Source: Candidatus Eiseniibacteriota bacterium
GTDB taxonomy: Bacteria; Eisenbacteria; RBG-16-71-46; CAVPCR01
Direction of reading: 5' to 3'
NCBI GenBank assembly: GCA_963823555.1
Contig: CAWGMA010000002.1
Location: forward strand, 320,001 to 384,000
Length of the DNA stretch: 64,000 nucleotides
Positions 1-64,000 of this stretch are shown piece by piece (position 1 is the first letter of the stretch; each line of letters opens with the position of its first letter). The notes under the pieces are model-generated. The model saw nothing but the letters and a program-made list of their open reading frames with translations, was not told where the DNA came from and made no database searches. The translations under genes and the position numbers were made by a program.

Positions 1-384
1 CCCGAAGAGGTAGGCCGCACCGAGAGCAGCGGCGAAGATTCCAAGCTGCGCGGCCGCACCGAGGAGGAAGGTGAGCGGGCGGGCCAGGAGCGGTCGGAAG
101 TCCGTGAGCGCGCCGACCCCGAGGAAGATGATCGGCGGCAAGAGCTCGGTCTTGACGCCGGCCTGGTAGATCAACGAGATGATCCCGTGACCGTACGATC
201 CGAGCTCGGCGAGAGGGAAATTGGCGAGCACGATGCCGAACCCGATCGGGATCAGGAGGAGCGGTTCGTAACCTCTCGTGATCGCCAGGTAGACCAGGGT
301 TCCCGATATCGCGTACATGACCCAGTTGCCCCAGGTCATGTGCGCGAATCCGGATTGGCTCAGGAGTCGGATGATCTCGTCCAT
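1..384 (-). CDS. oadB: Na+-translocating decarboxylase beta subunit (3' end runs off the window)
   Basis: Translated by hand from ATG 384: MDEIIRLL...YEPLLLIPIGFGIVLAN...PPIIFLGVGALTDFRPLL..FLLGAAAQLGIF, the OadB signature; lies directly downstream of oadA. Confidence 0.93.
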   Translation of the reverse strand, partial: MDEIIRLLSQSGFAHMTWGNWVMYAISGTLVYLAITRGYEPLLLIPIGFGIVLANFPLAELGSYGHGIISLIYQAGVKTELLPPIIFLGVGALTDFRPLLARPLTFLLGAAAQLGIFAAALGAAYLFG

Positions 385-396
385 GTGCTTGCCCCG

Positions 397-2274
397 TCAT
401 CCAATCGTGATGAGAGGCCGCGATGAATCGGGTTCATCGCCCACCCGGACATGGACGGCGATCACGGAGCCGTCGCGCGGCGAACGGACCTCGTGCTTCG
501 CCTTCATCGCCTCGACGGCGGCGAGCACCTGACCCTTCTTCACCGCATCGCCCACCTTCACCAGGATCTCGACCACCTCGACCGATCCGCCGAAGCCCGA
601 GAAGACGGGCGTGCCCGTGGCGACCGCCGTGCCGGCCCCGGCGGCCGGAGCGGCCGCCGCGACGGCGGCGCCGCCGCCCCCCGCGGCGCCCATGGGCTCG
701 ACCGTGACGAGGAAGGTCCGGAGGCGCCCGTTCTCATCCACCGTGCAGCGCGAGGTGACCGGTCCCGTCGCGGCGATCGGGGCTGGCGCGACCGCCACCG
801 GTGCCGCGGCTGGAGCCGGCGCGCCGGCTCCCTTGTCGCCGTTTCGCTTGATGAGCGGAATGTCGATCTTGGCGTTGCCGGTGAGGAAGCGGATCCCTTC
901 GTTGGCCTCCATGTTCTTTCCCGGCACGATGGCGGAGAGGACGAGGAAGATGTTGCGCTCCGTCACCGGGAGCTTCCGCTCTTCCAGCTCCTTCCTTGCG
1001 ATCTCGATGTTCTTCGGGGCCGCCTCGAGCGGATCGCCCTCGAAGGGCGCGAGCTTGAGTTGCTCGGAAGCCTTGGCCACGACGGCTGGATCGGGCGACA
1101 GCGGCGTCTTTCCGAAGTAGCCGAGCACGGCCCGGCCGTAACCCGAATCGATCTTCTCCCAGCGACCGTACATGACGTTGTTGAAGGCCTGGAGCCAGTA
1201 CTGCTGGCTACCGGGCGTGACGCTGGTCCAGGCTCCACCGGCCTCGACCACGACCGGGAACTCGGCCAGCACGTCACCGTACTTGTTGAGGATGCCGGCC
1301 TTCGCCATCATGTGGACGTTGGGTCCGATCGCGCCGCCCGGCATCGGGAACCCGACCACACGGGCATCCGCCGTGGTCGTGGTCGGGTTGAAGTCGTATT
1401 CCTTGAGCCCCTCGTTCAGCAGATCCTCGATCTCCGGGATCTTGCTCACGTCCAGATCGAGCGAGTAACCCGTCCCCTTCAGGGCGTGCGCCACCGAGCG
1501 GACATCGGGTTGGACGGTCCCGCTGGCCATCGGGCGAACCGACAGATCGATGCCGTCCACCCCACCCTGGATGCCCGCCATGTAGCAGGCCACCGCCATG
1601 CTGGCGGTGTCGTGGGTGTGGAACCAGAGCGGCATCTCGGGCGGCATCAGCTTGCGGAGCCCGACGGCGGTGTCGTAGACGGTCTTGGGGTCGGTGGTCC
1701 CGCTGGCATCCTTGAGGCAGATGCTGTCCATATGGAGGCCGCTCTTCAGGAGCTGGGCGCCGATATCGATATAGAAGGCAGCCGTGTGCACCTTGTCGGA
1801 CTTGAAGGGAAGCCCCATGAGGGCGATCGCCGCCTGGTGGTGCATGCCGGAGTCGACGATCGGCTGCCCGGTGTTGATGAGATTCCGGACATCGTTCATG
1901 TAGTCGAAATTCCGATCCCAGGTGGTCCCGGCCTCATGCATGAGCTTGGCCTGCAGGGTCAGCGCCTCGATCGACTGCGTCGTCAGCGTCACCCCGGACA
2001 CCGAGCGCGTCAGGATCTGGAGATCGACTCCCGGGCCGACGGCGTCGCGGATCTTCTGCATGGTGGCGAAGGGATCCTCGCCCAGATAGAACAATGGAGC
2101 CTGGAACCGCGCTCCGCCTCCGAACTCGAAGTGACGGATGCCCGCTTCCACCGAGGCCTTCATGGCGGGAAGGAAATCAGCCAGACGAACCTTGCCGCCG
2201 AAGGAACTCTGGAGCCCGTCGCGGAACGGGGTGAACATGACGCGTATCTTCTTGGGCTTCGATGTGAAGATCAC
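397..2274 (-). CDS. oadA: Oxaloacetate decarboxylase alpha / pyruvate carboxylase subunit B-like (carboxyltransferase + biotinyl domain)
   Basis: RDGLQS, KDASG, HTH and SVTPGSQ motifs, an Ala/Pro linker and a C-terminal biotinyl domain (EAMKA). GTG 2274 overlaps the oadG stop (GTGA) with GGAGG upstream. Confidence 0.88.
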   Translation of the reverse strand: MIFTSKPKKIRVMFTPFRDGLQSSFGGKVRLADFLPAMKASVEAGIRHFEFGGGARFQAPLFYLGEDPFATMQKIRDAVGPGVDLQILTRSVSGVTLTTQSIEALTLQAKLMHEAGTTWDRNFDYMNDVRNLINTGQPIVDSGMHHQAAIALMGLPFKSDKVHTAAFYIDIGAQLLKSGLHMDSICLKDASGTTDPKTVYDTAVGLRKLMPPEMPLWFHTHDTASMAVACYMAGIQGGVDGIDLSVRPMASGTVQPDVRSVAHALKGTGYSLDLDVSKIPEIEDLLNEGLKEYDFNPTTTTADARVVGFPMPGGAIGPNVHMMAKAGILNKYGDVLAEFPVVVEAGGAWTSVTPGSQQYWLQAFNNVMYGRWEKIDSGYGRAVLGYFGKTPLSPDPAVVAKASEQLKLAPFEGDPLEAAPKNIEIARKELEERKLPVTERNIFLVLSAIVPGKNMEANEGIRFLTGNAKIDIPLIKRNGDKGAGAPAPAAAPVAVAPAPIAATGPVTSRCTVDENGRLRTFLVTVEPMGAAGGGGAAVAAAAPAAGAGTAVATGTPVFSGFGGSVEVVEILVKVGDAVKKGQVLAAVEAMKAKHEVRSPRDGSVIAVHVRVGDEPDSSRPLITIG

Positions 2275-2486
2275 TTCACTTCCTCCACATGGGTGACTTT
2301 CGTCCCCGGATAGAGGCTTGAGTAGACGGAGGTCACGGCGGCCACGAGGGCGGCATCCCCCTCTCCTTCCACTGCCGGGAAGGCCATCGTGATCAAGCGG
2401 ATGCTTCCGGCGAGAACCGCCAGCAAGACGAGAACGGAGCCGAAGGCAATGGTCGATATGCTGAAGAGATCCGGTGTGGGCATCAT
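2271..2486 (-). CDS. oadG: Decarboxylase gamma subunit (OadG-like)
   Basis: 71 aa with one TM helix (FGSVLVLLAVLAGSIRLIT) followed by DAALVAAVTS; sits just upstream of oadA. Confidence 0.8.
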   Translation of the reverse strand: MMPTPDLFSISTIAFGSVLVLLAVLAGSIRLITMAFPAVEGEGDAALVAAVTSVYSSLYPGTKVTHVEEVK

Positions 2487-2497
2487 GGTCCTGGTCG

Positions 2498-3433
2498 TTA
2501 GTTGGGGAGCAGTTCCAGCCTCCCGGTGGGAATCGGGGATGGAGCTCCATCGAGAAAGAGCTGCAGATCGTCGCCGATCGACGATACGACGCCGTCCCTG
2601 AGCTCCTCGCCCATGGCGCCGCTCCGATCGCGGTGGACGCGCACGTGCCTTCCGAGCACGAGCGACCGTGAACGGTAGAGATCGAGGAATCGAGGAAGGC
2701 TGCCGGCCAGCAGCGACCGATAGTTGGTCCCGAGATGGGCGGCCAGGCTGTGGAACACGGCCGACAGGGAGCACTGCGATGGATCAAGAGAGAACTCCCG
2801 GACCGACCCGACTTGCGGCACGAAGGGAGTCGCGGGCACGACGGGAGTCACCTCGACATTGAGGCCGATGCCCAGCGTGGCGCTGATCACGGTGGCGTCC
2901 TGAATCTGGGCACTGGCCAGAACGCCCCCGACCTTGGCCGGGCCGATCATGACGTCATTGACCCACTTCACGGCTGGCGGCTGATGCAGATTCCCCACAT
3001 CGTCGAGGGATTGCAGGACCGACACCGCGGCGAGAACGGTGAACGCCACACCGGCATGCTCGATCCTGGAACTGGGATGGACGAGAGCGCAGAGATGGAG
3101 ATTGCCCGGGGCGGCGACCCAGGGCCGATCCTTGAAGCCATGGAAGCGTTCGCCGGTGCCGGCGATCGCGAGCAGGTCCGCGGCCGGGGAGGACGAACGG
3201 GCCAGCCGGTTGAGGACATCGAACTGCGAGTCGGATGCGCGGCCGACGGCAACGAGGTGCTCCCAGCCCGATGGCAACAGGACATCGGCGCGCTGAACGC
3301 GGTCGGCCTGCACCAGGGCTTCTACGATCGGTCGAATGGAAGGCTCGAGGGCCCTGGTCTTGATCGGTTCCCACCTCAGATCGTCCTGAATCAAGCGGTG
3401 GGCGAACCGGATGTCGTCGGTGTAGAGAACCAC
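2498..3433 (-). CDS. Biotin--protein ligase (BirA-like catalytic domain, divergent)
   Basis: KWVND, KVGGVL and GIGLNV motifs; first gene of the oad operon. Confidence 0.85.
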   Translation of the reverse strand: MVLYTDDIRFAHRLIQDDLRWEPIKTRALEPSIRPIVEALVQADRVQRADVLLPSGWEHLVAVGRASDSQFDVLNRLARSSSPAADLLAIAGTGERFHGFKDRPWVAAPGNLHLCALVHPSSRIEHAGVAFTVLAAVSVLQSLDDVGNLHQPPAVKWVNDVMIGPAKVGGVLASAQIQDATVISATLGIGLNVEVTPVVPATPFVPQVGSVREFSLDPSQCSLSAVFHSLAAHLGTNYRSLLAGSLPRFLDLYRSRSLVLGRHVRVHRDRSGAMGEELRDGVVSSIGDDLQLFLDGAPSPIPTGRLELLPN

Positions 3434-3576
3434 CCGTCGTCGTCCTTGGGGATCGCCAATCTGAGCCTACACCCGGGCGATAGTGTAGCACGGTCCAGGC
3501 GGTCGCGGTCCGCGAAGCCCCGCCCGGGCCGGTCGAGCGGGGCATACGGGGCCGGAGGGGGACCGCGGGCAAAGCA

Positions 3577-3604
3577 AAGCGGGCGGCCTCGCAGCCGCCC
3601 GCTT
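3577..3604 (-). terminator. Probable intrinsic terminator
   Basis: AAGCGGGCGGC-6nt-GCCGCCCGCTT hairpin followed by T-rich bases on the minus strand, just after the stop at 3629. Confidence 0.6.
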
Positions 3605-3628
3605 GAGAGGACCAGGTTTCGGCCCGGT

Positions 3629-4378
3629 CTACTTGTAGGTGCTCTTGATGGCGCCCCAGGTCGTGTTCTCGACAGGGACCGCGCCGCAGAGGTTCTGAGC
3701 GCAGGGCGAATCCCCATCGACGTTGTAGATGCCCTGCGGGTTCTGGAGGAAGCAACCGCCGGCACCCTCGGTGCCCGCGAGGCAGATCATCCCCCAGCCG
3801 CCGTCGCAGTCCACGCAGCGGGCCACACCGGCGGGATCGAAGTCGGCCGTGCCGTCGGGGCCGGTGTCGGGGCCGAGGCCCGGCACACCATAGTAGGTGA
3901 AGCAGTCGCCCTGGCTCGGCCGGCCCATGCCGACGCCGTCCACGATGGTGCCCGGGAAGGGTCCATCTTCCATGCAGTCATCGTTGGCATCGATGTCGTC
4001 CCCGACGTTGCCGGTGAAGTCGGCGACGAGCAGGATGGTGACACCACCGTTCTCGATGTTGAGCGTCTCCACCTGGTCGGCGCAAATGACCCGCGCCTGC
4101 CCGACCGTGTAGAAACCGCTGGCGCCCACCATGCCCGTGAGCTGGATCGCCTTGTCGATGGTGCCCGTGGCGCTGCCGAAGTCACCTTCGATCTCGATGA
4201 TCCAGAAGCGGCTGAGGTCCGTGCCCGGATCGGCGCAGATCTCCACGAACTCGTAGTCGTCCGTGCTCGTGTCGTTGCGGGAAACTTCGTTCAAGTGAGG
4301 CGCGACCTGCGCCACTGCGAGCGAAGCAAGACCGAGCGAACAGATGGCAGCAAGGAGAAGCGTTATCGAGGTCTTCAT
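3629..4378 (-). CDS. Secreted Cys-rich protein with a lamin-tail-like N-terminal motif and a C-terminal TWGxIK tail
   Basis: Signal peptide; HLNEV..DDYEFVEI motif; ends VPVENTTWGAIKSTYK. Confidence 0.75.
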   Translation of the reverse strand: MKTSITLLLAAICSLGLASLAVAQVAPHLNEVSRNDTSTDDYEFVEICADPGTDLSRFWIIEIEGDFGSATGTIDKAIQLTGMVGASGFYTVGQARVICADQVETLNIENGGVTILLVADFTGNVGDDIDANDDCMEDGPFPGTIVDGVGMGRPSQGDCFTYYGVPGLGPDTGPDGTADFDPAGVARCVDCDGGWGMICLAGTEGAGGCFLQNPQGIYNVDGDSPCAQNLCGAVPVENTTWGAIKSTYK

Positions 4379-4471
4379 GTGTTCTTAATCCTCCGGGAGT
4401 AGGGAGTGTCAAGCGTCGAGGAACGGCACGCCAACCCTGGCGGCCACTTGCCTCCCAGATGCACCCTCAAG

Positions 4472-4500
4472 ACTATAGCAGAGAAGAGGGTGGATCTCAA
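4472..4500 (-). promoter_or_regulatory. sigma70-type promoter
   Basis: TTGAGA-17bp-TATAGT with an extended TG, upstream of 4378. Confidence 0.6.
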
Positions 4501-4571
4501 GTGAGCCGACATCGGAGCGACCGCTCAGCGTGAGGCTCGAGCGGTCGCTCCGGCGTCCAAGCGGGTCCCTA

Positions 4572-7220
4572 TCAGTGCAGGAGCAACATGGCTCTGCTGA
4601 CATTCACATCATGGACCCGGACTCGGTAATAGTACACACCCGCTGCGGCACGCCGGCCATCTGCACTCCTTCCGTCCCAGGGCACGGCGTGTATTCCTGA
4701 GAGGTAGCGGGTGCCCTGGGCCAGCGATCGCACGTGGCGCCCGGTGACATCGAACAGATCGATGTCAACCTCCGTCGCGGCGGGCAACTCGAACCGGATG
4801 GAGGTCATCGTACTGAACGGATTGGGCGTGTTGTCCAGCACCCGGAAGCGGAGGGCGCTGGCCTGATCCGGGGCCGCGGTCGACGCACAGCCCTGGCCGT
4901 GGGCGCCGATGAGGACCCCGCAGGAGTTGTTCTGCGGGAGACACGGCGAGCCGGCGCGGAGCCCCATATCCCCGGTGTCATGACTACAGAGCAGCGGATC
5001 GAGCGCGAGATTCCCGTTGGCGCCGGCCTGTCCGGCAATGCAGCCGACCCAGTCGCCGCCGGCGTTGCCGTAGATGTCGCTGCAGCTCAGGGCCACGCTC
5101 CCGCTCGATGTGCAGTAGACGGCCTGGCCTTCGCTGCTGTGGGCGATGATCGTGTCCTCGACCAGCACATGCGCGCTGTTGCGCGTGTAGATGCCGGCAC
5201 CCTGCGGGGCGGCGTTCCCGCAGAAGGTGGAGTCGTAGACCCAGGGAACGGACTCGACCCGGTCCGCGTGCAAGGCGCCGCCCCAGTGGTCGGAGCTGTT
5301 GCGCCAGAAGGTGCAGCGGCCGATGTCCGGGCTGCCGCCATAGAGATGGATGGCGCCCCCGCCCCACAGGGCCCAGTTGTCCTGGAAGACGCAGTCGAGG
5401 TACTCGCCACCGGCACCGGGCAGCCCGGTGATGATGGCGCCCCCGGCGTTGTCGGCCGTGTTCCCGATGAACCGGCAGCCGGCGATGAGCGGGAACGCAT
5501 CGTTGCAGACGATGGCGCCGCCGCTGTCGGTGGCATGATTCTCCTCGAAGATGCAGTCGCGGATGGTGGGATCGGCACCGACCATCCGGATGGCTCCACC
5601 CGAGACCTGCCGCCCTCCCCGGAGCGTCACGCCTCGCAGCTCGGCATCGCGCGACTCGCCGTTGGCGAACACGAAGGCACGGTAGCTGGGGCCGGACAAG
5701 GCGCAGTCGATGATGCAGGTCGAGGGATCGCCGCTGATCGACTCGATGACCATGTTCTTGCCGCGATAGGAGATGTCATGGTTCCCGGGGCCGGAGAAGA
5801 TGCCATCGCCGAGGCGGATGGTGTCGCCGTCGGCGGCGATGTTGGCGGCGTCATCGATGGTCGCGACATCGCCGCTGCCATCGGGATAGACATAGTAGAC
5901 GTGGTTGCCGGGCCGGTCGAAGTACGTGGCCAGGGTCGGCGTGCGCGTGTCCGACCAGGCCACACCCGGCAGGATGCGCTGCCACTCGATCGCGACGGCC
6001 GCCGGCGCGTAGTCCGGGCTCGCCTCATGTGTATCGTTGACGACCTGGGTCCGAGGCCAGGAATGAACGCTCGTGACGGGAGTCCAGCGATACACGATGT
6101 CCTCGAGGCTGGAGAGATACGTCGCGTGGTAGCCGGTGTGGTCGGCGGCGATCGATGGAGCCTCCTCGTCGATCGCCGGCTGGCAGGAGAGGCAGAAGTC
6201 CGAGTTCCAGCTGGTGCCGCCGTTCTGCGTGTAGGCATACTTGACATCGTCGTGCTGCCCGCCGTTATCGACCTTGTACACGATCATGGCATCATCGCGT
6301 GTCTTGACGGCGGCGATCCGCGGCTCGTAACAGTCCTCACAGACGAACTGCAGCGGAGACCAGCTGAGGCCGTAGTCCGCGCTGGTGCGCACCGCAATGC
6401 CCCAGGGAACGAGGCCCGGATCGTCACCCGCGCCGGCCAGCACATAGAACCACGTTGCATAGAGAACGTCGTTGGCAAAGGCGATGTCGGGGGTGGCGAT
6501 GGCCTGGGCCAGGGGATGCAGGTTGCCCGAGGTCGACCACGATTGCCCTCTATCCGTCGAGACATGGACCTCGTCATCGACGATCAGATAGACGTAGTAT
6601 TCCGTGAACTCGAAATCATCCGTTGTGATGCGCGGTCCGTCCTCGTCGCGGGGGGCGACGGCAAAGGTCTCGAGCTGATTGGTGCTCAGGTTGATGCGGG
6701 TGATCTGAGCGTATCCGCCGTACTCATAGGCGATGAAGAGATAGTCCTGGGTGAACTCGGGGACCGTGATGTCCGGATGGGTGACGTCATTTCCCTCGAC
6801 ACCGCAGATCCAGCCGTAGTGGTTCCAGGTCGTGCCCCCGTCGTTGGAGCGGAAGAGGTTGATGCATGTGTTATCCATGCTCTCGACGATGGCAAAGAAC
6901 CGACCGGCGGTGTCGCCGGCCATGTTCAGGTTGCCCTCGATATCCGTGACCTGATCGGCAACCAGGATGTCGCCGCCCCAGCGTTGATGCTCGCCGGTGG
7001 AACCGTCGATCACTCCGACCTCGGGGACGGGCACGTCAGCCGGCACGGCGGCGTTCCGGGCGGGCATCAGCGCCTCGAAGCGGGCCCTGGTTGCTTCGAC
7101 ATCGCGGGTCTGTCGACTTGGCTCGATCCCCATGAGCGGCGAAGAGTCGGGCAGGGCGGTCTGTGGAAGCTGGATGAGAAGAACGAAGAAAATGCCCGCG
7201 GCAAGCCGTGGCGATGGCAT
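4572..7220 (-). CDS. Secreted protein: BNR/Asp-box propeller + right-handed beta-helix + FlgD-Ig C-terminal domain
   Basis: SNDGGTTW, STDRGQSW and SADYGLSW Asp-boxes; GGAI/FxxNxA repeats; PNPF...FDVTGRHVRSL...WDG tail; AGGAGG RBS before ATG 7220. Confidence 0.8.
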   Translation of the reverse strand: MPSPRLAAGIFFVLLIQLPQTALPDSSPLMGIEPSRQTRDVEATRARFEALMPARNAAVPADVPVPEVGVIDGSTGEHQRWGGDILVADQVTDIEGNLNMAGDTAGRFFAIVESMDNTCINLFRSNDGGTTWNHYGWICGVEGNDVTHPDITVPEFTQDYLFIAYEYGGYAQITRINLSTNQLETFAVAPRDEDGPRITTDDFEFTEYYVYLIVDDEVHVSTDRGQSWSTSGNLHPLAQAIATPDIAFANDVLYATWFYVLAGAGDDPGLVPWGIAVRTSADYGLSWSPLQFVCEDCYEPRIAAVKTRDDAMIVYKVDNGGQHDDVKYAYTQNGGTSWNSDFCLSCQPAIDEEAPSIAADHTGYHATYLSSLEDIVYRWTPVTSVHSWPRTQVVNDTHEASPDYAPAAVAIEWQRILPGVAWSDTRTPTLATYFDRPGNHVYYVYPDGSGDVATIDDAANIAADGDTIRLGDGIFSGPGNHDISYRGKNMVIESISGDPSTCIIDCALSGPSYRAFVFANGESRDAELRGVTLRGGRQVSGGAIRMVGADPTIRDCIFEENHATDSGGAIVCNDAFPLIAGCRFIGNTADNAGGAIITGLPGAGGEYLDCVFQDNWALWGGGAIHLYGGSPDIGRCTFWRNSSDHWGGALHADRVESVPWVYDSTFCGNAAPQGAGIYTRNSAHVLVEDTIIAHSSEGQAVYCTSSGSVALSCSDIYGNAGGDWVGCIAGQAGANGNLALDPLLCSHDTGDMGLRAGSPCLPQNNSCGVLIGAHGQGCASTAAPDQASALRFRVLDNTPNPFSTMTSIRFELPAATEVDIDLFDVTGRHVRSLAQGTRYLSGIHAVPWDGRSADGRRAAAGVYYYRVRVHDVNVSRAMLLLH

Positions 7221-7564
7221 GAATGCACCTCCTGAATCAGCCATCCCCGATCTCGAGGACGGAGCCATTCACCTGCGATGCGGTGTGATCGCATGCGCCC
7301 ATCGACTGGTCCGGAGCGCAGGTACCGGCGTTCGGCGCGGCGTGGTTCTCCGGTGGCGGTCGCGGCACAGGACAGGACGAGCGCCGTGAGCACCGGATGG
7401 ATCGCTTTGCCCTCCGGTCGGCCGGAAACTCCGCGTCCCTGTAGGGTGAGTCGCTCCCCTGGCCCGAAAAGTCACAGTGAAATGATGATGAATCGGAGCT
7501 GTCCACGTGGATCAACCCTGCTTGGGACCTTGCCCGGCCGGCCCGCTGGGCCCACACTGACCCC

Positions 7565-8827
7565 ATGTCCGAGCGTCGTGTCATCGTCATCGGGGGTGGG
7601 CCGGCCGGCCTGATGGCCGCCGGCGAGGCCGCCCGTGCCGGTGCCGCGGTCACGCTCTTCGAGAAGATGTCGCGTCCCGCGCGCAAGCTCGGCCTCACCG
7701 GCAAGGGCCGCTGCAACCTCACCCACATCGCGCCGATCCCGGAGTTCATCGACCATTTCGGGCCGAGCGGCGTCTTTCTCCGCCAGGCCTTTGCGCGCTT
7801 CTTTGCCGAGGATCTGATGGCCTTCTTCGAAGGGCAGGGTGTCCGGCTCGTGACCGAGCGCGGCCAGCGCGTCTTCCCGGCAAGCGGTCAGGCAAGAGAT
7901 ATCGTGAATGCGCTGCTGGGCTGGGTGCGCGCGAGCGGGGTGACGCTGCGTGCGCAGTGCCCGGTCGCGGCATTGGGCGTCGACGCCGGCCGCGTATGCG
8001 CCGTGCGGCTCGCCGGCGCCGACGAGGTTCCTGCCGACGCCGTCATCCTCGCGACCGGCGGCGCGTCCTACCCGGCTACCGGATCGACGGGCGACGGCTA
8101 TCGCCTCGCCCGCGCAGCCGGCCACGAAATCGTTCGAGTCCGTCCCTCGCTCGTCCCGCTCGAGACCGCAGGCGATATCGCGCCGCGCCTCCAGGGTCTC
8201 GCTCTCCGCAACGTCACCGCACGTGTCGTGGTCGACGACCAGGTGAGCGCCGAGGCGTTCGGCGAGATGCTCTTCACGCATTTCGGCCTCTCGGGACCGA
8301 TCATCCTCACGCTCAGCCGCACCGTGGTCGATGCGCTGGGTGGAAAGTCGCGCGTCGAGATCGTGATCGATCTCAAGCCCGCGCTCGACGAGGCGAAGCT
8401 CGACGAGCGGATCCGGCGCGACATTCGGGAGCATGGGCGGCGCCCCTACCGAACGCTCCTCAGGGAGATGCTCCCCCGCAAGCTCATACCGGTCTGCGTC
8501 GATGTCACCGGCATCGAGCCCGAGAAACCGAGCAATCAGCTCAACGCTGCCGAGCGCGCGCGGCTCCGCGCCTGGCTCAAAGCCTTCCGCTTCCAGGTGA
8601 CCGGCCATCGGGCCTGGGCGGAAGCGATCATCACCGCCGGCGGCGTCGACACGCGCGAGGTCAATCCGCGCACGATGGAATCGCGGATCATCACCGGCCT
8701 CTATCTCGCCGGCGAGGTGCTCGATCTCGACGGCGATACCGGAGGCTACAACCTGCAAGCGGCTTTCTCGACCGGATGGGTCGCCGGCCGGGCGGCGGGC
8801 ACGGATGCGGCGAGGGCGCCGGGCTGA
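7565..8827 (+). CDS. HI0933/BaiN-family NAD(P)/FAD-dependent oxidoreductase
   Basis: IGGGPAGLMAA, GKGRCNLT, ATGGASYPATGSTGDGY and GEVLDLDGDTGGYNLQAAFSTG motifs. Confidence 0.93.
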   Translation: MSERRVIVIGGGPAGLMAAGEAARAGAAVTLFEKMSRPARKLGLTGKGRCNLTHIAPIPEFIDHFGPSGVFLRQAFARFFAEDLMAFFEGQGVRLVTERGQRVFPASGQARDIVNALLGWVRASGVTLRAQCPVAALGVDAGRVCAVRLAGADEVPADAVILATGGASYPATGSTGDGYRLARAAGHEIVRVRPSLVPLETAGDIAPRLQGLALRNVTARVVVDDQVSAEAFGEMLFTHFGLSGPIILTLSRTVVDALGGKSRVEIVIDLKPALDEAKLDERIRRDIREHGRRPYRTLLREMLPRKLIPVCVDVTGIEPEKPSNQLNAAERARLRAWLKAFRFQVTGHRAWAEAIITAGGVDTREVNPRTMESRIITGLYLAGEVLDLDGDTGGYNLQAAFSTGWVAGRAAGTDAARAPG

Positions 8828-8853
8828 CGCTGGTCATCACGACCCGGCGGACT

Positions 8854-9753
8854 TCACTGGCGGAATTCCCTGGCCGGCATCCCGGGCAGCAAGAGGAACA
8901 GGTCCTGGTAGGAATCCCGGACCTGCTCGATCTTGTCGGGCGCTGTGCTCTCCTGGCGGATCGGGAGATGCATCAGGGCGATGTGGTCCGGCTGGATGAT
9001 CTCCTGGAGGAAGCGCGCGCAATCGGGTTCGAGGGGAAACCAGAAATGGACCAGGGCCAGGTCGATCGGAGCGCCACCCAGCCCGAAAGCGCGGTATTCA
9101 GCGCAGTTCCCCGGCGAATCCCCCTCGTGGAAGACACGCCAGCCGTTGACCGCGAAGACATACATGATGTTCATGGGGGCTTCCCGGTTGCCGCTATGCA
9201 GGGTGCGGAGCGCCATGACCGGGATCTCATTCGGTTCCAGCGCCGCCTTCTCCCCGACCTTCATGTCGAGCGCCTTGACGCGGGGCTCGATCTTCGCCCA
9301 GTCCGCGGCCACATTCCGCATCTCCCTCACGGCATCGGTGGGGGCCACCAAGATCGGACCGGGAACCTCCGCCAGGTAGTGGGCGGCCAAGGCTGCGTCG
9401 AAATGATCGGGATGGTCATGAGTGACCAGGACGAGATCCACTCCGTCAAACGGAGCGATGCCCTTCATCATCTTGTCGAGGGTTTCCGCGGACGGGGCCC
9501 GGTACTCCGGATTGGGCCTGTCGAAGAGCGCGTCGACGAGGATCTTGGTTTCCCCGGAAGTGAGCAGAACGCCTTCGTTGGCGACATAGGTGAGAACGAG
9601 CGGCTCCGGCCGGATGATGGCGCCGGGGGAGCCGGGGTCCGTCGCCCGCGCCTCCTGTCCGAAGGCGCTGAGCGCCATCAGCGCGAGCGCCGCCAGGCTG
9701 CGGACAGCCCGGCTTGACCCAAGCCTGGGATTGGGCTCCACTTCGCGCGCCAT
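8854..9753 (-). CDS. MBL-fold metallo-hydrolase, exported
   Basis: THDHPDH and HEGDS motifs, N-terminal signal. Confidence 0.85.
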   Translation of the reverse strand: MAREVEPNPRLGSSRAVRSLAALALMALSAFGQEARATDPGSPGAIIRPEPLVLTYVANEGVLLTSGETKILVDALFDRPNPEYRAPSAETLDKMMKGIAPFDGVDLVLVTHDHPDHFDAALAAHYLAEVPGPILVAPTDAVREMRNVAADWAKIEPRVKALDMKVGEKAALEPNEIPVMALRTLHSGNREAPMNIMYVFAVNGWRVFHEGDSPGNCAEYRAFGLGGAPIDLALVHFWFPLEPDCARFLQEIIQPDHIALMHLPIRQESTAPDKIEQVRDSYQDLFLLLPGMPAREFRQ

Positions 9754-9943
9754 GCATTGAGCTTACCACTGTTCGGGCGGGCGATGTCCACCACCGCGAG
9801 CGCCGCGCGTGGCTGCCGACCGATACGCCCCATGCAGCAGTCCGAAGGCGATTTCTCTGGCCATGGGTTCGCCGGATCGGCGAGAGTCTCGTCTTCGGAG
9901 AACGTCGAGATCGCCAGCTGGATGCGGAGAGCAGGCAAGCGCA

Positions 9944-11470
9944 ATGAACCCACGCGACGTGGCTGTCGACAGCCGGCACACGAGCGGCATCGGTCGCCGC
10001 AACTCTCTGCTCGCCATCCTCGTCGTGGCGGCAGGCGCCGCGGTGCGCCTGCGCCTGTATCTCGCCGCATGGCCCTTCCGGTTCGACGAGCTCAGGGTCG
10101 CATACAACCTGATCGAGCGGTCCTTCCTCGGACTGGTGCGCCCTCTCGACCATGGCCAGAGCGCGCCGATCGGTTTCCTGTGGCTCGAGAAGCTCGCGCT
10201 CATTCTCTTCGGGACGAGCGAGCATGCGCTGCGCCTGGTGCCGCTGCTCGCCGGCGTGGCGTCTCTACCCCTGCTGCTGAGCACAGGTCGCCGCGCCGCG
10301 CTCGCCTCGGGGGCGCTCATCGCGGCGTTGCTGATGGCCTTGAGCCCGCCGCTCGTCCTCCGCGCCTGCGATCTCAAGCAGTACTCGACCGATGTCCTCG
10401 CCACCGTCCTCGTGTTGCTCGCCGCCCTGCCGCTCCTGCGTCCGGCGAGCCCAGCTGGAGAGCGCCGCCACCTCATCGCGCTCGCGGCGGCCGGGAGCGC
10501 GGCGTTGTTCTTCTCCCATCCCGCTCTCTTCGTCGTCGCCGCGGTCGGCCTGGCGCTCGCGGCCGACGCCGGGGCCAGGCGGCGATGGACCAGGATGGGC
10601 GCCCTGGCGGTCATCGGTGGCGTCTGGTTCCTGGTCCTCGCCATCCTCTACGTGGTCAACCTGCGCCATCTGCAGGGAAGAGACACCCTCGCCACATGGT
10701 TCGGGCCCGATTTCATGCCCTGGCCCCCGAGCGCGGGCGATCTTCACTGGTACGGCGCCGCCTTCGCGAGCCTCCTGGCATCGCTCGGGTTGACGCATCT
10801 CGTCCTCGGAGCTGTCATGCTGGCTCTCGGCGCCGTGCGGTTCCTGCGGCGCCAGTGGCCCGTCGCGGTCATGCTCGTCGTCCCCATCCTGCTCGCGGCC
10901 GTCGCCTCCGCCTTCCGCAGCTACCCGTTCCAGGGCCGGCTACTGACCTTCACGGCACCGCTCCTGTGTCTCCTGATCGGAGCCGGCTTCAGCGCCATCC
11001 TCGACATGACACCCCGCTATCGGATGCTCGTCGGAGCCATCGTGGTCGTTCCGCTGGCGGCGGGGATGATCGGTGATCTCTTTCGTCTGCCCCGCTGGGG
11101 CGGGGGGCGCTACGACATCGTCACGGTTCTCTGGGAGGTGACGCCGCTCGTCGAGGAGGATGACCTGATCCTGGTCTCGGGCGCCCTGCGTTATCCCTAC
11201 GAATACTATGCGGCCCGCTCCGGGCTCCGTGTGGAGCCGATCATCGTCGAGCTGCCGCTTTCCCCCGGCGATCCGATCCGGAACCTCGAGCTCGCGTCGC
11301 TGCCCGGCCATCGCGCATGGCTGTTCACTCCCCACACGCAGTATGCCGGCCGGGACGAGAGCGGCGATCCGCGTCCGGCCACTCGGGCCATCCTCGACCG
11401 GGTGGGCACCCGCCGGGCCGCCTACGCCGGCGCCAACATGAGCGCCATGCTCTACGAGTTCGCCCCGTGA
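9944..11470 (+). CDS. Polytopic membrane glycosyltransferase (GT-C/GT39-like)
   Basis: First TM followed by FRFDE, then APIGFLWL and LKQYSTD; more than 10 TM helices. Confidence 0.75.
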   Translation: MNPRDVAVDSRHTSGIGRRNSLLAILVVAAGAAVRLRLYLAAWPFRFDELRVAYNLIERSFLGLVRPLDHGQSAPIGFLWLEKLALILFGTSEHALRLVPLLAGVASLPLLLSTGRRAALASGALIAALLMALSPPLVLRACDLKQYSTDVLATVLVLLAALPLLRPASPAGERRHLIALAAAGSAALFFSHPALFVVAAVGLALAADAGARRRWTRMGALAVIGGVWFLVLAILYVVNLRHLQGRDTLATWFGPDFMPWPPSAGDLHWYGAAFASLLASLGLTHLVLGAVMLALGAVRFLRRQWPVAVMLVVPILLAAVASAFRSYPFQGRLLTFTAPLLCLLIGAGFSAILDMTPRYRMLVGAIVVVPLAAGMIGDLFRLPRWGGGRYDIVTVLWEVTPLVEEDDLILVSGALRYPYEYYAARSGLRVEPIIVELPLSPGDPIRNLELASLPGHRAWLFTPHTQYAGRDESGDPRPATRAILDRVGTRRAAYAGANMSAMLYEFAP

Positions 11471-12921
11471 GGGCGCCGGCGGTAGACGCCACGTAGCCGG
11501 CGACCCAGCATCAGCCACAGCATCCCCCAGAACGTGTGGAAGTTCTGGTACTTCCGGTACATCGAGTAGCTGCGCGGCATGTAGTGCACCGGGACCTCGA
11601 TGATCCGTTCGCGTGCCTCCAGGAGCTCGATCATCATCTCGGCTGAGAACTCGGGGCCCGTGGCCACGAGGTTGGACTGGATCATGTCCAGGGAGCTCCG
11701 CCACACCGCCCGCAGGGTGCAGCCCACATCGGTGAAGCGGCAATCGAACCGCCACCACAGGAGCTCCATGAGCTTCGCCAGGATGATGTTGGCCAGGCGC
11801 ACGATGCCGCGCATCTGGGAGCCCCGGCTGATCAGCTGCCGCGTCGTGCGCGTCCCGATCACCATGTCGGCGTCCGGCAAGTAGGCGAGCAGCTTGGCCA
11901 CATCGCGAGCCGGATAGGAGTAGTTGGCGTCGGTGAGCATGATGACATCACCCGGAAGCTGGGCGAGGGCATACCGGAGCTTCTCGCCGTATCGAGTCAG
12001 CCGCGGCGGACAGCGGATCACACGGACACCGCTATCCGCGATCAGGGCTGTGACCGAGTTGTCGTGCGGGACCACGACAGCCAGGCGATGGATGCGTCCT
12101 TGCCGCCGGTACTGGGCGATGGTCAGGTTGATATCCGTTTCGTCGCCCTCGCTGTAGATGAGGAGGGAGACATCGACGGACTCGAGCAGCTTCTGCCGCG
12201 TATGGTACTTGGCGAGCTGGAGAGAATCGCGATCGTTGATGTTGACGTAGGTGCCCTCGATGCGGAAATGCCGGATGCGCTCTCCCTCCGCGCACAGCCG
12301 ACCCAGTTCGCCGACCAGATCCACGCCGCCTTCGCCCACCTGGGCGAAGGCCTCTTCGAGGATGGTGAACAGGCGCGGATGGAACACGAAGGTGCCTGTT
12401 CCCAGCAGGCGGTTGGGGATTGCGGTGGGCTTCTCGATCAGGCGCGTGACGCGATCGCCCTCCAGCTCGACCGAGTAGTTGCGTCGGATCACATCGTCAT
12501 CGTCCACCTCGAGCACGCCGCAGGTGGCCAGGGCATCACGGTAGGGGAAGGTCGCGAGGGCTCCGTGGTTGGTGTCGATGTAACACTCATCGGACAGCAT
12601 CACGCAAAAGTAGTCGTCGACGTAGCGGCGGGCGAGCAGCACCGAGTAAGCGAGGCCGCGCTCGATGGCATCGTTGTGGACATAGCGGATACGCACGCCG
12701 AGCTGGCTGCCGTCCCCGAAGTGGCCCTGGATCTGGTCGCCGAAGGGGCCGATCACGATGCAGATGTCGCGTATGCCCAGGGCGTCTCGCATGATGGTCA
12801 GATTGCGCTCGATATTGGGCACGCCGTTGATGCGGAGCATGCCCTTGGGGGTGTTGTGCGTGTAAGGGTAGGCGCGGGTGCCGCGCCCTGCCGCCGGTAT
12901 CACCCCCTGGAGCGTTGCCAT
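11452..12921 (-). CDS. Sugar-phosphate nucleotidyltransferase fused to a GT2-like domain
   Basis: VIPAAGRGTRAYP..PKGML at the N-terminus; C-terminal DPM-synthase-like TDVGCTLRA/IEVPVHY. Confidence 0.85.
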   Translation of the reverse strand: MATLQGVIPAAGRGTRAYPYTHNTPKGMLRINGVPNIERNLTIMRDALGIRDICIVIGPFGDQIQGHFGDGSQLGVRIRYVHNDAIERGLAYSVLLARRYVDDYFCVMLSDECYIDTNHGALATFPYRDALATCGVLEVDDDDVIRRNYSVELEGDRVTRLIEKPTAIPNRLLGTGTFVFHPRLFTILEEAFAQVGEGGVDLVGELGRLCAEGERIRHFRIEGTYVNINDRDSLQLAKYHTRQKLLESVDVSLLIYSEGDETDINLTIAQYRRQGRIHRLAVVVPHDNSVTALIADSGVRVIRCPPRLTRYGEKLRYALAQLPGDVIMLTDANYSYPARDVAKLLAYLPDADMVIGTRTTRQLISRGSQMRGIVRLANIILAKLMELLWWRFDCRFTDVGCTLRAVWRSSLDMIQSNLVATGPEFSAEMMIELLEARERIIEVPVHYMPRSYSMYRKYQNFHTFWGMLWLMLGRRLRGVYRRRPHGANS

Positions 12922-12945
12922 GTCCAGCCTGTGCCCTCCGGTGAA

Positions 12946-13629
12946 TCAGCCGAGCAAGCGATAGCGGACCAGGAGCCAGAAGAACTTCGTGGTCTCGGTC
13001 AGGTGGCGCATCTTCGAGGCGCCACCCTGGCGCGGTGCGTAGGCGATCGGGATCTCGGCGATGCGGATTCCCCGGCGCGAGAGCTTCACCCCGAGCTCCA
13101 GCACGTGCTCGAAGCCCTTGCGCTCGAGCACCATGCCATCGACCGCCGACCGGCGCAACGCCTTGCATCCGGTATAGAGGTCGGTGAGGCGCTGACCGAA
13201 GAGGATGTTGTAGAGCGTGGTGATCATGCGGTTGCCGATGCGACGGAGCCACGGCATCTGGAGCTCGCGCGGGTCGAGGAAGCGGCTCGTATACACGGCT
13301 TCATGGCGCTCCAGCTCGCGCACCAGCGCTGGAATCGCCTCCGGAGGGTATTCGCAGTCGGCGTCGATGATGATCAGGGCCTCCGCGGTCGAGCGGGCGA
13401 TCCCATCGATGATCGAGCCGCCGTAGCCTTCGTTCCGCTCGTGCTCGATGACGGTCGCATCGGGGAGGGATCTGAGGATGGGGAGAGTACGATCCGTCGA
13501 GGCATTGTCCACGAACAGCAGGCGCAGCGGCAACGGCAGGCTTTGCACGCGGGCGAGGAACTGCGGTAGCAGTTGCTCCTCGTTGAGCACAGGCACGATG
13601 ACATCCACCGCCGGGAACGAAACAGGCAT
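12946..13629 (-). CDS. Glycosyltransferase family 2 (polyprenol-phosphate glycosyltransferase-like)
   Basis: IVPVLNEE, VDNASTD, DADCEY and TDLYTGCK motifs. Confidence 0.9.
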   Translation of the reverse strand: MPVSFPAVDVIVPVLNEEQLLPQFLARVQSLPLPLRLLFVDNASTDRTLPILRSLPDATVIEHERNEGYGGSIIDGIARSTAEALIIIDADCEYPPEAIPALVRELERHEAVYTSRFLDPRELQMPWLRRIGNRMITTLYNILFGQRLTDLYTGCKALRRSAVDGMVLERKGFEHVLELGVKLSRRGIRIAEIPIAYAPRQGGASKMRHLTETTKFFWLLVRYRLLG

Positions 13630-13678
13630 CGAGCGCGCTCTCCTGGAAGTCTGGCGCCGGCTGAATGAATCGCGGGCG

Positions 13679-13707
13679 AGTGTAACCTCCCGCTGCCGCG
13701 ATCTCAA
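13679..13707 (-). promoter_or_regulatory. sigma70-type promoter for the GT2 operon
   Basis: TTGAGA-17bp-TACACT. Confidence 0.55.
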
Positions 13708-13759
13708 CAGGGCCAGGTGATGGACTCGCCGTCTCCGGAGCGAGCGCGGATCCCGCCGA

Positions 13760-14761
13760 TCAGCTTCGCGGTTCGAGCGGAATCCCGTCCTCGAACGTGA
13801 ACCCCCCGGTGAGAACCCGGGCGCCCTCGGGAGCCTCGTCCGCCGGCAGACGCTCGCTCTCGACGTACTTCGTGCCGTCGAAGGTGTGCCTGACGTAGGA
13901 CGCCGGCGCGCCGCCGCCCGATTCGAGACGGATGAGATCATGCCAGCCCGCGGTCTTCCGGGGCGAGACGATCACGGGCTCGCGACTGATCGGAAAGTCG
14001 TTGACCAGGGTGTAGCCGTCGGCCGGATGGGTGAACACGAGGAGGTTGCAGCCGCCGGTTCCACAGAAGATCGAGCCCAGGAGATAGACGAGCACCTCGT
14101 CCTCACCGTCCTCGTTCAGATCGATCCGGCCATACACGTATCGCGCGCGACCGACACTCGATTCGATGTCGATGATCTCGTGCCGGTAATCAGGGAACTC
14201 ACGCCGGATTGCTGTCTCGAGGGCGGCATCGGGCTCCGTGAGGAAATGGCCTTCATCCGGCTCCCACGCATAGATGCCGCCGTCGGCCATGAGGCTCAGG
14301 TAGAGACGGTCGCCTTCGAACCGGTAAGAACGGACGTAGGCGGCGTCCGCGCTCACGCGCTCGTCGAGGCTTCCCGGCGGGCAGATGGCCTGCGTGGTCG
14401 CCAGCGGGCCGAACTCGAAGCGACCGCCCGCGCCGTCGGCGCCGGCCTCGGCGGACCAGGTACCGTTGGCGCGATTGCAGTCGAGACGCAGGTTGACGGT
14501 GCCGTCGCGGTTCAGCCGCATCGTGTAGACAGACGGGTCGTCGGGGCGGACAGTGCCCACGGCATCGTCCATCGACTGGATCTCCACCAGCCGCCAGACC
14601 GTCCCCGCGAACTGGCTCGGCGTCGCTTGCGGGGCGTCGCCGCTTACCTCACGCTTGGGCGGCTCGGCTCCCCGTTCGGACTGCTGTGCACTACAGCTGG
14701 AGAGAGCGACGGTGGATAGCAGAATCACGGCAGCGGTCCAGCTGCGGAGGGCTCGATTCAT
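13760..14761 (-). CDS. META (HslJ-like) domain lipoprotein
   Basis: Lipobox LSSC; AGTVWRLVE..DCNRANG..GPLATTQAIC META pattern; C-terminal CGTGGC domain. Confidence 0.8.
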   Translation of the reverse strand: MNRALRSWTAAVILLSTVALSSCSAQQSERGAEPPKREVSGDAPQATPSQFAGTVWRLVEIQSMDDAVGTVRPDDPSVYTMRLNRDGTVNLRLDCNRANGTWSAEAGADGAGGRFEFGPLATTQAICPPGSLDERVSADAAYVRSYRFEGDRLYLSLMADGGIYAWEPDEGHFLTEPDAALETAIRREFPDYRHEIIDIESSVGRARYVYGRIDLNEDGEDEVLVYLLGSIFCGTGGCNLLVFTHPADGYTLVNDFPISREPVIVSPRKTAGWHDLIRLESGGGAPASYVRHTFDGTKYVESERLPADEAPEGARVLTGGFTFEDGIPLEPRS

Positions 14762-14952
14762 CGGTTGCTCTCCCCTCAATGGCTTGCGGAGTATCTGGTG
14801 CACCCTGCAGGGACACCCCGAGCCCGGGGCGGCTCCACGGAGCTCGAGAACGGGGAATCGTAGCGCCCAGCGTGGCCGTAGTGCAATCCGGCTCGCGCTG
14901 CTCCGCCGGCGCGATGGGCTCTGTGGTGACCGCCCTTCCGCCTGGCGGGCGC

Positions 14953-15942
14953 TTACCCGCGGGCCGCTCTCCTCCGTGCCCGGCGCCGCGCCTGGTGGCG
15001 CCGCTCGGCGGCCCACTTCTGGCGGATGGCATCGCGCATCCAGGTCCACTGCATCCGCGCCCACTCGCCGCGGCCGAGCCGATCGGTCCCGCGCTCCTCA
15101 CGCAGGTAGTCGAGCAGCTCGCTCAGGTTCGGGAACCATCCCCGGCGTGCGGAGAGCTCTGTCAGCAGGCGCTCGACCTCGGGGTTGATCCGACCATCAC
15201 GAAAGAAGTGCTTGGCGAGGTGAGTGGCCACGATGCACACGCCGCCCTCATGCTCCAGACGTTCCTGCCGTTTTGAGCCGATCAGGCGGATGAACTCGTG
15301 GACGTCGTCGGCGTTGGCGGCGGAGAACCACCACCGGATCAGGGGCCGCGCTGGATCGTGATAGGGGAGGGTGGGATTCACGGCGCGGACGTTGATGCCG
15401 TCGAAGACAAGGTTACGCACGTACGTGACATGCGACCGGCAGAGATCTCCCCACCAGTAGTCCGAGCCTGCGATATGACCCTGGTAGTGATCGGCGGGTA
15501 ACGAGCTCCGGCGCAGCATCATCTTGAGCAAGGGATCATCGACCCGCTCCGGACCCCAGTACAGGTTGTCCCGGTTCTCGGCGTGATTGATGTGCACGCG
15601 CGGGTAGGCGCCGAAGACGGAGCGAAACCGCTCGAGCGCGAGCTGGGTCTTCTCCCGCGGGCTCGACACCATCGATGCGCCGTGCATGGCGATCTCGAAG
15701 CCGCGCTGCTGGAGATCCACGACGAAGGCCACGTATTCCTCATCCTCGAGGGTCTGCGAGATGTCGTAGACGTTCTGCTCGCCGCCGCTCGCGAGCGGCC
15801 ACACCGACTTGGCGGCGCGGATGCCGAGATTCTCGAGGAGGCGGTAGACCGGTTCGACCGTCTCCACCCGCGCCATGTCGGTGTCGTCGCAGATCACGAA
15901 GGCGAAGCGCTTGCCGCCGGGAAAGGTGAGTTTGGCCGCCAT
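14953..15942 (-). CDS. Polysaccharide deacetylase-like (NodB-fold) protein
   Basis: FAFVICDDTD, GFEIAMHG, INHAEN and ATHLAK motifs; ATG abuts the stop of the upstream gene. Confidence 0.7.
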   Translation of the reverse strand: MAAKLTFPGGKRFAFVICDDTDMARVETVEPVYRLLENLGIRAAKSVWPLASGGEQNVYDISQTLEDEEYVAFVVDLQQRGFEIAMHGASMVSSPREKTQLALERFRSVFGAYPRVHINHAENRDNLYWGPERVDDPLLKMMLRRSSLPADHYQGHIAGSDYWWGDLCRSHVTYVRNLVFDGINVRAVNPTLPYHDPARPLIRWWFSAANADDVHEFIRLIGSKRQERLEHEGGVCIVATHLAKHFFRDGRINPEVERLLTELSARRGWFPNLSELLDYLREERGTDRLGRGEWARMQWTWMRDAIRQKWAAERRHQARRRARRRAARG

Positions 15943-15943
15943 G

Positions 15944-17101
15944 TCAGAACGCCTCATCGGCATCCGAGTCGCCGCGCGTGAGCCACCAGGCATCGAGCGC
16001 GCGGGGAAGCGCCGGTCCTGCCGCAGGGGTACGGGCCATGAAGTGCACGTTTCCCGCCACCGGCACGTAGGCGCGCCGGCGGAGGAGGGGCGCAAGAGAG
16101 GCGTGGCTCGCGGTGGCGAGCAGAGCGTCGGCGCCTGCGCCGCGCGCCGCAGCCTCGGCTGCGGCCAGGAGGGCGAGGAGGATGTCGGGCCGGTCGGCGG
16201 AGGCGACGAGCTCGGAGAGGACGGCGACGCGAATGCCGCGGAGCCGCGGATCGCCGCTCGCGCTCGGCTTGCGCACGACGGCGAGCCCCTCCACGCGCTG
16301 GCTCGAGCGCAGGGCCACCGGCAAGTACGATTGAGCATGCCGGTCGCCATAACGCCACGAGAGATACTCCCCGTTGCGGACGATCGATGCGGCGATCGAC
16401 TGCCGGGCGCGCGACCAGAGGTCATCGAGCTCCGCCGGCACCAGGGACGCCGGCTGCTCCACGGCGAAGCGCCCGCCACGCCCCCGGGCACGGGTCCAGA
16501 GCCCGGCGGCGCCGCGGAAGGCCCCGCCCGCGATATCGGCCAGCGGCCGCTGCTGGGCGGCGCGGAAGAGCGGCTGGAGGGGGCGCGGTATCGACGAGAG
16601 GCCGACCGTACCGAGGTCCACGGCGCGCAGGACGCGCGTTGGATCGAGGAGCCGCATGTGATTCGGAATGGCGCCCAGATCCATGAACCCATGCGCGGTG
16701 AAGAGCCGGCGCGCTGCCTGCTCCACGACCAGAGCCATGGCCAGCCCGAGCTGCCGCGTCGCCTCCTTGAGGACGAGAAACCCGATGGGTCCGTTCTGAT
16801 GAGCGGGAAGCACCCAGAGACCCTTGAACCAGTAGGCAGGGTGCTCGCTGCCTCCGCTCCAGACCCGGACCGGGATCGTGCCCAGGTGGCCGAGCGCCTC
16901 CCCTCCCTTCAAGAAGATGAAGGTCGGCGGTGCTTCGCCGGGAGTGATCGGGTTGGATGCCGCGGCTGCTTCGCGATTTCGCCGGATGGTCTCGGCCGTG
17001 ACGTCCTGTCCCCAGGCGGTGGAGTAGAAGGCGGCGAGGGCAGCCGCCGAATCATCATCGACGCGAATCACGCGCGCGGCACCCTGTGTCACCGGATCCA
17101 T
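15944..17101 (-). CDS. GNAT/FemAB-like acyltransferase
   Basis: LWVLPAHQNGPIG motif-A-like segment, RNGEYLSWRY, terminal GDSD; in an operon with ACP and FkbH. Confidence 0.65.
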   Translation of the reverse strand: MDPVTQGAARVIRVDDDSAAALAAFYSTAWGQDVTAETIRRNREAAAASNPITPGEAPPTFIFLKGGEALGHLGTIPVRVWSGGSEHPAYWFKGLWVLPAHQNGPIGFLVLKEATRQLGLAMALVVEQAARRLFTAHGFMDLGAIPNHMRLLDPTRVLRAVDLGTVGLSSIPRPLQPLFRAAQQRPLADIAGGAFRGAAGLWTRARGRGGRFAVEQPASLVPAELDDLWSRARQSIAASIVRNGEYLSWRYGDRHAQSYLPVALRSSQRVEGLAVVRKPSASGDPRLRGIRVAVLSELVASADRPDILLALLAAAEAAARGAGADALLATASHASLAPLLRRRAYVPVAGNVHFMARTPAAGPALPRALDAWWLTRGDSDADEAF

Positions 17102-17117
17102 GGAGCTCGCCGCGCGG

Positions 17118-17345
17118 CTACCAGACCGCACCCTGCGTGCGGAGGATGTCCTTGATCGTCTTCAAGTCGCTCATCCTGAGCGTGTCGTCCGCCGAGAAGG
17201 AGATGCCGTACGTCGATTCGAGCTCGACGACGAGGACCATGTGACCGAGCGAATCCCAGGCGGGAAGCGTGCGGTTCGATGTCGTCTCAGTGATCTCCGA
17301 GACCGGAACCCCGAAGACCTTCGCCACCACTTCTTCCGGAGTCAT
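17118..17345 (-). CDS. Acyl carrier protein
   Basis: 75 aa, WDSLGHM phosphopantetheine site; overlaps the FkbH stop (ATGA). Confidence 0.9.
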   Translation of the reverse strand: MTPEEVVAKVFGVPVSEITETTSNRTLPAWDSLGHMVLVVELESTYGISFSADDTLRMSDLKTIKDILRTQGAVW

Positions 17346-19630
17346 GTCTGATCCTCGACTGCGATCCAGGACGGCGGCTCGACCGCGGTGGAACCGAGAT
17401 CGAGATGCCACAGGTGGACAGGAGCCGAACTCCCATCCGCTGTGGCCGGTCCCGCCGCCTCCCGCTCGGTGAACCCGTGGCGGGCGTAGAAATCGCGTGC
17501 CGGCGCGTTCTTCTTGGTCTCGATGTACTCGCCGACGAGCCTGGTCACGCCCTGCGCGCGCCCGGCGGCGGCCACGGCGGCCAGGAGTGCGGTTTCGACC
17601 CCGTAGCCGATCACGCGGCAGCTCAGGATCATGCTGTCGACGATCCAGGCTTGCGGCTCCTTGCGGACGAGGGCTGCCGCTACCAGACCGTGATCCCCGA
17701 AGCGGTCGCGGGCGCGCAGCGTGTAGAACCCGAAGCGCTCGGCGTCGCGGGCGAACGACGTGAGCTCGGCGAGCTCGTAGCGCCTCGTCGTCAAGTTGAA
17801 CTGATTGGTGCGCTGGAAGACCTGCAGCAACCTCGGCAGCGAGGCGTCATCGGCCCGGGCGATCGTGACCTGGATGTCGAGGGACTCGAGATAGTCGGAG
17901 AGGGATGTCGAGTGCTCGCGGGCGAGCTTGCGTTCCCGGATCGAGCGGTACTGGTCCACCCGGCCGCGATCCTCCTCCGTGACGACCAGGCTCTGCAGCT
18001 GGGGCAGGAGCTCGATCGTGGACCGGTAGAGAGCCGGATCGTGGGGCAGATCCACGGTCAGGACGCGGGGGAACACCTGACGCATCAGCTGCCGTTCCTC
18101 CGGGCTGTCATCGATGAAGACCATCTGGTCCACTCCCAGGTTGAGCTCGTCGGCGATGCTCGCCATGTTCTCGCTCTTGGGGAGCCAGTTGATGCGGATC
18201 GCGCTGAAGTTCTCCTCGCGCAGGATCATCCCCTCGTGGTGGCGGATCACCTCCAGCGCATCATCGGGGTTGTTCTTCGAGTTGACCGCCAGGAGGATGC
18301 CGCGCTCGGTGAGCGTGCGGAGGTAGCGCTGGAAATCCTGGTATTCGATACCGGGAGACGTGTTGCCGAGCCGGATGCCGTGAAGTCCGTCCTCGCCCAC
18401 GATGCCGCCCCACAGCGTGTTGTCGAGGTCGAGAACGACGCACTTGCGGGTGAGCCCCTTGAGCGGGGCTACATAACGTGCATGCGCGCGCGCCACCTCG
18501 CCGAGGACGCCGTCGGCGAGCCGCATCGCGGCCAGGTAGCGCAGCTTCGGATGGTCGGCGCTGCCTCCGGGCCGGCGTGCCAGGACCTCCTGCATGTCGA
18601 GCAGGTAGGTGCGGGGAAGGGTCGCCAGTTGCTCGGCAAGTTGCCGGTTGAGGCCGTGGATCCAGTGCTCGCGAGTGAGAGCCGTGCTCGTCTCGACCGC
18701 TCCGCCCGGGGAACGGTAGGCCGAGTGGAAACTGTGGACCACGAGGACCGCATCGGCGCTCTCGGCGAAGCGGCGCGCCGCGAAGAGAACGCGATCGACG
18801 GCCTCGCGGCCTGCCGCCTCCAGCCCGGCGGGTCCGGCGCCGGAAGCCAGGTCCGGCACGAGGTCATCGATGGCCACGGCCAGGAAGGCGATTTCGGGCG
18901 AGAACCGGTGGAGCCCGGAATCCTCCGCCATCACCTCCTGGGTCCAGCTGTTGAAGGGCGCCACGTAGAGCTCTGGGGTGAGTCCGAGCGCTCGGAGCTC
19001 GAGGTCGAGATAGGGAGCGAGGGTCTCGATCGAGTACGAGCTCAGGAGCGCAGCGCGCACGGTGGGGCCATCGGGAGCGGGCAACGCCTGTCGCCGGCGG
19101 TGGACCAGGTTCACCGTGGCCTGCGTGGCTTCGGCCCGCGCCAGTCGCGTCAGGAGCTCGTGGGCGCGCGCGACCTCACCGGCGCGGATGGCCGCCTCGG
19201 AGGCCAGGCGCAGCAGCCCGGGGTGAGCGGGTGCGCGGGCGAGTGCCACCTCGAGAAGCGGTCCGATGGTCGCGGCGTGCTCGGTGCCGGCGGCCGCACT
19301 CAAGCGCTGGATCGTGTCCGGCGCCGCTGCATCGGCGCGCCTTTCGAGGAGCGCGCCGAGTTCCGGAATGGAGCTCGCACCATGTCGGGCGAGTCCCTTC
19401 TCGACCACGACATCCAGGAGCTGGCGGAGCGTCGCCGATGAGTCCCTGGCCGCGAAGTGCTCGCCGGCACGCAGCATGCCGGCCACTGCCAGTGGTTCGA
19501 GATGGGCGAGGGCGAACAGGGGAGCGGGTCCCGACCAGTCCAGCTCGGGGGCTGCGTTCCGCAGCCGCTCGATGAGATCAGTGTGCCGGAATGGGTCGGT
19601 CCTGCCTTCCTCTGGTCGCGCCCTCTTCAT
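17342..19630 (-). CDS. FkbH-like HAD-IIIC glyceryl transferase/phosphatase with N-terminal helical extension
   Basis: KCVVLDLDNTLWGGIVGEDG, SKNN, FIDDSPEER, RTNQFNLTT, DRFGDHG and LSCRVIG motifs. Confidence 0.92.
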   Translation of the reverse strand: MKRARPEEGRTDPFRHTDLIERLRNAAPELDWSGPAPLFALAHLEPLAVAGMLRAGEHFAARDSSATLRQLLDVVVEKGLARHGASSIPELGALLERRADAAAPDTIQRLSAAAGTEHAATIGPLLEVALARAPAHPGLLRLASEAAIRAGEVARAHELLTRLARAEATQATVNLVHRRRQALPAPDGPTVRAALLSSYSIETLAPYLDLELRALGLTPELYVAPFNSWTQEVMAEDSGLHRFSPEIAFLAVAIDDLVPDLASGAGPAGLEAAGREAVDRVLFAARRFAESADAVLVVHSFHSAYRSPGGAVETSTALTREHWIHGLNRQLAEQLATLPRTYLLDMQEVLARRPGGSADHPKLRYLAAMRLADGVLGEVARAHARYVAPLKGLTRKCVVLDLDNTLWGGIVGEDGLHGIRLGNTSPGIEYQDFQRYLRTLTERGILLAVNSKNNPDDALEVIRHHEGMILREENFSAIRINWLPKSENMASIADELNLGVDQMVFIDDSPEERQLMRQVFPRVLTVDLPHDPALYRSTIELLPQLQSLVVTEEDRGRVDQYRSIRERKLAREHSTSLSDYLESLDIQVTIARADDASLPRLLQVFQRTNQFNLTTRRYELAELTSFARDAERFGFYTLRARDRFGDHGLVAAALVRKEPQAWIVDSMILSCRVIGYGVETALLAAVAAAGRAQGVTRLVGEYIETKKNAPARDFYARHGFTEREAAGPATADGSSAPVHLWHLDLGSTAVEPPSWIAVEDQT

Positions 19631-19763
19631 GATAGGAAAATCGGCCCTCTCCAGCGTTCCGTTTAGACGGCATCGCGCCTGTCACCGAGTCCGGGACCGA
19701 CCCGTAAGAGACGTCAGGATAGCACTTTTCGGCGGCCGATGGCCGGCCCTTGCCGGTCTCCGG

Positions 19764-20144
19764 TCACTCGCCGCGGCGGCCGCCCGCGATCTTGCCGCCG
19801 ATCAGGGCGACCGGCACGATCAGGACCAGGAACACGACATGGTACCAGGGAGGCATCAGCGCCCACACCCCGGCCTGGACCGCGATCCCGGTTGCGAGCA
19901 GCAACCCGGCCATCACCAAGACGGCACGGGAGTGGCCCCCGGCAATCCTGGCAGCCGCGAACCCCGCAGCGAGCGAGCAGACGATGCTGAGCGCGATCAC
20001 TCCGAGGAGCCCACCGGTCGCAGTGTACGGTTGACCGGACTCGACGACCTCGGCCGCATCGGCGAAGAAGACCGCGTTACCCAGGAGCCACAGCACGGTC
20101 CATACCGTGTAGCCCAATATCACTCCGAGAACGGCTCGTCCCAC
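19764..20144 (-). CDS. Small 4-TM membrane protein
   Basis: Four hydrophobic helices, PPWYH; GAGGAG RBS. Confidence 0.75.
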   Translation of the reverse strand: MGRAVLGVILGYTVWTVLWLLGNAVFFADAAEVVESGQPYTATGGLLGVIALSIVCSLAAGFAAARIAGGHSRAVLVMAGLLLATGIAVQAGVWALMPPWYHVVFLVLIVPVALIGGKIAGGRRGE

Positions 20145-20205
20145 CAGTTTCTCCTCTCGTGATCGGGATCCACCCGATCATACACCAGGTTTCACGACCT
20201 CCCCC

Positions 20206-20235
20206 TTGACAGGTTCTGCGCGGGGCGGATAGCAT
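20206..20235 (+). promoter_or_regulatory. sigma70 promoter upstream of the rsgA leader
   Basis: TTGACA-18bp-TAGCAT. Confidence 0.6.
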
Positions 20236-20305
20236 TCTCAGGTGCCACGGGTCCGAATGTGTGTCCGGACCCACCGCTCCTCACCCTAGCCTGTGGAGGT
20301 GACCT

Positions 20306-20350
20306 ATGACGACCGCCACTGTGTTCCAGGGAGCCCACTCCGGCCGTTAG
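20306..20350 (+). CDS. Candidate 14-aa leader peptide (MTTATVFQGAHSGR)
   Basis: Strong GGAGGTGA RBS before the ATG, inside the roughly 290-nt 5' leader of rsgA. Confidence 0.4.
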   Translation: MTTATVFQGAHSGR

Positions 20351-20533
20351 GCCGCGTCTGCACGCCCGCCTTTCGGCCGACTCCCGGTCGGCTTCCCGCT
20401 AGCCCAGATCCTCGTTCATCAAGGCTCTTGCCTGGCGCTTCGCTGCGCCCTGGCGTGCCTGCGACCGTGTCCGGGGCTCGCGCCATGCCGTCCATGGCAC
20501 CTACCTGTTTGCCATAGGCAGAGGACAACCACA

Positions 20534-21619
20534 TTGCTGAGTCTGGAATCCCTGGGGTGGATCCCCTTTTTCGCAGAGCAGATCGATCTCAACGCAGAAC
20601 CAGATCGCACGCCGGTGCGTGTGGTCGAAGAGCAGCGCGGTCGCTACCGCGTCCTCGGCCCGGACGGGGAATGGCCGGCGGAGATCTCGGGGCGACTCCG
20701 TCACGCGGCGGCAGCGGATGAAGGCGAGTTCCCGGCGGTGGGCGACTGGGTCATGGCCCAGCTGCCGTCGCTTCCCAGCGGAGGCGTGGCGATCATCCAC
20801 CGTGTCCTTGCGCGCCGGAGCAAGTTCTCGCGCCGGGCGGCCGGTGAGCGCACCGTCGAACAGGTGATCGCGGCCAATGTCGACACCGTGTTCCTCGTGC
20901 AATCGCTGAACCGCAACTTCAACCTGCGCCGTCTGGAGCGCTACCTGGCTCTCCTCTGGGAGAGCGGTGCCCGGCCGGTCGCCGTTCTCAGCAAGGCGGA
21001 TCTGTGCCCTGATCCCGAGCGTCAGGTGGCGGCGGTCGAGGCGGTGGCGGCGGGCGTTGCGGTGCATGCCACGAGCGCACTCGTCGCCGGCGGTCTCGAT
21101 GGGCTCAGACCCTATCTCCGGTCGGGACAGACCGTGGCTCTGGTGGGTTCTTCAGGAGTCGGGAAGTCGACGATCGTGAACCGGCTCGCGGGTCGCGATC
21201 TGATCCCGGTCCAGGAAATCCGCGCCGATGACCGCGGCCGGCACACGACGACGGCTCGCCAGCTCGTGAGGTTGCCGGATGGGGCGATGCTCCTCGACAC
21301 GCCGGGTATGCGCACGGTCCTCATGTGGGAGGGCGAGGATGGTCTGGCGCAGACCTTCGCCGATGTCGAGACGCTGGCCGCGCGGTGTCGCTTCGGCGAT
21401 TGCACGCATGCCTCGGAGCCCGGGTGCGCCGTACGCGAGGCGATCGAGCGCGGGATGCTGGACGACGGACGGTTCTCGAGCTATCTCAAGCTCCAGCGTG
21501 AGGTCCGGCACCAGGCCAGGAAATCCGACCAGCGGCTGCGCCAGGCGGAACAGAAGCGATGGCGGCGGCTCAGTCTCGAGATGCGCCGGCGGCCGGACAA
21601 GCGCGCGGCGCGCCCCTGA
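20534..21619 (+). CDS. rsgA: Ribosome small subunit-dependent GTPase A
   Basis: PAVGDWV, SKADL, GSSGVGKST, GRHTTT, DTPGMR and the CRFGDCTHASEPGC zinc finger. Confidence 0.95.
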   Translation: MLSLESLGWIPFFAEQIDLNAEPDRTPVRVVEEQRGRYRVLGPDGEWPAEISGRLRHAAAADEGEFPAVGDWVMAQLPSLPSGGVAIIHRVLARRSKFSRRAAGERTVEQVIAANVDTVFLVQSLNRNFNLRRLERYLALLWESGARPVAVLSKADLCPDPERQVAAVEAVAAGVAVHATSALVAGGLDGLRPYLRSGQTVALVGSSGVGKSTIVNRLAGRDLIPVQEIRADDRGRHTTTARQLVRLPDGAMLLDTPGMRTVLMWEGEDGLAQTFADVETLAARCRFGDCTHASEPGCAVREAIERGMLDDGRFSSYLKLQREVRHQARKSDQRLRQAEQKRWRRLSLEMRRRPDKRAARP

Positions 21620-21635
21620 TGGACAAGGGGGAAAA

Positions 21636-21674
21636 GCAAGACCCCGGCGGACCGGGCTCCGCCGGGGTTCTTGC
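21636..21674. terminator. Hairpin terminator between convergent genes
   Basis: GCAAGACCCCGGCGGA...TCCGCCGGGGTTCTTGC inverted repeat with a T-run on the minus strand. Confidence 0.7.
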
Positions 21675-21694
21675 TGCCGGGACGGGGATCCAGG

Positions 21695-23815
21695 CTACTT
21701 GACGAGCACCATCGGCTGGACGGCCACCGTGCCGCCGGCGCTCAGACGCGCGTAGAAGACTCCCGCCGGCACGCTCTTGCCGGCCGAGTCCTTGCCATCC
21801 CATACCGCCTCATCGCTGCCCGCGGCGAGAGCCCCCTCGCTCAGGGTGCGCACGAGGCGGCCGGAGGCGTCATAGATGTCGAGGCGAGCCGTCATGTTCG
21901 CCGCCAGCTCGAACGGGATCACGACCGATCGCGAGAAGGGATTCGGGCGCGCCGGCATGAGCGCGACGCGGCTCACCGCGGGCGCCCCGGGGACACCGAG
22001 CACGGTGTTCTGCGGGCCGGTCGTCGTGGCCAGGACCTCGGTGCCGGTGCCTGGCTTGAAGATGCCGAGCGTGGCATCGATCGCTGCGGGCGGGGTCTCG
22101 GCGTCGAAGCGGAAGTTGAACATGTAGCCGAACACGAGCGAGTTGGCGTTCGGGTTCTGGTCGTAGGTCTCGGTGCTCCAGGTGAGCGTCGAGCCGTCGA
22201 GGGTGACCTGCCAGTCGTTGCCGGCGTCGAAGTCGTTGTCATGGAAGCCGAGGTTCGTGATGCCCGGCACGCCGACCACGGGCAGGCTGAAGGAGCGGAT
22301 CTCGCGATCCGAGTCCTTGTTGAGAAGCGCGTACTCGTAGTGCCAGGTGCCGTTGCCGAGGTCGGTGGCCTGGACCGCGAGCATGACCTCGCCGTCGGCA
22401 GCGGCGACATTGATCGTCGTCTGCTGGTCGCCCCACCGGCCGAGCGCTGGCCCCTCGACGAGCGGGTTGTTCGATGAGGGTGTCGTGAAGTTCCATACGC
22501 TGCCGCTCCAGCTCATGGTGCACCGACGCGAGCCCCAGTTGTTCATCCGGCTGCCGTCGTTGCGGACGACATAATAGCCCTCGTAGTAGTACTCAGCGCC
22601 TGCGTTGTTGAGATCGGCGTCGAGGACCTGGAGCCGGTGGTCGATGTCGGAATGACCGGAGCCGGTGTGGCGGCGCACGCAGTCAGGTTGCCCGCCAGCG
22701 AAGTGCGATCCCGTGCATTCCCAGGTGCCGAGAAAGGGATCGACTTCGCTGCGCGGGCCGAGGTAATTACGATCGCGGTTGTTGCCTGGACCGTAGGTGT
22801 CCGAGCAGCCGACGCCGAGGAAGGTGCCGTTCGAGGGGTGCTGGCAGGGCGTGCACTGGCTGTTGGAAAGAGCGAAGAAGCCGTGCTTCATCCATGACAC
22901 GCCGACCTGCTCGAAGCGCCCATCCTTGAGCCGGTAGAGCGCCATGTGGATGAGGGGATGATCCTCCTGCATGGGAGCGAGCCAGGGCACGTCCACATCA
23001 CCCACGTTGCAGCTCGTGGTGGCCATGGTGAGGGCGGCGATCCCGTTCGGGTAGGTCCCCTCGTGTCCGGCCTGCTGGATCGAGTCGAGAATGCCGAGCT
23101 TGACGTCCGTGAGCCCACCTTCGAATACAGGCACGTAGGGCTCGGGCTCGATTCCGTGCGCTTCCACGAGCTCGGCTTGGGCCACGACCTCGACCAGCCC
23201 CACGAACCACCCCGCCAGATCGGGACGACCCATCTGCTCCGCCCACGGCTTGCTTATGCGGGCGTTCAGATAGTGAATGTAGAGCCGCTGTTCCTTGCGA
23301 TCGAAGCGGAACATCGAGTCGTGTAGCTCGAAGACGAGCGGGCTGTCCGGGACGCCAGCCCGCATGTAGAGGGAGGGGTACAGCTCGCGATCGTCAGGCG
23401 AATACACCTGGGGATCGATGTAGGCGATCTCCGGCGTGTCCACCACCTCGCGCTTGCCGGAGGCGGTATTGACGATCGTGAAGGATCCCTGGAGGCGGAT
23501 GGCGCCGCCCGCGATCCCGCCCGGGACCGGGACCCCGGCCAGAGTGCTGAACTGGAGATCAGAGCTCGGGTCGATGGCGAAGGTCCAGTTCGGGTGCTCC
23601 ATCGGCTTGACGGAGGGCTGGTCCAGATTGCCGGCGACGTCCGCGATCTCGATTCCGAGGTCCGAGAGCAGATGGGTGCTGAGGTGGATCGACGTATCAC
23701 CCGAGCGCACGGTCCAGATCTCTTCGGCCGCAGCCCGGCTTCCAGAAAGGGCGAGGATGCCCATCGCCATGATCATGAGAGCCGGAACGACCCTCACCAT
23801 GGAGGTCTTTTGCAT
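21695..23815 (-). CDS. Secreted Cys/His-rich protein with a possible lysyl-oxidase-like domain and a FlgD-Ig C-terminal domain
   Basis: Signal peptide; NVGDVD..YRL..MKHGF..LGVGCSDTY; PNPF...YDASGRLVRTL...WDGKD tail. Confidence 0.75.
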   Translation of the reverse strand: MQKTSMVRVVPALMIMAMGILALSGSRAAAEEIWTVRSGDTSIHLSTHLLSDLGIEIADVAGNLDQPSVKPMEHPNWTFAIDPSSDLQFSTLAGVPVPGGIAGGAIRLQGSFTIVNTASGKREVVDTPEIAYIDPQVYSPDDRELYPSLYMRAGVPDSPLVFELHDSMFRFDRKEQRLYIHYLNARISKPWAEQMGRPDLAGWFVGLVEVVAQAELVEAHGIEPEPYVPVFEGGLTDVKLGILDSIQQAGHEGTYPNGIAALTMATTSCNVGDVDVPWLAPMQEDHPLIHMALYRLKDGRFEQVGVSWMKHGFFALSNSQCTPCQHPSNGTFLGVGCSDTYGPGNNRDRNYLGPRSEVDPFLGTWECTGSHFAGGQPDCVRRHTGSGHSDIDHRLQVLDADLNNAGAEYYYEGYYVVRNDGSRMNNWGSRRCTMSWSGSVWNFTTPSSNNPLVEGPALGRWGDQQTTINVAAADGEVMLAVQATDLGNGTWHYEYALLNKDSDREIRSFSLPVVGVPGITNLGFHDNDFDAGNDWQVTLDGSTLTWSTETYDQNPNANSLVFGYMFNFRFDAETPPAAIDATLGIFKPGTGTEVLATTTGPQNTVLGVPGAPAVSRVALMPARPNPFSRSVVIPFELAANMTARLDIYDASGRLVRTLSEGALAAGSDEAVWDGKDSAGKSVPAGVFYARLSAGGTVAVQPMVLVK

Positions 23816-24025
23816 GAACTCCTCTTCGCTCGATGAGTGGTGGGGTAGAAACCTGCTGGCCGCCGGGACTGGACAGAGAGGCAGGATCCGCTGGACTCCA
23901 CAATAATACCGGGGAGCAGTGGGCTACAGCAAGACGACTGTCTTGCCAATGTGAAGAAAAGAACCGGCCAACAGATCATCATGTGTTGGTAATCACATGA
24001 CGACATCGGCAATGTTCAAGAGGAA

Positions 24026-24054
24026 ACGGCCACCACCTCATGGGCGGTGGCCGT
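24026..24054 (-). terminator. Possible terminator
   Basis: ACGGCCACC...GGTGGCCGT hairpin after the stop at 24076, followed by pyrimidines on the minus strand. Confidence 0.45.
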
Positions 24055-24075
24055 GGCGGCAAGTGGCGCCGGCTT

Positions 24076-25593
24076 CTAGCGGATGAGAACGAGGCGCCGC
24101 GTCCGAGCCTCGCCGTTCACCTCGGCGCGGACGAAGTAGTTACCGGATGGGCTCGCGGCTCCGCTGGCGCTGACCCCATCCCAGGCGAAGGTGCGGCTTC
24201 CGGCGGTGATCGTCTCTCCCGAGGCAAGCGTCCGCACCAGGCGTCCGGCCGCGTCGAAGATCTCGAGCGTGAGCTCTCCCTCCTGCGCCGTCTGGATCCC
24301 GAACTGCGTGAGGCCGGGGAACGGATTCGGGCTCGCCGGCGTGAGCGCGAAGCGCGGGGCGGATGGCGCTTCGCCCCCGACCCCGACCGTGTCGGACACG
24401 ATCTTGTAGATCTCGCCGTTCGTGCCCGAGCCGCGGTCGCAGAGGTAGAGCTCGCCGCTTCCGTCCTCGCCGAAGCCAGCGATCGATTGGAGCGAGAGCC
24501 CGCCGCCCGGCGCCAGCTCGCTCGTGCGCTCGGTGAACTCGGTCACCACCCCGTTCACGACCTTGAACGACCACACCTGGTTCGAGCAGAAGTCGGCGAA
24601 GAAGTAGTGGCCCGCGATCTCGGGGACGGCGCTGCCGCGATAGACATAGCCGCCGGTGATCGAGCAGCGGAAGGGCGTGCCGCCGTGGCTGTACTCGTGG
24701 ATCGGAAGCGTGAGGAACGGCTCGCCGGGGTTGCAGTTCTGCGGCGGGTTGTAGCAGTGGAGCCCCTCCATCAGCCGCCAGCCGTAGTTCTGGCCGCCCG
24801 AGTCCGGGAGCGCGGGCTGGAAATCGATCTCCTCCCAGGCGTTCTGGCCGACATCGGCGATATACATGTCGCCGGTCAGGCGGTCGAAGCTCCAGCGATA
24901 CGGGTTCCTGACCCCTTTGGCCCAGATCTCGTCGAGCGGGAGCCCGGGAGCGGCGAAGGGATTGGTCGGCGGGATGGCATAGGGCGTGCCGCCATCGACG
25001 TCGATCCGGAGCATCTTGCCGAGGAGCGTGTCGTCGCGCTGCCCGTTGTTGCTCGGATCGCCGGCGCTGCCCCCGTCGCCCATGCCGATGTAGAGGTAAC
25101 CGTCGTTGGGGCCGAAGAGGAGCGTCCCACCGTTGTGGTTGGTGTCGGGCTGATCGACGGTGAGGATCAAGAAGGCGCTCGTGACGTCGGCCGAGTCGGG
25201 GTCCGAGGACACGGTGTAGCGAGCGATCACCGTGTCGCTCGCGAGATTGGTGTAGTCGATGTAGAAGTACCCGTTCGTGGCGAAATCGGGGTGGAAGGCG
25301 AGGCCGAGGAGGCCGCGCTCGTCGTTGCCCGAGATGTTGGGGACCAGCGCGTCGATGTCGAGGAAGGGTCGCGTGAGCACCTGTCCGTTGCGCCAGATCT
25401 TGATGACTCCGCGTTGCTCGATGATGAACAGCCGGTCGTCCCCGGGCGGGGCGGTGACGAAGATGGGCCGGTTGAGCCCGGAGGCGATGCGCTCGGTCGA
25501 GAGCGCCGCGCGGGCGGGCTCCGAGGTCATGAACCCCGCGAGGAGAGCCAGCGCGAGGCCCGGAAGGGCGAGGGAGAAGGGGCGACGGGTCAT
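24076..25593 (-). CDS. PQQ-dependent glucose/sorbosone dehydrogenase family protein + FlgD-Ig domain
   Basis: ERGLLGLAFHPDF, NHNGG, GDGG, GVRNPYRWSFD and DVGQNAWEEID motifs; PNPF..WDG tail. Confidence 0.92.
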   Translation of the reverse strand: MTRRPFSLALPGLALALLAGFMTSEPARAALSTERIASGLNRPIFVTAPPGDDRLFIIEQRGVIKIWRNGQVLTRPFLDIDALVPNISGNDERGLLGLAFHPDFATNGYFYIDYTNLASDTVIARYTVSSDPDSADVTSAFLILTVDQPDTNHNGGTLLFGPNDGYLYIGMGDGGSAGDPSNNGQRDDTLLGKMLRIDVDGGTPYAIPPTNPFAAPGLPLDEIWAKGVRNPYRWSFDRLTGDMYIADVGQNAWEEIDFQPALPDSGGQNYGWRLMEGLHCYNPPQNCNPGEPFLTLPIHEYSHGGTPFRCSITGGYVYRGSAVPEIAGHYFFADFCSNQVWSFKVVNGVVTEFTERTSELAPGGGLSLQSIAGFGEDGSGELYLCDRGSGTNGEIYKIVSDTVGVGGEAPSAPRFALTPASPNPFPGLTQFGIQTAQEGELTLEIFDAAGRLVRTLASGETITAGSRTFAWDGVSASGAASPSGNYFVRAEVNGEARTRRLVLIR

Positions 25594-25858
25594 GGCAGGT
25601 CCTCTTCTGGGATAGGGTTCGCGCGATCGACGAGGTCAGCAGGGAGTGGCCGGCGGAGCCGGGATCCTCCCTTGGGATTCGAGCACGCCTGCCGCGGATG
25701 CACGGATTGCCGGCGCGTCGGGAATGGGGACAACGAGGTGCGATATGCGCGCGAGACGGATGGAGATATGCTTGAGGGGGCAGTCCCGGCCGCTGGCACC
25801 GCCGGCGCGCCCGGCGCGACCAGCTGTCTCCGCCGCTCTGCGGCGGGAGGAGGCGGAT

Positions 25859-26773
25859 ATGAGAATCCTCTTCACCCTTGTCCTCATGCTCGGAACGGCC
25901 GGGCTGGCGCATGGGGCGCCGACCGTGTACACGGACGAGAGCGCCTTTCTCGCTGATCTCTCCCTGCTCGGGTATCAGATCCTCACGGAGAGCTTCGAGG
26001 ACGATGCTGCCTGGGGCTCGGTGCGGACCACGATCGGCGGGGGTACGCACACGGCGCCGAGCATCACCCATCTCGGCGTCACCTGGATGGCCAACAACCC
26101 GAACGGCGGGGTGACGACCGGAAACGGCCCCGCCCGTACCGGAGAATGGGGTTTCTTCTGCCTGCCCCACGGCGATTACCCCAACGGGGTTCGCGACGGC
26201 TTCGTCGCGACGTCGGCTCAGCCCATCTTCGGCGTCGGCGGGTGGTTCGTGACCAACACTCCATTCGCCAAGATCGTCATCATCCTCGATGGCGGCCGCA
26301 TCGCCGACTTCGGGGACCGGCTGCTCGGCAGCCAGCATGACTTCTATGGTGTCATCGACACGGATGGATTCTCGAGCTTCGAGGTGAACGAAACCGAGGG
26401 CACGCTGGAAGATCAGAAGTTCATCTTTGCCGATGACTTCTCGTTCACGCCGGCGGAGCTGATCGCGGTCGCGGACCAGCCCGCGGCGGTCCCTCATTTC
26501 GGGTTCCTCCCCGGTGTTCCGAACCCATTCAGGTCGACGACGCAGCTTCGCTACGAGCTATCCCGGCCGTCTCGGGTCACTCTCCAGATTCGCGATGTGT
26601 CGGGCCGGCTGGTGCGAGAGCTCTGCCGTGACGCCGACCAGCTTGCCGGGCTGCACGTCGCAGCATGGGATGGCAGGGATGCCCGCGGAGGCCTTGTTCC
26701 CAGCGGGATCTACTTCTCCAGCCTGGAAGGGGACGGCAAGGTCCAGACAGGACGAATCGTCCTGGTTCGTTGA
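25859..26773 (+). CDS. Secreted protein with FlgD-Ig C-terminal domain
   Basis: GGAGG RBS, signal peptide, PNPF...DVSGRLVREL...WDGRD..SGIYF. Confidence 0.8.
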   Translation: MRILFTLVLMLGTAGLAHGAPTVYTDESAFLADLSLLGYQILTESFEDDAAWGSVRTTIGGGTHTAPSITHLGVTWMANNPNGGVTTGNGPARTGEWGFFCLPHGDYPNGVRDGFVATSAQPIFGVGGWFVTNTPFAKIVIILDGGRIADFGDRLLGSQHDFYGVIDTDGFSSFEVNETEGTLEDQKFIFADDFSFTPAELIAVADQPAAVPHFGFLPGVPNPFRSTTQLRYELSRPSRVTLQIRDVSGRLVRELCRDADQLAGLHVAAWDGRDARGGLVPSGIYFSSLEGDGKVQTGRIVLVR

Positions 26774-26808
26774 TTGTCCTCTGGCCGGGAGGGACCTATA
26801 GTCGCCCC

Positions 26809-28284
26809 ATGAACGCAAGGGACCGTCATCATCGCGCCGAACTCGAGCACATTGCCCGCCGGGCCATGCTCGAACGTGGCCTCCTCCCCGACTTCTCCCC
26901 ATCAGCGCTGCAAGAACTCGCCTCGATCCGGCCGGCGCCGGTCGGCGCCGACTCCTCCCGGCGCGATCTGCGCGACCTCCTCTGGGCTTCGATCGACAAC
27001 GACGATTCACGCGATCTCGATCAATTGACCGTCGCCGAGCGACTGGCGAACGGGGAGGTGCGCATCCTGGTCGCCATCGCCGAGGTCGATGCCCTGGTCG
27101 AGAAGGACTCGGCCATCGACGATCACGCGCGCCACAACACCACCTCGGTCTACACGCCCGCCAGGATCTTCCCGATGCTCCCCGAGACGCTCTCGACCGA
27201 CCTGACGTCGCTGGCCTACGCGGAGGAACGTCCCGCGATCGTCATCGACATGGCGATCGCCGAGGACGGTTCGATCCGGGATTCCGACCCTTATCGCGCA
27301 ACGGTGCGCAATCGCGCGAAGCTCGCCTACTCGAGCGTCGCGGCCTGGCTGGAAGAGGCCGGCCCGCTGCCGGCGGCGATCGCGGCTGTCCCCGGCCTCG
27401 AAGAGAACCTCCGTTTGCAGGATGAAGCCGCCCAGCTCCTGCGGTGCCGGCGTCACGAACAGGGGGCGTTGAATCTTGAGACCATCCAGGCGCGTCCGGT
27501 GTTCGACGGCGATGTGGTATCCAGTCTCGAGGTCGACGTGAAGAACCGGGCCCGGGAGCTGATCGAGGATCTCATGATCGCGGCCAACGGGCTCACGGCG
27601 CGCTATCTCAAGGCCAGGAACCTGCCGGCGCTCCGGCGCGTGGTGCGCCTGCCGAACCGGTGGGAGCGGATCATGGATGTCGCCGCTACCCTCGGGGATC
27701 GCCTGCCGGTGCGCCCGGAGGCGAAGGCCCTGGCCGAGTTCCTCGACCGGCAGCGGGAGAAGGACCCTCTCCGTTTCCCCGATCTCTCGCTCACGATCGT
27801 CAAGCTGATGGGCTCGGGCGAGTACACCGTCGAGTCTCCGGGTGACGCCCCGGAGGGCCATTTCGGTCTCGCGGTTCGCAACTACACGCACTCGACGGCC
27901 CCCAACCGGCGGTTCCCGGACCTCGTCACCCAGCGCCTCTTGAAGGCCGCACTGGTCGCGGAGGATCTGCCCTACTCGGTCGATGAGCTCGCGGAACTGG
28001 CGCGGCACTGCACCCGGAAGGAGGATGACGCCGACAAGGTGGAGCGGCTCGTCGCCAAGTCGGCTGCCGCGCTCCTCCTCGAGTCACGAGTCGGCGAACG
28101 ATTCGACGCGATCGTCACCGGGGCATCGCCGAAGGGGACGTGGGTTCGTACCCTCCATCCCCCGGTGGAGGGGATGCTGGTCGCCGGCGCGCGCGGGGTG
28201 GATGTCGGAGATCGGATCCGCGTCGAGCTCGTGAGCACCGACGTCGAGAACGGCTACATCGACTTCAAGAAGACACGGCCATAG
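26809..28284 (+). CDS. RNB-domain exoribonuclease (RNase II/R family)
   Basis: SIDNDDSRDLDQ, IEDLMIAAN, HFGLA and YTHSTAPNRRFPDL motifs; C-terminal S1-like domain. Confidence 0.92.
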   Translation: MNARDRHHRAELEHIARRAMLERGLLPDFSPSALQELASIRPAPVGADSSRRDLRDLLWASIDNDDSRDLDQLTVAERLANGEVRILVAIAEVDALVEKDSAIDDHARHNTTSVYTPARIFPMLPETLSTDLTSLAYAEERPAIVIDMAIAEDGSIRDSDPYRATVRNRAKLAYSSVAAWLEEAGPLPAAIAAVPGLEENLRLQDEAAQLLRCRRHEQGALNLETIQARPVFDGDVVSSLEVDVKNRARELIEDLMIAANGLTARYLKARNLPALRRVVRLPNRWERIMDVAATLGDRLPVRPEAKALAEFLDRQREKDPLRFPDLSLTIVKLMGSGEYTVESPGDAPEGHFGLAVRNYTHSTAPNRRFPDLVTQRLLKAALVAEDLPYSVDELAELARHCTRKEDDADKVERLVAKSAAALLLESRVGERFDAIVTGASPKGTWVRTLHPPVEGMLVAGARGVDVGDRIRVELVSTDVENGYIDFKKTRP

Positions 28285-28311
28285 GGGCGCGTCACGTCGC
28301 CGCCCGCTTCC

Positions 28312-29640
28312 CTAGCGTGAGCCGGCCGCTTCCGGACGCGGCCGCGCGTTGTACTTCTGGTAGAGCGCCCGGTGCCGGTTCGAAAGATCGACGTCGTGGC
28401 CCGAGATCCAGGCCCGGTGTACCTGGGTCGTGACCTCGAGCGGGTCGCCATCGACGAGGATCAGCGTGGCGTCCTTTCCCGGATCGATCGAGCCCAGACG
28501 GTCGGCGACGCCGAACACCTCCGCCGCGCCGAGGGTGAGGGCGCGGATGGCGGTCTCGCGCGGGAATCCGAAGGAGACCGCCTTGGCCGCCTCGTAGGGC
28601 ACGTTTCGTGCGTTCGCCGCACCGAAGCTGCCGGGCCCGGTGGAGAACAGGACCTGGACCCCCGCGGCATCGAGCTTCGCCGCGTTGGCATACGGTGTGT
28701 CGTAGGGCTCATAGCTGCGCGCCGGGAGGGTGTTCACGGGGTTCAGGATGACCGGGATCTTCCGTCGCGCGAGCTCATCGGCCACGCGCCAGGCATCGCA
28801 GCCGCCGGCGAGAATCATGTCGAGATCTTCCGCCCGGGTCCAGTCGAGCGCGGCCCGGATCTGCGCCAGATCATTGGCCTCGATGATGAGTGGAATCTCA
28901 CGCTCGACGACGGGCCGCATCGCCGCCCACGCGACATCCTCGTCATGCCGCGGCACGTCCTGTTCGCCCTCGGCTCCCCGCGCCCGCCAGTAGGCGCGGG
29001 CATCGGCGAACGCCTGGCTCAGCTCGCGGAGCGACTTCTCCCGCGCCTCGATCTGTTCCTCCGGCGTCTTCTTCGCCTCCGGCCGGCGATCGACCTGCAT
29101 TCCCGGCCAGCGCACGTGCATGGCGACAGGCGCCTTGATGGTCATCTCCTCCCAGGTCCAGCCGTCGAGCGTGATCAGGGCCGATGTGCCCGCGATCAAG
29201 CCGCCACGTCCCGCGGTGAGCGCCAGGAGCACACCGTTGGCGCGGGTCACCGGGATCAGCTCCGAGCTCGGATTGAGCGCCACCTCGGCGCGGGCGTCGG
29301 GGTTGAGCCTTCCGACCTCGGCCACATCGACCGTGGCGCGCACGGCGCCGATCTCGACCAGACCGAGAACGGTGTTGGCGTTCACGAGACCGGGATAGAG
29401 CTGCAGGCCCGAACCATCCACGCGCTCGGCATCGGCGGGGGCCGGCGTCGAGGCGGCAGGTCCAACGGCCGTGATCTTGCCTTTCGCGTCGATCACCACG
29501 ATGCCGCTCTCGATATCGGGTCCGCTCACGCGATGAACCGTGGCGCCGACGATGGCGAGAGGACGCTCGCGGTCCGGCGTGGCGGCCAGGGTGAGCGCCG
29601 GGAGGAGAGCCGAGAGCGCGATGATCCCACCGACTCGCAT
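28312..29640 (-). CDS. Amidohydrolase-family protein (degenerate metal site), exported
   Basis: PGLVNANT in place of DxHxH; LGSIDPGKDATL. Confidence 0.85.
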   Translation of the reverse strand: MRVGGIIALSALLPALTLAATPDRERPLAIVGATVHRVSGPDIESGIVVIDAKGKITAVGPAASTPAPADAERVDGSGLQLYPGLVNANTVLGLVEIGAVRATVDVAEVGRLNPDARAEVALNPSSELIPVTRANGVLLALTAGRGGLIAGTSALITLDGWTWEEMTIKAPVAMHVRWPGMQVDRRPEAKKTPEEQIEAREKSLRELSQAFADARAYWRARGAEGEQDVPRHDEDVAWAAMRPVVEREIPLIIEANDLAQIRAALDWTRAEDLDMILAGGCDAWRVADELARRKIPVILNPVNTLPARSYEPYDTPYANAAKLDAAGVQVLFSTGPGSFGAANARNVPYEAAKAVSFGFPRETAIRALTLGAAEVFGVADRLGSIDPGKDATLILVDGDPLEVTTQVHRAWISGHDVDLSNRHRALYQKYNARPRPEAAGSR

Positions 29641-29642
29641 CG

Positions 29643-32600
29643 TCAGTTCTCCTCGCTGCCGGCGGAGAGATCATCCCGCAGGTCATCGACATCCCGGCGG
29701 TCGGTCGCCGATCCCCCGAAACGGTGGCGGAAGGTCGGCTGCCAGGACGACTTCTCGTTCCTGGCCTCCTGGTCGGCCCGCGCGCTCCGGGCGCGGGCGA
29801 GCAGGGCTTGTCGCTCGGCCTCGGCTGCTGGGCGCGCCGCCAGGTCGCGCTCGCGGCTGAAGAAGCGGCGGCCCTCGATCCAGGTCTCCTCGCAGCGGGC
29901 GTAGCTGGACAGAGGCGGCGCATTCCAGATGGCGAAATCCCCGTCCTTGCCGGGCTCGAGGGATCCGATGCGATCGGCGACCCCGAGCTGGAGCGCCGCG
30001 TTCAGGGTGACGAACTTGATGGCCTCCGCCGCCGGCACGCCGCCGTACTTCGTGGCCTTTCCCGCCTCGGAGTTGAGCCGGCGCGCGAGCTCGGAGCTAT
30101 CCGACTTCATGGTGACGACCGCGCCGCGGTCCCAGAGGATCGCGGCGTTGTAGGGGATGGCGTCGTAGACCTCGAACTTGAACGCCCACCAGTCGCTGAA
30201 CGAGGCCACGCTGGCGCCGTGCGCCGCCACCTCATCCGCCACCTTGTAGCACTCCAGCCCGTGATCGAAGCTCTTCACCTGGAACCCGAACTCATCTCCG
30301 AGACGGATGAGCATGAGGATCTCGTCCTGGCGATAGGCGTGGCAGTGCACGAGCCGCTCACCGCGGAGGACCTCGGCGAGCGCTTCCAGCTCGAGATCGC
30401 GCGCCGGCGCTGGACCCTTCTTCTGGTCCCGCCATTCCTGCCATTCCCTTTCATAGTCGCGGGCGGCCAGGAAGCGATCGCGGAACCAGGACTCGACGCC
30501 CATCCGCGTCTGCGGGTAGCGCGTGGTGAAGCGATCACCCCAGTTCGACTGCTTGACGTTCTCGCCGAGGGCGAACTTGATGCCGGGCGGAGCGCCGGCG
30601 AGGAGGAGCTCGTCGGCGTTCGCCCCCCAGCGGTGCTTGATGACCGCGTCCTGGCCGCCGATCACGTTGGCGCTGCCGTGGAGCTGGTGCGAGGCGGTGA
30701 CGCCGCCGGCGAGGTGGCGGTAGATGTCGACGGTCTCGGGGTCGATGACATCCCCGATGCGCACCTCGGCGGTGGACGAGCGCGTGCCCTCGTTGACCCC
30801 GCCGGCGATCGCCGAGTGGGAGTGGGAATCGATGACGCCCGGTGTCACATGCTTTCCCGTGCCGTCGATGACCGCCGCGTCCTTGGGCGCGCGGAGGCCA
30901 GCGCCGACCGCGGCGACCTTCCCACCGGTGACGAGGAGGTCGGCGCCCTCGAGGACGCCCGCCGGACCCGCCGTCCAGATGGTGGCGTTCGTGACGAGGA
31001 CCGCGGGCGGCGCCGGTTCGGGTCGCGGCGGGAAGGGCTCGGCGGTCGCGGCGATGAGCGGCTCCTGGGGATGAGGGTCGGTCTTCCTTTCCTTCAGGCC
31101 CGCGACCGGGAGACCGGGAACGCCGCTTCCGGTCCCGGGAGGAGCCCATATCCACTGGCCGGCCAGCTTCCGCTGCTCTCTGATCTCGCCGCGGACGAGG
31201 ATGTCGCGTCCCGCCGCCCCGGCGACCGCACCCGGCATGAGGAGTTCGAGGCGGCCGCGTTCGAGGGCGACATGCCTGAGCGGCGTCGTATCGGGCGGCG
31301 TCGCGGCGATGAGAGCGGCAAGCAGCACGCCGCGCTCCCGGCGGAGGCTCACCTCGGCGTCGCTCGTTCCGCCGTCCTCGCGGGTGAAGGTGAGCTGCCA
31401 GGTCCCGGTCAGATCCTTCTCGCGCGGTAGCGCGGGTGCCGGCTCGTAGCGCGTCCCATCGATCCAGACCTCGAGCAGGCTCGAGTCCTCGGCGAACAGA
31501 TCGCCATCGGCGACGGTGAGGTTGGCGATCTTCCCGGGGGCGAGCGTTCCGAGCTGGTTCTCGACGCCGAGAAGCGACGCGGGCTCGACCGTGAGCGCAG
31601 CGAGCGCGACCTGCGGCGGCAGCCCGCGCGCGATGGCCTCCCGCACGCGCGCGCGCCAGGAGGCGCGCTCCTTGAGACCCTGCGTGGTGAAGGAGAAGGG
31701 GATCTCCACGGCATGGAGCCGACCTGGATTGGCGGGCGCGAGCTCCCAGTGGCGGAGCGTCTCGAGCTCGACATCGAGCGCTTCATCCTCGCTCTCCCAC
31801 ACCGGTGGAGCGGGGAAGTTGAGTGTGGTCACGAGCCCGAGCCCGGCGGACTTCACGGTATCGAGCGCCTTGTACTCGTCGGCGCCGCCGGCCACGACCC
31901 ATCCCTCGAGCTTGAACTCACGGACGAGATGGGTGGCGCGCAGGACCATGGCCGCATCCTCGGTCTCGATGGCCACGGGCCGGGTGCCCGCGAGAACGGG
32001 AGCGAGACTCTCGAGAGCGCGGTTCGTCTCCGGGCGCTCCCGGCTCTGCGGGCTTGCGTTCGTGGTCGGCCATCGCGACCGTGTAGTGCTCGGCATCGAG
32101 CAAGGTCTGTCGGATGAGCGCGATCGCGCCCATGAGCGAGCCTGGATAGTCGTTGTTGTCCTCGCCACCGTGCTCGAAGGCGAGATGGGCGGCGACATCG
32201 GCGCGCACGATCTCCTCGTTCGGCGTGCCCTCGCCGAGGTTCACGAGCGCGCTCGCGCCTCGGAAGATGCCGCGGGTCGGGACCGCGAGCGCGGCCGTGA
32301 ACCCGGCGCCACGGAGCTCGGTGCGGAGCTCGGGGGGCAAGGTGAGCGCCGTGACCATGTTCAGCTCGGGATGCACGCGCGAGCTCCTGTGTCCGGCGCC
32401 GGGCGGGGACTGAGAGCCGTTCGTGGGTGGAGGGGTGGTCTGGGCCTCCCCGGGGTGGTCGGTCGATTCAGCCTCGATCCAGAGATGGGGTTCGATGAGG
32501 CCGGCATAGACCCAGCGGCCCCCGAGATCCCAGACCCGGGCATCGGGCGGAACGCGGACCTCGCCCGCGGCGCCGATGGCGGCGATGATCCCGTCGCGAA

Positions 32601-32778
32601 TCACTACCGTTCCATCTGCGATCTCTTGACCCGGCTCGGGAACGAGGTGGGCGTGCGTGAGCGCGTGGACGCGAGGCGCCTTGCCACCGGGATGATCCGG
32701 CGGCAAGGCTCCGGCCCGCGGCTGAGCGGAGGCGATGACGGCAGCGACCGCGAAGGCCAACACCACACGAAGATGCAT
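29643..32778 (-). CDS. Large two-domain amidohydrolase; one frameshift near 32050 (probable sequencing indel)
   Basis: N-terminal part (MHLRVVLAF..YPGSLMGAIALIRQ) is in one frame and continues in another (ERPETNRAL..PGVIDSHSH..KFALGENVK..HCHAYRQDE). Confidence 0.8.
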
Positions 32779-32867
32779 CGTCCCTCTCCCCCAGCGTCGA
32801 TCCCCCGGGCCCATGCCTCCAACCATGCCGGGACCAGGATAAGGTGGAACCGCTGGTGTGGGCAAGG

Positions 32868-33467
32868 TCACGGCAGGCGCGGGGCCACCGCCGACCAGCA
32901 CGCCGCGCAGAATCGTTCCGACTTCAAGTCGATGTCATCGGCAAGCGTCGACGCCCGCATGACGCAGGTCGCGTCCCGGCAATGGACGAGCCCGTAGGTG
33001 TGGCCGAGCTCGTGAGTCGCTTCCTTGACGAGGCGGGCGCGGAGGAGCTCCGGATCGGGCGGCAGGCCGTAGACCTCGCTCCGGAGCCGGTGCGCGGACA
33101 CGACGGCCGCCCGTCCCTCGAGCTGTGCCTCCCCGAACACGTAGGTCAGAACCGGAATGAAGAGGTCGACGCCCGTCACGCCGAGGATGCGTTCCGCGTG
33201 ATGGGGATCGCGGAGCAGCTCGGCCAGGAGGAGGGTCGAGTTGTACTGGCTCCGGCTCGGATCGAACACCCGCTCGGGATCGAACCACGGGGGAGACACG
33301 CGCACGGGGAGCGCGAACGTCGTCTGGAGAAACGCCGAGAGCTCGTCGATCAGGTGGCGTTCGGTGCCGAAGTAGATCGGAACGATCGCCATGAACCGGT
33401 CGCCGGGCGGCGGATTCGAGACCGTGGTGGACTCGCCGGTGGCCTGGCTCGTTATCCCCCGCCACAT
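32868..33467 (-). CDS. Archaemetzincin-family Zn metalloprotease
   Basis: HELGHTYGLVHC....CVM..S and FCAAC motifs; RSQYNS; alternative start at 33392. Confidence 0.9.
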   Translation of the reverse strand: MWRGITSQATGESTTVSNPPPGDRFMAIVPIYFGTERHLIDELSAFLQTTFALPVRVSPPWFDPERVFDPSRSQYNSTLLLAELLRDPHHAERILGVTGVDLFIPVLTYVFGEAQLEGRAAVVSAHRLRSEVYGLPPDPELLRARLVKEATHELGHTYGLVHCRDATCVMRASTLADDIDLKSERFCAACWSAVAPRLP

Positions 33468-33471
33468 GGTG

Positions 33472-34836
33472 TCACTTCGCCCGCTTTTCCAGCCCGTAGC
33501 GCTTGATCTTGTTGTAGACCGTCGCCCGGTCGACTTGCAGGATCTCGGCGGCGCGGCTGATGTTCCACTCGGTGCGATCGAGGATGTGCTGGATGTGCAG
33601 CTTCTCGACGTCGGCGAGGGAGTCGTGGCTCGTCGTCTCGGTGGTGCGTTCGAGCTGGAAGGGCAGGTCCTCGGGGCGGATCGCCGGCGACTTACCGATG
33701 ACCATGGCGCGCTCGATCGCGTTCGCGAGCTCGCGCACGTTTCCCGGCCAGTCGTAGCGCACGAGCACATCCATGGCATCGGGGCTGATCTCGGTGATCG
33801 GCCGGCTCGGCTGGGTCTGGAACCGGCGCAGGAAGTGCTGGGCGAGGACCGGGATGTCGCTGCGCCGCTCGCGGAGCGGCGGCAGGTAGATGCTGAAGAC
33901 GTTGATGCGATAGTAGAGGTCCTCACGGAACTCACCGGCCTCGACCATCTTCTCCAGGTTCTGGTTGGTGGCGCAGACCACGCGGAAGTCGGCGCGAATC
34001 GGCTTCGACCCGCCGAGGCGGGTGAACTCCTTGGTCTCGAGCACGCGCAGGAGGTCGACCTGCGTCTTCATCGAGATGGTCCCGATCTCGTCGAGGAACA
34101 GCGTGCCGCCGTCCGCCATCTCGATGCTGCCCTTGCGCCGGTACTGCGCGCCGGTGAAGGCACCCTTCTCGTGGCCGAACAGCTCGCTCTCGAGCAGGGT
34201 CTCGGGCAGTGCGCCGCAGTTGACGGGGACGATCGGGAAGTAGCGGCGGTTGCTGTTGGCGTGAATGGCGCGGGCGATGAGCTCCTTGCCGGTGCCGCTC
34301 TCGCCGCGAATGAGCACGGTGGCGTCCGTCTGCGCCACCGTGCGCACCATCTCGAGAACCTTCTGCATCTGCGGGCTCTCGCCCACGATCTCGTCCGCCT
34401 TCGACAGCTCCTCGATCTTCTCCCGGAGCTGGAGGTTCTCGCTCTTCAGCCGCCGCTGCTCGATCCCGTTGCGAATCAGGTGGCTGAGCTCGTCGGGGTC
34501 GATCGGCTTGGTCACGTAGTCGAACGCCCCCTGCTTGAGCGCCTGCACAGCGGTATCCACCGAGGCATAGGCCGTGATCATGATCACGATCATGCCCGGA
34601 TCGATCTCGCGGACACGCCCCAGGAGCTCCATGCCGTCCATCCCCGGCATCTTGATGTCGAGGAGGACGACGTCGTAGCTCCCATCCTGTAACCGCTTCA
34701 GGGCCTGAGCGGCGTTCTCCGCGGCCTCCACCTGGAAGCCGTCCTTGCGGAACCAGTTGAAGAGGGAATCACGCACCGAAAACTCGTCGTCCACGATGAG
34801 TATCGAGGCGGTCCCTTGCGCCTGTCCGATCGTCAT
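33472..34836 (-). CDS. Sigma54-dependent response regulator (NtrC/ZraR family)
   Basis: Receiver domain (VDDE, DIKMPG), GESGTGKE, GAFTGA, WPGNVREL and a Fis-type HTH. Confidence 0.95.
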   Translation of the reverse strand: MTIGQAQGTASILIVDDEFSVRDSLFNWFRKDGFQVEAAENAAQALKRLQDGSYDVVLLDIKMPGMDGMELLGRVREIDPGMIVIMITAYASVDTAVQALKQGAFDYVTKPIDPDELSHLIRNGIEQRRLKSENLQLREKIEELSKADEIVGESPQMQKVLEMVRTVAQTDATVLIRGESGTGKELIARAIHANSNRRYFPIVPVNCGALPETLLESELFGHEKGAFTGAQYRRKGSIEMADGGTLFLDEIGTISMKTQVDLLRVLETKEFTRLGGSKPIRADFRVVCATNQNLEKMVEAGEFREDLYYRINVFSIYLPPLRERRSDIPVLAQHFLRRFQTQPSRPITEISPDAMDVLVRYDWPGNVRELANAIERAMVIGKSPAIRPEDLPFQLERTTETTSHDSLADVEKLHIQHILDRTEWNISRAAEILQVDRATVYNKIKRYGLEKRAK

Positions 34837-36542
34837 GGGTCACCTGCCCGTTCTGGTTCTTGCCCGTTGCCCCCGGTACCGGAGTCCTTGACCGCGGGCT
34901 GGCGCAGGAGATGGATGCGGAAAGTGGTGCCCTGACCGGTCTTCGAATCCACATCGATGCGCCCGCCGTGCCGCTGGATGATGCCGTAGACCACGGCCAG
35001 GCCGAGCCCGAGGCCGTTACCGCCCTCCTTCGTGGTGAAGAAGGGCTCGAAGATGTGCGGGAGAATGTCTTCCGGAATGCCGATGCCGGTATCCGCGATC
35101 TCGATCAGCACCTCGGCGGTCGAATCGGCGGCGGCCGGGCCCGCATCGCCGGCAGCCACCCGGACCGTGACCGTGCCTCCTTCGGGCATCGCTTCGACTG
35201 CGTTCACGAGGAGGGCCACCAGAGCCTGCTGGATCTGATCGGCATCGCACACGATCTGGTCGTCACCGGTGAATGGGGTCCGCTCGAGCCGCACGCCGGC
35301 CATCTGGATGTGATGATCGACGAGCATGAGGCTGCGATCGACGATCTCGTTGACATGATGCGGGGCGAAGCGAGCGCCCGTGTGCCGGGCGAAGAGAAGG
35401 AGGTTCTTCACGATCTGACCGCAGCGTCCGGACTCCTTCTGGATCAAGTTCAGGTAGCGCTTGAGCTCCGCACGCTCCTCAGGATCGATCTCTCTCTCCT
35501 CGAGCCCGCGCTCGACGAGGCGGGAATAGGTCAGGATCCCGGCCAGGGGGTTGTTGAGCTCGTGGGCCACGGTGGCCGAGAGCTTCCCGAGCGAGGCCAT
35601 CTTCTCCATGTGCAGGATGTGGCGCTGGGCCAGGCTCAGCTCCTTGGTCTTCTCGACGACCTTGCGCTCGAGGGTGTCCGACCACTCCGTGATCTCCTCC
35701 TGGGCGCGCTGCAGGTTCACGGTCATGCGGTTGAACGCCGTGGCCAGCTCGCCGACCTCGTCATCGGACTGGATTTCGACATGGGTCAGGAGATCGCCCT
35801 GGCTGATGCGCTTGGTACCGGCGATGAGCCGCTGCACCGGAACGCGCACCATGAAGTAGATGAATGCGGCCGAGACCGCGCCGATGAGGAGCGCCATGAA
35901 GAGCATGGCGGCGAGCATGCGGTGCTCGGCGGCCTTGAGCTGGGCGTCGGCCGTGGCGAGCGACATCTTGACGTCGAGCACGCCGAGGATGGTCTGCTCG
36001 GGACGATGCACGTGACACTTGGTGCACTCGGGCTCGTTCTCGATCGGGTTGATGAGCCCGAGAATGCGCTCACCATCGGCGCCGCGGTAGACACGAACGC
36101 GAGTGTCGGCGGGGACCGAGCGGAGCGGCTCCTTCTGGTCGTGACAGATGATGCAGGCCTCGGCCTGCATGTCGACCTGGTGCCCGACCTCGCTCGTGTC
36201 GGCGGAGACGATGATGGTGCCCTGCTTGTCGTAGATGCGAACCCCGGCGACACCCGGCAGCTTGCCCACGGTGGCGATGATCTCGCCGACATCGTCCTTG
36301 CGGTTGAGGAGCATCGCGTGCCGTGTCGAGCGCTTGAGGACCTCGCTGGCGCGGAAGGCGGCCTGGTGGACGAGCTGGCGCGAGTATTCGGAAGTGGTCC
36401 GGATGTTGGCGAGGGTGAAGGCGGCGAGGAGGACCACCATGGTCCCGAAGAGCCAGAGGAAGAGGCGAACGCTGAGCGAGCCCAGGGCCCTCTTGATGCC
36501 CGTCGGGCGCTGACTGGATCTGCGATCGCTTGCGGGCGGCAT
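34833..36542 (-). CDS. Sensor histidine kinase with a periplasmic di-heme c domain
   Basis: TM-periplasmic domain (CIICH, CTKCH)-TM-HAMP-H box (AHELNNPL)-HATPase ([14 protein letters not shown]). Confidence 0.93.
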
Positions 36543-36774
36543 GGTCCTGCCCCTTCCACGGATCGCGTGCTGGCGCGCGGCCTGGTTGGCCGGAGGCGTG
36601 GACGGATGGAGGCATGAGGCAGAGTTGCAAGAAGACGACCAACTTCCTTCGCCCCGGCGTGTCGGCTAGGCTATGTCATTTCACCGGTTAGCGATCGGAC
36701 CGGCAGTCTGTCCGGTGGGCGTGGGCCGAGCGGCACCGGCTGTCTGCCGATGCGGGTCCGGGACTGACAATCCG

Positions 36775-37698
36775 TCAGGGGTGCGGGCGAGACCGGTCGG
36801 CTCGCACCACGCAGAAGGGCTCGAGGATGAGCCCGTAGCGGGCGATCTCGGCCGGGCCGACGACATCGGGAGCGTCGATGACCGTGACCTCGAAGCCGCT
36901 CTCCCGGAGGCGGTCGTAGAAGTCCCGGGCGTACTGGCGGACATGACCGTGGAGCTCGGGGTCGGGCGCGCCCCACTCCGCGGTCGAATCGAGGCGCGGG
37001 TCGATCGGCACCTGGATCACGCCGAAGCCGTCGTCACGGAGGATGCGAAGCAGCTCGCGCATCGCGGTGCGATCCTCGTCGATGTGCTCGAGCACGTGGT
37101 AGCAGACGAGTAGATCGATCGACTGCGAGCGAATGCCGAGCCGGCGCAGATCGGTGTGCACCATCGCGCGTCGGCTGTTCAGGTCGGCGCTCAGGTAGCG
37201 CACGCCGGGCAGGCGACCGAGCGCGATCGAGAACCAGGGGGCAGGGGCGAAGTCGAGGAGAGTGCGTGCGGTACTGCTGGCGAGCTCCCGTTGCAGGTAG
37301 AGGTAGAGCACACGGTGGCGGGGCTTCGAATCGCACCGCGGGCAGTTGGCGCCCGGGGTGATGTTGCGGCCGCTCACATAGGGATGGAACACATTGCCGC
37401 ACCAGCCGCAGACCGGACACTCGACGCGTCTCGGTAGCAGCACGTTTCGCGTATCCGCCCGGAGCTCCTGGAGCCAGTGTCGGACGTAGAGCCGGGCCCG
37501 CGGATCGCGACCGACGATCGCCATCATCCAGCGCAGCTTCAGGTAGATGTGCGCGCGGATCCGCTTCGGGACCCATGCTCGCGTCCGCTGTCGCCACGCT
37601 CCCACGAGTCGACTCCTTGCATCTTGTTCCGGCCGGGTAGAGTGCGGTGCGCCGGTCCGACGCAACCCGTCGCCGGCGACCGAGATCTGCGGTTGCAC
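36775..37698 (-). CDS. Class I SAM-dependent methyltransferase-like protein with an N-terminal Cys cluster
   Basis: CPVC..CPRCDSKPRHR, LLDFAP and HVLEHI motifs; start uncertain. Confidence 0.75.
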   Translation of the reverse strand: MQPQISVAGDGLRRTGAPHSTRPEQDARSRLVGAWRQRTRAWVPKRIRAHIYLKLRWMMAIVGRDPRARLYVRHWLQELRADTRNVLLPRRVECPVCGWCGNVFHPYVSGRNITPGANCPRCDSKPRHRVLYLYLQRELASSTARTLLDFAPAPWFSIALGRLPGVRYLSADLNSRRAMVHTDLRRLGIRSQSIDLLVCYHVLEHIDEDRTAMRELLRILRDDGFGVIQVPIDPRLDSTAEWGAPDPELHGHVRQYARDFYDRLRESGFEVTVIDAPDVVGPAEIARYGLILEPFCVVRADRSRPHP

Positions 37699-37941
37699 CT
37701 TCGCGGATTTCGAAGAGACGTGGATAGGGACTTCAATCGCGGGCCGAGGCCAGAGTTTACCACGGCGCGGACAGCGCAGTGCATACCCGAGCGCGTCCAG
37801 GAGGAAGACGCGGAGCGCGGTGATCCACCGGCCCGCGCACCATGGCCAGCACCATCATCCGGGGGGCAGCCATTCGATCCTTGCCGGTGAGCCGATGGCA
37901 AGGGTCCCAGCGACTTGCGCGTCGCGTCTACGCGGAGAGCC

Positions 37942-38685
37942 TCACTCGCCCAGGAGCCGCTCGATCATCTGCCGGTAGAGCTTGGCCCCGAGCATGCGCT
38001 TGAGATCGGCGATCCGCTCGCCGCCATCGGCCATGGTCGCGCCCACGAGGTTCTCGCCCCGCTCGGCATGGGCGTGCGCCTGGGCCTCGAACTCGCGCGC
38101 CCGCGCGGCGGCGAGCAGCTCCATCTCGGCCGCCGTGAGGAGGCCGGCGAGCGCCTCAGCTTCCTTGGCGGGGCGCACCTCGATGAGCCAGCCCGTGGTA
38201 TAGGGCGCCTCGACCGCGAGCCGCGGATAGGTGCGGAGGAGGGGGTTACTGCGGAGCACGGTGCCGCTCACCGGCATCCGCACCGGGATCGGGCCGCCGT
38301 CATCGATGAGCCAGGTGCCGGCGCGACCGGCAGCGACCATGGTCGCGGGAGCCGGCAACACCACGGAGGTCGCCTCGCCGATCAGCCACGCCGCGAACGA
38401 GTCGATCCCGATGCGCAGGCGGCCCGGGCAGACCGCCTGCGCCCAGGTGTGCGCGGCATGGTAGGAGCGATCATCGGGGAACTCATCCGGCCGGCTCACG
38501 GCGGCGAGCGCCGGTTCCAGGGCGGCCCGGTGAGCGCTCGCCTGGCCACGCATGACTGCATCGAATGGGCAGGACTCGCACTCGAATGCCCGGTCGCACA
38601 GCTTGTACGCGACCATGCCGGCAGCCATCCACACGCAGCGCTCGGCGTCCTTGGGCAGGAACCTCGGGGTCTCTGGTGTCGACAT
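37942..38685 (-). CDS. GcvH-like protein with an N-terminal 4-Cys motif and no lipoyl Lys
   Basis: CVWMAAG..KLCDRAFECESCPFD; HAAHTW..RIGID..MPVSGTV..PYTTGWL; MADGG; GGAGG RBS before ATG 38685. Confidence 0.85.
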   Translation of the reverse strand: MSTPETPRFLPKDAERCVWMAAGMVAYKLCDRAFECESCPFDAVMRGQASAHRAALEPALAAVSRPDEFPDDRSYHAAHTWAQAVCPGRLRIGIDSFAAWLIGEATSVVLPAPATMVAAGRAGTWLIDDGGPIPVRMPVSGTVLRSNPLLRTYPRLAVEAPYTTGWLIEVRPAKEAEALAGLLTAAEMELLAAARAREFEAQAHAHAERGENLVGATMADGGERIADLKRMLGAKLYRQMIERLLGE

Positions 38686-38753
38686 GACCCTGACCTCCCC
38701 GGTCATCTCTCAGCGGTTGCTGGTTGCGACCAATGACCGCCCGACCCATCTCG

Positions 38754-40400
38754 TCACGGTTGATGACAGGCGTCGCAGTTGTCCTCGACGCTGAAGGCGT
38801 TCGTGCCGTTGTGGCACGAGCCGCACAGGTTCTCGTGAGCCCGGTCCCCGCTCAGCGCGCCGCTGAGCGGCATGCCGGGCTTCTGCATGCTGAACATGTC
38901 CGTGTGGCAAGTCGCGCACTTCGGGTCCGCCGTATCGACGTGCGACTGGTGGCTGAAGTGGACCTGCCCCGGGCTCATCTCGCTCACGGGGAAGAGATAG
39001 TCGGGCGGGAGCTCCATCGGGAGCTGCGCCATCTCCGCCGTTCGCGCGAGGATGGCCGGATCCTCATGAGCCGTGTCGGTTCCATTGATCGCCGCCACGG
39101 CCACTCCATTGCGCTTGCCCGAGGTGAGACCCACGGCCAGGGCGCCGATGAAGAGCAGCACCCACAGCCCGGCCAGGACCTGCCCCCGGAAGACCGGGGC
39201 CAGTCGCCGTTCGGGCACGAGCACGGGGGCCGCCCGCCCGTGGCGATGCGGCACGGTCGCCGCGTCACTCTCCTCGGCGGTGTGGAACACCGGCAGGTAC
39301 TTGACGGCGTAGACCGAAGGCGATGAAGCCGGCGGCGACGATCGACATCGTGACCGCGAACTCCATCCAGGACGGGAAGTAGCTGACGCCCGACCAGCCG
39401 CTGCATGCCCGTGATGGAGACGTTGAGGCGGTTGACGATGAAGCCCATGATCGTCAGCATGGCCGCCGAAGAACAGGCCGTGGCGGTTGTGACGCACCCG
39501 CGGGATGGCGAACAGGAGCATCGGCAGGATGACGCCGAGCCCCATCTCACCCCAGAACAGCGTGCTCTCCGGGGTGACCTGGAAGGCGAGCCCCAGGTTG
39601 CCGCGGCCGGCCAGATCCTCGAACTTCCACAGACCGTAGACGCCGAGGACGACGACGATCACCCGCGCCAGCCCCTCCAGGAGCTCATCCTCGAGGCGCT
39701 TGCCGAAGGCGCGATAGCTCATGAAGGACTCGAAGATCGTCATCGCGAGCCCGGCGGCGACCGCCGAGATGAAGAAGAAGACCGGCAGGAGCGGCGTGTA
39801 CCAGAGGCCATGCAGCTTGTCGGGCACGATGACGTAAAGCGTCCCCAGGGACGACTGGTGCATCGTCGACAAGCAGGACGCCGACGATGACGAGGGGCAC
39901 GTAGATCGTCCGCACGATCCTGAGTGCTCGCTTCAGGCGGAAGCGCTCGAGCACGAGCGGGCTGAACTCGAGCGCCAGCACCGACGTGTACAGCATCACG
40001 CACCAGGCGACCTCGAACATCACCGAGTGCGGGTTCCACATGACGAGCGGATGCCAGATCCGGTATGGCCGCCCGAGGTCGAACAGGAGCGCCGACGATG
40101 ACGAGCAGGTACCCGAGGAAGGCGGTGAGCATGGCCGGGCGCGCGATGGGTTCGTACGTTCTCGATGCGGAAGATGTGCACGGTCGCCGCGACGACGAAG
40201 CCGCCGGCGGCGATGCCGACGCCGACCAGGACGTCGAAGCCGATCCAGAGCCCCCAGGGGAACTCGTCGGACAGGTTGGTCGCAGCACCGAGGCCGTGGA
40301 CGAAGCGCATGTAGGCGGCATAGGCGCCTCCGGCCAGGAGCACCGCCGCGATGACGCGCCACAGGGAGAGGCGCACCGGGATCAGAGAGCTAATTCTCAT
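38754..40400 (-). CDS. NrfD/HybB-type membrane subunit fused to a C-terminal triheme (c7-like) cytochrome; about 6 frameshifts (probable indels)
   Basis: Fragments across frames: TNLSDEFPWGLWIGFD / DLGRPYRIWHP..SVMFEVAWC / STMHQSSLG / NRLNVSI / FSHQSH..CATCH..CGSCH..CDACH. Confidence 0.8.
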
Positions 40401-41205
40401 GGCGGGCCTCCGTGGTTTCGTTGGTGGATCCGCTTGCCACGGCGGATGACTCGAGGGCGGCGCGCGTGCGCTCCTCCGGCGGCAGGTGACCGAGCGCCTC
40501 GCGGCGTTGCAGCACCCACCAGATGCCGAACATGAGCACACCGCCGACCGAGACCACGTTGGGAAGCTTGGAGAGGATGTCCCAGGTGAGGCGCGGATAG
40601 GGATCCTCGTGCCCGATCACCCGGAAACCGAGCTCGGCGAAGGGGACATCGGAGAGGTAGAGGACCGAGGTCCCGCCGGCCTCGTGCAAGCCGTAGATGT
40701 GGTCGACGTACTTGTCAGGCGCGGCGGCGATCCGCCGCTCCGCCTCGCGTACGAGCTCCTCGCGGTCGCCGAAGATCGTGGCGCCGGTCGGGCAGGCCGC
40801 GGTGCAAGCCGGTTCGAGGCCCTTCTTCACGCGCTGGTCGTAGCACATGATGCACTTGCGCACGAGGGGTAGGGGCTTGTCCCATTCGTACGTGGGAACG
40901 CCGAACGGGCAGCCCACCATGCAGTAGCGGCAGCCCATGCAGCGCGACGCATCGTAGATGACCGGCCCCTCGGCGGTCTTCTGGAGCGCCCCGACCGGGC
41001 ACACCGACACGCATGCCGGCTCCTCGCAGTGCATGCACTGGCGACGGATGGGGATCCCGCGGCGCCTCTCGATCACCGTCCACGACGTGGCCGACATCTT
41101 CCGCGCCCCGTCGTCAGGTGGCAGTTTGTTCTGCTCCTTGCAGGCCCAGACACACGCCTCACACCCTTTGCACCTGGTGAGGTCGGTGAGGATCGCTGCC
41201 TTCAT
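40390..41205 (-). CDS. HybA/NrfC-like 4x[4Fe-4S] ferredoxin with a C-terminal TM anchor
   Basis: CKGCEACVWAC, CMHCEEPACVSVCP, CMGCRYCMVGCPF and KCIMC..PACTAACPTGA; EAGGTSVLY. Confidence 0.92.
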   Translation of the reverse strand: MKAAILTDLTRCKGCEACVWACKEQNKLPPDDGARKMSATSWTVIERRRGIPIRRQCMHCEEPACVSVCPVGALQKTAEGPVIYDASRCMGCRYCMVGCPFGVPTYEWDKPLPLVRKCIMCYDQRVKKGLEPACTAACPTGATIFGDREELVREAERRIAAAPDKYVDHIYGLHEAGGTSVLYLSDVPFAELGFRVIGHEDPYPRLTWDILSKLPNVVSVGGVLMFGIWWVLQRREALGHLPPEERTRAALESSAVASGSTNETTEARHEN

Positions 41206-41277
41206 CGCTGTACCTCCCGCCTTTCTACTCCGCCTCCCACTTTGCGACTCACCATTCTGCTGGCGATTGCCGGCGAA

Positions 41278-42072
41278 TCACGACTCGAAGAACGTACGAG
41301 CGAGCTCGTTCCACTGCTCGGGATCGAGCTGCTCGGCGAGCCCAGCGACCGGGAGGCCACCGTCCTGCATCGTGGGTCCGGTCGCGGCGAGCGCGGGCTG
41401 GGTCGCGAGGGCGAGCCGCGTGGCGAGGCCGGTCTCGCCCGAGAGCGCGGCACGGCGCGAGATGGCGTTCAGCGCATCACGCAACCGCTGGATCTCGCGG
41501 TGCATCCAGTTCACCGCCTCGTCATCGATCAGCATGCCGCGGAGCGCCGATCCGAGATTGGCCGGAGTGAGGCGATAGAGCCACCCCGAGCCGAAAGGAT
41601 CGCCTGCCACCGCCGCTGGCTCGTCGAGGAGGGAAACATTGACTTCCTCGATGGTGCCGTCCACCGGAGCCCGCAGTGTCACGCTGCGTCCATGCCGGCG
41701 GAGACGGAGGATCGGGTCGCCACGCTTGACGATAGAACCCGCCGCGGTCAGGTCGACCTTGTCCGGCTGGCCGAGGAGCGTGCCTGGCAGCCAGTCGGCC
41801 CCGACCCGGACCAGACCCTCGGGCTCGACTTTCACCCACGTGTGCCCGATGTCGAGGAAGGCGTCCTTCGGAATTCGATCGATGGGAACGTGTGCAAACA
41901 TCGGTAGTTCCTTCCGCGCTTCGATCTCCCTGGCCATGGCCGCGAGCGCCGTGCTCGCCGAGGCGGCAGCGGTCGCTCGCGCCCGGCTAAGCTGCGAGCG
42001 TTGCACCAGGTAGTCGATCGTGAGGAAGGTGATGATGGTCAGAACGACGAACAGGGCGACCATGTCACTCAC
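41278..42072 (-). CDS. Membrane-anchored GcvH-like protein with no lipoyl Lys
   Basis: N-terminal TM, DIGHTWV..VRVGAD..APVDGTIEEVN..DPFGSGWL; MQDGG. Confidence 0.85.
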   Translation of the reverse strand: MSDMVALFVVLTIITFLTIDYLVQRSQLSRARATAAASASTALAAMAREIEARKELPMFAHVPIDRIPKDAFLDIGHTWVKVEPEGLVRVGADWLPGTLLGQPDKVDLTAAGSIVKRGDPILRLRRHGRSVTLRAPVDGTIEEVNVSLLDEPAAVAGDPFGSGWLYRLTPANLGSALRGMLIDDEAVNWMHREIQRLRDALNAISRRAALSGETGLATRLALATQPALAATGPTMQDGGLPVAGLAEQLDPEQWNELARTFFES

Positions 42073-42770
42073 CTCGTTTCATTAGGGGTACCGCTCGACA
42101 CCTCGGGGAAGAGCTCGCTCTTGAGCGACTGCCACGTCGCCTCGTCGAGCTGGTCCCCGAAGACTTCGGTCCACTCACCGCCGTCGGTGGCCACGAACCC
42201 GAGCATGGGGCTCAGACGGGTCGTGATGCGCGAACGGATGGCATCGAGCCAGTCGCGCGCGCTGGTCGCCGGCATGAGATTCTGGAAGCTTGCGGCCACG
42301 TGATCCGGACGAATGCGCAGCACCCAGCCGCTGGCATACGGCGCGCGCTGCACGAGTTCAGGTTCGGAGAAGAGCCGCCGGTTGACTTCGACCACCTCGC
42401 CATCCACCGGCATCGCCATCGCGAGCTCGCGCCCGCGCGCGGAGATGAGCGCCCACGCCGGGTCACCCTGGCGGAAGCGCATCCCCGGACGGGGCAGGAG
42501 CACCTGAGCGAGCTTGCCGAGGAACCTTGGCGCGAAGGCATCGCTGCCCACTGCCACCAGCTCCTCGCCGGCGCGTCGCGCCCAGGTGTGGCCGGGGTGG
42601 AAGAGGAGATCGGACGCTGGCTCGATCGCCAGGCCGTTCGGTTCCGGCTCCACCCGGGGCACGATCGGGGACTTGAGCAACGTCGGTGCCTCGACCGCCT
42701 GCTTGCGGTGGAGGAGCCAGTCGGCGAGGAGGAACCCCGCCACGGAAACCAGAACCAGGATCGGAACCAT
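42069..42770 (-). CDS. Membrane-anchored GcvH-like protein with no lipoyl Lys
   Basis: N-terminal TM, HPGHTWA..MPVDGEVVEVN..PYASGWV; ATDGG. Confidence 0.85.
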   Translation of the reverse strand: MVPILVLVSVAGFLLADWLLHRKQAVEAPTLLKSPIVPRVEPEPNGLAIEPASDLLFHPGHTWARRAGEELVAVGSDAFAPRFLGKLAQVLLPRPGMRFRQGDPAWALISARGRELAMAMPVDGEVVEVNRRLFSEPELVQRAPYASGWVLRIRPDHVAASFQNLMPATSARDWLDAIRSRITTRLSPMLGFVATDGGEWTEVFGDQLDEATWQSLKSELFPEVSSGTPNETR

Positions 42771-42816
42771 GACCCACCTCGTTTGCTGCGGAGACCATCG
42801 GCCACCAGGAGGCAAT

Positions 42817-42833
42817 CGCATGAAGCGGGCCGG
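42817..42833 (-). promoter_or_regulatory. Candidate sigma54 (-24/-12) promoter
   Basis: Minus strand reads CCGGCCCGCTTCATGCG, which is GG-N10-GC; about 47 bp upstream of ATG 42770. Confidence 0.5.
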
Positions 42834-42919
42834 AACCCCGAGGGCGTGCCGCGATTCGCGGCAGGAGGGCGGAAGCCATTGTCGTTATGAGGACTTATGC
42901 GGGACGAGGAAGGGTTGGC

Positions 42920-43072
42920 TGTCGAGGAAGACGGCAGTCGAGGCGGCGACGATTGTCGAATGTTTCGGCAGTCGCGCCCGCGAGAGAGCGGCCCGGAAGG
43001 CCTAAGCGAAAGGCTCGCAACAGGTAAAGTCTGCTGTTGAATTCCTCGACTGCCGTTTCGAAGAATTCAACA
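42920..43072. promoter_or_regulatory. Repeated palindromic boxes, candidate enhancer-binding-protein sites
   Basis: TGTCG-N7-CGGCA at 42920-42936 and 42954-42970; TGTTG-N7-CGACT at 43035-43051; TTTCG-N7-CAACA at 43056-43072. Confidence 0.55.
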
Positions 43073-43095
43073 ACTGCCGGTCCTCGCGCGAACCA

Positions 43096-44886
43096 TCAAT
43101 CCGGAAGCAGCACCAGCTTCCGCGCGATCTCGGCCGTGCCCGTGCGCAGGCGCACGAAGTAGATCCCGGCGGGTGCCCTTCCACCCGCGGCGTCACTGCG
43201 ATCCCAGGGCACTGTGTACTCACCTGCGGTGCGAGATCCGGAAGCGAGCGTGCGCACATGCCGGCCGGCGACGTCGAAGAGGGCGAGCGCAATCGTCGTC
43301 TCGCCACCGACCCGGTATCGGATCATGACCGGCTCGGCCCCCGAGATGACCGCGGGCAGCTCGAGCGCGGACTGGACGCCGCCGGGCGATCCATCGTTAC
43401 CGGTGCCGGTCGGCGCCTGGCCCTCGATGCGGAAGTTGCGCATCATGCCCCGGTCCTCGTGCTCGAGATTGTGGCAGTGGTAGAGGAAGAGGCCGGGATG
43501 CGGCCAGAAGCGCATGAGCACCTTGGCGCGCTCGCCCGGCATCAGGATCAGGGTGTCCTTCCATCCCGAGTCGACGAAGCCGTTGCTCACCGTGGCATAG
43601 TTCCCCGCACCCGAGGCGGTGATCGTGCGCTCGTAGATCTGGAACTGGACGGCATGCACGTGCAACGGATGGAGCATCTGCATCATCGGCATGCCGGACG
43701 TGTTCTGGAACTCCCACACCTCGAGATCCCCGAGGTTCACGATCTCGTTCGGGGTGATCCCGTTCATCTCGAAGGTGAGGCCGTTCAGGAGCCACTGGCC
43801 CATGGCGAAGGAGATGGCGAAGGTGCGCGGGCTCGCCGCATTGACCGCATCCTCGAGCCGGTAGCGGGTGATCGGCGTGAGCGTGGCCGGCAGGGTCAGG
43901 GTCTCGGGTTGGCTCCGATCGATCGTGATCCGCATCACGTTGAAGGCGGCGCCATCGGGCAGGGAGCCGCCACCCATGCCGCCCGGGGAGAAGGCGAGGC
44001 TCTGGAGGACGAGCTCGGAGCCGACGGGTCGCTGCGAGAGGTCCGCCCACACCTCGACGCGCTCACCGGGGCCGAGCATGGCGTAGGGCCGCTCGGCCGG
44101 AGCGGGCAACAGCCCGCCGTCCGTGCCGATCACGACCATCGGCGAGCCGTCGCCCCAGGCCAGCTTGTAGGTGCGGGAATTGGATCCGTTCAGGAAGCGA
44201 AAGCGGTAGACGCGGGTGGCGGCCGAGAACGCGGCATCGGGCCGGCCGTTGACGAGGATGCGGTCGCCGAGGAAGCCGCCCATCATGTTGCCCGTGTCGT
44301 AGAGGAGCTGGTTTCCGGTATCGAAGCGGCGATCTTGAATCACGAACGGGACGTCGAACTCGCCGCGCGGAAGCGCGAGCACGGCCTCCTCCGGGTCGGA
44401 GACGATGAGGAGACCGGCCAGACCCTGGTATACCTGCGGGCCCGTGCGCAGATCGGGATGGGGATGGTACCAGTAGGTTCCGGCCCGGTTGATCACGGTG
44501 AACTCGTAATCGTAATCGGCGCCGCTGGGCACCGCGTCGCGCGGGTGGCCGTCCGCGGCCTCCGGCACGATGAGCCCGTGCCAGTGGATGATGGACGGCT
44601 CTCCGCTCTCGTTCCGGAAGCGGATCCGCACGTGATCGCCGCGCGTGAGGCGGATCGTGGGTCCGAGATAGGAACCGGGAATCGGTTCGAGCACCGAGGG
44701 CGGTCCCGAGAGGACCGTTCCCGTATACTGGAGAACCCCGGTTGCCTGTCCCGGAAGCACGGGCACCTGGCCCGGCGCGGCGGTGAGCTCGATCTCCGCC
44801 GTGAGGGGTTGCGCCCGCGCTCCCGAGGAGAAGAAGAGCGTGATGCCAAGGGCGATGAGAAGCGCGCACACCGGGTTCCGGGACAT
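43096..44886 (-). CDS. Multicopper oxidase (CueO/bilirubin oxidase-like) + FlgD-Ig domain
   Basis: HWHG, WYHPH, HPLHVH and HCHNLEHEDRGMM motifs; FDVAGRHVRTL..WDRSD..GIYFVRL tail. Confidence 0.93.
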   Translation of the reverse strand: MSRNPVCALLIALGITLFFSSGARAQPLTAEIELTAAPGQVPVLPGQATGVLQYTGTVLSGPPSVLEPIPGSYLGPTIRLTRGDHVRIRFRNESGEPSIIHWHGLIVPEAADGHPRDAVPSGADYDYEFTVINRAGTYWYHPHPDLRTGPQVYQGLAGLLIVSDPEEAVLALPRGEFDVPFVIQDRRFDTGNQLLYDTGNMMGGFLGDRILVNGRPDAAFSAATRVYRFRFLNGSNSRTYKLAWGDGSPMVVIGTDGGLLPAPAERPYAMLGPGERVEVWADLSQRPVGSELVLQSLAFSPGGMGGGSLPDGAAFNVMRITIDRSQPETLTLPATLTPITRYRLEDAVNAASPRTFAISFAMGQWLLNGLTFEMNGITPNEIVNLGDLEVWEFQNTSGMPMMQMLHPLHVHAVQFQIYERTITASGAGNYATVSNGFVDSGWKDTLILMPGERAKVLMRFWPHPGLFLYHCHNLEHEDRGMMRNFRIEGQAPTGTGNDGSPGGVQSALELPAVISGAEPVMIRYRVGGETTIALALFDVAGRHVRTLASGSRTAGEYTVPWDRSDAAGGRAPAGIYFVRLRTGTAEIARKLVLLPD

Positions 44887-45035
44887 GGGGTTCCTCACAG
44901 TCGGGGGGCCTGGGTCACAAGCGAGCACCGATCAGATTAGAGCAATCGCCATCCCGGAACAACCGGCAGCGAGGCCAGGCAAGCCAGGTGCCGGCCTGCA
45001 GGGTCCCGGACCGTCCCAGTAGGAGAGAACGACAC

Positions 45036-46277
45036 GTGCTCACCGAGCTCTCGGCTCGCGGCCGCTACGTCCTCCGCGCTGCGCGCGGCATCGATGTTCT
45101 GAAGGAGGAGGTCATCCGCGACGCCACCGTGGTGGTCGAAGGGGACATGATTCGCGAGTTCGGGGGCGGGCTCGCCACGCCCGCCGGGGCCACCGTCATC
45201 GACCTCGGCGATGCGACGCTGCTTCCGGGTCTCCATGACAACCACTGTCACCTGATGATCGAGCCGCGCGATCTGACCGCCCTGGTTTACAAGCGTTCCT
45301 CGGCGCACAAGACGCTCGATGGGCTCCTGAACGCCCAGAAGACCCTCCTCGCCGGCTTCACCACGGTGCGGGATCCCGGCGACTGCGACTGGCAGTACGG
45401 ACTCGTCGATCTCCGGAACTTCATCAACCAGGGGCACGCCGCCGGCCCCCGCATCCTCGTGGCGCCGCATTTCCTCTCCATCACGGGCGGCCATGGTGAC
45501 GCCAACGATTTCGCCTGCGATCTCTGCATGCGGGGGGTGGGGAAGATCGTGGACGGGGTCGAGGCGATGCGCCAGGCGGTGCGCGAGGAGATCAAGTTCG
45601 GGGCGGACTGGATCAAGCTCTTCGCCTCGGGTGGGGTCGTGAGCATGGGGGACAACCCCGAGCACTCGCACTACAGCCGCGAGGAGATCCGGATCGCGGC
45701 CGAGGAGGCGCACCGCCTCGGCAAGAAGATCACCGCGCATGCCCACGGCGCCGATGCGATCCGCATGTGCGCCGAAGCCGGGTTCGACTCGGTCGAGCAC
45801 TGCACGCTCATCGACGACGACGGGCTCCGGCTCATGAAGGAGCGCGGCGTCTACTGTGTGCCCACGCTCTACGTGCTCGACTTCGTCATGCGTCCGGAGA
45901 ACCCGATGAATCTGGATGCTTCGATCATCGCCAAGGCGCGCGCGATCGGCGCCCGCCAGCGGGAGCGGTTCGCCCGCATCGCCGCCACCGGCGTGCCGGT
46001 CGCCTACGGCACCGACATCGGGATCTTCCCCCACGGCGAGAACTGGCGCGACTTCCCTTGCATGGTCGAGTGCGGCATGACGCCGATGGCGGCCATTGGC
46101 GCGGCGACGATCGCTTCGGCGCGCATGAACGGGATCGCCGATCGCGTGGGCGCGCTCGCCCCGGGTCTCGCGGCGGACGTGATCGCGGTCGCCGGGGATC
46201 CGCTCACCGATGTCACGCGGCTTGGAGAGGTGCGCTTCGTGATGAAGGGCGGGGCCATCTACCGGCGGGAGAGGTAG
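45036..46277 (+). CDS. Amidohydrolase (Xaa-Pro dipeptidase-like)
   Basis: PGLHDNHCH, AGFTTVRD, GGHGD, AHAHG, SVEHC and GTD motifs; GTG start after AGGAG. Confidence 0.9.
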   Translation: MLTELSARGRYVLRAARGIDVLKEEVIRDATVVVEGDMIREFGGGLATPAGATVIDLGDATLLPGLHDNHCHLMIEPRDLTALVYKRSSAHKTLDGLLNAQKTLLAGFTTVRDPGDCDWQYGLVDLRNFINQGHAAGPRILVAPHFLSITGGHGDANDFACDLCMRGVGKIVDGVEAMRQAVREEIKFGADWIKLFASGGVVSMGDNPEHSHYSREEIRIAAEEAHRLGKKITAHAHGADAIRMCAEAGFDSVEHCTLIDDDGLRLMKERGVYCVPTLYVLDFVMRPENPMNLDASIIAKARAIGARQRERFARIAATGVPVAYGTDIGIFPHGENWRDFPCMVECGMTPMAAIGAATIASARMNGIADRVGALAPGLAADVIAVAGDPLTDVTRLGEVRFVMKGGAIYRRER

Positions 46278-46368
46278 GGATAGCCTCCTCCGGGCCCCAC
46301 GTCTTGAGCAGGCAGGTCCGTTGGGTCCCGAGGTCTCGGACGTACCAGAGTGGCCCCCCCGATGCCAA

Positions 46369-46410
46369 GCCCGTCGACGGATGTTTCCGCGGAAACATCC
46401 GTCGACGGGC
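46369..46410. repeat. Perfect 42-bp palindrome with a parS-like core
   Basis: GCCCGTCGACGGATGTTTCCG|CGGAAACATCCGTCGACGGGC, with no loop. Confidence 0.9.
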
Positions 46411-46468
46411 GCTGACATGGACGAGTACGCCACAGCGACCGTCGACTGAGTTCACGCGCTCGGACCAC

Positions 46469-49400
46469 CTATCGCACGAGCGTCATGGTCCGGACCTGCA
46501 TGAAGTCCCGGGTCTCGAGGCGGAGGTAGTAGATGCCCGAGGCGACCGCGTCGCCGGCGTCGTTCTTTCCATCCCAGACGAGCGAGTGCTCGCCGGCCTC
46601 GACGACGCCATCGACGAGCGAGCGCACCACCCGCCCCGACACGCTGTAGATGCGCAACGAGGCCGGCCCGCTCTCGGACACGCGATAGCTGAGCGTGGTT
46701 CGCGGGTTGAACGGGTTCGGGTGGCATGGATCGAGCCCGTTCTGGCGCAGGACCTCGGGCGAGGCCACGGCCAGCGGGACCCGGATCCCGGTCAGCACGA
46801 AGTCGTCGACCGCCGCCTCGACCAGCGAGCCGGAACCGTCATCGGAGGCCACGAAGCGGAACTGCATCGTGCTCGTGATCGGAACGGCCGCGTCGAGCAG
46901 GAAGCTCCGCTCGACCCAGGCGTTGGTGCTCGCCGTCGTGTTCTCGAGCGGCACCCAGGTCGAGCCGTCGCTCGTGACCTCGACCACCCAGGAATCCTGC
47001 CCGGGCGAGTTGCCGCGATCGTTCGTGTACCACACCCAGTAGCGGACCGAGGCCGTCGTGTAGCCGTCGAGGTCGAAGACCGGCGAGAGGAGCGTGGTCT
47101 TGCCGCCGTCGACGTCGTTGACGCCGGCCGCGCCGCCGGGGGTGTCGTTCCCGGTGACGAAGCAGACGACGCCGGGATCGGGCGTGTGGTCGTCCTCGGG
47201 CTGCACATTGAAGCCGTTGTAAACCGTCCCCACCGGATCCTCACGCACCCAGATCCCGGTCGTCGCGTCGTCGCCGGGTGCGCCCACGGTCCAGCCGCCG
47301 GCCGCCTCGAAGTCATCCTCGGCCGCCGCCACCATCGGCGCCACCCAGAACGAGAAGGTCACCCCCGGTGCCCCCGGCGGATCGAGCGTCGTGTTCCCGA
47401 GCCCGTCGCGCGCCAGCACATAGTAGGAGACGAGCGTCGTCTGGGGCTGGCCGGGGATCTCGGCCAGGTAGTCGTCGCCACCCGCGGGCGTGAGCGGGAG
47501 CGCGGTGAACGGTCCGCTGTTCACCGCGTAGTAGAGGGACTTCTCGGCCAGACCCGAGTACTCGACGATGCGTACCGGAATCGGGTAGGGCCCGGCCTCG
47601 TCGCCGGTGTGCGGATGCTGGGTCGTCGTGATCTCCGGACCGGCGATGTCGACGAGGCTGAAATCGACGACCGCCTCCTCGCCCTCGGCGATGATGACGC
47701 TCGACGTCGTGTCCGGCCGGAAGCCCGAGAGGCTCGCCACCACGTCGTAGGTTCCCGGCGAGACGAAGCCCAGATAGGAACCATCGGTGCCGGTCAGGAA
47801 GACGCGACCGCTCCCGAGCACCGTCACCTCGGCGTTGGGTAGCGGTGCCGAGTTGAACGAGTTCCGGACCGTGCCGCGGATCGTGCCCATGCTGCTCTCG
47901 AGGAGCGGCAGGAAGCGGATGGCGCGCCCGCCGGTGACCGTCGCCGCACCCAGCGGGTAGCGGTTGAAGTAGGTGATGAGAAGGCCGTCGGTGTGGGTCG
48001 GATCCTCGATCCCGACCGTGGCGTAGCCGTCGGTGGCGTCGCTGTTGGAGACCGTCTCGTACTGCAACTCGATGATGCCGTCGCCGGTGTCGGTGGGATG
48101 GTAGGCCGGGTCGTAGAAGATGACCTGGAAGGTCTCGGTGGCGTTGCCGACCAGGTTCCGGATGCGGCTCCACTCGACGATCCAGCGGTGATTGGCGGCG
48201 TCGTACTTCTGGAAGCACCGCGAGGTACCGGAGGACTGGTAGAGCTCGTCCCAGAAGACGGCGACCATGGCCGCGGGTCCGCCGGCGCCCGGAATGGTCC
48301 AGTTGCGGTAGCTCGTGAGATAGGTCTCGCCCATCGCGACCCAGCCGTTCGAGCAGACGGTCGCCCGCGTGTACGTCTCCCCGTAGTAGTGGAAGGGGAA
48401 GGGCAGATCGATGATCCGGGACTTGTCCTGGGTGTCGCCGAAGTCGCCGAGGGTGATCTCCGTCGCTCCACTGCCGCCGTAGGCCGGGTCGATCTCGACC
48501 CAGTCGTAGGTCGGCGCCTCGGGGTAGATGGTGTCGGTGTTGTCGAAGGCGTAGTAGCCGTAGCGGTCGGGACCGACCGGGTCGGTGGTCGCGCGCTGCC
48601 CGACGGTGAGGGCGACCGCGGTCGTATCGGTCACGCCGCCAGAGAACTCGGTCACGAGCAGGAAGTTGGCGAGGAACCCGCCGTAGGCGCTGGAGGCCGC
48701 GGTGATCGTGAAGCGATCGCCGGCGTTGTTCCCGCTGCCGCCGGCCGCGATGGTGCCGAACGTACCGTCCGGATCACCGACCGAGACGAAGTGAGCTGAG
48801 CGAGATCAGCGTGGCGGAGACCGCCGCCGCCGTCACCGTGCCGTTGTTGTCGAGAACGAGACTCATCTCGACCGTCTCGCCCGGATCGAGGCGCCCGTTC
48901 CCCGCGTTGTAGAGCGTGATCGCTCCGGCGATGAGATCGGCTGAGGCGACCGGAATCTCGATCGAGCGAGTGCCACTGGCCCTCAGCCGTCGTCACATCG
49001 AGCCCGAAGCGGAGCGAGCGGCCATGCGGGCACTCGAGGGCCACCTGGAAGTCGAAGTCGTCGACCGTCGCCGCGATGCCGCCAGGGGCTACATTGGGGA
49101 AGGTCTCGTTGCCGTCGATGATCGTGACGTAGGGATCGGCTGATGTGAGGACGGCGCTGACTCCGGTCGCCGCGGTCGTGCCGGAGTTGCGCAGCTGGAC
49201 CCGGAGCTCGATCGTCTCGCCCGGGTTCACGATGCCGTCGTTCGATCCGCTCGCGTCGTCGATGGTGGACGAGAGATAGCCGACATGGACGTTCGGGGTC
49301 CCGACGGGGATCGTCGCCAGGTAGGGCTGCGCGTCGTGCTTGGTCACGGTCAGGAGCATGTTGCCCGCCGTCGCCGCGTCGATCGGGAGCTCGACCTGGC

Positions 49401-51263
49401 CCGCAGCGTCGGTGGAGCCGACCACGTAGGTCTCCGCGCCCTTCGACAGGCAGACCAGCGCTCCGGCGACCGGCGACTCGTCCTGCGTGACGGTCACGGT
49501 GACGGCATTGGCGCCGACCGCGATCGTGGCCGGGTGGGTCACCGCCAGCGGCTCGGGGAAGGCGGTCCACACGTCGACCGCCGGATCGCCCATCAGATTG
49601 TTCCAGTAGGCGTCAGATCTCCGCCCAGTTGGGTTGCGCCTCGTAGTAGTTGAGGTAGATCTCCAGCTTGCCGCGGGTGAGCGCCGCGCCCATGGTGTCG
49701 AGACGCTCCTCGAGGAGCCCATGCATCGTCCCGTAGAAGAGGCAGTTGTTGTAGCGGGTGTGGGTGCCGATGGTGGCGGTGCCGATGGCGCCGATGGCGC
49801 CCTTGGGCTGATCGACCCCGACCCCGGCGCGGAGGAAGCCCTCGGAGCGCGCCGTCTCGCCGGCGAAGGAGCCGGTGCCGCAGGTCATGATCACGGCGAA
49901 CGGCATCTTCCAGCCGTTGGTGAGCGAGTAGGTGTTGCCGTTCGACCAGCCGCTCATGTTGAGCCAGCCGCGGTAGCCGATGATGGTGTCGCCGCGGTTG
50001 AAGGCGGTGGTCATCTGACTCACGAAGGGCGAGGTGAAGACGGTGTCGACCTCGGTGTAGCCGATATCGATGAGGCGCGTCTTGACCCACTGCATGCACT
50101 CGATGGTGCTCTGCCCGGAGTCGCCGGGTCACCGACCAGGCAGGCGCGGGTGAACCAGGTCGGGTCCTGGATATAGGGCTGGCTCTCGTAGTCGACGATC
50201 TTGTTGACGATGAGTAGGAGCTCGTTGAGCGAGCTGAAGGAGAGCCGGCCGATGTGGACATCGGCGAGGATGTCGTCGCCCTCGAGCGTCGTGTAGGGGT
50301 GATCGCCCTCGCCGTTGTAGCCGCTCAGGCTCTCGTACCAGGTCGGGATCGAGTAGGGGGCCGGGCGTCTCCGACGAGCACGATGTACTCGGGCGGCACC
50401 GGCCAGTTGTCGTAGGCGTTCTGGATGTAGCTCTTGATCTGGGTGTTGCTGGTTCCGGTCTGGGACGTGGTGGCCACGACAACGGGGTTACCCTTGCGCT
50501 GCCGCCAGGCGACCAGGTGCGAGAGGCGATTGGTGACCGCGGTGTCGCTGGGGCAGATCGCGAGCCAGGTGCCGGGAGCGACCGTGGCGCCGAGCGCCTG
50601 GGCGCCCGGGTAGTTGACGATGAGACTCCGGTAGAGCCGATCGAAGCTCGGGGGGATCGTCGAGTGGCGGCTGGTGAGTGCGGTCCCGCCGCCAAGAAAC
50701 TCGACGGTGACTTCCATCTCTCTCGCGATCTCGATCGTCTCCGCTTCCGGGTCATAGCGGACGGGGAGGAAGGTCAAGGCGACCACACGCACGTCGCGCA
50801 GGATCATCGGCTCGCCGACGATCACGTCGGCTGCGGGTGCGCCGGCTCGGGCGTAGTTCTCCGCGTCGATCGCAACGTCCTTGTCCTCGTCCTCGGTGAT
50901 CGGCGCCAGACGCATATCCGTCATGGTCTCGCGCGCGAGGAGGGTGGCGTGCGCCGTGACCTCCACGCCCTCGGGCACCTGGATGAGCCGCGTGAAGCTG
51001 GGGACCGCGGGTTCCCCGACCGCGCCCTGGAATCCGCCTCCCGGGATGGTCGCCGTCTTGAACGCGCGGCCGCTGATGGCCATGTCGCCGATCTCGAGGT
51101 CGGGAAGCGTGAACCGGAGGCTCATGCTGCGGGGTCCCTGATCCTCCACCGCGACGACGGGGGGCAGGGCCTCCGGCCGGAGGGTGGAGGCCTCGATGGC
51201 AGGGACGGTCGAGAGGATGGCGAGTAGGCTCAGCAAGAGCCCGATAGAGGCGTGGCCGCGCAT
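46469..51263 (-). CDS. C25 (gingipain-like) peptidase-family multidomain protein + FlgD-Ig domain; about 6-7 frameshifts at 48650-50370
   Basis: Propeptide (GEPAVPSF), WRQRKG..YIVLVGD, IGYRGW..MTCGTGSF..KGAIGAIG, NNLMGDPAVDVWT, Ig-like and carboxypeptidase-regulatory-like domains, PNPFNP..WDGKND tail. Confidence 0.8.
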
Positions 51264-51448
51264 GGCTCCTCCAGATGGGTCGGCGCTAGGCTAGAAGCGG
51301 CTCGATGTTCGGGCGCGGCCAGTCTTCAATTATCTCTCAATTCGGCCGCTCGTGGGCCCTCAATCTGCCCCGAAATGCGGGGGCCGAGGTGCTGTCGGAG
51401 AGGTGGCGACGGCCCAAGATCCGGTCGGCCCGGCCCGCAGCGACGGGC

Positions 51449-52069
51449 TCAGAACTCGGTGCTGACGCCGGCGACGTAGTAGTCGTCCTCGCCATCCCAG
51501 GGATTGAACGCATAGAAGGAGAAGCTCAGGCTCCGGACGTGCGAGTACATGGTGATCCCCGTGTTGATATCGCGGTTCTCGCCGCGGACCCGCGCTCGTT
51601 CGATGGTGACCCCGGGCGCGAACAGGTCGTGCGCGTTCACGATCCACTCGGTCCAGCTGTAGAAGAAGCTCGCGTCCTCGTCCTCGAGATCGAAGAGGTA
51701 CTCGGCGGCCGTGGAGAAGGAGAGCACCCGCCACGCGAGGTCGACCTCGAGCCCGGGGGCGAGGCCATTGGTGCGGCCGAAGGCGACGCCTGCTACCGGG
51801 GCCACCCACCACTGGAACTCGTCGCCGCCCTCGAACGTGGGGCCGGCCCAGAGGGAGGCGGTCGCGAGGTCCTCGTACTGGTAGCGCGCCTCGACATAGA
51901 GCCGGCCGTGGGTCATGGAGAACATGGGCAGGAGATAGGTCAGGTCGGGGATGAAGTTCACGTACAGGCTCGCCGCGTACGAGGACGAGTCCGCCTCGTC
52001 GATCACATCACCGGCGTGAACTGCCTCAGGCGCGGCCATGGCCAGGAGACCGATCAGCAGGAGCATCAT
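51449..52069 (-). CDS. Exported protein, possible small outer-membrane beta-barrel
   Basis: Signal peptide, alternating beta-strand pattern, terminal Phe; overlaps the amylase stop. Confidence 0.65.
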   Translation of the reverse strand: MMLLLIGLLAMAAPEAVHAGDVIDEADSSSYAASLYVNFIPDLTYLLPMFSMTHGRLYVEARYQYEDLATASLWAGPTFEGGDEFQWWVAPVAGVAFGRTNGLAPGLEVDLAWRVLSFSTAAEYLFDLEDEDASFFYSWTEWIVNAHDLFAPGVTIERARVRGENRDINTGITMYSHVRSLSFSFYAFNPWDGEDDYYVAGVSTEF

Positions 52070-53580
52070 GACTCAGTCTCCTTGTCCTTCAGCTCCTGGA
52101 ATGACAGGAAATGACATCCCCAGGGCGCGAGATCGACGTAGAGCCCATCGCCGCCCATGTCGTTGCCACGTCGATCGAAGGCCGCGTCCGAGAGCTGATC
52201 CTCGAGATGCCAGATGCGGCCGGCTAGCTCGGTCCACGGGACGCGGACCTTTCCTTGAGACTGCTCGCCGGACAGGTTGACGACGATCAAGTAGCGTGTG
52301 GTCCGTCCCGACCAGCACCATGCGACCAGGTTCATGAAGCTCGCGTTGTCCGGCCATCCGGTGCGCTCGCACAGCCGCCATCGGCCGTTGCGGAACGTGT
52401 CGTTCGCGCGCGCGCGCAGGAGCTTGACGTAGAAGGCGCGCAGGTCCTCGTCCACGGGTTCCGGGGGACGCCGCGCGAGAAACACCGGCAGCCTCACCTT
52501 CCTGCCTTCGAGCTGTCCCTCGTGGACGAGCCGCGCGCCCGTCTGGGTGAGGGCGGTGACGGCGGCCGCGCGGGCCTTGGCGGGTGGAAAGGTCGCCGCC
52601 GCCCGCGGTTCGTCATGGTTCTCGATGAACCGGACGAGCCGCTCCTGGTAAGAAAGGTCCGCGCAGAGATGCAGCCGGACCGACTCCGCCGACTCGTGCA
52701 CCAGCCGGTCGTAGAGGCGCTTGTCGTAGCAGTAGTCGAAACCCTGCTGCTGCAGATCCCACTCGAGATCCCAGTAGGCCTCGGCGATGAACTTGAAATC
52801 CGGATGGCGGGACTTGATCATCGGGATCAGCGCGGTCCAGTAGTCGGCTTCGGGGGCGGCGCCGGCGCGGGCGCCCCAGGTGCGCGCGAAGATCCTGTTC
52901 ATGACGAGCATGGCCATGTCGCAGCGCACGGCGTCGCACTGGCCGGCGATGTCATGCAGGGTGGCGGTGACCGCCTGGCGCAGCCCGGGTGCAAAGGCGT
53001 TCAGCTGCAGCACGTCCTGCCAGGCAGGAAAGTAGGGGTCCCGGCCGCACGCGAACACTTCGCCGTCGACCGCCATGAACGACTGCGGGTCACGGGCTTG
53101 ATCCAGGCCGTTGCCGCGGATGAAGTATTCGGGATGCTCGCGCACCCAGGCATGGTCGGGAGCTACATGGTTGGGGACGAGGTCGAGCACGAGGCGGACA
53201 CCGCGCGCGGCGAGGGCGATGCGCGCCGCGGCGAGGCCGTCGCGTCCGCCGAGATAGGCGTCCACTTCATAGCCGCGCACGCAATACGGCGAGCCGACAT
53301 TGTCCGCGGGAGTGAAGTCGGGGAGCGCACGGCGGAAGTCGGCGAGCAGCTCCTCGTTGCGATGGGCGATGGCGATGCCGGCGGGGCTTCGCTCCCAGAC
53401 GCCCATCAGCCACACCGCATCGACGCCGAGGGTTGCGAGATCGTCCCATTCCCGCTCCGGTACCGAGGTGAGCGTCAGCGGGCGACCGATCCGCCTGCTG
53501 AGTTCGTCGAGCCAGACCCGCGTATTGATCTCGTAGATAACGGGGTGCTGCGGCCAGGGCCCCATCGGATCACTTTGCAT
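52066..53580 (-). CDS. Alpha-amylase family (GH13) glycoside hydrolase
   Basis: DLVPNH, AVRCDMAM, IAEAYW and FIENHDE motifs. Confidence 0.92.
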   Translation of the reverse strand: MQSDPMGPWPQHPVIYEINTRVWLDELSRRIGRPLTLTSVPEREWDDLATLGVDAVWLMGVWERSPAGIAIAHRNEELLADFRRALPDFTPADNVGSPYCVRGYEVDAYLGGRDGLAAARIALAARGVRLVLDLVPNHVAPDHAWVREHPEYFIRGNGLDQARDPQSFMAVDGEVFACGRDPYFPAWQDVLQLNAFAPGLRQAVTATLHDIAGQCDAVRCDMAMLVMNRIFARTWGARAGAAPEADYWTALIPMIKSRHPDFKFIAEAYWDLEWDLQQQGFDYCYDKRLYDRLVHESAESVRLHLCADLSYQERLVRFIENHDEPRAAATFPPAKARAAAVTALTQTGARLVHEGQLEGRKVRLPVFLARRPPEPVDEDLRAFYVKLLRARANDTFRNGRWRLCERTGWPDNASFMNLVAWCWSGRTTRYLIVVNLSGEQSQGKVRVPWTELAGRIWHLEDQLSDAAFDRRGNDMGGDGLYVDLAPWGCHFLSFQELKDKETES

Positions 53581-54164
53581 GCCGTACGTTCCTCGCTGCG
53601 GGGATCTGTGCGCGCTTGCCCACCTGTAGATTCATGATGTGCCTGTCTTGTGTCTCCTGTCGTACCGCCCGGGTCCAGGTTGGACGATCGCGCATACGGC
53701 ATGCCTGCTGGCGAGAAGGGAGGATCATACGCGCGGTCGGGATCCCCGTTCAATGGGTGAAGAGGCCGTGGGTCGGGCTTCGGTGAGGTGTCGCTTTCCA
53801 AGGTGGCGGCGAGGGTGTGTGGGGTGATCCTCCTCCGCCTCGCTCCGCGGAGTCCGGTTGACGGGGTGAGTTCTGCGAGCTCCGTTTCGCGAAGTGCGGT
53901 TGGCGAAGTGATGGGCCTTCACGTGGCGTTGTGTTCTTCAATACGTGCCCGTACCCGCAGCAATATACGGTTGAGTGCAGAAGGTGCTTGATTGGCGATG
54001 GCGGCATTCGTAATCTGATTGCGAGTTCCTTCCTCGCGACAACACAAGACCCCGGAAGGAGTATCGCGCGGTCACGACCTCGGGCGGGGATCCCGAGGAG
54101 CTGCGCTCGACCTACTACCGCGCGCGGCGGCAGGGGAGGTGCACGACCGGCGAGCGAGCTAACT

Positions 54165-54218
54165 TGTTTCCGCGGAAACATCCGATCCGGGCGCCTCACC
54201 GATGTTCCAGCGGAAACA
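54165..54218. promoter_or_regulatory. Two parS-like palindromes
   Basis: TGTTTCCGCGGAAACA (54165-54180) and TGTTCCAGCGGAAACA (54203-54218). Confidence 0.65.
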
Positions 54219-54340
54219 ACCCCGCATCGGAGGAAGGACCTTGAGCGCCGCGTCCCGTTCCACCCCATTGTGCCGGACCTGGCGATGTGGAATCATCGCA
54301 GCTCAAGCTGCATCCGGCTCTGATTCGCGCAGGAGAGAGC

Positions 54341-55069
54341 ATGACGCCGAGCAGGACTACCTCCCGCAGAGCCGGAGGGCTCGCCGCCGACATCCGATCC
54401 TTCGTTCTCCGCAGACCGCCCATCCCAACGCTGATCAAGTTCGACACCGAGGAGGCGAGGGAGGACTACAGCCAGCGCATCGCCCAGCGCATCGGCATCG
54501 ACGTCACGCAGTACGCGATCCTGAACGTCCACCGGATCGGCATCGATGCGCCGGTCAGCCTCGTCTTCGAGGAGCTCCAGCGGTGGGATGGTCGGCCCTC
54601 CTACTGGCCGAATCGGATCGTGAGCGTCGAGCGGGCGCAGGGAAGGCGGGGACATCTGCAGTTCTTCCTGCTCGGCAAGAAGGACTCTCTCTTCGGGATC
54701 AGGAACAGGTCTCTCGGGTTCGACTTCATCCCGCTGTTCCTGATGGATGTCGTGGATGTGCGGCATCTGCCGGCCGAATCCAATTTCGACAACGCGCGAT
54801 ACGTCCTGTATGAATGCAGCGGTGGCTATCCGGTGGGGATCTGCGGCATCTACGTCCGCTCACCGATCGCGAATCTCGGTGAAACGGCGCGCGCCCAGAT
54901 GTTCTTTGCCGTCGGGTTCAACTTCTACGGGAAGAAGAACTGGCCCCGAAAGCACCTCGTCAATGGGATATGGGAAGCGATCCACAACCGGGTTACATCC
55001 AATGTGCTCAACCGGTTCAAGATCGAATGCGAAGAGAACTTTCGGAGAATACGGGACGAGTCAGATTGA
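54341..55069 (+). CDS. Hypothetical protein (possibly SRPBCC-like fold)
   Basis: AGGAGAG RBS; normal protein composition; RIGIDAPVSLVFEEL resembles the SRPBCC N-terminus. Confidence 0.6.
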   Translation: MTPSRTTSRRAGGLAADIRSFVLRRPPIPTLIKFDTEEAREDYSQRIAQRIGIDVTQYAILNVHRIGIDAPVSLVFEELQRWDGRPSYWPNRIVSVERAQGRRGHLQFFLLGKKDSLFGIRNRSLGFDFIPLFLMDVVDVRHLPAESNFDNARYVLYECSGGYPVGICGIYVRSPIANLGETARAQMFFAVGFNFYGKKNWPRKHLVNGIWEAIHNRVTSNVLNRFKIECEENFRRIRDESD

Positions 55070-55084
55070 CCCCCATACTCCGGC

Positions 55085-56887
55085 CTATTGCTCGCCGATG
55101 ACCGCCTTGAGGCGGGCGATTCTCGCGTTGACCTCGGGGATGGTGAGATCGTGGAAGCGCTCGGGGAGGAAGCGAGCGTCCGTGCATTCCTTGACGGCGA
55201 GCAGGTCCATGAGCTCGAGCCGCTCGGTGTGCGCCGAGGGGCGGATGTCCGTGATCACCTCGGCGATGACCTGCTCAAGCTCTCGCCGCGGCTCCCCCTC
55301 GGGCTGGGTCTCGTAGACGCGCAGGGCGCGGACGAGGATGCCCTCCATCTCGTTGCCGCCGATCTGGTCGTTGTCGGGAAGGGGGGGCAGGTCCGCGACA
55401 GCGATGGGCATCTTGAGCTTCCTCGCCATGGCGGCGAAGAGCTCCTTGCGGGCCTCGGGTGTTCCCGGCGGAAAGAGCGGGATGTGCACGTCGAGACGGC
55501 CCTGGCGCTTCAGGTCCACCTCGAGGAGATCGGGACGCGAGGTGGCGAAGATCCAGATGATCTTGCCGCGGTTCTGGGTGTCGCTCATCTCCCGCGCCAT
55601 CATGGCGTAGACGCGCCCGGAGAGCCCCGAGTCGCCCTCGCCTCCGCCGCCGCGCCGTCCCATGGCCTGGTCGGCCTCGTCGACGAAGACGATCACCTGG
55701 CCGAGCGCATGCAAGATCGAGAACACCTTTTCCAGGTTGCCCTCGGTGGCCCCGACCCACTTCTCGCGGAAGTTCTTGAGCTCGACACAGGGGATGCCGA
55801 TCTCGCCGGCCAGGCACTCGACGAGGTAGGTCTTGCCGGTTCCGATGCGGCCGGTGATGAGGTATCCCATCGGGATCGCGGCGCTCACGCCCTTCCGGAG
55901 CAGTACCGCGTCCTGGCGGAGCCAGGCCTTGGCCTCCTCGTGCCCGGCCACGTCGTCGAGCGTGCGCCTGGACTCGATGAAGTCGAGCCGCCCGAAGGCC
56001 TCCTTCTCGATCGTCTCCTTCTTGACGCGGGTCAGGTAGGCCCCGGTGAGTCGCTCTCGATCCGCCCGGGCGCGGAGGAGCAGCGTGCGCACGCTCACGC
56101 GCGACAGGCCCACCAGGCGCTCGCCGAGGACCGGAGCGCCGAACTCGCTGAGCACGCTCACATCGCCCAGGTCCCTGGTGAGGAAGGCAATGAAATCGCT
56201 GAGCTCGGCGGCGGTCGGGAGCTCGATCTTGATCTTGGCCGAGTATGGGCTCTCGACCAGCATGCGGTTGAGATCGGCGAGATTCTCGGTCAGGAGCGCT
56301 GTGACGGCGAAGGAGCTCGTGATTGCCGGATCGGAACCCCAGTCGATGAGCTGGATCAACGTCTGGCTCAGATCGGCGAGATACAAGGGGTCGCCCTGGG
56401 GGGCGATGAAGTGCGCGTAGTCGATGACCACCGCAACCCGGAGCGGATCGGCCACCGCCTTTCCGTCCACCACCCGGGTGCGGGCGAGCGCCCCGCGCAG
56501 GAAGCGGTCGATGAGCTCGAGCGCGCGCTTGGGATCGCGCGGCAGGAGACCGGAGAGGTCGAGCATCGCCGCCTTGTCCGGTCCGACCGCGGGCAGCGAG
56601 GACCAGCTCGTGCCCTCGAAGGCGTCGAAGGCCTTCAGGAAGCGCTGGAAAGTCTCGGCCCCCTTGAGGACGCGGATGCCCTTGCCGCGGTCGTAGTACA
56701 CCACGACCTCGAAGGGGTCGAACATGACTTCGGTCAAGAAGCGGCGGAGCGAGAGATAGTCCTCCCCGCCGGGGGCGGGTACGAGGTCGAAGATGTTGCC
56801 GTGGAGAATGAACTGGCTCGTCGTGCCGGCGCGGAAGATGGAGCGCATCTCCTCCGCCCACGGTGCCAGTTCGTGATCGCGTGTCAT
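55085..56887 (-). CDS. Classical-clade AAA+ ATPase with a degenerate N-terminal AAA-like domain
   Basis: Walker A GRIGTGKT, pore loop KWVGATE, Walker B VFVDEAD, arginine finger RQGRLD. Confidence 0.9.
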   Translation of the reverse strand: MTRDHELAPWAEEMRSIFRAGTTSQFILHGNIFDLVPAPGGEDYLSLRRFLTEVMFDPFEVVVYYDRGKGIRVLKGAETFQRFLKAFDAFEGTSWSSLPAVGPDKAAMLDLSGLLPRDPKRALELIDRFLRGALARTRVVDGKAVADPLRVAVVIDYAHFIAPQGDPLYLADLSQTLIQLIDWGSDPAITSSFAVTALLTENLADLNRMLVESPYSAKIKIELPTAAELSDFIAFLTRDLGDVSVLSEFGAPVLGERLVGLSRVSVRTLLLRARADRERLTGAYLTRVKKETIEKEAFGRLDFIESRRTLDDVAGHEEAKAWLRQDAVLLRKGVSAAIPMGYLITGRIGTGKTYLVECLAGEIGIPCVELKNFREKWVGATEGNLEKVFSILHALGQVIVFVDEADQAMGRRGGGGEGDSGLSGRVYAMMAREMSDTQNRGKIIWIFATSRPDLLEVDLKRQGRLDVHIPLFPPGTPEARKELFAAMARKLKMPIAVADLPPLPDNDQIGGNEMEGILVRALRVYETQPEGEPRRELEQVIAEVITDIRPSAHTERLELMDLLAVKECTDARFLPERFHDLTIPEVNARIARLKAVIGEQ

Positions 56888-56890
56888 GGA

Positions 56891-57820
56891 CTAGGCCCTT
56901 TCCCGGCCCCGCCTGGGCGGCGGTGGAGGTGGCGATGGTTCCGGCTCGGCCGGGATGCGGGGCTCGCCGAGCCGCGGCAGGAGCGGACCGCCCTCACCCA
57001 GCTCGTCGCCAGCAAGCGTGCCGAAGATCTCCGCGTTCTGCTCCATCCAGCGCGATGTCTCGGCCAGGGTCTGACTCACGGCGTCGAGCCGTGCCGAGAG
57101 CACCTCGGGCCCGCCGGAAACCGCGGTCTCCTCGCGGATCAGGCGCACCTGCCGCTCGATGCGCTGGAGCTCGGCGTCGATCACCTCGAGGCTCGTTCCG
57201 GCCCGCTCGAGATTGGCGAGGCGCTTGGTCTGGATGTCGAGCGTGGCCTCGAGCGAGCGCGCGAGCGGGCTTCCTGCCGGAGCGGAGGCGAGTCGCGCCT
57301 TCAGCCCATCGATGTCCGCCGCGAGCATCTCCGGATCCACCTGCGCCAGGTTGGTGCGGATCACCTGCTGGGAGACGAGGAGGCGGAGGAAGAGCGCGAG
57401 CAAGCTGTTGAGACTGCCTGCGCGCAGGTCCTCGAGCGTGCCCGCCTCGTTCCGTTCGCGGGTGGGCGCGATACCGAGGATGAGCCCGCATTCGTTGAGG
57501 AGCCGGCGGTAGCGGGCGCGCGCCTCGGGGACCAGCTGCTCCAACGTCTCCTGCACGCGCTCGTCGGTGCCGCGCTGACGTCGAGCGAGGAGCTCGCCCT
57601 CGACGACCTTCTGGAAGCGCGGGTTCGCAGACAGCCAGCCGAGGTAGGACAGCTCAGCGGCCGCACCCAGGAGCCAGAAACCGGGATTAACGAGTCCGAG
57701 GACGCCAAAGGCGACGAGCCCCATCTGGTTGAGCGGCATCCGTCCGAGAAGCGGAATCGGATGCGGATGCCGGAAAGCGGCCTTGACGTAATCCCAGTAG
57801 GTCAGGGGCTGGTTCGCCAT
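56891..57820 (-). CDS. Membrane-anchored coiled-coil protein
   Basis: Two short N-terminal hydrophobic segments followed by long heptad-rich helices. Confidence 0.75.
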   Translation of the reverse strand: MANQPLTYWDYVKAAFRHPHPIPLLGRMPLNQMGLVAFGVLGLVNPGFWLLGAAAELSYLGWLSANPRFQKVVEGELLARRQRGTDERVQETLEQLVPEARARYRRLLNECGLILGIAPTRERNEAGTLEDLRAGSLNSLLALFLRLLVSQQVIRTNLAQVDPEMLAADIDGLKARLASAPAGSPLARSLEATLDIQTKRLANLERAGTSLEVIDAELQRIERQVRLIREETAVSGGPEVLSARLDAVSQTLAETSRWMEQNAEIFGTLAGDELGEGGPLLPRLGEPRIPAEPEPSPPPPPPRRGRERA

Positions 57821-57826
57821 GGCTCG

Positions 57827-58678
57827 TCAGGTGGTGCCCGCCTCCAGGGCCCGGAACGCCGCCGCCACCTCGCCCACCGCCGCCTTGAAGCTCGACGTCT
57901 CCTGCACCAGGAGGGGATCCGAGTCGCGCGTCGGCGGGATGATGTCGGCGAACTCGTTGCCGATGCGGCCCGGAGCCGGGGTGATGATCCAGACCCGATC
58001 GCCCAGGTAGACCGCCTCGGCGATCGAGTGGGTGACGATGAAGACCGTGGCCTCGACCTCGTGCCAGAGCTCCATGATAAGCCGCTGCATCTCGTAGCGG
58101 GTAGGCTCATCGAGCGCCGAGAACGGCTCGTCCATCAAGAGGATCTTGGGCTTGAGCGCCAGCGCCCGGGCGATGGCCACCCGCTGTTGCTGCCCGCCGG
58201 AGAGCTGGTGCGGGTACTTCTTCTCGTGCTCGACGAGTCCCACTCGGTGCAACCAGTCGCGCGCGACATCCACCATGGCCGGCCGGCTGAGGCCGAGCTC
58301 GTGCTGGTTCAGCTCGAGTCCGAAGGTGACGTTCTCGAGGACGGTGCGCTGCGGGAACGAGCTGTACTTCTGGAAGATCATGCCGCGGTCGCGGCCCGGC
58401 CCGGTGACGATCCGCCCGCGCACGCGCACTTCTCCGGTGGTCGGCGGATAGACGTCATCAAAGCCGTGAATGAGATTCAGGATGGTGGACTTGCCGCAGC
58501 CGGAGGGCCCGACGATGGCGATGAACTCGCCGTAGCCTGGCCTGTCATCGACGCGGAAGGTCAGGTCCTTGATCGCGGTGAACGCGCGCGCGGTTCCCGG
58601 GTTGAAGGTCTTCGATACCGCCCGGAACTCGACGACCGGTTCGCTCGCAGCGGCGGGTGCGGCACCGGCGGCGGTCAT
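57827..58678 (-). CDS. ABC transporter ATP-binding protein (TauB/SsuB-like)
   Basis: GPSGCGKST, LSGGQQQR and LLMDEPFSALD motifs; ATGA overlap with the permease. Confidence 0.93.
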   Translation of the reverse strand: MTAAGAAPAAASEPVVEFRAVSKTFNPGTARAFTAIKDLTFRVDDRPGYGEFIAIVGPSGCGKSTILNLIHGFDDVYPPTTGEVRVRGRIVTGPGRDRGMIFQKYSSFPQRTVLENVTFGLELNQHELGLSRPAMVDVARDWLHRVGLVEHEKKYPHQLSGGQQQRVAIARALALKPKILLMDEPFSALDEPTRYEMQRLIMELWHEVEATVFIVTHSIAEAVYLGDRVWIITPAPGRIGNEFADIIPPTRDSDPLLVQETSSFKAAVGEVAAAFRALEAGTT

Positions 58679-59541
58679 CGCCGCGACTCCTGCCATGGGA
58701 AGAGGCGGCTGCCGATCGCCGCCCACAGCTTGTCGGTGAGGAAGGCGACGCCGACGATGATCAGGAGCACCAGATAGATGTGCTCGCGCGGCCCGCGCCG
58801 CTGCGACGTGATGATGATCCCGCCCAGGCCCTTGCCGATGTCCACCATCTCGGCGAGCAGGATGTAGCTCCAGCCGACGCCGAACCCGAGCCGGAGCGCC
58901 TCGAAGATCCGGGGCCATGCCACCGGGAGCAGGACCTGGCGCACGGCCTGCGCGCGCGAGGCGCCGAGCGTGTAGGCGGTCTTCAAGTAGATGTCGTCCA
59001 CCGAGTCGACGGCGGCGACGATGAGCGGCAAGAGGTAGATGCCGAAGGCCAGCGCGAGAAAGACGACCTTCTGCAGCTCCCCGGTTCCGAACAGGCTCAA
59101 GGTGAGCGGGACCAGGGTGGGAATGGGCAGATAGGCCCCGAACACGGCGAGCGGCAGGAATGCCGACCGCACCTTGGTGAACGAGCCCATGAGGAGCCCG
59201 AGCGGGAACACGATGGCCACCGCGAGGAGAAAGCCCTCGCTCACCCTGAGGAAGGACACGAGGAGATTGCGCATGACGGCGCGATCGAACCACAGCCCGG
59301 GGAACGAGCGGACGACCTCCACCGGGCTCGGCAGGATGGTCGGCGAGATCATGCGGCTCTCGGGTTCGTCGCCGCCGGTGGCGGCGATCCACACCGCGAG
59401 GAGGACCGCCACCGGCATCACACCCAGGATCCAGGCGAGCCAGGGTGGGATGCGCTCGCGAATGCGGAGACCCCACTTGCCGGTGGCGGCAGTTCCCCCG
59501 CCGCTGGTTGCGGCCGCCTCCCGCTCGAGGCGGTCGGTCAC
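58675..59541 (-). CDS. ABC transporter permease (TauC/SsuC-like)
   Basis: ILPSPVEV and EAA-like AYTLGAS motifs; multiple TM helices. Confidence 0.92.
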   Translation of the reverse strand: MTDRLEREAAATSGGGTAATGKWGLRIRERIPPWLAWILGVMPVAVLLAVWIAATGGDEPESRMISPTILPSPVEVVRSFPGLWFDRAVMRNLLVSFLRVSEGFLLAVAIVFPLGLLMGSFTKVRSAFLPLAVFGAYLPIPTLVPLTLSLFGTGELQKVVFLALAFGIYLLPLIVAAVDSVDDIYLKTAYTLGASRAQAVRQVLLPVAWPRIFEALRLGFGVGWSYILLAEMVDIGKGLGGIIITSQRRGPREHIYLVLLIIVGVAFLTDKLWAAIGSRLFPWQESRR

Positions 59542-61271
59542 TGGGCCTCCGGCGGGTAGACCGCGATCTCCACTCGGCGGTTGAGCGCCTGGTTCAGGGG
59601 ATCATCGGGATCAGCCGGCTCGTCCCAGGCCTTGCCCTCGACCGCGAACTTGTCGGGCTCGAACTTGAACTTCTTGACGAGCGCCTGCTTCACGGCATTG
59701 GCCCGGTCGAGAGAGAGCTGCTGCACATCCTCGTAGCGCACCCCGCGCTCCCGCATCGAGGAGTCCGTATGGCCGAGGATCGCGATCACCGAGCGATCGT
59801 ACTGCCCGACCAGGCGGGCCACCTTCTCGAGCGTGGCGTCGATCGCGGGATCGTAGAGCGTGTTGGCCACCGCATTGCCCAGCTCGTCGTGCTGGGGCTC
59901 GTAGAGATTGGCCGAGTTCGGATAGAAGTTGATGCGGATGGTCTGGGTGACGATCGGCGCCTCGGCGGAGAGCTTCTTGTAGCTCGTCGGGACGAAGGCG
60001 GCGCGACCGGCGTCCGGCTGGTGCTTGAAGGCGCCTTCCTGGTCGAGCTGCTTCAAGACCGAGAAGTCCATCACCTCGTCGAAGCGGGCCGGGGTTCCGA
60101 TCAGCCCGAGCTCCCGGTAGACGAAGTTGATGTTCTTCCAGCTCCGCTCGAAGTTGGTCGGACTGTTGGCGTTGAGGAAGAAGTCCTTGTTCTCGGCGAA
60201 GTTGGTCGAATGGGCGTCCTGGACCATGCCACCGATCTCGTCGACCGGCATGCCGTAACCCTCGGCCATCCACTGGAAGGCCTTTGCCTTGAACGTGCCG
60301 TCGCCCAGTAGGTCCATGCCCTTGAAGATGCCCGCCACCAGGCCCTTCATGATCTCCGGGTGGTCCTTGGCGAAGTCGGCCCGTGCCGCCCACACGTCGG
60401 CGATCAGCTTGTTGGCCTCGGCGGTGGTGGTGAGGATGCGGGTGCCGGGGACCTTGTCCGGGATGTTGTAGATGTCGGGCGCCCACGACACGCAGGCATC
60501 GATCTTCTTGTCAGCGACGAAGGCCGCCGCCGCCTCGAAGGCTGTGGCCGTGTACTTGTGCTTCACGGTGGCGGGCTGGACGCCGGCGGCGAGCAGCAGA
60601 TTGTTGATGAAGTACTGGGAAGGGCTGTTCTGGGCGTAGACCACCGTCTTGCCCTTCAAGTCCCGCACCGATTCGATGCCGCCGCGGACGACGATGCCGT
60701 CGCCGCCGCTCGACCAGTCGATCTGCTGGTAGACGCGCGGCGCGGTGCGCGAATCCTTCATGAGGTCGGGCGCGAACAGCGCGATCATGTCGAGGGTGCC
60801 CCACAGGATGTGGCTCTCGCCGGCGGCGAAGGCGTCGCGCGCCACCACTGGATCGTCGACCAGCTTCAGATTCACCTTGAAGCCGTAGTCCTTGTAGAAG
60901 ACGGATTCGGTGTTGGGGGCGAAGCCGTGATTGGCCGCCACGATCGGCAGCCAGCCGATCCAGACGTTGATCGGGAACTGGACGATCTTCTCGCTGGCAT
61001 CCCACTTGTAATTGGAGACGCCCTTGACCGGCGGCAGCTTCTCGGCCGGCACGTAGGTGTACTCGTTGACCGTCGTGATGCCCTTGGTGTCCGGGGCCTC
61101 GACCTTGCCCGCCTGGTCCTTGTAGGCATCCAGGTCGATTTCCGACTGCCCCTCCTTGCCGGCGGGCAGGAGCGCATCGCGGAAGAAGTAGATGGCGCCG
61201 GCGATCAGGGCCAGGATGAAGAGCACGATCACCAGCCTGCCGAGGCCGGTGGGTCCCACCTTGTCCGCCAT
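59538..61271 (-). CDS. Membrane-anchored NMT1/SsuA-type solute-binding protein fused to an OmpA-like peptidoglycan-binding domain
   Basis: N-terminal TM; DWSSGGDGIV..DLKGK; C-terminal GHTDS..LSLDRANAVK..NRRVE. Confidence 0.88.
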   Translation of the reverse strand: MADKVGPTGLGRLVIVLFILALIAGAIYFFRDALLPAGKEGQSEIDLDAYKDQAGKVEAPDTKGITTVNEYTYVPAEKLPPVKGVSNYKWDASEKIVQFPINVWIGWLPIVAANHGFAPNTESVFYKDYGFKVNLKLVDDPVVARDAFAAGESHILWGTLDMIALFAPDLMKDSRTAPRVYQQIDWSSGGDGIVVRGGIESVRDLKGKTVVYAQNSPSQYFINNLLLAAGVQPATVKHKYTATAFEAAAAFVADKKIDACVSWAPDIYNIPDKVPGTRILTTTAEANKLIADVWAARADFAKDHPEIMKGLVAGIFKGMDLLGDGTFKAKAFQWMAEGYGMPVDEIGGMVQDAHSTNFAENKDFFLNANSPTNFERSWKNINFVYRELGLIGTPARFDEVMDFSVLKQLDQEGAFKHQPDAGRAAFVPTSYKKLSAEAPIVTQTIRINFYPNSANLYEPQHDELGNAVANTLYDPAIDATLEKVARLVGQYDRSVIAILGHTDSSMRERGVRYEDVQQLSLDRANAVKQALVKKFKFEPDKFAVEGKAWDEPADPDDPLNQALNRRVEIAVYPPEAQ

Positions 61272-61315
61272 GTTTCAGTCTCCTTCCAGCGCAGCGTCCC
61301 CCGGAGGATGCCGCG

Positions 61316-62074
61316 TTACGACTCCTGGACCTGAGGGCCCATGTCCTTGGCCGGCGGTATCGAAGCCGGCCCCGCGGCGGTTCCTTCCGCCGGTGGCAGC
61401 TCGAGCCCGTAGCTCGCCGCAAACTCGGTGAGGGCTTGCTCGGCGAGTACCTGCTGCTCCGCTTCCATGAGCTCCACCTTGGAGGTGTCGATGGTGGTCG
61501 CGGCCACCCGGGTGCGGCCCGCCGCCTTGTCCCGCCGTTCCGTCAGGTATTCCTCGACGCGGTTCAACGTATCGCCGGAGCCGCCGATCGAGGTCACCAT
61601 GCCGGTGGCCATCTCCTGCAGCTCGGCCTGGGCCTCGAGCATCTCGGTCTCGGTGAGGAGGCGCTTCAGCTTCTCGATCTTGGCCTGCGCCTCCTTGACC
61701 GCCACATCGCGCGCCTGGACGAGCTTCTTGAAGGTCTCCTCGGCAGTCTGCAGCTGCGCGCGGTTCTCCTCGAGCTGCTCCTTCACGGTCTTGAGCTGGA
61801 GCGCGTACTGGGCGGCGGCGTTGCGGTTCCCTACCTTCAAGTTGGCCGCAGCCTTGGCCGCCAGGTCGCGCTCCTGCGCCTCGAGGTTCTTGACCTGGCG
61901 CAGGAGCCGTTCGGTGAAACCGGCATGCACGGCGAGATTGTCGTTGTAGCGGGCGATCTGCTGGCGCAGGTTTTCCTTCTCGACCTCGAGCAAGGCCCGG
62001 GGATTCTGGCGCTCGATGCCGGAGATGAAGAGGCCGACAAATCCCCGGATCAGGTTGGAAATGCGCATCCACAT
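61316..62074 (-). CDS. pspA: PspA/IM30 (ESCRT-III-like) family protein
   Basis: Amphipathic MWMRISNLIRGFV N-terminus, ERQNPRALLE motif, long coiled coil. Confidence 0.85.
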   Translation of the reverse strand: MWMRISNLIRGFVGLFISGIERQNPRALLEVEKENLRQQIARYNDNLAVHAGFTERLLRQVKNLEAQERDLAAKAAANLKVGNRNAAAQYALQLKTVKEQLEENRAQLQTAEETFKKLVQARDVAVKEAQAKIEKLKRLLTETEMLEAQAELQEMATGMVTSIGGSGDTLNRVEEYLTERRDKAAGRTRVAATTIDTSKVELMEAEQQVLAEQALTEFAASYGLELPPAEGTAAGPASIPPAKDMGPQVQES

Positions 62075-62164
62075 GGCGGGCTCCTTTGCCGGGCTTTCCT
62101 GCCGGGAGCTCCTCGGCCGGATGGTGCCGGCAACTCGTACGAACCTGACTGCCGCGGGCGGCGG

Positions 62165-62194
62165 ATTATCCGCAGAGCCCCAAGGCAGTGTCAA
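62165..62194 (-). promoter_or_regulatory. sigma70-type promoter of the pspA operon
   Basis: TTGACA-18bp-GATAAT. Confidence 0.5.
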
Positions 62195-62446
62195 CCCGTT
62201 CCCGGAGGTTCAGGGCGCACTGCCAGCACGCCGGCCGGCTGGTGAGCGGGGCGGCGCGATATGGGATCGTCTCTCGGCTGTTTCTCTTGCACAGGAGCAG
62301 GAATGACACCGCGCGATCCCGACCGTGGGAACGGATTGGCGGAGGTGAGAGCGAAGATGAGACCTTGCCGTCAGGTCCGCGGAGTTCCTCGATCCTGGCG
62401 GTTTGCGGGTCGATGTCGATCGGGTCGGTTCATGTTGGCACCTTCC

Positions 62447-64000
62447 CTAATGCAGCAAGAGCATCCTGCGCTGCGCCACTTCGCCGCCCACCTCGAGCCG
62501 ATAGAGGTAGATGCCGCTGGGCAAGGACGTGGCCCCATCGGTGCGACCGTCCCACTGGACCTCATGATTCCCGGCAGCGAGCGTCCCGCCCACGAGCCGC
62601 CGGACGAGCCGCCCGCTGACGTCGTAGATGTCGAGCCGTGCATCTCCCGCCTCGGGCAACGCGAACTCGATCCGCGTGCCGCCGCGGAAGGGATTCGGCT
62701 CGTTCTGGGCGAGAGCGAGCCGCACCGCGGGAGCGGCACCCGGGGAGACCGCGGTGGGCGAGCCCTGCACGGTGAGCACCGCGATGCCGCGGCTCAGGCA
62801 GCTCATCCACAGCTCGTAGCCGCCGGGGATCTCGCGCACCTCCAGGTCCTCGATGGAGCTGTGCGGCAGGCCGCCCCACTGCGGCTCGCCGCCGGGAGGC
62901 GCGGGGAATGAGCCGATGTTCGTCCCGTCATACCAGCACAGTCCCGCGTCGTTCGACGGGTACTCGCTGTCGTACTGCATCCACAGGCGACCATCCGGCG
63001 TGACCGCCATCGGACGCACGTGTTCGCCGGGGAAGGGCCAGCCCTGATCATGCTCGAACATCTGGTAGGAGCCCGTGTTGGCATCGAGACGGATCAGGGT
63101 GCTGCCGGTGCTCGTGAACTGCGTCCACGTTCCGATCCAGGCAATACCGTCGGGCTCGGTGGCAAGGCCAGTGAACCATGTCCCTGATCCGGGGAAGTCG
63201 CCGATGGAACGCGAGAAGGAGTAGGTCCCGTCGGTGCGCAGCAGCTCGTAGTCCGTTGCCGCCCACACGGTGCCTGGGCGTGTTGGGTCCCTCTGGATCT
63301 TGAGGCCCCATCCCGTGATCGGCGCTGAGGTCCAGCCGGTCCCGTCGTGATAATTGAGCGCGAAGTACTCCCCCAGAGCCCATAGTCGGCCGAGCGAATC
63401 CTCGCACATGCGCTCCGCGCCGCCCAGCGATGGGAGCGGGTTGAAGCCCGAGCCGGTCCACTCGTGGATCCCGTAGAGCCAGTCGAGCGGCGAGACCGCG
63501 ACGCGCCCATTGGAGGGTCGATAAGCAAGCGCGGTGCAGAAGTCGTTGGGGAACGGCCAGTCGTACCCGAGGCCATAGGTGAGCGGATTCCATCCCGTCC
63601 AGCGTGCCCCATCGAAACGCACCATCCCCCCGATTCCAGAACCGGCATTGGCCCCTGTGTACATGTAGCCGTTGACGGGGTCGATGGTCAGGTCGCGGTT
63701 GAACTGGTCGAAGTTGGCTGTGTTGGTGATGCGGTAGCGTTGCCACTGGCCGGTCTGCACATTCCATCTTGCCGCCCCTCCGGTCCCGCAAACCCAGACG
63801 TTCCCGGCGGCATCGATGTCCACGCTCTGGGTGTTCTGCCCCGGGCGCCAGATGCCCAGACCTACCCAGCTGGTGCCGTTGAACTGATAGACGGTGCCCA
63901 CGCCGTCGACGAGGAGTGCGCGGCGATCCCCATAGGCCTTGAAGGCCCAGGTGTCGAACGTCACGCCGTAGTAGGGCTCCGGGACCGTGACCCAGGTGCC
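62447..64000 (-). CDS. Beta-propeller repeat protein + FlgD-Ig domain (5' end outside the window)
   Basis: DxxGxxWxG repeats; PNPF...YDVSGRLVRRL...WDGR..SGIYLYRL; the frame stays open to the window edge. Confidence 0.8.
   Translation of the reverse strand, partial: GTWVTVPEPYYGVTFDTWAFKAYGDRRALLVDGVGTVYQFNGTSWVGLGIWRPGQNTQSVDIDAAGNVWVCGTGGAARWNVQTGQWQRYRITNTANFDQFNRDLTIDPVNGYMYTGANAGSGIGGMVRFDGARWTGWNPLTYGLGYDWPFPNDFCTALAYRPSNGRVAVSPLDWLYGIHEWTGSGFNPLPSLGGAERMCEDSLGRLWALGEYFALNYHDGTGWTSAPITGWGLKIQRDPTRPGTVWAATDYELLRTDGTYSFSRSIGDFPGSGTWFTGLATEPDGIAWIGTWTQFTSTGSTLIRLDANTGSYQMFEHDQGWPFPGEHVRPMAVTPDGRLWMQYDSEYPSNDAGLCWYDGTNIGSFPAPPGGEPQWGGLPHSSIEDLEVREIPGGYELWMSCLSRGIAVLTVQGSPTAVSPGAAPAVRLALAQNEPNPFRGGTRIEFALPEAGDARLDIYDVSGRLVRRLVGGTLAAGNHEVQWDGRTDGATSLPSGIYLYRLEVGGEVAQRRMLLLH

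Follow-up and report, generated by a model that had tools for sequence, protein, structure and literature searches.

Organisation of the gene cluster

The cluster lies on the minus strand of a 64,000-nucleotide window, the whole stretch of Candidatus Eiseniibacteriota DNA that was analysed, and comprises six open reading frames in the order pspA, SBP-OmpA, permease, ABC ATPase, coiled-coil protein and AAA ATPase. The intergenic spacing along the cluster is 44, -4, -4, 6 and 3 bp, in agreement with the tight packing reported in the initial annotation of this DNA. The first gene, pspA (61316..62074), encodes a protein of 252 aa and begins with an ATG that follows an AAGGAG site. Its product matched the Pfam family PF04012 with 37.7 bits against a cut-off of 33.9, and the profile of its family matched Vipp1 chains among solved structures at an E-value of 3e-11, which supports the earlier assignment of the protein to PspA/IM30 of the ESCRT-III superfamily. 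A profile search found it to be the sole PF04012 match in this genome.

A sigma-70-type promoter-like site, TTGACA-18-GATAAT, is located ~90 nt upstream of the pspA start (62165..62194, minus strand) and agrees with the consensus at 11 of 12 positions. Such sites number one per 9 kb here against a mean of 0.7 (sd 0.8) in shuffled sequences, which is no excess, and a comparable element was found 5' of pspA in four of eight close loci. A longer pspA frame of 292 aa, opening with a TTG at 62194, was rejected in favour of the ATG at 62074 because the alignments of homologues begin at this ATG and because the TTG at 62194 belongs to the -35 box.

The second gene (59538..61271) encodes SBP-OmpA, a 577-aa membrane-anchored solute-binding protein of the NMT1/SsuA/TauA type with a C-terminal OmpA-like domain. 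Pfam recognised both NMT1 and OmpA, an N-terminal hydrophobic segment is present, and the PDB matches were Omp38, SsuA and TauA. D503 and R523 are conserved in at least 90% of 41 homologues, and the OmpA-like domain is predicted to bind peptidoglycan. The permease (58675..59541, 288 aa, BPD_transp_1) has six hydrophobic segments and is TauC/SsuC/SaoP-like, its best NCBIfam matches being SaoP and TauC, both under the cut-off. The TauB/SsuB-like ABC ATPase (57827..58678, 283 aa, ABC_tran at 106 bits) has an intact Walker A, signature, Walker B and H-loop, and these motifs are conserved in 14 aligned sequences. All NCBIfam equivalog cut-offs were missed (for example, TauC 99 against 342 and TauB 200 against 357). 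The three genes together have the composition of TauABC/SsuABC importers, namely an NMT1-type binding protein, a BPD_transp_1 permease and a TauB-like ATPase with intact motifs, but the binding protein differs in being membrane-anchored and fused to OmpA. The last two genes encode a membrane-anchored helical-bundle or coiled-coil protein of 309 aa (56891..57820) and an AAA ATPase of 600 aa (55085..56887).

The identical six genes in identical order appear in Table S3, row OGG56892.1, of Ravi et al. 2024 (mSystems, PMC11237479), which bears out the statement in the initial annotation that similar neighbourhoods occur in comparative surveys of PspA. In the passages available from that paper, ATP-dependent membrane remodelling comparable to Snf7/Vps4 is proposed from genome context, and the operon has the same inactive-plus-active two-AAA architecture as the ATPase described below. 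No experimental study of a PspA/two-AAA operon was found in a literature search, with most subscription papers outside its coverage, and the initial annotation likewise knew of none. The cluster is already known as a type, in silico only; what is new is a tag in the PspA tail.

Architecture and family of the AAA ATPase

The assignment of the last gene to the AAA+ ATPases was confirmed by Pfam (AAA, residues 343-470), but the initial annotation had overlooked that the N-terminal half is a second, degenerate AAA module. The ATPase is a headless two-AAA protein whose predicted model aligns end to end with the D1-D2 of Rix7, NVL and Pex1/6, its closest structural matches, and its best PDB sequence matches were VAT and Cdc48. 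Alignment of the model, together with motif columns, assigns D1 to approximately residues 1-295 (56003..56887). The P-loop of D1 reads H-G-N-x-x-D and lacks the Walker A lysine, and there is no acidic pair at Walker B; this AAA fold is predicted to be catalytically inactive. Since D1 begins at about residue 7, the protein has no N domain. It thus shares the tandem D1-D2 fold of the type II AAA unfoldases Cdc48/VAT, Rix7/NVL and Pex1/Pex6 but, unlike Cdc48/p97/VAT, has neither an N domain nor catalytic residues in D1.

D2 (approximately residues 296-600; 55085..56002) is a classical AAA module with Walker A K352, Walker B D403/E404, arginine fingers R461/R464 and sensor-1 S450. K352, D403, E404, R461 and R464 are invariant in 59 of 59 and 87 of 87 aligned rows. 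Pore loop 1 is K376-W377-V378-G379, as noted earlier when a KWVG pore loop of the classical clade was described, and W377 is found in 58 of the 59 rows and V378 in 40. Judged by its sequence, the protein has retained the residues that mark the catalytic site and pore loop of threading ATPases in the classical clade. At sensor-1, asparagine is present in none of the 59 linked ATPases, the residue always being serine, alanine or cysteine; in the available text of PMC5039278, serine is an accepted alternative to asparagine, and alanine and cysteine are absent from the list given there. The inactive D1 and this lack of the sensor-1 asparagine would fit a role other than disassembly, with the ATPase nucleating or capping PspA polymers as an assembly scaffold or a slow nucleotide switch. 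Against this, there is no variation, or almost none, in Walker A, Walker B, both arginine fingers and the aromatic pore loop; unless hydrolysis drives threading, such conservation is difficult to account for, and we consider a switch or scaffold of this kind highly improbable.

The initial annotation had also described the system as Vps4-like, which was not upheld in the sense of family membership. An MIT domain was matched in none of 59 members at E<=0.01, and AAA was the only Pfam domain detected in the ATPase, with no HTH. According to the available parts of PMC5039278 and PMC11188069, a single AAA module follows an N-terminal MIT domain in Vps4, in contrast to the two AAA modules without MIT seen here. 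The ATPase scored 44-45 bits against the CdvC model NF041006, the cut-off of which is 650, whereas an FtsH-like protein of the same genome reached 145 bits; against TIGR01243 (Cdc48 type) it scored 71 bits, with a cut-off of 803. In phylogenetic trees the ATPase family formed its own long-stemmed clade with support of 100/100. A join of this clade to Vps4-like proxies, which were bacterial only and included no archaeal or eukaryotic Vps4 rows, had an SH-aLRT of 91 in the quick tree and was not resolved in the careful tree; 20 of 60 rows were left out of one tree and 36 of 60 out of the other. The phylogenetic check suggested in the initial annotation yielded a distinct clade but no settled position relative to Vps4-like and Cdc48 proteins. 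By domain architecture and model score, the ATPase is not a Vps4. The protein may also resemble Ycf46-type AAA proteins, and a literature search on this resemblance found no paper.

The membrane coiled-coil protein

The model of the coiled-coil protein had a pLDDT of 83.5, with a Pro-rich tail at low confidence. The protein had no Pfam match, and structure comparison gave no clear fold match. It corresponds to the 'TM+Snf7' protein of Ravi et al. 2024, to which a divergent Snf7 domain is ascribed in the passages available (PMC11237479); the Snf7/ESCRT-III homology was not reproduced by our sequence and fold comparisons. In an atlas of language-model features, the protein neighbours PF25587 (PspM/Rv2743c) at 0.87 and 0.84, the neighbour at 0.87 sharing 181 features and carrying the family on 40% of its members. 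The PF25587 HMM gave no match to the coiled-coil gene at E<=10 and also failed to exceed its cut-off in any of 14 control genomes, the family was absent among the 25 families shown for 61 members, and a search for a true PspM sequence returned nothing over the cut-off. PspM/Rv2743c is a lead to the identity of the coiled-coil protein.

The coiled-coil gene stands directly before the ATPase gene in ~47 of the 64 loci that carry it, so that the usual immediate neighbour of the ATPase is the coiled-coil gene and not pspA. A MIM2-like L-P-x-L-P motif in the tail of the coiled-coil protein appeared conserved among close homologues but is not kept in distant ones, and was dropped.

Conservation and co-occurrence

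The ATPase is conserved with pspA in many phyla, as the initial annotation would predict. Among 151 genomes of one phylum, all 19 that have this PspA clade carry the ATPase. In fully flanked loci, pspA was found within 10 kb of the ATPase in 42 of 48, and all six genes occurred together in 18 of 48. PspA and the ATPase form the conserved core of the cluster, and the SBP-OmpA and ABC genes, with the putative sensor role proposed in the initial annotation, are accessory to it. One genome (G129) has the ATPase and coiled-coil gene, with PspA not found, and two Bacillota plasmids carry distant ATPase relatives that lack an annotated pspA within 7 kb.

The gene order has been kept in distant phyla, unlike that of fast-turnover defence loci, which argues against an anti-phage system that works by membrane remodelling. 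PspA is phage-inducible in E. coli, and PADLOC gave weak generic matches to IetA, ZorB and JetC, but these fall on shared AAA, OmpA/MotB and coiled-coil domains. A single-protein query of viral contigs gave 20 pattern matches and no relative of the ATPase. A role in phage defence seems barely credible.

The importer genes could instead be central. The wall-tethered SsuA/TauA-type binding protein and ABC importer would then take up an osmolyte or small anion, while the membrane around the transporter would be assembled or protected by PspA and the ATPase. The intact ABC ATPase motifs, the high conservation of the permease and SBP, the taurine, sulfonate and putative urea importers as nearest families and the link to solute transport suggested in the available passages of Ravi et al. 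2024 (PMC11237479) are consistent with this. However, of 48 fully flanked loci, only 21 carry the permease and ABC genes. With one query each, the cognate permease was not found in four of five genomes where SBP-OmpA has no ABC gene nearby, and SBP-OmpA was not found in five of five genomes with PspA and the ATPase, some of which, as MAGs, may be incomplete. We regard a primary function in import as improbable.

The conserved tag in the PspA tail

After a variable linker, the C-terminal end of PspA carries a short tag, K/R-x-hydrophobic-G-P (residues 243-247; 61334..61348, minus strand). Under a strict pattern, the tag was found in 43 of 59 operon-linked PspAs and in 0 of 29 other PspAs, the latter being members of other clades, and G246 is nearly invariant. 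A looser pattern also matches the helix ends of ordinary PspAs, so the strict pattern alone was used as the contrast. Because tag and ATPase occur together within a single clade, their association may reflect shared ancestry alone. Complex prediction of the PspA tail with the ATPase, which covered residues 196-252 as a whole, gave a weak score of 0.50 without contacts, compared to 0.00 for the best control. Pairwise identities of PspA and the ATPase correlated with a Spearman coefficient of 0.88, which, having no control gene, was not used as evidence of co-evolution. The passages of Ravi et al. 2024 available to us (PMC11237479) name no PspA tail motif. We regard the tag as a new observation and as a candidate docking motif for the ATPase.

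Binding alone would give no direction of action, since in E. coli PspA acts as an inhibitor of the AAA+ protein PspF, to which it binds, as stated in the available part of PMC7619361. PspA might thus be a recruiter or, by the PspF precedent, an inhibitor of the ATPase, and what is threaded might be damaged membrane proteins, the complex of SBP and ABC components or the coiled-coil protein, extracted as by Cdc48, Pex1/6 or Msp1. The position of the coiled-coil gene directly before the ATPase, the Pro-rich, low-confidence tail of its product and an ATPase architecture closest to extractases favour such a substrate. In contrast, seven loci have a PspA-ATPase pair with no coiled-coil or SBP gene in the flanking DNA examined, mostly with the tag, and PspA is the strictest companion of the ATPase among the operon genes profiled genome-wide, a set that excluded the coiled-coil gene. 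On balance, a substrate other than PspA is unlikely.

A proposed model for PspA recycling

The reading we prefer, to which we give about an even chance, is that of a putative six-gene operon in which the ATPase recognises the PspA tag and pulls subunits from PspA polymers, doing the job of Vps4 without being Vps4. It builds on what was observed here, namely the six genes and their joint inheritance, an ATPase of two modules with the catalytic residues of D2 intact, and the conserved tag. Like other PspA/Vipp1 proteins, PspA would polymerise on the inner membrane under stress. The ATPase would form a hexamer in which the inactive D1 ring serves as a docking platform in place of an MIT domain, and the D2 ring would thread the PspA tail through the W-V pore loop, recycling PspA. 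The coiled-coil protein may anchor the PspA/ATPase pair at the membrane, in the way that mycobacterial PspM does, and wall-tethered SBP-OmpA, with or without the ABC importer, may be accessory and serve to position or trigger the core.

The pairing resembles ESCRT-III/Vps4 and CdvB/CdvC in combining an ESCRT-III-superfamily polymer protein that bears a short conserved C-terminal motif with a classical-clade AAA protein that has an aromatic-hydrophobic pore loop. It also resembles E. coli PspF-PspA-PspBC and mycobacterial ClgR-PspA-PspM in joining PspA, a membrane partner and an AAA+ protein, but the ATPase lacks the HTH of PspF, an NtrC-type transcription activator. More tentatively, and with some doubt, bacteria may have arrived at ESCRT-III recycling by a route separate from Vps4. 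In this scheme, a double ring like that of Cdc48 but headless, whose inactive D1 reads the K-x-hydrophobic-G-P tag as a counterpart of MIT-MIM recognition, would disassemble PspA polymers where a wall-tethered binding protein marks the sites. If true, ESCRT-III polymers came to be paired with a threading ATPase on at least two occasions.

On the disassembly of PspA polymers in bacteria, the available part of a 2025 review states that a Vps4-like ATPase appears to be absent there (PMC7619361), and Liu et al. 2021 ask, in the passages available, whether an equivalent ATPase exists (PMC8281802). The PspA/two-AAA operon type is a direct candidate, and the tail tag makes the ATPase-PspA idea testable with two proteins. 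A reduced form of the cluster, consisting of pspA, the coiled-coil gene and the ATPase, is present in cultured carriers such as Gracilimonas mengyeensis DSM 21985 and Fodinibius sp. SL11.

Conservation of PspA with the AAA ATPase

A genome scan with the operon ATPase turned up at least 569 confirmed stretches that encode relatives; we examined the best 80 loci, which fall into 15 named phyla, 13/80 being without a phylum assignment. These 80 loci contain pspA in 62, the coiled-coil gene in 64, the SBP gene in 41, the permease gene in 33, the ABC ATPase gene in 34 and all six genes in 25. In the 48 loci that were fully flanked (at least 7 kb upstream and at least 5 kb downstream), the corresponding counts are 42, 41, 26, 21, 21 and 18. 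For all six fully flanked loci with no nearby pspA, a PspA of the ATPase-linked clade is encoded elsewhere in the genome. In a sample of 151 genomes of one phylum, chosen for its planctomycete locus, 28 matched the ATPase profile at E<=1e-60, 21 of them as core members (E<1e-150). The PspA clade was present in 19/21 genomes with a core ATPase and in 0/130 of the remaining genomes, with pspA and ATPase on separate contigs in 7 of the 19. As for the other two core genomes, a divergent PspA adjoins the ATPase in G037, and a search of G129 for PspA found none. Among 30 relatives of the window's genome, pspA and ATPase are adjacent in three and both absent from 26, and the remaining one has only an ordinary PspA. 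These co-occurrence counts are descriptions rather than tests because kin are not independent. The synteny survey proposed in the initial annotation found the ATPase conserved with pspA in other genomes.

Distant full-length ATPase relatives (~30% identity) are encoded on large Paenibacillus and Aneurinibacillus plasmids (L104:6986-8602 and L105:6719-8296), where none of the genes within 7 kb carries a pspA annotation.

A C-terminal tag in ATPase-linked PspA

In this sample, ordinary PspAs end in an amphipathic helix, and PspAs of the ATPase-linked clade end in a variable Pro/Ala-rich linker followed by a short conserved motif. Among complete proteins of >200 aa, the strict tag, K/R-x-[MILV]-G-P within the last 45 residues, was found in 43/59 linked PspAs, with 57/59 for a broader form. 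In a second set, mainly from genome searches and with four clade members repeating loci of the first, the strict tag occurred in 16/26 clade members, 0/2 intermediate and 0/29 other PspAs. It is kept in five of seven loci whose examined DNA shows PspA and ATPase without coiled-coil or SBP genes. Since tag and ATPase share one clade, inheritance alone could link them.

Co-folding of the ATPase with PspA residues 196-252, part of the modelling suggested in the initial annotation, gave ipSAE values of 0.50, 0.50 and 0.44 compared to 0.00 in three controls, with contact agreement of at least 47% and partner pLDDT of at least 50. In the complex-score benchmark the mark was reached by 116/157 solved and 2/215 mismatched pairs, and the range up to 0.60 held only 18 of the solved pairs, plus both mismatched ones. 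On this benchmark the score is rated weak; the models hint that the PspA tail may bind the ATPase. The tag and this weak structural support are what is new from this analysis.

The most likely reading, to which we give an even chance, is that the ATPase is a dedicated remodelling motor of PspA. Such a motor would bind the PspA tail, pull it through the second, intact AAA module and return PspA from the membrane for reuse; the coiled-coil protein would serve as anchor, and the SBP-OmpA/ABC module would be optional. In the main rival reading, which we consider rather unlikely, PspA would serve to recruit or to inhibit the ATPase, and the substrate would be another protein.

Relation to ESCRT-III/Vps4

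The description of the operon as a Vps4-like system survives as a likeness of working to ESCRT-III/Vps4, which we infer, and fails as a statement of family, the operon ATPase being, by the tests of domain content and model score, not a member of the Vps4 family. The operon belongs to a kind already described in silico: row OGG56892.1 of Table S3 of Ravi et al. has an identical gene order (PMC11237479), in line with the initial annotation, which mentions similar neighbourhoods from comparative surveys of PspA, and a passage of that paper proposes ATP-dependent membrane remodelling comparable to Snf7/Vps4. Neither Vps4 nor OmpA occurs in the main text of Popp et al. 2022 (PMC9239133). In passages of other papers, a 2025 review states that bacteria appear to be without a Vps4-like ATPase (PMC7619361), Liu et al. 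2021 leave the existence of one open (PMC8281802), and a 2026 review looks to Hsp70/J-domain chaperones for the disassembly of Vipp1 (PMC13051332). Our literature search found no published experimental work on this operon, nor does the initial annotation name any.

Two further loci were met. L141:9-3452 (G253:C75), whose homologues are named Kiritimatiellia, encodes an FHA-domain protein and a 367-aa single-AAA ATPase that stays under the cut-off of the CdvC model (E 3e-59). An overlapping coiled-coil ORF of 299 aa is Snf7-like by eye and has no Pfam match; possibly the locus holds a separate bacterial Vps4-like/ESCRT-III-like pair. At L142:1408-3744 (Verrucomicrobiota), a TPR-AAA ATPase adjoins a TPR-plus-TM gene, matching the bacterial 'Vps4-like' context in the Ravi et al. 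survey (PMC11237479); this genome additionally encodes a PspA-linked ATPase.

Operon organisation and the SBP-OmpA/ABC module

The six minus-strand ORFs are as tightly packed as first noted, with spacings of 44, -4, -4, 6 and 3 bp. Pfam named four genes directly (PspA_IM30; NMT1 and OmpA; BPD_transp_1; ABC_tran) and assigned AAA to residues 343-470 of the last, the ATPase; the 309-aa membrane protein had no Pfam match. The start codon of pspA is the ATG at 62074, which a ribosome-binding site precedes. Position 62194, the end given in the initial annotation, is the -35 box of a sigma-70-type site (11/12 matches), and a single site of this kind in 9 kb is within chance; a similar promoter-like element lies 5' of pspA in 4/8 close loci. 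The operon pspA is the sole PF04012 match in its genome, where tblastn (E<=1e-10) gave no further copy of the pspA, SBP, permease or coiled-coil gene; for the ATPase it gave a distant AAA match alone. The closest named genome among the matches listed is a Candidatus Eisenbacteria (ATPase 89% identical).

The SBP has a hydrophobic segment at its N-terminus; its two domains are SsuA/TauA-like and OmpA-like, the latter with conserved G-H-x-D and L-S-x-x-R-A positions, which we take to be peptidoglycan-binding residues. The ABC ATPase motifs are intact, and no equivalog model matched the module above its cut-off. The SBP, permease and ABC genes are accessory and drop out of loci. With the window query, a cognate permease was not found in 4/5 tested genomes keeping SBP-OmpA without a nearby ABC, nor SBP-OmpA in 5/5 tested genomes from reduced forms, MAGs that may be incomplete.

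Upstream, 62447-64000 (minus strand) encodes a beta-propeller protein, apparently unrelated to the operon, whose C-terminal domain is of the FlgD-Ig/secretion-tail type (Pfam). A 260-aa ORF (54287-55069, plus strand) runs towards the end of the operon, with 15 bp between it and the stop codon of the ATPase; it had neither a Pfam nor an NCBIfam match, and no terminator-like site was found between the two.

Operon variants

In ~14 loci an unnamed gene of 200-225 aa, missing from the window operon and without a convincing Pfam match, directly follows the ATPase, mostly between ATPase and pspA (L055:5899-6576, L057:11725-12372 and ~12 others, e.g. L034, L035, L047, L048, L051, L052, L061 and L062). 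In the reduced form of L070-L094 (Balneolota/Bacteroidota), pspA is followed by a helical gene of 155 aa and the coiled-coil gene, and two genes are inserted before the ATPase, first an ORF judged by eye to be enoyl-CoA-hydratase-like, then a CNNM/CBS/CorC gene. The PspA tag of this form is K-[TS]-[VIL]-G, lacking the Pro. Two to three SBP or SBP-OmpA paralogues each are found at L022, L024, L028, L033, L054 and L081, and at the first four of these loci the permease and ABC ATPase ORFs exceed the window's in length.
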